Below, one piece after another: positions 1 through 32,000 of a stretch of DNA of 32,000 nt. Where the stretch lies: positions 862,778 to 894,777 of the forward strand of contig NC_006461.1 of assembly GCF_000091545.1 (NCBI RefSeq), in the 5' to 3' direction. Position 1 is the stretch's first letter; every line of letters begins with the position of its first letter. The notes below the pieces were generated by a model, which made no database searches, was not told where the DNA came from, and saw only the letters and a list, made by a program, of their open reading frames with translations. Both the position numbers and the translations under genes were made by a program. This DNA is from Thermus thermophilus HB8 (GTDB lineage: Bacteria > Deinococcota > Deinococci > Deinococcales > Thermaceae).

Positions 1-632
1 CCGCCGTGCCCCGGGTCCAGGAGGACGGTGGGGGAGGGGAGGGGGAGGGGGGTGAGGCCCACGGCCACCTGGCCGCCCCCGGGGTAGTAGACCCGCTCCG
101 GGGGGCGGGAGAGGGGGAGGAAGAGGCCCATGGCCTCCTGGACCAGGGAGGGGTGGCTCCCCTGGGCCATGAGGAAGAGGACGCCCCCGGGCCGCACCAC
201 GGCGTTCACCTCCCGGCTGAAGCGGAGGAGGTAGCCTTCGGGCCGGGCCTCCACCTGGAGGAGCCGGGCCCAGGGGAGGTCCAGCTGGATGCCCACCTGG
301 GCCTGGTAGGAGAGGCCGAGGGCGTCCGCTAGGGGGCGCAGGGGCACGTAGACGCGCCCGTCCTTGCGCCAGGCGGCGAGGCTGGAGGCGGCCTTGGCCT
401 CGTCCGCTTCCACCGGGAAGGTCCGGTAGCGGGCCCCAAGCCCGAGGGCCACCTGGCCCTCCCCCTGCCAGAGGGCGAGGCCGAGCCCCCGGGCCACGAG
501 CCCCACCTCCCCGTAGGACACCCCCCGGTTTCCCGGGTAGAGGGCTTCCCCGGTAAGCTCCCCCACCTTCAGGGGCTTGGGGGCCTGGGCCAGGGCGAAG
601 GCGGCGAGGAAGAGGAGGAAGAGGGCCCTCAT
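1..632 (-). CDS. N-acetylmuramoyl-L-alanine amidase family protein, N-terminal part (gene continues past left edge)
   Basis: Absent from the ORF track because it has no stop in the window. My reverse-strand translation from ATG 632..630 stays open to position 1. It reads MRALFLLFLAAFALAQAPKPLKVGELTG... (signal peptide) and ends ...PTVLLDPGHGG, the start of the Amidase_3 motif. The ATG overlaps the smpB stop (ATGA). Confidence 0.7.
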   Translation of the reverse strand, partial: MRALFLLFLAAFALAQAPKPLKVGELTGEALYPGNRGVSYGEVGLVARGLGLALWQGEGQVALGLGARYRTFPVEADEAKAASSLAAWRKDGRVYVPLRPLADALGLSYQAQVGIQLDLPWARLLQVEARPEGYLLRFSREVNAVVRPGGVLFLMAQGSHPSLVQEAMGLFLPLSRPPERVYYPGGGQVAVGLTPLPLPSPTVLLDPGHG

Positions 633-1063
633 AGCTCCTCCAAGGCGCGGCGCACCGCCTCCTTCTTGTCCTCGCGCCGCTTTTCATAAGCCTTCTTCCC
701 CCGGGCGAGGCCCAGGAGGACCTTGGCGTACCCCCGCTCGTTGAAGTAGATCTTGAGGGGGACCAGGGTGAGGCCCTTCTGCTCCACCTTGCCGAGAAGC
801 CGCCTAAGCTCGTGCTTGTGCAGGAGGAGCTTCCGCTTCCTCCTCGGGTCCACGTTGGCGTAGGAGCCCTTCTCGTAGGGGGCGATGTAGAGGTTTTCCA
901 GGTAAAGCTCGCCGTCCTCAAACCTGGCGAAGCTTCCCGTGAAGTCCACCTTCCCCGCCCTCAGGGACTTCACCTCGGTCCCTTTGAGGGCGATGCCCGC
1001 CTCGTAGGTTTCCAGGATCTCGTAGTCGTGCCGCGCGCGGCGGTTCTCCAGCACGGGGGCCAT
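629..1063 (-). CDS. smpB: SsrA-binding protein SmpB
   Basis: 144-aa ORF MAPVLENRRARHDYEILETYEAGIALKGTEVKSLR...KIYFNERGYAKVLLGLARGKK, a full-length match to the conserved SmpB pattern. Confidence 0.95.
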   Translation of the reverse strand: MAPVLENRRARHDYEILETYEAGIALKGTEVKSLRAGKVDFTGSFARFEDGELYLENLYIAPYEKGSYANVDPRRKRKLLLHKHELRRLLGKVEQKGLTLVPLKIYFNERGYAKVLLGLARGKKAYEKRREDKKEAVRRALEEL

Positions 1064-1064
1064 C

Positions 1065-1667
1065 TTACCAAAGCCGGTAGAGCTCCTCCCGGCGGTGGCG
1101 GAGGAGGGGGTACTTCTTGCGGTAGGCCTCGAGGAAACCCCAGTCGGGCTCGGCGACGAGGAGGCCTTCCTCCTCCCTCCGCGCCAAGACCCGCCCGTCG
1201 GGCGCGACGAAGAGGGAGGGGCTTCCCGTGTCCGCGCGGCTCGCCAGGAAGAGGTAGGCCTGGTTCTCCGCCGCCCGGGCCCGGGCGAGGACCTCCAAAA
1301 GCCCGGCGTACTCCCCGGGCCAGGCCGCCCCCACGAGAAACCCCTGCGCCCCCTTCAGGGCGTAGGCCCGGAAGAGCTCGGGGAAGTCCAGGTCGTAGCA
1401 GAGGGCAAGCCCGAAGGCCCGGCCCTCCCAAGGGAGGAGGAGGGGCCTTTCCCCGGGGCGGAGGCCCTCGTCCCCCTCTTCCCCCTCCGCCCGGTAGAGG
1501 TGGAGCTTGGCGTAGGCGGGGCCTTGGGGGAAGGCTTGCAGGCGGTTTTCTCCTTCCGCGAGGTGCCCCGCGAGGAGGAGAAGCCCCGCCTCTTCCGCAA
1601 GCTCCCTAAGGGCCTGGGGAAGCCCGGGGTCCTCCCGTTTGCCCAGGACGAGCTCGGGGAGGAGCAA
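1065..1667 (-). CDS. carbon-nitrogen hydrolase (nitrilase superfamily) protein, apparently frameshifted at its 5' end (see finding)
   Basis: E-K-C triad context: LLLPELVL, AKLHLYR, GLALCYDLDFPE. The track start is a TTG inside the catalytic-Glu strand. A typical N-terminus (MRLALAHLAKRESLRELLQALRP) sits in another frame, starting at ATG 1771. Confidence 0.75.
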   Translation of the reverse strand: MLLPELVLGKREDPGLPQALRELAEEAGLLLLAGHLAEGENRLQAFPQGPAYAKLHLYRAEGEEGDEGLRPGERPLLLPWEGRAFGLALCYDLDFPELFRAYALKGAQGFLVGAAWPGEYAGLLEVLARARAAENQAYLFLASRADTGSPSLFVAPDGRVLARREEEGLLVAEPDWGFLEAYRKKYPLLRHRREELYRLW

Positions 1668-1770
1668 AAGCCCCGCCCCCCGCTCCCGGGCCTCTTGGGC
1701 CAGGGGCGGAGGGCCTGGAGGAGCTCCCTTAGGCTTTCCCGCTTGGCCAGGTGGGCCAGGGCGAGGCGCA

Positions 1771-2376
1771 TTACCTCGGGCCCAGGAAGCGCCAGGCGGT
1801 GGGGAAGAGGAGGGCGGCGAGGACCGCCTTCACCAGGTCCCCGGGGATGAAGGGGAAAAGCCCCATGGCGAGGAGGGCGGAGACGCCCCCGAACTTCCCC
1901 GCGCCCATGAGCCAGGCGGCGAGCCAGGGAAGCCCCACGAGGTAGAGGAGGGCGTTCCCCAGGAGCATGGCGAGGAGGGTGCCGAAGAAGCCCCGGTCCA
2001 GGCCGAAGCGCTCCACCAGAAGCCCCACGAGGCCCGCCGCCAGGGGGAAAGCCAGGAGGAACCCTCCGGTGGGCCCTAGGATTTTGGCGATCCCGCCCGT
2101 TCCCCCGGCGAAGACGGGGAGGCCCATGGCCCCCTCCAGGAGGTAGGCGAGGAGGGCGAGGAAGCCCAGGCGGCTTCCCAGGGCCGCCCCCACCAGGAGG
2201 ACGCCCAGGGTCTGGCCGGTGATGGGGACCGGGGTGAAGGGGAGGGGGAGGGCGATCTGGGCGGTGAGGGCCACGAAGAGGCTTCCCACGAGGATGAGGA
2301 GGAGGTCCCGGGAAAGGGTCCTTTGGGGCCAAATGGTCTTCATAAGCGGCGTGTAGGGCAACACCTCGGTCTTCAC
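1771..2376 (-). CDS. bioY: biotin transporter BioY
   Basis: C-terminal 190-201 aa of the long track ORF: ...IWPQRTLSRDLLLILVGSLFVALTAQIALPLPFTPVPITGQTLGVLLVGAALG..., a BioY-like membrane protein. Preferred start is GTG 2376, preceded by GAAAGGAGG with a 7-nt spacer. The alternative ATG 2343 has no Shine-Dalgarno. Confidence 0.85.
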   Translation of the reverse strand: MKTEVLPYTPLMKTIWPQRTLSRDLLLILVGSLFVALTAQIALPLPFTPVPITGQTLGVLLVGAALGSRLGFLALLAYLLEGAMGLPVFAGGTGGIAKILGPTGGFLLAFPLAAGLVGLLVERFGLDRGFFGTLLAMLLGNALLYLVGLPWLAAWLMGAGKFGGVSALLAMGLFPFIPGDLVKAVLAALLFPTAWRFLGPR

Positions 2377-2408
2377 GCTTTCGCCTCCTTTCCCCGCCCT
2401 TGGCGGGT

Positions 2409-2439
2409 CGTCAACCAAGCTATGGGTTTCCGGTTGACG
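2409..2439. promoter_or_regulatory. perfect 8-bp inverted repeat CGTCAACC-N15-GGTTGACG, BirA-operator-like, upstream of bioY
   Basis: Arms at 2409-2416 and 2432-2439, lying 33-63 nt upstream of the bioY GTG. The geometry resembles the biotin-operator consensus TGTAAACC-N14-16-GGTTTACA. Confidence 0.45.
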
Positions 2440-2457
2440 TGTCAAGGCGGGGGCTAA

Positions 2458-3483
<1,026 letters not shown>

Positions 3484-4656
3484 ATGCGGACCCTTTTGGA
3501 CCTGGACCCCAAGGGCAAGCGGGTCCTGGTGCGGGTGGACTACAACGTCCCCGTCCAAGACGGGAAGGTCCAGGACGAGACCCGGATCCTGGAAAGCCTC
3601 CCCACCCTCCGCCACCTCCTCGCCGGGGGGGCTTCCCTCGTCCTCCTCTCCCACCTGGGCCGCCCCAAGGGCCCGGACCCCAAGTACTCCCTGGCCCCGG
3701 TGGGGGAGGCCTTGAGGGCCCACCTCCCAGAGGCCCGCTTCGCCCCCTTCCCTCCGGGCTCGGAGGAGGCGAGGCGGGAGGCGGAGGCCCTGAGGCCCGG
3801 GGAGGTCCTCCTCCTGGAGAACGTCCGCTTTGAGCCGGGAGAGGAGAAGAACGACCCCGAGCTTTCCGCCCGCTACGCCAGGCTCGGGGAGGCCTTCGTC
3901 CTGGACGCCTTCGGGAGCGCCCACCGGGCCCACGCCAGCGTGGTGGGGGTGGCGAGGCTCCTCCCCGCCTACGCCGGCTTCCTCATGGAGAAGGAGGTGA
4001 GGGCCCTTTCCCGCCTCCTCAAGGACCCGGAAAGGCCCTACGCCGTGGTGCTGGGCGGGGCCAAGGTCTCGGACAAGATCGGGGTCATTGAGAGCCTCCT
4101 TCCCCGCATAGACCGCCTCCTCATTGGCGGGGCCATGGCCTTCACCTTCCTCAAGGCCCTAGGGGGAGAGGTGGGGAGGAGCCTGGTGGAGGAGGACCGG
4201 CTGGACCTGGCCAAGGACCTCTTGGGGCGGGCCGAGGCCTTGGGGGTCAGGGTCTACCTCCCCGAAGACGTGGTGGCGGCGGAGCGCATAGAGGCGGGGG
4301 TGGAGACCCGGGTCTTCCCGGCCCGGGCCATCCCCGTCCCCTACATGGGCCTGGACATCGGCCCCAAGACCCGGGAGGCCTTCGCCCGGGCCCTGGAAGG
4401 GGCGAGGACGGTCTTCTGGAACGGGCCCATGGGGGTCTTTGAGGTGCCTCCCTTTGACGAGGGGACCTTGGCCGTGGGGCAGGCCATCGCCGCCCTCGAG
4501 GGCGCCTTCACCGTGGTGGGCGGGGGCGACTCGGTGGCGGCGGTGAACCGCCTGGGCCTTAAAGAGCGCTTCGGCCACGTCTCCACCGGGGGCGGGGCGA
4601 GCCTGGAGTTCCTGGAAAAGGGCACCCTGCCCGGCCTCGAGGTCCTGGAAGGCTAA
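3484..4656 (+). CDS. pgk: phosphoglycerate kinase
   Basis: 390 aa. [17 protein letters not shown] and GGGDS...[13 protein letters not shown]-like motifs. The ATG directly follows the gap stop codon. Confidence 0.97.
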
Positions 4657-4668
4657 GGCGCGGGCGTT

Positions 4669-4701
4669 TAGAATGGGCCTGGGGCGTGGAGGCCCCAGGC
4701 C
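4669..4701 (+). promoter_or_regulatory. -10-like TAGAAT followed by a 10-bp GC hairpin abutting the rbfA start codon
   Basis: TAGAAT at 4669-4674. GGCCTGGGGC (4676-4685) pairs with GCCCCAGGCC (4692-4701). The loop GTGGAG holds the only SD-like sequence, and the ATG is at 4702. Confidence 0.35.
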
Positions 4702-4989
4702 ATGGCTTACGGCAAGGCCCACCTCGAGGCCCAGTTGAAGCGCGCCCTCGCGGAGGAGATCCAGGCCCTCGAGGACCCCAGGCTCTTCCTCCTCACCGTG
4801 GAGGCGGTGCGCCTTTCCAAGGACGGGAGCGTCCTCTCGGTCTACGTGGAGGCCTTCCGGGAGGAAGAGGGGGCCCTGCGGGCCCTCTCCCGGGCCGAGC
4901 GCCGGCTTGTGGCCGCCCTTGCCCGGAGGGTCCGCATGCGCCGCCTGCCCCGCCTGGAGTTCCTGCCGTGGAGAGCGTCACCCGCATAA
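4702..4989 (+). CDS. rbfA: ribosome-binding factor A
   Basis: 95 aa: MAYGKAHLEAQLKRALAEEIQALEDPRLFLLTVEAVRLSKDGSVLSVYV..., with RbfA size and pattern. Confidence 0.88.
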   Translation: MAYGKAHLEAQLKRALAEEIQALEDPRLFLLTVEAVRLSKDGSVLSVYVEAFREEEGALRALSRAERRLVAALARRVRMRRLPRLEFLPWRASPA

Positions 4990-5366
4990 AGGTTCGCTAC
5001 GCCGAGACGGACCAGATGGGCGTGGTCCACCACTCGGTCTACGCCGTCTACCTGGAGGCGGCCCGGGTGGACTTCCTGGAAAGGGCCGGCCTTCCCTACC
5101 ACCGGGTGGAGGCGAGGGGGGTCTTCTTCCCCGTGGTGGAGCTCGGCCTCACCTTCCGCGCCCCCGCCCGCTTCGGGGAGGTGGTGGAGGTCAGGACCCG
5201 CCTCGCGGAGCTCTCCTCCCGGGCCCTCCTCTTCCGCTACCGGGTGGAGCGGGAAGGGGTCCTTTTGGCCGAGGGCTTCACCCGCCACCTCTGCCAGGTG
5301 GGGGAGAGGGCGGCCCGCATCCCGGAGGACATCTACCGGGCCTTGAGCGTGCTACACTTAAAGTAG
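4968..5366 (+). CDS. acyl-CoA thioesterase, YbgC/4-hydroxybenzoyl-CoA thioesterase (hotdog) family
   Basis: VESVTRIKVRYAETDQMGVVHHSVYAVYLEAARVDFLE... is the typical hotdog thioesterase N-terminus. GTG 4968 has GGAG 8 nt upstream. The gene overlaps the rbfA 3' end by 22 nt. Confidence 0.8.
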   Translation: MESVTRIKVRYAETDQMGVVHHSVYAVYLEAARVDFLERAGLPYHRVEARGVFFPVVELGLTFRAPARFGEVVEVRTRLAELSSRALLFRYRVEREGVLLAEGFTRHLCQVGERAARIPEDIYRALSVLHLK

Positions 5367-5375
5367 CATTGGGGC

Positions 5376-6620
5376 ATGGACTTGGACGCCTTCACCCTCT
5401 TTGAGCGGCACATCAACCCAGGCCTCGCCGGGCTTCTCCGCTTCACCGGGCTAGACCGGGTGGAGTCCCACGCCGAAGGCCCCTACGTCTGGGACACCCA
5501 GGGCAAGCGCTACCTGGACTTCCTAGGCCTCTACGGCACCCTGAACCTGGGCCACCGCCACCCCAAGGTGGTGGAGGCGGTCAAGCGGCAGCTTGACCGC
5601 ATGCCCATGTCGGTGCGGGTCCTGGTCTCGGAGCCCACGGCCAGGCTTGCCGCAAAGCTCGCCGAGATCACCCCGGAGGGCCTGGAGATGGTCTTCTTCG
5701 GCAACTCCGGGGCCGAGGCGGTGGAGGCCGCCATCAAGCTGGCCCGGGCCTACACCGGCAAGCCCGGCATCGTCACCACCCAAGGGGGGTTCCACGGCAA
5801 GACCATGGGGGCGCTCTCCCTCACCCCCAAGCCCGAGTACCAGGACCCCGCAAGGCCCCTCCTCCCCGGGGTCAAGGTGGTGCCCTACGGGGACCTAAAG
5901 GCCCTGGAGGAGGCCATAGACGAAACGACCGCCGCCGTGATCGTGGAGCCCATCCAGGGGGAAGGGGGCATCCGGGTGCCCCCCGAGGGGTACCTGAGGG
6001 GCGTGCGGGAGCTTACCCGGGAAAAGGGCGTCCTCATGATCGCCGACGAGGTGCAGACCGGCCTCGGCCGCACGGGGAAGCTCTTCGGGGTGGACTGGGA
6101 GGGGGTCTCCCCGGACCTCATGACCCTGGCCAAGGCCCTGGGGGGCGGGGTGATGCCCATCGGGGCCTGCGTGGGGCGGCGGGAGGTCTTTGAGGTCTTC
6201 AAGAATAACCCCCTCTTCCACTCCTCCACCTTCGGGGGGAACCCCCTGGCCGCGGCCGCCGCCCTTGCGGCCATTGAGGTCACCCTGGAGGAGGACCTCC
6301 CGGGGCGGGCCCTGGAGCTCGGCCGCCACCTGATGGAGGGGCTAAAGGTCCTCAAGGAGGAGCACCCCCACCTCATTGAGGACGTGCGCGGCCGGGGGCT
6401 CATGGTGGGCGTGGAGTTCGCGGACGCCGACATCGGCGCCCTGGTGGTGGCGGAGATGGCGGAGAGGGGCGTCCTCACCGCCTTCGGCCTGAATAACCCC
6501 AAGGTGGTCCGCCTCGAGCCCCCCCTGATCATCGGCAAGGAGCACGTGGACGAGGCCCTCGCCGTCTTCGCGGAGGCCCTCAAGGCTACGGAAAAGGCCC
6601 TCGAGGGCCTTCTAGGTTGA
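5376..6620 (+). CDS. class-III PLP-dependent aminotransferase (acetylornithine/ornithine/GABA/putrescine type)
   Basis: 414 aa. FFGNSGAEAVEAAIKLAR, ADEVQTGLGRTGKLF and HSSTFGGNPLA motifs. Confidence 0.9.
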   Translation: MDLDAFTLFERHINPGLAGLLRFTGLDRVESHAEGPYVWDTQGKRYLDFLGLYGTLNLGHRHPKVVEAVKRQLDRMPMSVRVLVSEPTARLAAKLAEITPEGLEMVFFGNSGAEAVEAAIKLARAYTGKPGIVTTQGGFHGKTMGALSLTPKPEYQDPARPLLPGVKVVPYGDLKALEEAIDETTAAVIVEPIQGEGGIRVPPEGYLRGVRELTREKGVLMIADEVQTGLGRTGKLFGVDWEGVSPDLMTLAKALGGGVMPIGACVGRREVFEVFKNNPLFHSSTFGGNPLAAAAALAAIEVTLEEDLPGRALELGRHLMEGLKVLKEEHPHLIEDVRGRGLMVGVEFADADIGALVVAEMAERGVLTAFGLNNPKVVRLEPPLIIGKEHVDEALAVFAEALKATEKALEGLLG

Positions 6621-6621
6621 A

Positions 6622-8856
6622 ATGCAGGAAACGCTTTTAGAGTTTTTCAAGAAGACGGGGAGGCCGCACCGGCTGGAGGAGATCCTGCACCGGTTCGGCC
6701 TGGAGAAGCGGGAGGCCAAGGCCCACCTTAAGGCCTTGGTGGCGCGGGGGCTTCTGGAGAAGAAGGGAAGCCGGTACTTCCTGGCCAACCGGGTCCAGGG
6801 GCCCTTAAGCCTCCATCGGGACGGGTACGGCTTCGTCCGCCTCCCCGAGGGGGACCTCTTCGTCCCCCCGGGGTACACGGGGGACGCCTGGCCGGGCGAC
6901 CTGGTGGAGGCCCGCGTCATGCCCCCGGGCCGGGACGGAAGGCCTTGGGGGGTGGTGGAGCGGGTCCTCAAGCGGGCGCGGGAGCGGCTCGTGGGGACCC
7001 TGGACTTCCGGAAAGGCCGCGCCCTGCTCCTCCCCGACGAGCCCAACCTCCCGGAGCTTCCCCTCGCCCCCGAGGGGCTTGAGGGCCTGAAGCGGGGAAG
7101 CCGCATCGTGGTCCAGGTCCACTACGGCAAGCGCCCCTACGGGACCTTCCTTGCGTACCTGGGGGAGGGGGAGGCCCCCGAGACGGAGACGGAGGCCGTC
7201 ATCGCCAAGTACGGCCTCCGCGCCGAGTTCCCCGAGGAGGTCCTGAAGGAGGCGGAGGCCATCCCCTTGGAGATCCCCGAGGCGGAGCTTAGGCGGCGGG
7301 AGGACTTCAGGGGCCTTCGGGTCTTCACCATAGACGGGGTGGACGCCAAGGACTTTGACGACGCCATCCACGTGGAGCGTCTGCCTGGGGGCTACCGCAT
7401 CGGGGTCCACATCGCCGACGTCTCCCACTACGTCAAGGAGGGAAGCCTCTTGGACCAGGAGGCCTTCCTCCGGGGCACCAGCGTCTACCTCCCGGGGCGG
7501 GTCCTCCCCATGCTTCCCGAAAGGCTTTCCAATGGGGTCTGCTCCTTGAGGCCGGGGGAGGACCGCTTGGTCCTCTCCGTGCTCGTGGACCTCACGGAGG
7601 ACCTAAAGGTCAAGCGGGTCCGCTTCCGGGAAGGGGTCATCCGGAGCGTCGCCCGCCTCACCTACACCGAGGTGGAGGCCTTCGCCGAGGGCTTCGGCCT
7701 TCCCGAGGAGCACGCCTTCCTGGCGGAGGACTTGCGCCTCCTTTTGGACCTCACGCAGAGGATGCGGGAGAAGCGCCTAAAGGAGGGCGCCTTGGACTTC
7801 GCCTTCCCCGAGGTGAAGGTGGAGGTGGGGGAGGAGGGGGAGCTTCACCTCATCCCCCAGGCGGAGCCCAAGGCCAGAAGCCTCATTGAGGAGCTGATGC
7901 TCCTCGCCAACCGGCTGGTGGCGGAGTACCTGGTGCAAAAGGGCCTCCCCGGCCTCTTCCGCGTCCACGAGGAGCCGGTCCAGGACGCCTACGAGAAGCT
8001 CCGCCAGGCCCTGGCCCGCCTGGGCTATACCCTCCCCCCCAAGCTTTCCGGCCACGCCCTGCAAAAGGCCCTCCTCGCCTCGCGGGGCCGCCCGGAGGAG
8101 CCCGTGGTGGCCTACCTCGTCCTCCGCTCCTTGCGCCTGGCCCGCTACGCCCCGGAGAACCTGGGCCACTTCGGCCTCGCCATGGAGCACTACCTGCACT
8201 TCACGAGCCCCATCCGCCGCTACCCGGACCTGGTGGTCCACCGGGTGCTGAAGGCCGCCTTGCGCCGGACCCTCACCCCGGCGCGGAAGGCGCGGTGGCA
8301 AGAGGCCTTTCCCGCCATCGCCGAGCACGCTTCGGAGATGGAAAGGAAGGCGGAAGCCGCCGAGAGGGAGCTCACCAAGTACTACATGGCCAAGTGGGCC
8401 GAGCTCCACGTGGGGGAGCGCTTCTTGGGGAAGGTCACCGGGGTGGCGAACTTCGGGGCCTTCGTCACTTTGCCCAACGGGGTGGAGGGGCTGGTGCGCC
8501 TCGAGGCCCTGGGGCCCTACACCTACAGCGAGGAGGCTATGGCCCTCCTCGGCCCCAAAGGGCGGAGGATCCGCCTCGGGGACGAGATGGAGGTGCGGAT
8601 CGCCGGGGCCAACCCGAGGCTTAGGCAGGTGGACCTCCTCCCCGTGGAGGAGGCGCCCAAGAAGACCAAGAACAGGAAGGAAAAGGCTAAGGAGGTGGAG
8701 ATGCGCAAAGTGGTAGGACCCCCCAAGGACCGGGCCCGGGACACCCGTCCCGAGCGGGCCACGGTGAACACCATCTACTTCGGCGAGTGGACCCCCAAGG
8801 AGCCCGAGGAGCCCCGCCCGGAGAGGACCCGGGCCCGCAAAAAGCGGCGCCGCTAA
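6622..8856 (+). CDS. rnr: ribonuclease R
   Basis: 744 aa. RNB domain motifs (TIDGVDAKDFDDAIHVE, HFGLA...YLHFTSPIRRYPDLVVHR), an S1 domain (GKVTGVANFGAFVTL) and a Lys/Arg-rich tail. Confidence 0.93.
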   Translation: MQETLLEFFKKTGRPHRLEEILHRFGLEKREAKAHLKALVARGLLEKKGSRYFLANRVQGPLSLHRDGYGFVRLPEGDLFVPPGYTGDAWPGDLVEARVMPPGRDGRPWGVVERVLKRARERLVGTLDFRKGRALLLPDEPNLPELPLAPEGLEGLKRGSRIVVQVHYGKRPYGTFLAYLGEGEAPETETEAVIAKYGLRAEFPEEVLKEAEAIPLEIPEAELRRREDFRGLRVFTIDGVDAKDFDDAIHVERLPGGYRIGVHIADVSHYVKEGSLLDQEAFLRGTSVYLPGRVLPMLPERLSNGVCSLRPGEDRLVLSVLVDLTEDLKVKRVRFREGVIRSVARLTYTEVEAFAEGFGLPEEHAFLAEDLRLLLDLTQRMREKRLKEGALDFAFPEVKVEVGEEGELHLIPQAEPKARSLIEELMLLANRLVAEYLVQKGLPGLFRVHEEPVQDAYEKLRQALARLGYTLPPKLSGHALQKALLASRGRPEEPVVAYLVLRSLRLARYAPENLGHFGLAMEHYLHFTSPIRRYPDLVVHRVLKAALRRTLTPARKARWQEAFPAIAEHASEMERKAEAAERELTKYYMAKWAELHVGERFLGKVTGVANFGAFVTLPNGVEGLVRLEALGPYTYSEEAMALLGPKGRRIRLGDEMEVRIAGANPRLRQVDLLPVEEAPKKTKNRKEKAKEVEMRKVVGPPKDRARDTRPERATVNTIYFGEWTPKEPEEPRPERTRARKKRRR

Positions 8857-8926
8857 GGCTTCCGCAAGCCCCTGGGGGGGCTGGCAGCGCTCCAGGCCCA
8901 GCGCCTGGAGGCTGCCCTCTTGGGAC

Positions 8927-8947
8927 GGGGGCGCTGCGCCCCCTTTT
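8927..8947 (+). terminator. intrinsic terminator after rnr
   Basis: GGGGGCG-CTG-CGCCCCC followed by TTTT. A second 13-bp bulged hairpin lies just upstream (about 8885-8917). Confidence 0.6.
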
Positions 8948-8971
8948 ACTTCTGGCGGTAGAGCGGGCCTT

Positions 8972-9323
8972 TGCTATACTTGTCAGCAAAATTACGATGC
9001 AACTGGCTTTCTTTGGGCTTTGAAAAACAAAGCTCAGTCCGGTAGCCCCTTCCTCGCCGAAATTTTGACCTGGCCCAACGTTGCGGTGTGTGCTATACTC
9101 CCCCTAACCCGGACCTCCGGGTGGGGACCTTGAAAGCCAGTTTTTCCCTTGCGGAAGGCGAATATGCGCTTTTTCTTTTCATCGCCCCTTCCTCCTGTGG
9201 CTTTGCATCGGCATAAACCCCCGAAAACCCCCGTTATTCGCCGTGTGCATATTCCAAGCTTCATCTTTCTCACAAACCCCCCTCTGGCGGCGCCGTCCAG
9301 GACGGGGTTCTTTGGGGGGTACC
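8972..9323 (+). promoter_or_regulatory. CRISPR leader region with two extended -10-like boxes (TGCTATACT)
   Basis: GC content is visibly lower than in the flanking DNA. TGCTATACT occurs at 8972-8980 and 9091-9099. The region ends at the first repeat, and its orientation fits the repeat direction. Confidence 0.4.
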
Positions 9324-10418
9324 GTTGCAAGGGATTGAGCCCCGTAAGGGGATTGCGACTCGTAAGCGATAACGGGGAGGGCGACGCCAATCGCGTTGCA
9401 AGGGATTGAGCCCCGTAAGGGGATTGCGACGCCACGGCGTACGCCGCCGCCCAGAGGGCCTTCTGGTTCAGGTTGCAAGGGATTGAGCCCCGTAAGGGGA
9501 TTGCGACTTTGCGAGGATTACCCCCTCGGTGGGCCCGAGGAGGTTCGTTGCAAGGGATTGAGCCCCGTAAGGGGATTGCGACCACGTCCCTCACGACCGA
9601 GGCCAGGGACGTCTTCACGTGGTTGCAAGGGATTGAGCCCCGTAAGGGGATTGCGACCTCCCTCCTTTCCCGCCTATCTTACTCCCCCATGAGGTGTTGC
9701 AAGGGATTGAGCCCCGTAAGGGGATTGCGACACTTCAAAGTGAAGGAGCCTAGGGGCTTGGTCATAGACTGGCGTTGCAAGGGATTGAGCCCCGTAAGGG
9801 GATTGCGACGGCGAGGAGCCGCCGCACCCCGATGATCTTGCCGTCGGAGTTGCAAGGGATTGAGCCCCGTAAGGGGATTGCGACCATTGGCGTGGGTGCC
9901 ACCCCGCCTACGCCGATGCTACGGGTTGCAAGGGATTGAGCCCCGTAAGGGGATTGCGACTTTGCCCTTCTAGGGCCTTCTGGAGTTCGTGAAGGTTCGC
10001 CACGTTGCAAGGGATTGAGCCCCGTAAGGGGATTGCGACCTTCAGGAATGGGCACGCCCACCTGCCGGAGAAGTTCAATGTTGCAAGGGATTGAGCCCCG
10101 TAAGGGGATTGCGACCTAAGCAGGAGGAGGCCCACGGCCTGGTAGAGGCCAAAATAGTTGCAAGGGATTGAGCCCCGTAAGGGGATTGCGACATCTCTAA
10201 CCAGGCTACGGAGAGGATAGTGGAACTCTACCGGGTTGCAAGGGATTGAGCCCCGTAAGGGGATTGCGACTATCAAGGGTCTTCCGCAAGCGGAAGGCGC
10301 GCGGGGAGTGTTGCAAGGGATTGAGCCCCGTAAGGGGATTGCGACCAGCCCGCTCCATCTCGGCCAGCTCTAGGGCGTGGGGACCAGTTGCAAGGGATTG
10401 AGCCCCGTAAGGGGATTG
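9324..10418 (+). CRISPR. CRISPR array, leader-proximal part: 14 full 36-nt repeats plus the first 32 nt of repeat 15
   Basis: Repeat GTTGCAAGGGATTGAGCCCCGTAAGGGGATTGCGAC starts at 9324, 9395, 9472, 9547, 9622, 9696, 9774, 9849, 9925, 10004, 10080, 10157, 10235, 10310 and 10387. Spacers are unique and 35-43 nt long. The 3' ATTGCGAC matches the 8-nt crRNA 5' handle known for Thermus type III systems, so transcription is on the + strand. Confidence 0.97.
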
Positions 10419-10433
10419 ATACTGTCTTGCCTG

Positions 10434-11387
10434 TCAAGCGACCCCTTGATCTAGCTGGGTTGCGTAGTACTCCCTGAGCCTTCCCATCATCCGCCTGAGG
10501 AGCTTGTGGGCCACGGCCACCAACGCCTGCTTCTTTCTCTTTCCCCGCGAGAGCAGGCGGTGGTAGAAGGCCCGCATCTCCGGGTCATGGCGCACCGCCA
10601 CCAGGGCGCCCATGTAGAGCTTTCGCCGCAGGAGGGGAGGCCCTTTTTTGGAGAGCCGACTCCTCTCCACGCTCTTTCCCGACTCCTCCCGCTCGGGGAT
10701 GAGCCCCGCGTAGGAGGCCGCCCTCTTCGCCCGGCCCCAGAGCTCTGGGGGCAGGAGGGCCAGCACCGCTGCCGCCACCTGGGGCCCCACCCCGGGCAGG
10801 GCCATCAGGACCTCGGCCTCGGGGAGGGTGGCGAGGAGGGCCTGGATCCTGGCCTCCACCTCCCCGAGAAGCCCCTTCACGCAGGCCAGCTCCTTCTGGA
10901 GGAGGGCGAGGACCTCCTTGCTCCCCGCCCACTCCGCCGCCTCCATCTGGTTGAGGATGGTCCTTTCCCGCCCGGCCAAGTCCTCCCGGTAGCCCACCAG
11001 GGCTTTGAGCTCCCGGAGGGTTTCTGGGGGTAGGGTGTAGGCCCGGAGGTCTTCGTGGTAGACCTGGGCGTAGCGGGCGAGGAGGAGGGCGTCTTGGCGG
11101 TCGGTCTTCTGGCGTTCTCCCTTGGCCTTGCGGAAGGCGGCGAGGTGGTAGGGGTTGACCAGGGCCACCTGGAGGCGGTTTTCTGCCAGGAGCTTGAGGA
11201 GGGGGAGGTGGTAGGCGCTGGTGGGCTCCAGGGCGACCCAGGCGGGGTTGTGGTGGGCGAGGGCGGCGAGGAGGGCTTGACGGCCTTCAGGGGAGTTGGG
11301 GAAGCGGAGGCGGGTGGGTTTGGGGGAGTTGGAGACGAGGGCCAGGTCCAGGTGGGTTTTGCTGACGTCAATGCCGGCGAAGGTCAT
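10434..11387 (-). CDS. IS110-family transposase/recombinase (DEDD N-terminal domain, Transposase_20-like C-terminal domain)
   Basis: 317 aa. MTFAGIDVSKTHLDLAL... (the DEDD-type GIDVSK start), ...LMALPGVGPQVAAAVLA... (HhH) and ...SGKS...RLSKKGPPLLRRKLYMGALVAVRHDP..., all typical of IS110. Confidence 0.93.
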   Translation of the reverse strand: MTFAGIDVSKTHLDLALVSNSPKPTRLRFPNSPEGRQALLAALAHHNPAWVALEPTSAYHLPLLKLLAENRLQVALVNPYHLAAFRKAKGERQKTDRQDALLLARYAQVYHEDLRAYTLPPETLRELKALVGYREDLAGRERTILNQMEAAEWAGSKEVLALLQKELACVKGLLGEVEARIQALLATLPEAEVLMALPGVGPQVAAAVLALLPPELWGRAKRAASYAGLIPEREESGKSVERSRLSKKGPPLLRRKLYMGALVAVRHDPEMRAFYHRLLSRGKRKKQALVAVAHKLLRRMMGRLREYYATQLDQGVA

Positions 11388-11576
11388 GGGCTCTCTCCTT
11401 TTGGTAACCTGAGGGAGGTGGCCACCCGACCCTGTGGGCCTTCCATGTGGATGCGGTCTTTGACGACCGGGATACTGTGCGGCGGGGAGGCCGGGGTGGG
11501 TGGCTACCGATCAATCCCGCGGGCGTGGTGGCCCGGCAACCGGGGCGGTGGGGCCTCCCTCAGGGGGCAAGATACA
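11388..11576 (-). ncRNA. candidate IS110 bridge (guide) RNA in the non-coding left end
   Basis: 11-nt complementary segments (11408-11418 CCTGAGGGAGG and 11554-11564 CCTCCCTCAGG) enclose about 135 nt. Inside, 11510-11518 is the reverse complement of the repeat/IS junction GGGATTGAT (10412-10420). Also inside, 11471-11478 GATACTGT repeats the IS end at 10418-10425. The RNA itself is inferred, not observed. Confidence 0.35.
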
Positions 11577-11578
11577 TG

Positions 11579-11952
11579 CGACTCGGTTATGGCCCTCCAA
11601 AAGGCCCTTGTCTTCTCCAGTTGCAAGGGATTGAGCCCCGTAAGGGGATTGCGACCACCTCACCTCCACTCGCTTATCACGCGCCTCCACCAATGGTTGC
11701 AAGGGATTGAGCCCCGTAAGGGGATTGCGACGGGGTCATAGATCCAGTCCCTAGGCGGGCCGAGGCGAATCCGTTGCAAGGGATTGAGCCCCGTAAGGGG
11801 ATTGCGACTTGCTGATTGTGAATGATGCCCATTCCTCCTTAGAAGGAAGTTGCAAGGGATTGAGCCCCGTAAGGGGATTGCGACGCTCGTCACGGGAAGC
11901 GCAAAAAGGTAGCTCCTAAGGGTTGCAAGGGATTGAGCCCCGTAAGGGGATT
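11579..11952 (+). CRISPR. CRISPR array, distal part: last 4 nt of repeat 15, four full repeats and a 31-nt truncated terminal repeat
   Basis: CGAC at 11579-11582. Full repeats at 11620, 11696, 11773 and 11849. A truncated repeat at 11922-11952 ends in GGGGATT. Spacers are 37-41 nt. Confidence 0.95.
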
Positions 11953-12030
11953 ACTGTCTTGCCCATCAAGCGACCCCTTTGTCGTGGGTGAAGGCCTGTA
12001 CCCCTCGCGCTAGGAGGCTTTCACGCAGGC
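11953..12030 (-). mobile_element. remnant of the 3' end of a second, related IS110-family element
   Basis: 11953-11979 matches the IS end 10421-10447 at 25 of 27 nt (ACTGTCTTGCCyrTCAAGCGACCCCTT). The reverse translation ends ...FTHDKGVA*, compared with ...ATQLDQGVA* in the intact transposase. The inner boundary is uncertain. Confidence 0.45.
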
Positions 12031-12085
12031 CCCGGCGCGCCTGCCCACCCACCTTCCGGGCCCTTTCCCAAAGGGGCGCTCCCAG

Positions 12086-12117
12086 AAAAGGGGCCCGGGC
12101 GGTTCGGCGCCCGGGCC
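12086..12117 (-). terminator. intrinsic terminator after the Memo-like gene
   Basis: On the minus strand, GGCCCGGGCG-CCGAAC-CGCCCGGGCC is followed by CCTTTTCT. Confidence 0.55.
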
Positions 12118-12144
12118 TTCGCGTCGTTCCAAATCTGGGGCTCT

Positions 12145-13257
12145 TTAGAGGACCAGGGTGCCCGCCCCCACGGCGCTTAGGGTGGGGGCCTCGAGGTCCA
12201 GGCGGTGGGCCAGGACCTTCCCCTTCCTTTCCCGGAGGAGGGGGAGGAGGCTTGCCACCACCTCCACCCCGTCTATGCGGGTGGGGTTGGCCCCCAGGAA
12301 GGCGAGGGCGGCCTCCGGCTCCCCTTCCGCGAGCCTTTCCAGGAAGCCCAGGTCCCGCCTCCTCGCCTCCTCCGCCAGGGTGCGGGTGAGGGGGGTGTCC
12401 CCGAAGCGGGGCCCCACGTGGGAGAGGTCCACGGCGAGGACGAGAAGGCCCGGGAAGTCCCGCAGGACCACCTTCAGGGCCTCCCCGAGCTCCGGGCTTC
12501 GCCTGGCCACGAGGAGGGGGAGGACGCGGGCCTCGGGGAACCGCCCCTTCAGGAAGAAGAGGGGAAGCTCCAGGCTGTGCTCCTCCCGGAAGGCGAGGGG
12601 CGTGTTGAAGAGCTCAAAGGGAAGGAGGGCGTCTAAGGCCTGGAGGGCGGGAAGGTCCGGCAGGGCGGGGCCGAAGGGGGTCTGGAAGGGCACGGGAAGG
12701 GCGGCGGCCTTCTCCTTCAGCGGCCTGTGGGCGACCCCCACCAGGTAGATGCGCTCAGGGGGCGGGGTCTTCTCCAGGGCGGCGAGGGCCGCCCCGTAGA
12801 CCTCGGGGACGCGGGAGGGCTCCAGGTGGGGCATGAGGAGGACCCGGGCCTCCTCGCCTTCCCCCGGGTAGCTCGCCCGGAAGGCCTCGAGGAAGGCCCG
12901 GGCCTCCCGCTCGCCCTCGGGATAGGAGAGCCCGGCGAGGCGCATGGGCCGCTCCCGCTTGAGCTTTTCCTCCTCCTCTTTGAGCCTCGCCTCCACCTTC
13001 TCCGTGAGGAGGAGGCCCGCCTCCTCCAGGGCCTTCGCCAGGTCTTCCAGCTCCTTCTTCGGCACCAGGACCCCGTGGCGCTTGAACACCTCCTCCTGCA
13101 CCTCCTCCAGGGTCCTCCCCTCCATGAGGGAGAGGAGGAAAAGCCCGCCCTCGGTGAGGGCCAGGGGCTTCTCGTAGACCCCGTAGGGGTCGGAGACCAG
13201 GAAGCCCCCCTCAATGGGGGTGATCTGGGGTTCCCGAAGCCTGAGCCTCCCTTCCAC
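12145..13257 (-). CDS. MEMO1/AmmeMemoRadiSam-system-protein-B family protein with about 105-aa N-terminal extension
   Basis: Memo motifs: REEHSLELPLFFL, AVDLSHVGPRFGD and GANPTRIDG. The N-terminal extension resembles a PqqD-like winged helix (see finding). Overlaps the cca 3' end by 47 nt. Confidence 0.85.
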   Translation of the reverse strand: MEGRLRLREPQITPIEGGFLVSDPYGVYEKPLALTEGGLFLLSLMEGRTLEEVQEEVFKRHGVLVPKKELEDLAKALEEAGLLLTEKVEARLKEEEEKLKRERPMRLAGLSYPEGEREARAFLEAFRASYPGEGEEARVLLMPHLEPSRVPEVYGAALAALEKTPPPERIYLVGVAHRPLKEKAAALPVPFQTPFGPALPDLPALQALDALLPFELFNTPLAFREEHSLELPLFFLKGRFPEARVLPLLVARRSPELGEALKVVLRDFPGLLVLAVDLSHVGPRFGDTPLTRTLAEEARRRDLGFLERLAEGEPEAALAFLGANPTRIDGVEVVASLLPLLRERKGKVLAHRLDLEAPTLSAVGAGTLVL

Positions 13258-14506
13258 CCCTCCAATATAGGAGAAAGGCCCGGGCCTCCTCCTTGGTCCC
13301 CACCCGGCCTTCGGCCTGGGCCTCGAGGAGGGCCTTTAGGGCCCTTCCCACCTCGGGGCCTTCTTGGAGGCCCAGAAGGGCCATCACCTCCTCCCCGGAG
13401 AGGAGGGGCCTTTGCGGCAGGGGGTCTTTCAGGACCTCTTCGTAGCGCCCGAGCACCTCCCAGGCCTCGCGCTCCACGCCCCTCGTGGCCAGGCGGTCCG
13501 CCGCCATGAGGTAGACGAGGTCCGGGAGGAGGTCCTGGCGCCTCAGGAAGAAGCGGCGCAGGGCCTTCCTCTCCTCGGGGAGGCGGTCCATGTGGCGGCG
13601 CACCAGGCCCGCCGCCCGCTCCACCACCTCCTTGGGGAAGCGGAGCCAAAAGAGGCTTGCCCGGGCGATCTCCGCCCCCACCTCGGCGTGCCCCAGGAAG
13701 CGGAAGCGGCCCACCTCGGGGTCAAAGCGGCGGGTGAGGGGCTTGCCCACGTCGTGGAAGAGGGCGGCGAGGCGGGCCTCGAGGGGGGCCTCGGGCCAGA
13801 GCCAGAGGAGGTGGAAGACCGCGCTCAGGGTGTGGTCCCAGGCGGGAAGGTGGTGCACCCCGCCCTGATGGAGGCCCACGAGGAGGGCGAGCTCGGGGAG
13901 GTAGACCCCAAGGAGCCCCACCCTCTCCAGAAGGCGCAGGCCGAAGGCCGCCCTCGGGGAGAGGAGGAGCCGGGCAAGCTCCTCCTTGACCCTTTCCCGC
14001 GCGGGGAGGGCCTCGGGGTGGGCCTGGAGGAACCGGGCGTGGCGGCCAAGGGCCTCCCGGGTCCTCTGGGGAAGCCCGAAGCCCAAGGTGGCGGCGAGGC
14101 GGACCCCCCGGAGGCTTCGCAGGTGGTCCTGGTAGAGGTTTTCCTCCCGCACGGGGACGAGGAGGCGCCGCCTCAGGTCCTCCTCCACCCCCTTTAGGCC
14201 GAAGACGGCGCCCCCCTTCCAGAGGAGGGCGTTCACCCGGTAGTCCCGCCGGAGGAGGTCCTCCTCCAGCCTCCCCTCCAAGGGGGTGAAGTCCAGGGTC
14301 CTTTCCCCCACCACCAGGCGGTAGTGGCCCCGCTTGGGGTCCAGGGGGAAGAGGCTTCCCCCGAGGCGCCTCTTTGCCTCCTCGGCCGCCCCTTCGGGGT
14401 CCAAGGCGGCGTAGTCCAGGTCCGTTGGCCTTCTTCCCAGGAGGAGGTCCCGCACCGCCCCGCCCACGGGGAAGGCGTCCTTGGGGGTATAAAAGGGGAA
14501 GTCCAT
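13211..14506 (-). CDS. cca: CCA-adding enzyme / tRNA nucleotidyltransferase (PolyA_pol head plus HD domain)
   Basis: MDFPFYTPKDAFPVGGAVRDLLLGRRPTDLDYA... (GGxVRDxLLG...DxD) and ...LFHDVGKP (HD). Start is taken at ATG 14506. The upstream part of the track ORF is off-frame-looking and overlaps coaE. Confidence 0.85.
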   Translation of the reverse strand: MDFPFYTPKDAFPVGGAVRDLLLGRRPTDLDYAALDPEGAAEEAKRRLGGSLFPLDPKRGHYRLVVGERTLDFTPLEGRLEEDLLRRDYRVNALLWKGGAVFGLKGVEEDLRRRLLVPVREENLYQDHLRSLRGVRLAATLGFGLPQRTREALGRHARFLQAHPEALPARERVKEELARLLLSPRAAFGLRLLERVGLLGVYLPELALLVGLHQGGVHHLPAWDHTLSAVFHLLWLWPEAPLEARLAALFHDVGKPLTRRFDPEVGRFRFLGHAEVGAEIARASLFWLRFPKEVVERAAGLVRRHMDRLPEERKALRRFFLRRQDLLPDLVYLMAADRLATRGVEREAWEVLGRYEEVLKDPLPQRPLLSGEEVMALLGLQEGPEVGRALKALLEAQAEGRVGTKEEARAFLLYWRGGREAQASGTPDHPH

Positions 14507-15118
14507 ATGGGCCACGAGGCGAAGCACCCCATTATTATCGGCATCACCGGGAACATCGGCAGCGGCAAGAGCACCGTGGCCGCCCTCCTCAGGTCCTGGG
14601 GCTACCCCGTCTTGGACCTGGACGCGCTCGCCGCCCGGGCCCGGGAGAACAAGGAGGAGGAGCTGAAGCGCCTCTTCCCCGAGGCGGTGGTGGGGGGGAG
14701 GCTGGACCGGAGGGCCCTCGCCCGGCTCGTCTTTTCCGACCCGGAGAGGCTCAAGGCCCTCGAGGCCGTGGTCCACCCGGAGGTCAGGCGGCTTCTTATG
14801 GAGGAGCTTTCCCGCCTAGAGGCCCCCCTCGTCTTTCTGGAGATCCCCCTCCTCTTTGAGAAGGGGTGGGAGGGGAGGCTCCACGGGACCCTCTTGGTGG
14901 CGGCCCCCCTGGAGGAGCGGGTGAGGCGGGTGATGGCGCGCTCGGGGCTTTCCCGGGAGGAGGTCCTGGCCCGGGAGCGGGCCCAGATGCCCGAGGAGGA
15001 GAAGCGCAAGCGGGCGACCTGGGTCTTGGAGAACACGGGGAGCCTCGAGGACCTGGAAAGGGCCTTGAAGGCGGTCCTGGCCGAGCTCACCGGGGGGGCC
15101 AAAGGAGGGCGAGGCTGA
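14507..15118 (+). CDS. coaE: dephospho-CoA kinase
   Basis: MGHEAKHPIIIGITGNIGSGKSTVAALL... (P-loop at the N-terminus, as in CoaE) and ...VVHPEVRR.... About 203 aa. Confidence 0.9.
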   Translation: MGHEAKHPIIIGITGNIGSGKSTVAALLRSWGYPVLDLDALAARARENKEEELKRLFPEAVVGGRLDRRALARLVFSDPERLKALEAVVHPEVRRLLMEELSRLEAPLVFLEIPLLFEKGWEGRLHGTLLVAAPLEERVRRVMARSGLSREEVLARERAQMPEEEKRKRATWVLENTGSLEDLERALKAVLAELTGGAKGGRG

Positions 15119-15590
15119 GGGCGAGGGCGAAGAGCAGGTGGGCTTGGCCCCCGCCGAGGAGGAGGGCGGCGAGGGGCAGGGCCAGGGCGAAGGCGAGGAG
15201 GGCGGGGTGGGCTTTGCGGCTTCCGAGGAGGAGGACGCCTGCGGGAAGGCCCGCCAGGAGGAGGAGCCTCGGGTCCACGGCGAAGAGGACGCCCAGGGGG
15301 GCGAGGAGGCTTCCCGCCCGCCGGAGGCCGAGCCAGGGGCTTAAGGCGTGGGCGAAGGCCGCGGCGGCCCCCGCCGCCAGGCCCCCGGTGTAGTCCCGGG
15401 CCAGAAACTCCCCCAGGGCCACGGCGAAGACCCCCTTGGCGAAGTCCAGGAGGAGGACGAGGCCCGCGGGGACGGGGCCGAGGCGCCAAAGCGGCTCCCT
15501 CCCCGACCACGCCTTGCCCTGGAGGGCGGCGAACCAGAAGGCGAAGGGAAGGCTTCCCATGAGGTAGCCCGCAAGGAGGGCGGCGGCCAT
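15087..15590 (-). CDS. PlsY-like membrane protein (divergent glycerol-3-phosphate acyltransferase family)
   Basis: GYLMGSLPFAFW, LLLDFAKG and AHALSPWLG resemble PlsY motifs, but the GSGNxGxTN motif is not recognisable (see finding). Confidence 0.55.
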   Translation of the reverse strand: MAAALLAGYLMGSLPFAFWFAALQGKAWSGREPLWRLGPVPAGLVLLLDFAKGVFAVALGEFLARDYTGGLAAGAAAAFAHALSPWLGLRRAGSLLAPLGVLFAVDPRLLLLAGLPAGVLLLGSRKAHPALLAFALALPLAALLLGGGQAHLLFALALSLALLWPPR

Positions 15591-15600
15591 GCCCCCATGC

Positions 15601-15629
15601 TAGACAAAAGGCGCCCTTCTGCCTATACT
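15601..15629 (+). promoter_or_regulatory. tRNA-Pro promoter: TAGACA-17 nt-TATACT
   Basis: -35 at 15601-15606 and -10 at 15624-15629. The tRNA 5' end lies 12 nt downstream. Confidence 0.5.
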
Positions 15630-15640
15630 AGAGGGCGCTG

Positions 15641-15717
15641 CGGGGAGTAGCGCAGCCCGGTAGCGCACCTCGTTCGGGACGAGGGGGTCGCTGGTTCAAA
15701 TCCAGTCTCCCCGACCA
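15641..15717 (+). tRNA. tRNA-Pro (anticodon CGG), CCA encoded
   Basis: Cloverleaf folded by hand. Acceptor stem CGGGGAG/CTCCCCG, D stem GCGC/GCGC, anticodon stem CCTCG/CGAGG with loop TTCGGGA, T arm GCTGG-TTCAAAT-CCAGT, discriminator A and CCA. Confidence 0.93.
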
Positions 15718-15720
15718 AGG

Positions 15721-15747
15721 GCCGGCCCACGGGCCGGCTTCCTTCTT
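15721..15747 (+). terminator. intrinsic terminator after tRNA-Pro
   Basis: GCCGGCC-CACG-GGCCGGC followed by TTCCTTCTTT. Confidence 0.6.
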
Positions 15748-15751
15748 TCGG

Positions 15752-16792
<1,041 letters not shown>

Positions 16793-16793
16793 A

Positions 16794-18293
16794 ATGCGGT
16801 CTATGTGGGCCCTTCTTTCCGTCGCGGACAAGCGGGGGATCGTGGACTTCGCCCGGGGGCTTGCGGAGCTTGGCTTCCGCCTCCTCGCCACGGGGGGGAC
16901 CTACCGCGCCCTCCGCGAGGCGGGGCTTCCCGTGACCTACATCTCCGACTTCACCGGCTTTCCCGAGATCCTGGAGGGGAGGGTCAAGACCCTCCACCCC
17001 AAGGTGCACGCCGCCCTCCTCGCCCGCCCGGACCAGGAGGAGGAGCTTAAGGCCTTGGGGTTGGAGCGCATCGGGGTCTTGGCGGTGAACCTCTACCCCT
17101 TCCGGGAGACGGTGGCCCGGGGGGCCTCCTTTGCGGAGGCCCTGGAGCAGATTGACATCGGGGGCCCCGCCATGCTCCGGGCGGCGGCCAAGAACCACCA
17201 GGCGGTGCTTCCCGTGTGCGACCCCGAGGACTACCCCCGGGTCCTGGAGGCGCTCAAGGCGGGGCCCTCCCCGGACTTCCGCCAAAAGCTCGCCCGCAAG
17301 GCCTTCGCCCACACCGCCCTCTACGACGCCGCCATCGCCGAGTGGCTTTCCGGGGAGAAGTTCCCCGAGGAGAAGCTTTTGGCCCTCAGGCGGGAGGCCT
17401 CCTTGCGTTACGGGGAGAACCCCCACCAGGAGGCGGCCCTCTACCGGGTGGTGGGGGAGAGGGGGCCTCTGCTCGAGGCCCAGGTGCTTCAGGGGAAGGC
17501 CATGAGCTTCAACAACTACCTGGACGCCGAGGCCGCCTGGAACCTGGTGTCCGAGTTCGCCGAGCCCGCCTGCGTGGCCGTGAAGCACCAGAACCCCTGC
17601 GGCGTGGCCCTGGGGGAGACCCCCCTGGAGGCCTACCGGAAGGCCTACGAGGCCGACCCCGTCTCCATCTTCGGCGGCATCGTGGCCTTCAACCGCCCCC
17701 TGGACGGCCCCACGGCGGAGGCCCTGGCGGAGGTCTTCCTGGAGGTGGTCCTCGCCCCCTCCTTTAGCCCCGAGGCCCGGGCGGTCCTCGCCAGGAAGAA
17801 GAACCTCCGCCTCCTCCAGGTGCCCTTCCCTGCCCAAGGGCCCTACCTGGACCTGAGGCGCCTCCGGGGCGGGGTGCTCCTCCAGGACGCGGACACCGAG
17901 GACCCCGCGGAGCCCAAGGTGGTCACGGAGAGGGCCCCCACCCCGGAGGAGTGGCCCGACCTCCGCTTCGCCTGGAAGGTGGTGAAGCACGTGCGCTCCA
18001 ATGCCATCGTGGTGGCCAAGGGGGGGATGACCCTGGGGATCGGGGTGGGGCAGACGAACCGCCTCGCCGCCGCCCGGCACGCCCTGGAGGCGGCCGGGGA
18101 AAGGGCCAAGGGCGCCGTCCTGGCCTCCGACGCCTTCTTCCCCTTTGACGACGTGGTCCGCCTCGCCGCCTCCTACGGCATCGCCGCCATCATCCAGCCC
18201 GGGGGGAGCGTGCGGGACCAGGACTCCATCAGGGCGGCGGAGGAGGCGGGGATCGCCATGGTCTTCACCGGCGTGCGCCACTTCCGCCACTGA
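16794..18293 (+). CDS. purH: bifunctional AICAR formyltransferase / IMP cyclohydrolase
   Basis: [15 protein letters not shown]..., [24 protein letters not shown] and a C-terminal ...IQPGGSVRD...[11 protein letters not shown]. Confidence 0.95.
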
Positions 18294-18351
18294 GCCAGGA
18301 GCGGGCGGTTGTTTTGCCGGGGCCCCATGCCGGCGCAGACCGGCACGGGGT

Positions 18352-19650
18352 TTACTTCCCCACGCAGAAGTTCTGGAAGACCCGGGCCACCACCTCCTCC
18401 GCCACCTCCTTGCCCGTGAGGAGGGCGAGGGCCCGGGCCGCCTCCTCCAGGGCGAGGCCCATGAGGTCCTCGGGGAGGGAGAGGGCCTCCTCCAGGCGCT
18501 CCCTAGCCCGGAGGAGGGCTTCCACCTGGCGCTCGGTGAGGAGGACCTCCCCCCCCTCCCTCCCCAAAAGGGCCTCCCTTACCGCCTCCTTGAGCCGGTC
18601 CAGACCCTCTCCCGTGAGGCTGGAGACGGGGAGGAACTCCGGGTCCTCCCAGGCCGGGGGAAGGTCGCTCTTGGTGGCCACCTTCAGCGTCCTCGCCCAA
18701 GGCAGGGGGGGCGGGGCGGGCTTGGGCTGGGAGCGGTCCACCACGTAAAGGACCAGGTCGGCTTCCTCGGCGATTCCTAAGGCCCTCTCCACCCCCATCC
18801 GCTCCACGGGGTCCTCCGTCTCCCGCACCCCGGCGGTGTCCACGGCCACGAGGGGGATGCCGAAAAGCTCCAGGGGGGCCTCGAGGTAGTCCCGGGTGGT
18901 TCCGGGGATGGGGGAGACGAGGGCCCGCTCGTACCCCAAAAGGGCGTTGAGGAGGCTGCTCTTCCCGGCGTTGGGGGCCCCGATGAGGGCGAGCCTGGCC
19001 CCCTTCTGGGCCAGGCGGGAGGCCTTGGCCTGGGCGAGGAGGGCCTCCACCTCGGCGAGGACCTCCCGGATGGTCCTTTCCGCCTCCAGGGGCTCCACCC
19101 CCTCCTCGGGGTAGTCCAGGAGGGCCTGGATGTGGGCGAGGAGGTTTAGAAGCCGGTTCTCCAAGGCCTCAATCCGGCGGGAAAGGGCCCCCTCCAGCGC
19201 CCTCAGGGCCTGCCTCCGGGCAAGCTCCCCTTCCGCCTCAATGAGGGCCAAGACCGCCTCCGCCTGGGCCAGGTCCATCTTGCCGTTCAGGTAAGCGCGA
19301 AAGGTAAACTCCCCGCGCCCCGCGGGCCTTGCCCCTTCCGCCACCAGGACCTCCATCACCCGGCGGAGCACCGCGGGAGAGCCGTGGGTCTGGAACTCCA
19401 CCAGGTCCTCCCCCGTGTAGGAACGGGGGGCGCGGAAGACGAGGAGGATCGCCTGGTCAATGGCCTCCCCCGTCTTAGGGTCCACCACCTCGCCCAGGGC
19501 GAAGCGCCCGCCCTTAAGGCGCCTCGGGTCCTTACCCCGCCACACCCTTGCGGCGATCTCCAGGGCGCCCTCGCCGGAAAGCCGCACCACCCCGATGGCC
19601 CCCTTCCCGGGGGGGGTGGCGATGGCGCAGATGGGGTCTTTAAGGTTCAC
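18352..19650 (-). CDS. mnmE: tRNA modification GTPase MnmE
   Basis: [23 protein letters not shown]-domain [14 protein letters not shown] and DTAG, and a C-terminal FCVGK. The GTG start overlaps the hicA stop (GTGA). Confidence 0.95.
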
Positions 19651-19859
19651 GCCCGGCGAAACTCCTCTTCGGTGATCCCCGCTTGTTTCAGAACGGTCTT
19701 AAAAAGACCCCAAGGTATCTCGCCGGAGTGCAGGGGCAGCACCACCTTTCGGCCGTCCGGGTGCACGTAGACCCGGTGTCCCCCTTTGCCCCGACGGGGG
19801 AGCGGCTTGAAACCTAGCCGCTCAAGCTTCCGGGCCACCTCGGAGGTCTTAGGCGGCAT
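19647..19859 (-). CDS. hicA: HicA-family mRNA interferase toxin
   Basis: 70 aa: [62 protein letters not shown]. The HicA/YcfA fold pattern with its catalytic His is present. Confidence 0.85.
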
Positions 19860-20079
19860 CCAGGGAAATCTGGGCCACGGTCACATCGGGAGGCGGGGCC
19901 TCCCCCAAGGCTTCCAAGGCCTCTAAGGCGGCTTCCAAGGCGTCCTTGGCGTTTTCCAGGGCCTCTTCCGGGGAGTGGCCGAAGGTGGCGCACCAGGGCA
20001 GGGCGGGCACCTCAGCAAGCCACACCCCTGGGGTCTCCGGGTCGGGGCGTAAGACGACGGTGTAGCGCATCCCTTTCAT
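19849..20079 (-). CDS. hicB: HicB-like antitoxin (UPF0150), short form without a DNA-binding domain
   Basis: [50 protein letters not shown] matches the HicB N-domain pattern. It overlaps hicA by 11 nt. Confidence 0.8.
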
Positions 20080-20080
20080 T

Positions 20081-21355
20081 CTACAAGGCCTTCCTCAGGG
20101 CCTCGAGGGTCTTTTCCACGTCCTCCTCCCTGTGGGCCACGGAGAGGAAGGCCGCCTCAAAGTTGGAGGGAGGCCAGTAAATACCCCGGTCCAAGAGGCC
20201 GTGGAAGAAGCGCTTGAAGAGCTCCGTGTCCGTGCGCCTGGCGTCCTGGAAGGTGACCACGGGGCCTTCCGTGAAGAAGACGGTGATCATGGAGCCCACC
20301 CGGTTCACCGTGTGGGGAAGCCCCTTCTCCTTGAGAACCTCCTTCAGGCCCGCCTCCAGCCTGGCCCCCAGGTCCTCTAGGTAAGCGTAGTAGCCGGGGT
20401 TCTCCTCCAAGAGCTCCAGGGTGGCGAGCCCCGCCGCCATGGCCAAGGGGTTCCCGGAAAGCGTCCCCGCCTGGTAGACGGGGCCCAGGGGGGCCACCTT
20501 CTCCATGATCTCCCGCCTCCCCGCGTAGGCCGCGGCGGGAAGCCCCCCGCCCAGGATCTTCCCCAGGGTGACGAGGTCGGGCTTAAGGCCGAGAAGCTCC
20601 GTGGCCCCGCCGAAGGCCAGGCGGAAGCCCGTCATCACCTCGTCGGCGATGAGGAGGACCCCGTAGGCCTTGGCCTCGTGGAGGGCCTTAAGGAAGTCCT
20701 CCGTGGGGACCAGGACCCCGGCGTTGCCGACCACGGGCTCAAAGATGATGGCGGCGATCTCCTCTCCCCGCCGCTTCAGCACCTCCCGCAGGCCCTCGGG
20801 GTCGTTGTACTCCAGGACCAGGGTGAGCTTGGCGTATTCCTCGGGCACCCCGGCGGAGGAGGGGACGCCCAGGGTGAGGGCCCCTGAGCCCGCCTCCACC
20901 AGGAGGCCGTCCGCGTGGCCGTGGTAGTTCCCCCGGAACTTGACGATGTAGGGCCTTCCCGTATACCCCCGGGCGAGGCGGAGGGCCGACATGGTGGCCT
21001 CGGTCCCCGAGTTCACGAAGCGCACCAGGTCCACAAAGGGGTAGGCCCGCTTGACCTTCTTCGCCAGGGCCACCTCCAGAGGGCTTGGCGCCCCGAAGGT
21101 GAGGCCCCTTTCCAAGGTCTCCCGCACCCGGGCGAGGACCTTGGGGTGGGCGTGGCCCAGGATCAAGGGCCCCCAGCTCATCACGTAGTCCAGGTAGCGG
21201 TTCCCGTCCGCGTCCCAGACGTAGGCCCCTTCGCCCCGCACCAGGAAGGGGGGGGTGCCGCCCACGGCCTTGAAGGCCCTGACCGGGCTACTCACCCCGC
21301 CCGGGATGTGCCGCTTCGCCTCCTGGAAGTAGGCCTCGGAGATGGGCCGCTCCAT
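20081..21355 (-). CDS. hemL: glutamate-1-semialdehyde 2,1-aminomutase
   Basis: MERPISEAYFQEAKRHIPGGVSSPVRAFKAVGG... and ...DEVMTGFR...LGKILGGGLP. The track ORF begins 3 codons earlier at GTG 21364. Confidence 0.95.
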   Translation of the reverse strand: MERPISEAYFQEAKRHIPGGVSSPVRAFKAVGGTPPFLVRGEGAYVWDADGNRYLDYVMSWGPLILGHAHPKVLARVRETLERGLTFGAPSPLEVALAKKVKRAYPFVDLVRFVNSGTEATMSALRLARGYTGRPYIVKFRGNYHGHADGLLVEAGSGALTLGVPSSAGVPEEYAKLTLVLEYNDPEGLREVLKRRGEEIAAIIFEPVVGNAGVLVPTEDFLKALHEAKAYGVLLIADEVMTGFRLAFGGATELLGLKPDLVTLGKILGGGLPAAAYAGRREIMEKVAPLGPVYQAGTLSGNPLAMAAGLATLELLEENPGYYAYLEDLGARLEAGLKEVLKEKGLPHTVNRVGSMITVFFTEGPVVTFQDARRTDTELFKRFFHGLLDRGIYWPPSNFEAAFLSVAHREEDVEKTLEALRKAL

Positions 21356-21403
21356 GCCCCCCACTCTAGCGGCTTTCCCCCGGGAAAGGGTAGCCTTGGA
21401 GGG

Positions 21404-21721
21404 ATGAGCGGGTGGACCTACCTCTTCCTCGCCATCCTCTCCGAGATCCTGGCTTCCAGCGCCCTCAAGGCCTCCCAGGGCTTCAGCCGCTTCCTCCCGA
21501 GCCTCGTGGTGGTGGGGGGCTACGGCCTCGCCTTTTACTTCCTAAGCCTCTCTTTGAAGACCGTTCCCCTGAGCCTGGCCTACGCCGTCTGGGCCGGGGT
21601 GGGGACGGCGGCCATCGCCCTCATCGGGGCCTTTTTCTTCGGGGAGGCCATCTCCCCCAAGGGGTGGCTCGGCATCGCCCTGGTGGCGGTGGGGGTGGTT
21701 CTCATCCGCCTGGCGGACTAG
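21404..21721 (+). CDS. SMR-family small multidrug efflux protein (EmrE/QacE-like)
   Basis: 105 aa: MSGWTYLFLAILSEILASSALKASQGF...YAVWAGVGTAAIALIG.... Four TM helices and the conserved Glu in TM1. Confidence 0.85.
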   Translation: MSGWTYLFLAILSEILASSALKASQGFSRFLPSLVVVGGYGLAFYFLSLSLKTVPLSLAYAVWAGVGTAAIALIGAFFFGEAISPKGWLGIALVAVGVVLIRLAD

Positions 21722-22353
21722 GGGCGAATGGGCCTAAGCCCCAGGGCCTCGAGGTGGGCCAATAGCGGCCTCAGATCCAAGGCCCCTACGTAGAGAAGCG
21801 TCCGGAAGCCCAGGCCCCCCGCCTCCCGGAAAAGGTGGAGGCCGAGGAGGGGCGTCCGGGTGGCTTCCAAGGCCTCCAAAAGCGCCCTCAGACGGGGAAG
21901 GTCCGGCACCAGGACCTCGAGGGGGCTTGCCGGGGCCCCAGGGCGTAAGTGGTCCAGGAGACCCCTGAGCAGGTCAAAGGCCGTGACCAGGCCCACCAAG
22001 ACCTCCTCTTCCACCACCGGAAGGGCGCCCACCCGGGCGGCCTCCATGCGGAAGGCCGCCTCCTCGGGAGACTCCTCCGGGTGGGCTTTGGGGAACTCCT
22101 GGAGGAAGCGGGCCACAGGAGCTTCCCACTGGGCCTGCACCGAAGCGGGGGCCCAAGGGGCGAGGAAGGGGCGGAGGTACCTCTCCCCCACCATGCCCCG
22201 GTAACGGCCCCCGTCCACCACGGGCAGGTAGCGCACCCCCGTCTGGACCAGAAGGCGGTGGGCCTGCCCCAGGGGCACCTGGGGCCCTACCACCACGAGA
22301 TCGGTGCGCATGAGGTCCCGCAGGACCGGGGTCCGGGCCAAGGGCGCTCTCAT
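21718..22353 (-). CDS. CBS-domain pair protein with a C-terminal ACT-like region
   Basis: LMRTDLVVVGPQVPLGQA...VRYLPVVDGGRYRGMV and ...ALPVVEEEVLVGLVTAFDLLR are two CBS motifs. Confidence 0.75.
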   Translation of the reverse strand: MRAPLARTPVLRDLMRTDLVVVGPQVPLGQAHRLLVQTGVRYLPVVDGGRYRGMVGERYLRPFLAPWAPASVQAQWEAPVARFLQEFPKAHPEESPEEAAFRMEAARVGALPVVEEEVLVGLVTAFDLLRGLLDHLRPGAPASPLEVLVPDLPRLRALLEALEATRTPLLGLHLFREAGGLGFRTLLYVGALDLRPLLAHLEALGLRPIRP

Positions 22354-22359
22354 AAGTGC

Positions 22360-22388
22360 ATGATGGGTTACTGTTGGCCTAATGTCAA
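22360..22388 (-). promoter_or_regulatory. candidate promoter giving a leaderless mRNA for the CBS-domain gene
   Basis: On the minus strand: TTGACA (22388..22383), a 17-nt spacer, CATCAT (22365..22360), 6 nt, then ATG at 22353. No Shine-Dalgarno is present. Confidence 0.4.
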
Positions 22389-22507
22389 GTGTATTGTTGA
22401 CAGTTGAGCATCACTTATAAGACTGATAGTAACTAGACAGCCCGAACGCTCTCCCCAAGCCCCCGACATAATGCGCAACTGGCGCACCTAAAGTGCGCTC
22501 CCCAGGC

Positions 22508-23044
22508 TTACTGGCCGAAAAGGGCCTCCAAGGGCAACCGGAAGCCCGGTAGGGCCTCTCCTCCTTCCAGAACCTCGTGGGCGCGAAGAAGCCTCCCCTC
22601 CCCGCCCCGCCCGTAGACCTCCACCGCCTTGAGCTCGGGGTAGACCAGCCACACCGCCTTGGCCCCCGCCTCCAGGTAGTCCAGCACCTTGGCCAAAACC
22701 CCCTCCGCCTCCTCCCCGGGGGAGACCACCTCCACGGCGAGGTCCGGGGCCCCCTCGTAGAACCCCTCCCGGGTCACCTCCTTGAGCCTTTCGTGGGAGA
22801 GGAACCAGACGTCGGGGCTTCGCACCCGGTCGGGATCCCGGCGGAGGACGAACCCCCCCTCCACCCCAGCCACGCCGCGCCCCGTTTCTTCCAGCCAACG
22901 CATCAGGTGGTAACCGATCCGCAAAGCGATCCTTCCGTGCTCCGGCTTGGGCGGCCTCTCCTCCCGGACCTCCCCGTCCACAAGCTCCCCCCGCTCTAGA
23001 GGCAGGGCGAAGAACTCCTCGGCCGTCAGGCGGGTCTTGACCAT
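22508..23044 (-). CDS. Uma2-family (DUF820) restriction-endonuclease-like protein
   Basis: 178 aa: ...TAEEFFALP...ELVDGEV...PKPEHGRIA...PDVWFLS...PDLAVEVVSPGE.... The PD-(D/E)xK-like Uma2 pattern is present. Confidence 0.8.
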   Translation of the reverse strand: MVKTRLTAEEFFALPLERGELVDGEVREERPPKPEHGRIALRIGYHLMRWLEETGRGVAGVEGGFVLRRDPDRVRSPDVWFLSHERLKEVTREGFYEGAPDLAVEVVSPGEEAEGVLAKVLDYLEAGAKAVWLVYPELKAVEVYGRGGEGRLLRAHEVLEGGEALPGFRLPLEALFGQ

Positions 23045-23056
23045 GGGGCCTCCTCC

Positions 23057-24037
23057 TTAGTAGGTTAGCGCCTTCCTCAAGGCGGCGAGGACCCTCCTCG
23101 CGTTTGGCCGGTAGAGGTGCTCAATGGCGCTGAAGGGCGGGTAAGGGGCGTCGTAGCCCGCCACCCGGAGAACCGGGGCCTGGAGGTAGTCTATGGCCCC
23201 TTCGGCGATGCGGGCCGCGATCTCCGCCCCGAAGCCCCCGGTGCGCATGGCCTCGTAGACCACGATGGCCCGGCCCGTCGCCCGCACGGCCTCGAGGAGG
23301 GTCTCCTCGTCCAGGGGGACCAGGGTCTCCAGGTCCACCACCGTGACCTCCACCCCCTCCCTTTGGGCCACCTCCGCCGCCTCCAGCATCACCTCCACCA
23401 TGCCCCCGTAGCCGATTAAGGTGGCCGCCTTTCCCTCCCTAAGGACCCGGGCCTTCCCCAGGGGCAGGGTGTAGTACCCTTCCGGCACCTCCGCCCTCGC
23501 GCCCCGGTAGAGCTTGATGGCCTCGAGGAAGAACACGGGGTCCTCGTCCTCAATGGCGGAAAGGAGAAGCCCCTTGGCCCTTTCCGGGCTTGAGGGGATC
23601 ACCACCTTGACCCCCGGGGTGTGGCAGAGGAGGGCCTCGGGGGAGTCGGCGTGCTGCTCCGGGGTGTGGACGCCCCCGCCGTAAGGGGCCCGCACCACCA
23701 CGGGAAGCCCCACCCGTCCCCGGGAGCGGTGCCGCCAGCGGCCGAGGTGGGAGAGGATCTGGTCCAGGGCAGGATACAAAAACCCGGCAAACTGGATCTC
23801 GGCCACGGGACGCATCCCCCCCATGGCGAGCCCGATGGCCATCCCCAGGATGCCGCTTTCCGCCAGGGGCGTGTCAAAGACCCGCTTCTCCCCGTACTTC
23901 GCCTGCAGGCCCTCCGTGACCCGGAAGACCCCCCCGAGCCGCCCCACGTCCTCCCCGAAGACCAAAACCCGCTCGTCCCGGGAAAGGGCCAGGTCCAGGG
24001 CCTCGTTGATGGCTTGGACCATGTTGAGGACGCGCAT
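23057..24037 (-). CDS. 2-oxoacid (pyruvate/branched-chain) dehydrogenase E1 component beta subunit
   Basis: [49 protein letters not shown]. The ATG overlaps the E1-alpha stop (TGATG). The track start is GTG 24040. Confidence 0.92.
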
Positions 24038-25077
24038 CACTCCACCTCCTCCACGTGGAGGCCTCGCCTGAGGGCCTCCCAGGCCCGCCTCTGGTCGGGG
24101 CCCATCTCGGCGTAGACGTGCTCCACGATCTCCTCGGGCCTGGGCTCGGGGGCTTCGTCGGCCAGGGCGAGCTCCCTCTGGAACTCCTCCTCAAGCTCAA
24201 GAAGAAGCGCCTTCTCCGCCTCCTCGCCCCAGAGGCCCCGCCCCTCCAGGGCCTTCCGCAGGCGGAGGATCGGGTCCTTGGCCCGCCAGGCTTCCTCTTC
24301 CTCTTTGCTGCGGTAGCGGGAGGGGTCGTCGGAGGTGGTGTGGGGGGCGAGGCGGTAGGTGAGGGCCTCGAGGAGGGTGGGGCCCTCCCCCTTCCTGGCC
24401 CTCTCCACCGCCTTCTTGGCCTCGAGGTACACGGCGAAGGCGTCGTTCCCGTCCACCACCACCCCCGGCATCCCGTACCCCTCGGCCCGCCTCGCCACGT
24501 AGTCCACCTTCATCTGGCGGCTTTTGGGGACGCTGATGGCGTAGCCGTTGTTCTGCACCAGGAAGACCACGGGGGCGCCGAAGACCGCGGCGAAGTTCAG
24601 CCCCTCGTGGAAGTCCCCCTCGCTCGTCCCCCCGTCCCCGATGGAGGTGGCCACCACCCAGTCCTCCCCCCGGTACCGCCCGGCCAGGGCGAGCCCCACC
24701 GCCTGGGGGATCTGGGTGGCGATGGGGATGTAGGGGTTCACCGCCCTGACCCCCTCGGGGAAGCGCCAGCCGGCAGGGTGGGCCCGCCAGTAGAGGATGA
24801 GGGTGTGGATGGGAAGCCCCTTGGCGAGGAGCATGGCGCTTTCCCGGTAGGAGGGGACGACCCAGTCCCTCTCCTCCAGGGCCAGGGCCACCCCCACCTG
24901 GGCCGCCTCCTGGCCCATGAAGGGGGCGTAGACCCCAAGCCTCCCCTGGCGCTGGAGGGTGAGGGCCTTCTCGTCAAAAAACCGGGCCCGGCGCATGGCC
25001 CGGTAGAGCCTCAGGGCTTCTTCCTCCGCTAGGGGGAACTCCCCTTCATCCAGATACCGCACCACCTTCGGCTTCAC
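24037..25077 (-). CDS. 2-oxoacid dehydrogenase E1 component alpha subunit (ThDP-binding)
   Basis: [21 protein letters not shown]...[13 protein letters not shown] (ThDP motif GDG...NN) and [14 protein letters not shown] start. Confidence 0.92.
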
Positions 25078-26191
25078 GGGGGGAGTTTACCACACGCCCC
25101 AGGCGCTCCAGGGCGAGGTGAAGCTCCTCCTCAGTCTTGCAGAAGGCGAAGCGGAAGAGGTCCTTGGGAGGGTCTTCAAGGTAGAAGGCCGAGGCGGGGA
25201 TGAGGGCCACCCGCGCCTCCTCCACGAGCCGGAAGGCGTCCCACCCGGGAAGCTCGGCCATGAGGAAGTAGGTGCCCTCGGGGACGTAGACCCTAAGCCC
25301 CATCGCCCTAAGCCCCCCGGCGAGGAGGTCCCGCCTCCTCCGGTAGCCTTCCCGCAGGGCCTCGTAGAACCCCTCTCTCCTCGCCAGCTTCAGGGCCTCC
25401 GCCACCCCGGCCTGGAGGGGCGTGGGGGCGGAGAAGCTCGTCCACTGGCGCATCCCCGCGAGGCGGGGCATGAACTCCTTGGGCCCCACGATCCAGCCCA
25501 CCCGGTAGCCCGTGGCCTCGAGGCGCTTCCCTGCGCTCCCCACGGTGAAGGTGCGCTCCGGGGCGAACTCCCTAAGGCGCCTTGGCCTCTCCCCGTAGTA
25601 GAGCTCGTCGTAGACCTCGTCGGATATGAGGAAGAGGTCGTGCGCCCTTGCGAGGCGGGCGATGGCCTCTAGCTCCCTCTCCCCGAAGACGAGGCCCGTG
25701 GGGTTCATGGGGGTGTTGAGGAGGAGGGCCCGGGTCCTTGGGGTGAGGGCCTTCTCCAGGGCGGAAAGGTCCAGGCGGAAGCCCTCAGGGGTGAGGTCTA
25801 AGCGCACAAGCCTGGCCTTGGCCCCCGCCAGGAAGGCGTCCGGCAGGTAGACGTCAAAGAAAGGCTCCAGCACCACTACCTCGTCCCCCGGGCCCACGAG
25901 GCTTTGCAGGAGGACGTAGAGGGCCTCCGTGGCCCCGGAGGTGACCACCACGCTTTCGGGCTCCACGGCGAACTCTTCGGCAAGGGCCTCCCTAAGGGCG
26001 GGAAGCCCCGCCGGGGGGGCGTACTGATCCTGGCGGCCCAAGGCGCGCCGCACCGCCTCCAGGAGGAAGGGAGGCGGGGGATTAGAGGGAAACCCCTGGC
26101 CCAGGTTCACCGCGCCCAGGCGCTGGGCGAGCCCGCTCATCCTGGGGAAGATGCTCTCCTTGGCCGCCTCGGTGCGGGGGTGGAGGCGCAT
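25046..26191 (-). CDS. class-I/II PLP aminotransferase (glutamine/kynurenine/aromatic 2-oxoacid aminotransferase type)
   Basis: MRLHPRTEAAKESIFPRMSGLAQRLGAVNLGQGFP..., ...NTPMNPTG... and ...SAGKRLEATGYRVGW. Start is set at ATG 26191. The 89 upstream codons of the track ORF are Pro/Gly/Arg junk overlapping the ABC ATPase gene. Confidence 0.9.
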   Translation of the reverse strand: MRLHPRTEAAKESIFPRMSGLAQRLGAVNLGQGFPSNPPPPFLLEAVRRALGRQDQYAPPAGLPALREALAEEFAVEPESVVVTSGATEALYVLLQSLVGPGDEVVVLEPFFDVYLPDAFLAGAKARLVRLDLTPEGFRLDLSALEKALTPRTRALLLNTPMNPTGLVFGERELEAIARLARAHDLFLISDEVYDELYYGERPRRLREFAPERTFTVGSAGKRLEATGYRVGWIVGPKEFMPRLAGMRQWTSFSAPTPLQAGVAEALKLARREGFYEALREGYRRRRDLLAGGLRAMGLRVYVPEGTYFLMAELPGWDAFRLVEEARVALIPASAFYLEDPPKDLFRFAFCKTEEELHLALERLGRVVNSPREAEGGAVSG

Positions 26192-26211
26192 GGGGATAGG
26201 GTAGCGCAAGG

Positions 26212-27123
26212 TTATGCGCTGGGGGAAGGGCGGGCCTCCCCGAAGAGGTGGAGGAAGAGGGCCTCGAGGCTCGGCGTCCCCCGGGAGACCTCGAGGACCT
26301 CCACGGGGAAAGCCCCCAAGGCCTCCCGTAGCGCCTCCCACGGCCCGAGGAAGAAGAGGACCTCGGGGCCTTCCGCGCTCCAGCCGGGGCCTAAGGCCTG
26401 GAGGAGGGCCTCCGCCTTGGGCTCGGCGAGGCGCACCCGGTACCCCTCCCCGGCCCACTCCCGGAGAAGGACCCGGGTGGGGCCCTGCCGCCGCACCTCC
26501 CCCCGGTGGAGGAAGGCCACGCGGTCGCTCACCCGCTCCACCACCTCGAGGTCGTGGGAGGTGAGGAGGATGCCCCAGCCCTCCTTCTTAAGCTCCAGGA
26601 GGATCCCCTCAAACTCCCTCCGGCTCACGGGGTCCAGGCCCAGGGTGGGCTCGTCCAGGAGGAGGAAACGGGGCTTGAGGGCGAGGGCCAGGGCCAGGGC
26701 CGCCTTCTGCTGCATGCCCCGGGAGAGGGAGGCGAGAGGGGCGTGGAGGCGGTCCTTTAGGCCGAAGCGCTCCAGCCAGGCCTCAAACCGGGGGCGGACT
26801 TCCTTTGGGGGAAGCCCCCGGATGCCCCCGAAGTAGAGGGCGTTCACCAGGAGGCTCAGGTTGACGTAGAGGTTGCGGCTTCCCTCCAGGAGGACGCCGA
26901 ACTCGTGGCCCTGGGGTCTGCGCCGCGCCCCGCCCTCCTCCAGGACCACCTCTCCCCCATCGGGGAGGAGGAGGCCGAGGACGACCTTGATGAGGGTGGT
27001 CTTGCCTGCCCCGTTGGGGCCCAAAAGGCCCAGGATCTCCCCGGCCCCAAGCTCCAGGCTCACCCCCTTGAGGGCCTCCAGCTTGCCGAAGCGCTTGTGG
27101 ACGTTCTGCACCAAAAGCCGCAT
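26212..27123 (-). CDS. ABC transporter ATP-binding protein (ABC-2 / DrrA-CcmA-like type)
   Basis: Walker A GPNGAGKTT, signature LSRGMQQK and Walker B LLLLDEPT. The start overlaps the upstream permease stop (TGATG). Confidence 0.92.
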   Translation of the reverse strand: MRLLVQNVHKRFGKLEALKGVSLELGAGEILGLLGPNGAGKTTLIKVVLGLLLPDGGEVVLEEGGARRRPQGHEFGVLLEGSRNLYVNLSLLVNALYFGGIRGLPPKEVRPRFEAWLERFGLKDRLHAPLASLSRGMQQKAALALALALKPRFLLLDEPTLGLDPVSRREFEGILLELKKEGWGILLTSHDLEVVERVSDRVAFLHRGEVRRQGPTRVLLREWAGEGYRVRLAEPKAEALLQALGPGWSAEGPEVLFFLGPWEALREALGAFPVEVLEVSRGTPSLEALFLHLFGEARPSPSA

Positions 27124-27884
27124 CAGTACCTCCCTAATAGGCCCCTCCGCCGCACCGCCGCGTAGACCCAGGCCATGGCGAAAAGCCCCGCCCCGAGGAA
27201 GAGGAGGGCTTGGACCAGGGCCAGGAGGAGAAGCCCCGGAGAAACCTCCTCCCCTGTGAAGGCGAGCCGGAGGAGGTAGGCCCCCGGGGCAAAGGGCAGG
27301 TGGGTCATCCAGGGCTCAAACCGGACCAGGGAGAAGAAGTAAGGCAGGAAGAGGAACTGGACGATGGTGAAGAAGCCCTCCACCCGCTTGAACTGGAGGG
27401 CCAAGGCCCCCATGCCGAGGGCGAAGCCCAAGGCGGCGAGGTACAGGGGCAAAAGGCCCAGGGGCCACCAGGAGGCGGGGGTGAGCCTAACCCCGAGGAG
27501 GAGAACCAGGGGAAGAAGGGTAAGGAGGTTAAAGGTGATGCCGGCGAGACCCTGCACGAGGGCGCGCAGGAGAAGCTGCCGGAGAAGCCCTCCTCGGGCC
27601 AGGCCCAGGTGCTCCAGGGTGCCTAAGGCGGCCTCGGACTGGACGGAATAGGCGATGGACTGGAAGGTGCCCACCACCAGGTTGAAGGCGGCGAAGACCA
27701 GGAGGAGGGGGCCCAGGTCCAGGCCCAGGCTCGCCAGCCCCTCGGGGGTCAGGTTCTCCAGGCCGAGGACCATGGAGTAGAAGAAGAGGACGGAGGCCAG
27801 AAGCCCCGCCAGGGTGTCAAACCAGTAGCGCTTGGTAAGGCTCCAGTCAAGAAGGATTTCGCTCCAGAGCTGCCAGAGCACCAT
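27123..27884 (-). CDS. ABC-2 type transporter permease (paralog 2)
   Basis: Six predicted TM helices and clear homology with the adjacent permease (for example GTLEHLGLARGGLL vs GTIEHLSLARGGLL, and HLPFAPGAYLLRL vs YLPFAPGAHLVRL). Start is taken at ATG 27884, 5 nt after the upstream stop. Confidence 0.8.
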   Translation of the reverse strand: MVLWQLWSEILLDWSLTKRYWFDTLAGLLASVLFFYSMVLGLENLTPEGLASLGLDLGPLLLVFAAFNLVVGTFQSIAYSVQSEAALGTLEHLGLARGGLLRQLLLRALVQGLAGITFNLLTLLPLVLLLGVRLTPASWWPLGLLPLYLAALGFALGMGALALQFKRVEGFFTIVQFLFLPYFFSLVRFEPWMTHLPFAPGAYLLRLAFTGEEVSPGLLLLALVQALLFLGAGLFAMAWVYAAVRRRGLLGRY

Positions 27885-27889
27885 GCCCC

Positions 27890-28645
27890 CTAGAACCTCC
27901 CCAATATACCCCGCCTGCGGACTAGGCGGTACATGTAGGCCATGGCCCAAAGGCCCGCCCCGAAGAGGAGGAGGCCCTGGAGGAGGGCCAGGAGGAAGAT
28001 CTCCCGGTCAAACTCCCCGCCCGTGAGCCCAAGCCGCACCAGGTGGGCCCCTGGGGCGAAGGGGAGGTAGGCCATGTAGGGCTGCCATTGGGTGAGGGAA
28101 AGAAAGTAGGGGAGCAGTATGAAATTGAGCACAATAAAAAGGTTATCTACCCGCCTAAAGAGAAGTCCCAAGGATCCCATGAGGAAAGCTAAGCCGAGGT
28201 TTATTGGAAAGAAGGCCAACACACCAAGCGGCCACCACCAGGAGGGTTGGAAGGAAATGCCGCTCACCCAGTAGAGCACTAGGAGCACCGCGGCGGCATA
28301 CAGCCCCCCGTTTAGGCCAAGGACAAAGGCCCTTACCGTTAACTGGGTAAGTAGCCCTCCTCTTGCTAGAGAGAGGTGCTCTATGGTCCCAAGCATGCTC
28401 TCGTTCAAAATATTCAAAGCAAATGTTCGCCAAAGGGCCCCTGCGAATTCGGAGACACCGTATAAGGCGAGCAGAGAGCCTAGGTCTAGGTCTGATAAAG
28501 ATGTCTTCGTTACGCTTTTCAAGCCGATTAAGATGGCATAGAAAAACAGTACATCTGCCAACATTCCGGAGAGGAAGTTGAGCCAATATAGCTTGTAGTG
28601 CTCCAACATCAACCTTACTTCGGCCAACCACTGGAACCGGTTCAT
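27890..28645 (-). CDS. ABC-2 type transporter permease (paralog 1), compositionally mosaic
   Basis: 251 aa: MNRFQWLAEVRLMLEHYKLYWLNFLSG.... The 5' two-thirds (about 28100-28645) use many A/T-ending codons. The 3' third is host-like in GC content. Confidence 0.8.
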   Translation of the reverse strand: MNRFQWLAEVRLMLEHYKLYWLNFLSGMLADVLFFYAILIGLKSVTKTSLSDLDLGSLLALYGVSEFAGALWRTFALNILNESMLGTIEHLSLARGGLLTQLTVRAFVLGLNGGLYAAAVLLVLYWVSGISFQPSWWWPLGVLAFFPINLGLAFLMGSLGLLFRRVDNLFIVLNFILLPYFLSLTQWQPYMAYLPFAPGAHLVRLGLTGGEFDREIFLLALLQGLLLFGAGLWAMAYMYRLVRRRGILGRF

Positions 28646-28663
28646 CGCTTTATTCCGGAGTGT

Positions 28664-28711
28664 GAGGCCAAGGTGCCTTGACTTCTTCGCTGCGCAGGCT
28701 ACCTTGGCCTC
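28664..28711 (-). other. 11-bp hairpin between the small ORF and the ABC-2 operon
   Basis: GAGGCCAAGGT (28664-28674) is the reverse complement of ACCTTGGCCTC (28701-28711), with a 26-nt loop. There is no U-tract, so it is not a canonical terminator. Confidence 0.5.
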
Positions 28712-28727
28712 CTTACCTAGGCCTCAG

Positions 28728-28832
28728 CTACCAAAGCTTGGTGTTGTGGACGCAGCCCGAATTCTGCCCACAATTGTAGCCACAGTCGCCGCTAGGAGCT
28801 ATACGCAGTCCAGGCTTCACGACCCACCGCAT
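28728..28832 (-). CDS. candidate small Cys-rich peptide (34 aa): MRWVVKPGLRIAPSGDCGYNCGQNSGCVHNTKLW
   Basis: Translated by hand; it is below the ORF-track size cutoff. The ATG at 28832..28830 is preceded by GAAAGGAGGTGA plus 5 nt, a 12-nt match to the complement of the 16S rRNA 3' tail. The stop is TAG at 28730..28728. It sits between two hairpins inside a co-directional operon. Confidence 0.5.
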   Translation of the reverse strand: MRWVVKPGLRIAPSGDCGYNCGQNSGCVHNTKLW

Positions 28833-28857
28833 CCTCCTCACCTCCTTTCCCTAGCCC

Positions 28858-28894
28858 GTGCAGGGGCGAGGTGCCGGCTCTGCCTCGCCTGCAC
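28858..28894 (-). other. bulged hairpin between the lipoprotein stop and the small-ORF Shine-Dalgarno
   Basis: On the minus strand: GTGCAGGCGAGG, an 11-nt loop, then CCTCGCC(CC)TGCAC. Confidence 0.4.
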
Positions 28895-28896
28895 GT

Positions 28897-29856
28897 TTAA
28901 AAACACCTGGAGTTGGACGAAGAACGCCTGCTTGAGTAAATCCTAAGATCTGTCCACTGGTAATAGTACCCCGCCCAGGCTGAGCTGTAGCACCCCGTGC
29001 TTCCGTAGGCCACACTCATGCACTGGGAAGTGGGCCAACCCGAGTCGTAGCAGGGTGGAGGCCAGTCGTTCGCCGCCTTGGCGCTGGTCCGGGTTTCCAC
29101 CTGGCCCCAGATGATGCTGCCCGTAGAGCAGCTGGCGAAAGCGTAGGCCTTAGCCCCAGGAGAGGCTGTGGTGGGCATGGCCGAGGCCGCCAAGCTACAG
29201 GACGGGAAAAGGGACTGGGGGCCCAGGTGCTGGACCAGGAGGGGAAAAGTATCCAGACCCACCACCATTCCCCCATCAGAGGTCTTGAGCTTCGGGGGCA
29301 AACCCTGGAAGTCTCCACCCCCAGGGAGGTTCTCCGGACCGTACCGTTTCATCTGCCCCACAATTTCCCCCAGCTTCGCCCTAAGTTCCTGGCGTTGCGG
29401 TTCCTTCAGGGGGAGAGGGATCCTCTCCAAGAAGGCCCTTTCCAGGACGCTTACCACAAGCTCCTCGTCGGACCAAAGAGCCTGCTGCTCCTTCACAAAG
29501 CGCAGCTGTTCCTCCCAGAATGCCTTTTCCTCGGAGGTGGCTTGGGCCATCCTTCCCTGGGCGTATTCAGCGAACTTCCGCACGCTTTCCTCGCTCAAAA
29601 GAGGTGGCGCTATATCCAGGGAAACCCTCCCCTCCCCCTCCCGGTACCGGATTCCGGGGGCGAGTTCCATCCAGGCAGCGGATTGATCGGGGGATTGGGA
29701 AGGCGTTGCGGTTGCCGCTCCCCGCCCGCAGCCCGCAAAAAGACCAGAGAGAACGACCAGGAGCGCCAAGGGCACTCTTGAACTCCAGGCGAAGGGCCTC
29801 ACGTGGATCCGCCGCATCCGGCCGCCGACCTTGACCTCCTGCACTTCCTTGAGCAT
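28897..29856 (-). CDS. lipoprotein of unknown function with a Cys/aromatic-rich C-terminal domain
   Basis: Signal peptide with lipobox ...PLALLVVLSGLFAGC. Helical middle region. C-terminal region of about 110 aa with six Cys (SCS, SCS, PPPCYDSGW, SQCM, TGCY, RCF). ATG 29856 has GGGGGTGA 5 nt upstream. Alternative starts are GTG 29865 and ATG 29817. Mid-GC codon usage unlike its neighbours. Confidence 0.7.
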   Translation of the reverse strand: MLKEVQEVKVGGRMRRIHVRPFAWSSRVPLALLVVLSGLFAGCGRGAATATPSQSPDQSAAWMELAPGIRYREGEGRVSLDIAPPLLSEESVRKFAEYAQGRMAQATSEEKAFWEEQLRFVKEQQALWSDEELVVSVLERAFLERIPLPLKEPQRQELRAKLGEIVGQMKRYGPENLPGGGDFQGLPPKLKTSDGGMVVGLDTFPLLVQHLGPQSLFPSCSLAASAMPTTASPGAKAYAFASCSTGSIIWGQVETRTSAKAANDWPPPCYDSGWPTSQCMSVAYGSTGCYSSAWAGYYYQWTDLRIYSSRRSSSNSRCF

Positions 29857-29901
29857 CTCCTTCACCCCCTTACGGGTTAGCCTCAGGGTAGCAAGAGGAA
29901 G

Positions 29902-29962
29902 GTAACGCCCGCGTAACTCAGGAAGCTCTCATAAAGACGCTAGGGCGTTACGCGGAGGTTAC
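29902..29962. promoter_or_regulatory. operator-like array of four phased half-sites: GTAAC-N6-GTAAC-N29-GTTAC-N6-GTTAC
   Basis: GTAAC at 29902 and 29913. GTTAC at 29947 and 29958. Includes the 9-bp perfect inverted repeat GTAACGCCC (29902-29910) / GGGCGTTAC (29943-29951). Lies 46-106 nt upstream of the lipoprotein start. Confidence 0.4.
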
Positions 29963-30319
29963 GTGGGCCGGGGTAGCCTTCAGGCGTGCGGCTCTTGTGG
30001 CTTCTCCTTGACCTCCTCGGGGGCTCTGGGGTCCTTCCCCAGTGCTTCGTCCCCTGCTGCCTGCCTCCGGGGCCGGGGCTCTAAGGCCCCACTCCCCCCT
30101 GAGCCTTGCCACCCGGGCCCGGGCGATGGGGCGGCGGGGATCCTGGGAGGGTAGCCTCTCCAAGAGGGCCTCCCAGACCTCCAGGTCCTCCCCCAGGCGC
30201 TCGGCCTCTGGGAGGCCTTCTTGGGGAGTTTGGAGGAGGGCTTCCGCCTCCCGGTCCCTGCCCTCCTCCAGGAGGCGGAGGACAGGAGCCAGGGGGCTTG
30301 CCGGGAAATCCAGGGCCAC
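29948..30319 (-). CDS. hypothetical protein, possibly a disrupted gene
   Basis: GTG start. The first roughly 78 codons (VALDFPASPLAPVLRLLEEGRDREAEALL...) have host-like GC3. The last roughly 45 codons switch to A/T-ending codons, and another frame looks equally plausible there. Confidence 0.3.
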   Translation of the reverse strand: MALDFPASPLAPVLRLLEEGRDREAEALLQTPQEGLPEAERLGEDLEVWEALLERLPSQDPRRPIARARVARLRGEWGLRAPAPEAGSRGRSTGEGPQSPRGGQGEATRAARLKATPAHVTSA

Positions 30320-30332
30320 GGAGCCATTTTAG

Positions 30333-30503
30333 ACGTGCGGGGGCCTGGGCTTTTGTTCCTTGGCCCGGTACCGGGACCTGCCCTTGGGCTTCGCCGATGC
30401 CGCGGTTGTCGCCATGGCGGAGCGGAATGGGGGCCTGGTCCTAAGCCTGGACCGGCACTTTCACATGGTGGCGCAGGAGGGGACCATCCGGGTACTTCCC
30501 TAA
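30333..30503 (+). pseudogene. PIN-domain (VapC-like) toxin gene remnant, C-terminal about 45 aa only
   Basis: Hand translation gives ...[46 protein letters not shown]. This matches the C-terminal PIN pattern (DA..vA.A...g..l.t.D.dF). An in-frame TAG lies at 30330-30332. There is no N-terminal half and no antitoxin gene. Confidence 0.6.
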
Positions 30504-31252
30504 CCCGCGATCCTGAGGAGGGCGAGGAAGCTTTCCAGCTCCAGGCTCGCCCCGCCCACGAGCCCCCCGTCCACGTTGGGCATGGAGAGGAGGTCGGCGA
30601 AGTTCTTGGGGTTGACGCTTCCTCCGTAGAGGATGCGAACCCGGCTCGCGAAGGCCTCCCCGTACCGCTCGGAAAGGGCCTTGCGGATCGCCTGGTGCAT
30701 GGCCTCGGCGTCCTCGGGGGTGGCGTTTTTGCCCGTGCCGATGGCCCACACGGGCTCGTAGGCGATGACGAGGGCCTCTGGGCCAGGGGGCTCCACCCCC
30801 TCGAGGCTCCCCCGGAGTTGCCTCAAGGTGTAGGGCACGGCCTCGCCCTTTTCCCGCACCTCCAAGGGTTCCCCCACGCAGAGGATGGGGGTGATCCCCT
30901 CCTCCAGAAGCCTCTTGGCCTTCTCCGCCACCAGGGCGTCCGTCTCCCCGTGGTAGCGCCTTCGCTCCGAGTGGCCCACGATGGCGTAGCGGCAACCGAG
31001 GTCGGAAAGCATCCGTGCCGAAACCTCCCCCGTGTAGGCCCCCTCCTTGTGGGCGGAGACGTCCTGAGCCCCGTAGCCCACCTGGGTTTCGGCCAGCACC
31101 TCCTTGGCCACGGGGAGGATGGGGAAGGCGGGGAGGACGGCGGCCTCCGACTGCAGGGGGGGAAGGAGCCTCTTGAGCTCGGCGAACCACACCCTGGCCT
31201 CGGAGGGCGTTTTGTGCATTTTCCAGTTGCCCGCCACCAAGACGCGCCGCAT
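30500..31252 (-). CDS. tpiA: triosephosphate isomerase
   Basis: [15 protein letters not shown]..., ...AIVGHSERR..., ...[13 protein letters not shown]... and ...YGGSV. Start is at ATG 31252; the longer track ORF is upstream junk. Confidence 0.95.
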
Positions 31253-31260
31253 GCCTTCTT

Positions 31261-32000
31261 TTATACACCCTCGTGGGCGGCGCTTCCCTCCCGCAGAAGG
31301 CGGTGGGCCTCCTTGAAGCCCACGAGTTTGCGGCGCTTTTCGTCGTGGAGGTGCATGTCGGCGAAGGCGATGCGAAAGGCGTCCTTGAGGGTCACGGTGG
31401 GGGCCACCTTCACCAGGTCCACCTTCTCCTGCACCTCGGGGAGGAGGTAGTTGGGGATCTTGGGGGCCAGGTGGTGGATGTGGTGGAAGCCGATGTTCCC
31501 GGTGAGCCACTGCAGGACCCTGGGGAGCTTGAGGTAGGTGCTCCCCTCCATGGCGGCCTTGAGGTGCTCCCAGCGGGGGTCGTGCTCCCAGTAGGCGTCC
31601 TCAAACTGGTGTTGCACGTAGAAGAGGAAGATGCCCACCATACCGGCGAAGTACTGGATGGGGAGGTAGACGAGGAGAAGGGTCTTGAGGCCGAAGCCGA
31701 GGTAGATGCCCGTCCAAAGCAGGACCAGGAAGAGGTTGGTGAGGGCCACGGAGTTGCGCACCGAGGGCTTTTCCGAGCCGTAGCCCAAGGGCAGGCGGTA
31801 GGAGAGCATGAAGACGTAGATGGGCCCCAGGAAGAACATGACGAAGGGGTTGCGGTAGAGACGGTACCTAAGCCTTTCCCCAGGGGTGGCCTTCAGGTAC
31901 TCCTCCAGGGTCATGGTGTAGATGTCCCCCACGCCCCGCTTGTCCAGGTTGCCGCTCGTGGCGTGGTGGCGGGCGTGGGAGAGCTGCCAGTGGTGGTAGG
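31261..32000 (-). CDS. membrane fatty-acid desaturase (partial, 5' end beyond right edge)
   Basis: His boxes HARHH (from my translation of 31933-32000: ...[24 protein letters not shown]) and [15 protein letters not shown]. Stop at 31261. Confidence 0.85.

Follow-up and report, generated by a model that had tools for sequence, protein, structure and literature searches.

A predicted bridge RNA appears to direct IS1000B into CRISPR repeats of Thermus thermophilus

In Mycobacterium tuberculosis the insertion sequence IS6110 clusters in the DR (CRISPR) locus, where IS-mediated deletions remove spacers. This is an IS3-family DDE element with a loose hot-spot preference, and it is not known to use a guide RNA or a single fixed position within the repeat. 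For IS621 of Escherichia coli, which is homologous to the element described below, experiments and structures have established that an RNA guides the choice of site (Durrant et al. 2024, PMC11208160; Hiraizumi et al. 2024, PMC11208158). IS621 recombines at a CT core, the second base of which is nearly invariant and contacted by protein (PMC11208158), and its RNA includes handshake guides, which are defined in the same study. RNA-guided homing by DEDD recombinases has similarly been described, under the name seekRNA, for IS1111-group elements that enter integron attC sites, and for IS4321/IS5075, which enter the inverted repeats of Tn21-family transposons (Siddiquee et al. 2024, PMC11187229). 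Supplementary Table 5 of Durrant et al. places IS1000B in group IS110 with the entry 'Detected Bridge RNA End: LE'; IS1000B and the presence of its bridge RNA are thus already catalogued. In the literature on IS1000, IS110 or bridge RNA together with CRISPR repeats, as covered here outside of subscription journals, the targeting of CRISPR repeats by this element is stated nowhere.

The copy that we analysed lies in Thermus thermophilus HB8, within a stretch of 32,000 nucleotides that we refer to as the window. It interrupts a CRISPR array of 20 units on the plus strand (9324-11954), in which 14 intact repeats are followed by one split repeat (repeat 15), four further intact repeats and a truncated terminal repeat. 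The 36-nt repeat, GTTGCAAGGGATTGAGCCCCGTAAGGGGATTGCGAC, is present in 18 intact copies and matches CRISPR-DR36 in Rfam. There are no cas genes beside the array, the neighbours of which encode RNase R (6622-8856) and Memo (12145-13257). Upstream, at about 9150-9323, lies a leader whose sequence recurs beside the first repeats of other Thermus arrays, and crRNA is therefore expected to be transcribed on the plus strand. The coordinates confirm the original prediction that repeat 15 is cut between GGGGATTG (10411-10418) and CGAC: the left 32 nt occupy 10387-10418, the last 4 nt occupy 11579-11582, and a 1160-bp element fills 10419-11578. They likewise confirm that TG flanks both ends, at 10417-10418, where it ends the left repeat part, and at 11577-11578. 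Read on the element's own strand, however, the core dinucleotide is CA rather than TG; it is followed on that strand by the right target ATCCCC..., and CGAC becomes the left target GTCG. The two repeat parts rebuild exactly one 36-nt repeat, only the 2-nt core being duplicated, and all 18 occurrences of the 11-nt target in the window fall within repeats.

The inserted element is IS1000B, a member of the IS110 group of the IS110 family. It lies on the minus strand, antisense to crRNA transcription, and measures 1160 bp with one core copy or 1162 bp with both. Its boundaries are set by the joined repeat parts as well as by 17 left-end and 32 right-end junctions elsewhere. By megablast it is 100% identical to T. 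thermophilus plasmid copies annotated 'IS110-like element IS1000B family transposase', and it is the element that the catalogues list as IS1000A and IS1000B (Ashby and Bergquist 1990; ISfinder; Blesa et al. 2019, PMC6352166). The recombinase gene (10434-11387, minus strand) encodes 317 amino acids with a DEDD RuvC-like domain at the N terminus and, at the C terminus, a Tnp domain expected to carry the catalytic serine (DEDD_Tnp_IS110, PF01548, E 2.9e-31; Transposase_20, PF02371, E 3.1e-24). The protein is homologous to the solved transposases of IS621 (8WT6, E 2.5e-30) and ISCro4 (9T56, E 1e-34), and its motifs GIDVSK, E-x-TS, KTDxxDA and ESGxSV align with those of ISCro4. The family assignment made at the outset is borne out by these domains, by this homology and by the identity to IS1000B. 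The element also has the layout of the IS110 group, with a long non-coding end upstream of the gene, the stop codon 15 nt from the opposite end, and no terminal inverted repeats of the DDE type. This non-coding end had been anticipated, albeit at 189 nt; it is 191 nt long (11388-11578).

Both termini carry sequences that would be read by the donor loop of a bridge RNA. The right-end terminus is the left donor (LD) ACAGTAT (10419-10425, minus strand), the match of the left donor guide, and the left-end terminus (11569-11576, minus strand) holds the right donor (RD) TGTAT (11572-11576), which overlaps a -10-like box, TATCTT (11569-11574). A -35 box, TTGACA (10432-10437, minus strand), overlaps the transposase stop codon at the right end. 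When the ends are joined these boxes stand 17 nt apart, in the arrangement of a sigma-70-type promoter at the level of sequence, and in the integrated form no promoter-like site is predicted. By analogy with IS621 (PMC11208158) the joined ends would function as a promoter in the circle only.

The non-coding left end is predicted to encode a bridge RNA of about 157 nt (11408-11564, minus strand; both RNA ends are estimates). The 11-nt closing complementarity proposed earlier is exact, 11408-11418 (CCTGAGGGAGG) being the reverse complement of 11554-11564, and forms helix P0. The fold has a z-score of -3.0, and across nine relatives the 41-pair scaffold that we propose is 89% paired, as compared to 34-53% with slid partners. 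RNAalifold recovers P0, P1, P2 and both hairpins; these are GGGC-CACCAC-GCCC in the target loop (11521-11534, minus strand; 94% of cells paired) and CGGUC-GUCAAA-GACCG in the donor loop (11454-11469, minus strand; 98% of cells paired). The IS621-like layout, the scaffold helices and the guide co-variation described below thus support the existence of a two-loop bridge RNA. In Rfam 15 nothing within 11388-11578 matches, whether at the gathering threshold or with E allowed up to 10, a result that says little because no bridge-RNA family appears among any of the matches. The expectation that the guide matches would fall in loops rather than stems held in part: a single-sequence fold pairs part of the left target guide with the right target guide, stemming GGAUU of the latter, but this pairing is lost in relatives. 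We rejected that fold as the working structure because the pairing is absent in relatives of the P0006 type and because both segments track the flanking DNA. The guide assignment rests on co-variation with DNA and not on the fold. In the proposed mechanism the RNA would be transcribed, bound by the recombinase and needed for recombination.

Within the target loop the putative left target guide (LTG), CCGGUUGC(C), occupies 11535-11543 on the minus strand and runs in the same sense as, in order, spacer bases s3-s1, GTCG and the first core base; its match to repeat 15 is imperfect, with one U:G wobble and the second core base unmatched. The right target guide (RTG), GGGAUUG (11512-11518, minus strand), is complementary to the core CA plus ATCCC, and the adjoining handshake pair AU (11510-11511, minus strand) complements the two bases that end the left arm of the donor. 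RTG and handshake together account for the 9-mer GGGATTGAT, which the original prediction had described as the reverse complement of the target/donor junction: it is found only at 10412-10420 (plus) and 11510-11518 (minus), lies in the target loop, would be expected 0.11 times by chance in the window, and gave two matches in none of 100 shuffles. Similarly, the 8-mer GATACTGT, noticed as a direct copy of the IS terminus, is present only at 10418-10425 and 11471-11478 (0.07 expected) and corresponds to the left donor guide (LDG), ACAGUAUC, in the donor loop (11471-11478, minus strand), which equals LD plus the first core base and would read the opposite strand. The right donor guide (RDG), AU-cc-ACAUG (11444-11452, minus strand), was read from the sequence; its nine RNA bases pair discontinuously with seven donor bases (CATGTAT). 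The donor-loop handshake GA matches target positions 6-7 in no lineage, and was therefore left out of the guide count.

Across Thermus genomes and hot-spring metagenomes, the occupied sites that we surveyed gave 17 distinct left and 32 distinct right junctions. Of the latter, 20 start with CAATCC, and 19 of these 20 are recognisable CRISPR repeats. The occupied repeats come from at least eight repeat families, with ends ATTGCGAC, ATTGAAAC or ATTGCAAC, and thus represent at least 19 independent insertions at one identical position within the repeat. Indeed, the guide RNA matches the conserved last 11 bases of the repeat, which would cause the element to land at the same spot in each array. The further suggestion that every repeat would be a landing site needs adjusting, in that repeats are not equal landing sites. 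The LTG reads 1-4 bases into the spacer, and the adjacent spacer matches RNA bases C35-G38 at 2.06 of 4 positions in occupied repeats vs 1.17 of 4 in empty ones (p = 5e-5). A search of plasmids with uninterrupted versions of two occupied plasmid sites was swamped by repeats, the best candidate being also occupied, and an empty-site allele with precisely this spacer context was not found.

Among elements that are 54-86% identical, a change in the flanking DNA goes along with a change in the guide segments, and RTG, LTG and LDG co-vary with DNA in six related lineages. For example, between the window element and the P0006 type, with 86% amino acid identity, the target loops differ in the two guide segments only. 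The P0006 type has LTG CCUUACAC and RTG GAUUUUG, and occupies CCTTACA-CA-AAATC at four or more places. Single-base changes at the first RTG position (G, C or U) track single-base changes in the target: GAUUUUG goes with CAAAATC, CAUUUUG with CAAAATG (P0014 type), and UAUUUUG with CAAAATA, the last in the P0027 type, which has LTG UUAACCCA and the site TTAACC-CA-AAATA. A further RTG, AGGGGUG in lineage L018, goes with CACCCCT. On the left side, the P0024 type combines LTG UAGUGCUUCA with the site TAGTGCTT-CA, and an LTG with GUUGC goes with a left flank of GTTG plus C; in the P0006 type the LTG register is apparently displaced by one base. The LDG and the right end also co-vary, with A, C or G at one shared position: LD ACCGTAT accompanies LDG ACCGUAUC in L003, and LD ACGGTAT accompanies LDG ACGGUAUC in L018 and L065. 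Some copies occupy sites that do not match their own guides (L017, L006/L020-22, the main copy of L002, and L030). L016 and L017 were considered as counter-examples on account of a flank/guide mismatch and set aside, the lineage copies L042-L046, L059 and L075 matching cleanly. As a separate observation, L017 and L042 have a common left flank, GTAGCACACGAAGG, that the guides do not explain. The repeated independent insertions, at 19-20 sites, together with guides that change with their targets in relatives, strongly support the predicted homing into CRISPR repeats.

The insert is very probably an intact IS1000B that moves by bridge-RNA-guided recombination, with a target loop that reads CRISPR repeats. 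The anatomy, the recurrent choice of site and the guide/flank co-variation are observed; from them we infer a route of transcription, circle formation and strand chemistry with possible effects on fitness or immunity. IS1000B would excise as a circle, and joining of its ends would build the promoter TTGACA (right end), 17 nt, TATCTT (left end), which would transcribe the bridge RNA from the left end and then the recombinase gene. The donor loop would read the joined ends ACAGTAT-CA-TGTAT by means of the LDG and the RDG, while the target loop would read the last 11 bases of Cas6-type CRISPR repeats, GTCG-CA-ATCCC on the element strand and GGGAT-TG-CGAC on the plus strand of the window. In the target loop the RTG would pair with CA plus ATCCC. 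The LTG would pair with the strand opposite GTCG plus the first core base and with 1-4 bases at the start of the spacer, and once strands have been exchanged the AU that follows the RTG would pair with the donor arm. Recombination at the CA core would then place the element between ATTG and CGAC, within the future 8-nt crRNA 5' tag, and in an orientation always antisense to crRNA transcription. Most likely, CRISPR repeats offer a safe harbour that is conserved, non-coding and multicopy and that is present on the chromosome and megaplasmids as well as in other species of Thermus. As a side effect on the array the spacer immediately downstream would lose its 5' tag, and IS copies apparently seed array deletions and fusions.

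A stronger claim would be that the target loop is tuned to the one part of Cas6-type repeats that many CRISPR types have in common, the crRNA 5'-tag bases ATTG[C/A][G/A]AC, making the element in effect a natural RNA-guided antagonist of CRISPR memory. We put this forward tentatively, as somewhat unlikely; each of the three tag variants differs by a single step from the left guide GUUG. If the loop were so tuned, the element could use the immune loci to move from one replicon or species to another, and much of the loss of spacers and of the truncation and fusion of arrays in Thermus would be its doing. Abundant crRNAs and the bridge RNA might also titrate each other, given that the LTG complements the 5' tag of crRNA (GCGAC and one spacer base, the first).

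The original prediction went on to propose an anti-CRISPR element, that is, one selected because insertion into repeats disables immunity to the benefit of the element or its co-travellers, and we consider this unlikely. Insertion within the future 5' tag does cost the next spacer, and some copies (L033, L036) sit in the leader-proximal first repeat, thereby placing the entire array behind 1.16 kb of antisense IS. The guides moreover correspond to the best-conserved portion of the repeat in several families, and IS scars mark truncated or chimeric arrays in the window (11952-11979) and in L001, L036 and L058. In the window the terminal repeat, which ends at GGGGATT (11922-11952), is fused to a 28-nt remnant of the IS1000 right end (11952-11979, minus sense; the feature spans 11922-11979); by blastn the remnant is 93% identical to IS positions 1132-1159. 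The same remnant in its canonical form (..ACAGTAT followed by CAATCCCC) occupies the same chromosomal place in another strain with different spacers (L032), and the fusion is the scar of an older insertion followed by deletion. Against selection for disabling immunity, this array has 19 usable repeats of which just 1 is occupied, there is a handful of copies among the 52 repeat copies of HB8 (count from PMC6352166), the leader-side spacers stay intact, and on the crRNA strand the IS is predicted to contain no intrinsic terminator. In sister lineages that share the scaffold, the targets are ends of IS256-family elements rather than CRISPR, which suggests that choosing multicopy neutral sites is the habit of the family. 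The anti-CRISPR reading is unsupported, and the safe harbour is the simpler reading.

Site choice by the recombinase protein without an RNA, the assumption made for IS110 elements until 2024, with the RNA-like matches being incidental, could draw on the conservation of the donor-end sequences across the family, which could be protein sites. We regard it as very improbable: elements with identical scaffolds and recombinases that are 78-86% identical differ in only two guide segments and have targets that match these segments 7/7 and 8/8, the single-base RTG changes follow their targets, and the homologous IS621 is RNA-guided. The converse reading of 2019, in which the CRISPR repeat arose by recruitment of 32 bp from an end of IS1000 such that the shared sequence belongs to the IS, was drawn from the identity of positions 1165-1196 of ISfinder IS1000A/B to the CRISPR repeats of T. 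thermophilus (Blesa et al. 2019, PMC6352166) and is exceedingly improbable, being already contradicted, in that the flanks of 32 and 4 nt rebuild one 36-nt repeat (1160 + 36 = 1196), the same IS ends abut at least eight repeat families with the flank following the local family, sister elements have the same termini beside unrelated flanks, and the flank matches guide segments of the RNA.

Bridge-RNA-guided homing of IS1000B would thus reverse the published reading of recruitment and correct the boundaries under which IS1000A/B are catalogued. The listed 1196 bp seem to take in the split 36-nt repeat, and landing within a repeat would explain a boundary that has been mis-drawn for 30 years. The element would provide a natural case of a bridge recombinase programmed against the CRISPR repeat, at the very bases that become the crRNA 5' tag, and it offers a testable cause for spacer loss and chimeric arrays in Thermus. 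It would also represent a thermophilic bridge system that is compact, uses a CA core and has an RTG of 7 nt natively. Close natural variants of this system appear to be already reprogrammed to other targets, and should be useful for guide rules and engineering.

Compared with the systems outlined above, IS1000B resembles IS6110 in being an IS often found in a CRISPR array, and differs from it by having a predicted guide RNA and a single position. It shares with the IS1111 group and IS4321/IS5075 an insertion in one orientation into a conserved multicopy sequence of another genetic element, and the sister lineages that target IS256-family ends behave like these elements; in the IS1111 group, unlike IS1000B, the guide RNA is at the other end, there are subterminal inverted repeats, and the targets are not CRISPR repeats. 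Compared with IS621, the core is CA instead of CT, the RTG has 7 nt natively instead of 4, and the target-loop linkers measure 2/0/2/0 nt as compared to 3/1/2/4, three of them being shorter. Both hairpins differ in length, whereas the other segment lengths match. IS1000B has no separate 5' stem-loop, and an 11-bp helix encloses both loops; its LTG misses the second core base, and its donor-loop handshake GA misses the target, again unlike IS621. In both elements, however, a DEDD + Tnp recombinase is encoded downstream of a bridge RNA in the left end, with a promoter rebuilt at the joined ends. Each of the two loops consists of a stem, a guide, a hairpin, a G-N linker, a guide, a 2-nt handshake and a stem. 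The LDG is identical, the same 8 nt at the same position as IS621 LDG A123-C130, the RDG has the same 2+2+5 discontinuous pairing, the donor arms ACAGTAT and TGTAT are identical, and the target-loop handshake is AU. Finally, both elements have a multicopy repeat as their target, namely REP elements for IS621 and, as predicted here, the CRISPR repeat for IS1000B.

The CRISPR array (9324-11954, plus strand) is built on a 36-nt repeat, GTTGCAAGGGATTGAGCCCCGTAAGGGGATTGCGAC, that matches Rfam CRISPR-DR36, and it retains 18 intact repeats in the window. Housekeeping genes flank it, with RNase R upstream and Memo downstream (window 6622-13257), and an exact-protein match assigns the window to a T. 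thermophilus chromosome; no cas genes were found in the window, and the leader (9060-9323) differs little from those of plasmid-borne arrays at three collected loci (L033, L036 and L076). Repeat 15, which starts at 10387 on the plus strand, is cut at 10418, after GGGGATTG, and its final CGAC is found at 11579-11582. The intervening 1160 bp of inserted DNA (10419-11578) has a sole ORF (10434-11387, minus strand, 317 aa) with two IS110-family recombinase Pfam domains. The original observation of an IS110-family element inside a CRISPR repeat was borne out, as was the presence of a core TG at both flanks (10417-10418 and 11577-11578, plus strand). By Megablast against plasmids the element is 100% identical, over its full length, to T. 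thermophilus megaplasmid copies annotated "IS110-like element IS1000B family transposase". Its recombinase is homologous to the solved bridge recombinases of IS621 (8WT6, E = 2.5e-30) and ISCro4 (9T56, E = 1e-34), and its alignment to ISCro4 brings the motifs surrounding the expected catalytic residues into register. IS1000B also appears in Durrant et al. Supplementary Table 5 (PMC11208160), as an IS110-group member, its bridge RNA having been detected in the left end. At the sequence level, IS1000B is an IS110-group element by every criterion.

The non-coding end was read on the element strand (window minus strand, where the core is CA) using the IS621 definitions and the printed IS621 scaffold. 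The 11-nt inverted repeat that had been noted there (11408-11418 with 11554-11564) is exact and corresponds to an outer helix enclosing both loops. The target loop runs CC, CCGGUUGCC, hairpin, GC, GGGAUUG, AU, where GGGAUUG, the right target guide (RTG), is complementary to the repeat's core CA plus ATCCC, and the AU after it is the handshake pair, matching the final two bases of the donor left arm. The donor of IS1000B is ACAGTAT-CA-TGTAT, and the donor loop runs GC, ACAGUAUC, CC, hairpin, GC, AU-cc-ACAUG, GA; the nine RNA bases of AU-cc-ACAUG, the right donor guide (RDG), pair with seven donor bases. Two short matches had first drawn attention to this region, a 9-mer (GGGATTGAT) and an 8-mer (GATACTGT), and each occurs exactly twice in the 32 kb, just where it had been reported, as compared to about 0.1 occurrences expected by chance. 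Because GGGAUUG pairs with the repeat and AU with the donor left arm, the 9-mer is the RTG plus the handshake pair; the 8-mer is the predicted left donor guide (LDG). When the element ends are joined they read TTGACA, 17 nt, TATCTT, and no promoter-like site was found in the integrated copy.

Helices of this scaffold are kept over nine relatives (89% of cells paired versus 34-53% with slid partners), the target-loop stem shows compensatory changes among relatives, and RNAalifold recovers the same main helices. The concern that the matches might lie in stems rather than loops is realized in a single-sequence fold, which pairs part of the left target guide (LTG) with part of the RTG, but this pairing is absent in the relatives and carries no weight against co-variation of the guides with DNA.

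Indeed, the proposed two-loop pattern, with one loop for the target and one for the donor, is substantiated by related recombinase lineages, in which the guides track the flanking DNA. For example, the P0006 type (86% aa identity) has the window scaffold except in the two guide segments, and there the LTG CCUUACAC matches CCTTACA-CA at 8/8 positions and the RTG GAUUUUG matches CA+AAATC at 7/7, in at least four places. Similarly, the RTG CAUUUUG of the P0014 type (L075) corresponds to CAAAATG, and the P0027 type (57%, L065) pairs the LTG UUAACCCA with TTAACC-CA and the RTG UAUUUUG with CAAAATA. The LTG UAGUGCUUCA of the P0024 type (61%) matches TAGTGCTT-CA at 10/10, the RTG AGGGGUG of L018 (54%) matches CACCCCT, and in the P0008 type (83%), found at repeats ending ATTGCAAC, the LTG GUUGC is perfect with GTTG+C while the RTG GGGAUUG is unchanged. 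On the donor side, the LDG and right-end DNA shift together (ACAGUAUC with ACAGTAT, ACCGUAUC with ACCGTAT, ACGGUAUC with ACGGTAT). Relative to the IS1000B, P0008 and P0024 types, pairing of the P0006-type LTG is shifted 5' by one base. Sister lineages (L042-L046, L059, L075 and L065; 57-86% aa identity) carry guides for CCTTACA-CA-AAAT[C/G/A], a site that lies at the end of IS256-family elements, adjoined by Transposase_mut genes; therefore, one IS homes into another.

To assess site choice, copies and relatives were gathered from genomes, metagenomes and assemblies, and their junctions were read. Right-end junctions starting CAATCC accounted for 20 of 32 distinct junctions, and 19 of these 20 fall in recognisable CRISPR repeats, most with more repeat copies in the same locus. 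The 19 span at least eight repeat families, with last eight bases ATTGCGAC, ATTGAAAC or ATTGCAAC, and the distinct occupied left junctions (n = 17) end GTCG, GTTT or GTTG. Orientation is constant, the recombinase gene always being antisense to the crRNA, and the window has 18 copies of the 11-nt target GGGATTGCGAC, all of them in repeats. Homing into CRISPR repeats, as anticipated, is well supported by these junctions. The further claim that every repeat would be a landing site needs adjusting, in that repeats do not appear equally suitable. The LTG extends 5' of GUUGC as C-C-C-G and therefore should read the first spacer bases; the four adjacent spacer bases match the RNA better at occupied than at empty sites (2.06 versus 1.17 matches, Mann-Whitney p = 5e-5), in a rough test where the empty set is 160 mutually non-independent repeats from the same loci and lineages vary slightly in those RNA bases. 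The base beside the repeat is G on the element strand at 12/17 occupied versus 54/160 empty sites.

A few copies occupy sites that mismatch their own guides. Two from different samples (L017:45-90 and L042:600-640) have a common left flank, GTAGCACACGAAGG-CA, mismatching their LTG CCUUACAC; the L017 right flank, CATAATT, is a 5/7 match to its own RTG. An internally deleted copy (IS 1-133 joined to 768-1160; L006, L020-L022) lies at a non-CRISPR site, CCGGGTT-CA-ACCCTATTG, that matches the guides in part, CCGG being common to the left flank and LTG, and has the look of an off-target event. The label of L006, an uncultured archaeon bin, is probably due to a mis-binned Thermus contig.

The ATTG-CGAC cut lies within the 8 nt that in T. 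thermophilus form the 5' tag of the crRNA, and therefore the next downstream spacer should lose its tag. On the crRNA strand, prediction gave no intrinsic terminator across the IS. The window array closes with a truncated terminal repeat, stopping at GGGGATT, and a 28-nt IS1000 right-end remnant (11922-11979; remnant 11952-11979). Relative to the canonical junction this scar has a 3-nt deletion and two substitutions; a canonical-form remnant closes the same array, with different spacers, in another strain (L032). The scar suggests that an old insertion was later lost by deletion, together with the array beyond the IS. At L001:2700-4120 and L036:1200-2620 an IS copy separates repeats of different families; in L001 it is flanked on the left by GTTT of ..GGTGAGGATTGAAAC and on the right by CAATCCCCTTTCGGGGAAGC.., intact copies of which begin GTCG. 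These chimeric arrays fit what would be expected of recombination between IS copies in different arrays. Together, such structures point to IS-linked array deletion and fusion. In a T. brockianus chromosome (L058:1740-1880) one repeat that lies downstream of an IS copy has ..GGAGTAT-CAATCCCC ahead of it in place of GTCG; the IS right end finishes with the same GTAT, which may therefore be the smallest trace left by a lost copy. In L033 and L036 (~2469-2620) the IS occupies the leader-proximal first repeat, so that 1.16 kb of antisense IS precedes the entire array, and these would be the best natural cases in which to look for any IS effect on crRNA production. Another copy (L035:1380-1500, AP019802.1), flanked by repeat on the right and non-repeat on the left, has an intact recombinase gene and a ~72-nt deletion (CATGTATCTTGCCCCCTGA-TCCCCGCCGCACAGTATC) that removes the outer-helix 5' strand and the entire target loop; it could be mobile only with bridge RNA from another copy. 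A T. arciformis copy (L008:2760-2840) carries a tandem duplication of the left end's first 29 nt (GTCG CATGTATCTTGCCCCCTGAGGGAGGCCCT ATGTATCTTGCC...).

An anti-CRISPR role, as originally proposed, is not supported: the IS occupies few repeats, spacers on the leader side mostly stay intact, and sister guides aim at IS256-family ends. It is more economical to regard CRISPR repeats as a multicopy, conserved, non-coding safe harbour, in which case damage to CRISPR memory would be a side effect. Other IS110/IS1111 elements favour REP sequences, attC sites and Tn21 inverted repeats, habits that the IS256-end guides of the same-scaffold sister lineages resemble.

IS1000B has been in the literature since 1990, and the presence of its bridge RNA is already listed. 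Among elements of a kind already known, CRISPR repeats are best rated as a new class of target; programming of IS1000B against them is stated in no paper found by our search of literature outside subscription journals. A 2019 survey (PMC6352166) noted that 32 bp of the ISfinder IS1000 entry equal the repeat, and took it as a case of IS sequence recruited by CRISPR. As quoted there, the IS1000A/B entry is 1196 bp, with the 32-nt repeat half at positions 1165-1196. This catalogued length is the sum of 1160 and 36, so the split repeat was most likely entered together with the IS, and the ISfinder IS1000A/B boundaries probably take in target sequence.

Compared with IS621, IS1000B differs in its core (CA rather than CT), its shorter donor-loop hairpin and target-loop linkers, its native 7-nt RTG, an enclosing helix in place of the 5' stem-loop, an LTG that mismatches the second core base, and a donor-loop handshake pair that fits no target. 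The two elements nonetheless have the same donor arms, an identical LDG, the same RDG pattern of nine RNA bases on seven donor bases, a common donor-loop order and spacing, and likewise AU as the target-loop handshake. IS621 also has a promoter at its joined ends and none in the integrated form, an arrangement that IS1000B reproduces in its sequence.

Follow-up and report, generated by a model that had tools for sequence, protein, structure and literature searches.

The window analysed here, a stretch of 32 kb from the chromosome of Thermus thermophilus HB8, contains a short open reading frame on the minus strand, located between a lipoprotein gene and the genes of an ABC transporter. The ORF (28728..28832, ATG at 28832, stop codon TAG at 28730-28728) encodes a peptide of 34 aa, MRWVVKPGLRIAPSGDCGYNCGQNSGCVHNTKLW, which starts with MRWVVKP and contains three C-x-x-N units in its core (CGYN, CGQN, CVHN), and is treated in the following as a putative precursor peptide gene. 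Directly 5' of the ATG the minus strand reads GGGAAAGGAGGTGAGGAGG (28833..28851), an extended Shine-Dalgarno (SD) region that includes the 12-mer GAAAGGAGGTGA at 28838-28849, 5 nt from the start codon. A sequence-only reading of the window had proposed this ORF together with its length, its 12-nt SD match and its 5-nt spacing, as well as a C-x3-C-x5-C-x-H arrangement of the peptide, all of which agree with the minus strand. The SD match had also been described as unusually long. Indeed the 12-mer has no second exact copy in the 32-kb window, and the element is conserved in related loci: a 14-nt SD core, GGAAAGGAGGTGAG, is identical in all Thermus loci compared, with a variable spacer to the ATG. 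When one mismatch is allowed, the window contains 2 sites versus 0.40 expected, a match count that by itself is weak statistics. An in-frame GTG at 28841 is an alternative start and would yield 37 aa. Since the alleles of four related loci (L001, L019, L028 and L029) have a spacer that is 1 nt longer and thus carry the GTG out of frame, and since all relatives begin with M-x-W, ATG 28832 is taken as the start.

The ORF is located within an island of low GC content (48-63% at about 27900-29850, about 69% around it). The suggestion that it is likely unannotated is correct with respect to function, as no annotation source checked provides a functional name for the peptide, but not with respect to gene calling: the exact peptide is called on 71 contigs, and a sister allele is listed at NCBI as 'hypothetical protein'. 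Peptide genes of this family are mostly uncalled or 'hypothetical'. Pfam and NCBIfam scans of the peptide gave no useful match, an exhaustive phmmer search with the 34-mer returned its own cluster only, the long matches being translated tandem repeats, and an Rfam scan of the window gave no RNA family at 28.6-28.9 kb and elsewhere only CRISPR repeats and one tRNA.

Between the ORF and the first permease gene lies a stem-loop on the minus strand (28664-28711, -31.5 kcal/mol, z = -2.9), which begins 16 nt 3' of the peptide stop. Two hairpins had been proposed to bracket the ORF. The downstream one is real, whereas the upstream one (28858-28894) is no better than shuffles (z = -1.1) and corresponds to a remnant of the 3' coding end of a maturase gene. 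A scan for terminators and promoters gave nothing at either site.

The three genes that follow, all on the minus strand, encode two permeases and an ABC ATPase. Permease 1 (27890..28645, 251 aa) is the variable subunit and permease 2 (27123..27884, about 253 aa from ATG 27884, extended by the ORF finder to TTG 27950) the constant subunit; the two proteins are paralogues with 45% identity. The ATPase (26212..27123, PF00005, DrrA-like) is 82-99% identical across loci and scores 163 bits against the DrrA subfamily model, below the cutoff of 312. Neither permease matches a Pfam or NCBIfam model at E <= 1, ABC2_membrane (PF01061/PF12698) included, and the permease profile has no match in the PDB. 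Comparison with a bona fide ABC2_membrane permease using hhalign gave a weak match (probability 25%, E = 7.7e-4) with a GTLE motif in common. The presence of two paralogous permeases and an ABC ATPase was therefore described correctly from the letters, whereas the label 'ABC-2' is unmatched in Pfam and draws on the weak profile match and the DrrA-like ATPase.

Related peptides and a hypervariable cassette

Scanning an alignment of the lipoprotein against one genome per species gave eight loci, four of which keep SD and ATG along with codons 1-7 of the ORF; the remainder of the ORF is wholly different, yet open and Cys-containing. A metagenome scan with a pattern of the SD plus ATGCGGTGG gave 14 further loci, and look-ups of maturase homologues three more Thermus loci (two genome assemblies, one MAG). 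The Thermus set comprises 25 loci, fetched either by the SD+ATG motif or by the Thermus maturase. Conservation of the frame, suggested earlier as a check, is observed throughout this set: the ORF is open in 21 of 21 complete copies, with no frameshift or stop in any of them. The set includes 10 intact distinct peptides of 26-34 aa and one IS-disrupted variant (L016). All distinct Thermus peptides have the N-terminus MRW[IV][VRL][KR]P in common. Their cores are not alignable between peptide types and form at least 8 unrelated sequences, with the frame open in each complete copy. C-x-x-N units also occur in the other Thermus cores, for example CIRN-CGIN, CIIN-CGIN and CIGN-CGKN. Across the distinct cores of the Thermus clade, 15 of 22 Cys have Asn or Asp at +3, a value that was reached by 0 of 20000 core shuffles. 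In one core type C-x-x-N is lacking, and position +3 is taken by Arg/Lys (MRWIVKPSRVQPLGDPGCGGRMPAPCPQR; L024 variant). The family therefore has the general make-up of its class, a conserved leader region joined to a variable core in which the modifiable residues are kept. Another Thermus precursor peptide of the family is MRWIVKPAPLTAPNWCIRNCGINGVK.

The four alleles of the window-type peptide differ at 7 positions, 5 of which are x residues of C-x-x-N. All four keep the three Cys, each with its Asn at +3, whereas position 29, His in the window, is occupied by Ile or Ser in sister alleles. Consequently, the C3H zinc or metal site that had been read into the peptide was rejected, as its His is not conserved. 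A bias towards synonymous substitution, a further check suggested for the ORF, is reversed in the peptide, where pN exceeds pS (0.109 vs 0.059 and 0.082 vs 0.022, pN/pS about 1.8 to 3.7 from small counts), as opposed to a pN/pS of 0.24-0.44 in the adjacent permease. Two further candidates were discarded: a microcin B17-like azole peptide, because YcaO/cyclodehydratase is absent from every locus, and a leaderless helical bacteriocin, because the Gly/Asn/Cys-rich core always adjoins the maturase. The open frame in all 21 complete copies and the shared amino-acid motif argue that the ORF is a real small gene, as had been supposed, and a genuine precursor peptide gene that is conserved and, judged by its SD, highly translatable.

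Comparison of the loci by blastn delimits a hypervariable cassette (about 28113..28811, minus strand, about 48-55% GC) that extends from peptide codon 8 across the stem-loop and about 178 codons of permease 1. Between loci, identity amounts to 87-95% up to peptide codon 7 and again from about residue 178 of permease 1; the interior gives no alignment between types when the operon of the window is compared with other loci. Behind the window-type peptide, the identity of the permease to permease 1 is always 88-94%, behind other peptide types only 41-55%. Judged from these alignments, the peptide core and permease 1 co-vary as one cassette between strains. Permease 2 is an optional subunit, which shares 89-97% identity with whichever permease comes last in other loci; one, two or three permeases per locus are encoded ahead of the conserved ATPase. 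In L030 and L014 a window-type cassette is followed by an orphan permease without a peptide of its own, 99% identical to the permease after the MRWIVKPSRVQPLGDPGCGG... (L001-type) peptide in L028. Each peptide ORF of the related loci stops a short way before a stem-loop, and directly behind the peptide stop each of the eight cassette types has a stem-loop that is unrelated in sequence to those of the others (z = -1.7 to -5.3). The occurrence of a stem-loop at the same place in every cassette type fits a conserved role in the ratio of precursor to transporter transcripts.

The radical SAM/SPASM maturase of intact loci

Intact loci are found at the same chromosomal position, between tpiA and an aminotransferase gene, with the gene order regulator (487 aa), maturase (476 aa), precursor, stem-loop, one to three small ABC permeases and ABC ATPase. 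Precursor and maturase genes adjoin each other in L010, L012, L013, L015, L016, L018, L021 and L028-L030, where, as in L009 (grouped with L012), the gene of the 476-aa maturase ends 18 nt 5' of the peptide ATG, and also in the distant loci L023-L025, L027 and L032. The maturase gene of L014 is present but 5'-truncated by an IS; that of the T. thermophilus locus L028 spans positions 6001-7431 of the locus. The protein contains the CxxxCxxC motif of radical SAM enzymes (CNFGCDYC, residues 124-131; PF04055 57.5 bits, cutoff 29.5) and a C-terminal SPASM domain (TIGR04085 55.5 bits, cutoff 27) with auxiliary-cluster Cys; Cys 352, 371, 414, 417, 427 and 446 are invariant, and Cys423 is found in at least 90% of sequences. 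Some Thermus copies are named 'Clo7bot peptide maturase' at NCBI.

The highest-scoring NCBIfam models are the RiPP maturase TIGR04463 (367.5 bits, cutoff 525) and the Clo7bot maturase TIGR04334 (260.8 bits, cutoff 600), both belonging to computationally defined NCBIfam systems, followed by CefB, FlmE/OhkG, geopeptide, PapB (104 bits) and SCIFF (82 bits). The best Thermus peptide reaches 15.8 bits against the Clo7bot peptide model TIGR04333 (cutoff 31 bits), and the window peptide has no match to this model at E <= 1. The Thermus proteins are hence placed outside both families, with TIGR04463 as the nearest neighbour only. Because the scores fall below the curated cutoffs of every named family, the reaction of the maturase could differ from those of its relatives. 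A search of the accessible literature yielded no paper on TIGR04463, on the Clo7bot families or on any Thermus radical SAM RiPP, and nothing specific on OhkG, FlmE or CefB.

An AlphaFold (AF2) model of the maturase, built from 26 homologues (pLDDT 87.7), has an N-terminal domain of RRE type (residues ~27-108, beta-beta-beta-beta-alpha-alpha-beta-alpha) ahead of the radical SAM barrel. Over its full length, its fold is closest to that of the thioether synthase CteB (5WHY/5WGG, E = 9e-18), which is also the best PDB match by sequence; further fold matches are anSME, TigE and SuiB. The identity to characterised enzymes is only about 15-21%.

More distant homologues of the maturase (47-56% identity) occur in Deinobacterium chartae and in metagenomes (L023, L025, L027, L032) and are likewise followed by Cys-rich peptides, which begin with M-x-W-[IVL]-V-x-P or M-K-[VF]-[IV]. 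For example, L023 of Deinobacterium chartae encodes two peptides, MEWIVSP... and MKWIVNP..., the second of which (L023b) has Asn or Asp at +3 for 10 of 10 Cys. L025 contains eight tandem paralogous peptides with starts of the form M[TSKN]W[IVL]V[NSLP]P. L027 and L032 have two 20-residue peptides ending in ICGVN[DN], with no such ABC transporter nearby. Since peptides follow the maturase in these two loci, the family tracks the maturase rather than the transporter. Taken together, the gene order and domain content of intact Thermus loci indicate that a maturase for this peptide family exists, namely the radical SAM/SPASM enzyme encoded upstream.

Replacement of the maturase in HB8

No known maturation enzyme had been recognised in the window, and in agreement with this a tblastn search with the maturase found only residues 462-476 (KRAGEAEPAPRPCTG, 28898-28854). 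This remnant (about 28851..28896, minus strand) comprises the last 15 codons (..RAGEAEPAPRPCTG) and the stop codon TAG at 28851-28853. The regulator is likewise present as a remnant only (30083..30319, minus strand), consisting of residues 1-43 and 447-487 of 487, with an open frame that runs on to 29948: according to tblastn, about 84 homologous residues remain, with the two parts fused in frame at an AERL repeat.

The junctions were determined by blastn of the intact T. thermophilus locus L028 against the window. Both flanks are 92% identical, on one side the region of tpiA and on the other the region that starts halfway into permease 1 and comprises the ATPase, the aminotransferase and an E1 gene. 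Retained between them are the intergenic region of regulator and maturase (30093-29880) and the final 47 nt of the maturase with the SD and seven codons (28897-28812). Missing are the N-terminus of a PIN protein, an RHH antitoxin, an IS, the middle of the regulator and the maturase ORF; the flanking PIN/RHH (TA) module is accordingly truncated in the window. Intact parts of the locus are the precursor gene with its SD, both permeases (cognate and constant) and the ATPase.

The slot of the maturase ORF is exactly filled by the lipoprotein gene (28897..29865, minus strand), which belongs to no Pfam or NCBIfam family. The junction TAA|ACGTGCAGG... is identical in all loci of the lipoprotein type, which carry three different peptide types and are without a maturase within the fetched flanks. 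Lipoprotein and intact maturase never occur together in the 25 Thermus loci. Homologues of the lipoprotein were found only in Thermus, and some of them are encoded at unrelated sites without a peptide (L004, L005, L007, L008). In L029 the slot holds an unrelated 324-aa protein that has its first 32 codons in common with the lipoprotein gene, and for this reason the 5' stretch looks like a shared recombination arm. A model of the lipoprotein (pLDDT 83) consists of a helical bundle and a C-terminal seven-stranded beta-sandwich with 6 conserved Cys, and has no match among PDB folds below E = 1e-3. The lipoprotein had been regarded as the only partner of the peptide. As it fills the slot of the lost maturase, is never found alongside an intact one and occurs elsewhere without the peptide, we consider it as cargo that displaced the maturase and not as a partner; a role as maturation or immunity factor was rejected, given its absence from maturase-bearing loci and the lack of a PDB fold match. 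The gene should therefore not be annotated as part of the pathway, despite its position beside the peptide gene.

Ten contigs with the exact allele of the window are about 100% identical to it and have the same structure. The precursor ORF of lipoprotein-type loci has not decayed: it is identical in more than 10 contigs and retains a perfect SD. This may mean that the precursor is still used, or that the replacement is merely recent.

Kinship, function and alternative readings

The system belongs, as far as its sequences tell, to the radical SAM/SPASM-modified Cys-rich kind of RiPPs, within which it is set apart by core motif, leader length and permease cassette. With CteB/thermocellin (SCIFF), PapB/freyrasin and NxxcB it has in common a radical SAM enzyme with SPASM domain, an RRE-like N-terminal domain and a repeated motif of Cys and Asn or Asp. 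NxxcB forms beta-thioethers between Cys and Asn, with Asn as the proven acceptor (PMC9389541), and the radical SAM enzyme PapB forms Cys-X3-Asp thioethers (PMC9413430). The Thermus motif differs from both: the conserved Asn or Asp is at +3 after Cys, compared with an acceptor at +4 for PapB, and Cys comes first, whereas in NxxcB peptides Asn is upstream of Cys. Unlike that of ranthipeptides and sactipeptides, the conserved Thermus leader is very short (7 residues), and the cross-link is here predicted from motif conservation and distant homology. A possible kinship with these two classes has indirect support from the predicted CteB fold, the matches to the PapB and SCIFF models and the pairing of Cys and Asn.

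Among the computationally defined systems, Clo7bot resembles the Thermus loci in having short Cys-rich precursors directly 3', and the N-terminus of one Thermus precursor weakly matches TIGR04333 (E = 0.009). The neighbours of true TIGR04463 members begin with VQ[FY]V[VI]xP, similar to the Thermus leader; in the two loci fetched for this family, however, the leader-like N-terminus belongs to a protein of about 690 aa. In contrast to both systems, the Thermus precursors are single-copy, 26-34 aa long, built of C-x-x-N units and fused to a polymorphic ABC permease cassette. A second comparison concerns the lantibiotic immunity systems LanFEG and LanI, in which one ATPase and two small paralogous permeases adjoin the structural peptide gene, next to a lipoprotein gene. 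The Thermus ATPase matches the lantibiotic-protection ATPase model TIGR03740 with 133 bits, which is below its cutoff of 309.75 and leaves the system outside this family. The permeases match no Pfam model of LanE/G, and the lipoprotein, unlike LanI, stands in the place of the maturase; loci with a maturase do not have it, and it recurs at unrelated sites. The Thermus loci furthermore resemble bacteriocin loci with orphan immunity genes, as the number of permeases varies and orphan copies occur.

The layout of precursor, stem-loop and transporter had been likened to RiPP and bacteriocin operons, a comparison strengthened by the related loci, which pair the peptide with a radical SAM maturase. 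Very probably, the ORF is a RiPP precursor gene in a degenerate HB8 locus that has lost production of the peptide and kept the precursor and an export or immunity transporter. In intact loci, the RRE-like domain of the maturase probably recognises the short N-terminus M-R-W-[IV]-V-K-P, and the radical SAM and SPASM clusters probably cross-link each Cys to the residue at +3, usually Asn, giving a product with two or three small thioether rings (at the three C-x-x-N units in case of the window peptide). The proposed chemistry is suggested by the invariant Cys/Asn pairs, the fold kinship with CteB and the precedent of NxxcB and PapB. Owing to its strong SD and the stem-loop behind it, the precursor would be expressed at a high ratio to the ABC transporter, which in turn would export the product and/or shield the cell from it, with the variable permease setting specificity for the core. 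An antagonistic product, and a specificity of the permeases in export or immunity, are suggested by the orphan permeases and by the transporters that were kept after loss of the maturase. HB8 most likely no longer makes the mature product: with an unrelated lipoprotein gene in place of the maturase, the peptide gene has probably been left behind as a recent and intact relic beside a transporter that would be kept for immunity.

The most serious alternative is that the mature peptides are strain-specific pheromones of a pherotype system, for which the co-varying permease would be the dedicated exporter. Pherotype loci typically contain allelic, hypervariable cassettes with sharp bounds, in which a core is linked to the partner that processes or exports it, and a large regulator gene adjoins the intact locus. 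This regulator, however, does not visibly vary along with the cassettes (99% identity between the copies of L004 and L028), and the accumulation of peptide-less orphan permeases in L030 and L014, as well as the transporters retained after maturase loss in the window and in L014, fit a stacking of immunity better. We regard a pheromone as less likely than an antagonistic product.

Less probable still is a peptide that remains functional in HB8, either matured in trans or secreted unmodified through the adjacent transporter as a disulfide or metal-binding peptide. The intact ORF, perfect SD and cognate permease of all lipoprotein-type loci speak for it, and a second copy of the maturase could lie elsewhere, as only 32 kb of the genome are in view. 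On the other hand, three separate lesions coincide at this one locus (replaced maturase, internally deleted regulator, truncated TA module), the flanks fetched for the lipoprotein-type loci are without a maturase, and the putative C3H site lacks a conserved His29; moreover, the near-identity of the ten exact-allele contigs implies that there was no time for visible decay.

There is little to recommend the view of the ORF as a cis-acting leader peptide, functionless in itself, that controls the ABC transporter together with the stem-loop. Its strong SD, its shortness and the stem-loop 16 nt past the stop, 5' of a permease gene, would agree with such a role. Conservation of Cys and Asn at the residue level in otherwise unrelated cores, tandem paralogous copies in L025 and stem-loops without a consistent U-tract, which make a classic attenuator not evident, disagree with it, and so does the presence of the same family after the maturase in L027 and L032, which have no such transporter adjacent; the earlier suggestion of a leader peptide is thereby rendered highly improbable. 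A chance open frame in a spacer, with the SD-like sequence acting as an RNA element only, is effectively refuted: the ORF is short and the single SD match statistically weak, yet the frame is open in every complete copy over at least 8 unrelated cores, amino-acid motif and start context are conserved, and the exact allele is gene-called as noted above.

Returning to the reading as a RiPP precursor, a wider picture is offered here tentatively, as possible for the genus. Thermus would harbour a single polymorphic RiPP antagonism locus at a fixed site, in which a hypervariable core and the specificity region of its permease are swapped as one low-GC cassette, orphan permeases are stacked and the maturase is repeatedly discarded (by replacement, by an IS, possibly by frameshift), resulting in immune non-producers, HB8 among them. 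Tandem Cys-x-x-Asn thioether rings would then represent a topology not yet described, and the 7-residue motif M-x-W-[IV]-V-x-P a recognition tag that extends across phyla in this maturase clade.

An anonymous ORF of 34 codons is thereby turned into a defined and testable natural-product system of extreme thermophiles, made up of a maturase clade in which no member has been characterised, a putative recognition tag of very few residues and a C-x-x-N unit that is both simple and repeated. Thermostable pairs of enzyme and substrate of this kind are attractive for peptide macrocyclisation. Among the loci compared, the maturase was lost by at least two independent routes, and core and permease co-vary as a cassette while orphan permeases accumulate; the locus constitutes a compact natural experiment on the evolution of producer, immune and cheater genotypes.

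Damage at the peptide site, and a possibly split CRISPR array

A PIN-domain toxin encoded at 30360-30503 (+) is reduced to its C-terminal 47 residues. These share 91% identity with the full-length PIN protein (131 aa) of L028, the intact T. thermophilus locus. The RHH antitoxin and the N-terminus of the PIN protein are present in the intact locus and absent from the window. The truncated PIN/RHH module is a third lesion at the peptide site. Elsewhere in the window, CRISPR-DR36 repeats (Rfam; 21 in total) are found on the plus strand in two blocks, 9324-10422 and 11620-11954, separated by a repeat-free stretch of approximately 1.2 kb. An insertion may have split the array.

Maturase and permease changes in related loci

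The radical SAM/SPASM maturase may have been lost by independent routes, namely truncation by an insertion sequence (IS) and frameshift. Within L014 (peptide-oriented 1200-3344) an IS transposase gene cuts the maturase at residue 95 and the RRE-like domain is gone, while the peptide and three permeases remain intact despite the truncation. The maturase genes of L009 and L012 carry a 1-nt deletion in a G-run that frameshifts the SPASM domain; this frameshift could be either genuine or a homopolymer sequencing error. An orphan permease without its own peptide gene occurs in L030 (8398-9153) and as the second permease of L014, placed between a window-type cassette (peptide core and permease 1) on one side and the constant permease on the other. 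It is 99% identical to an L028 permease that follows a different peptide type. In L016 (peptide-oriented 4155-5315), unrelated sequence rather than a permease gene comes after the peptide variant MRWILKPDSKKRDSFVCYLKAPPPPSSGEPDSG, and an insertion has probably disrupted this locus.

The lipoprotein and the cargo slot

The lipoprotein (28897-29865, minus strand), which fills the maturase slot of the window, has a confidently predicted structure (pLDDT 83) in which a helical bundle is joined to a C-terminal sandwich of seven strands; six of its cysteines are conserved. The protein belongs to none of the Pfam or NCBIfam families, and its model has no fold match in the PDB. It is restricted to Thermus, where it turns up at several genomic sites that are unrelated to one another. 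A variable cargo slot separates the regulator from the maturase/peptide genes (L029 3613-5742; L030 1760-5742; L001 53-4227). Its contents differ in combination and include a WD40-like protein of 324 aa, MFS transporters and ORFs of unknown function. Short shared arms recur at its junctions.

Maturases in more distant loci

Downstream of a 55% identical maturase, L025 carries a tandem array of eight paralogous precursor genes (5490-6893). The precursors (46-59 aa) contain C-x3-C repeats and most of them end in KCYRR; the array is followed by an ABC ATPase and an ABC2_membrane permease recognised by Pfam. Bona fide TIGR04463 maturases from one cyanobacterial and one alphaproteobacterial MAG adjoin crystallin/ricin-domain proteins of approximately 690 aa (L026 4572-6629 and L031 404-2488), the latter with 30 cysteines. 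Since their N-termini, VQFVVEP and VQYVIQP, resemble the leader motif of the short peptides (M-x-W-[IV]-V-x-P), the sequences hint that these large proteins may be modified under the direction of the same N-terminal tag.
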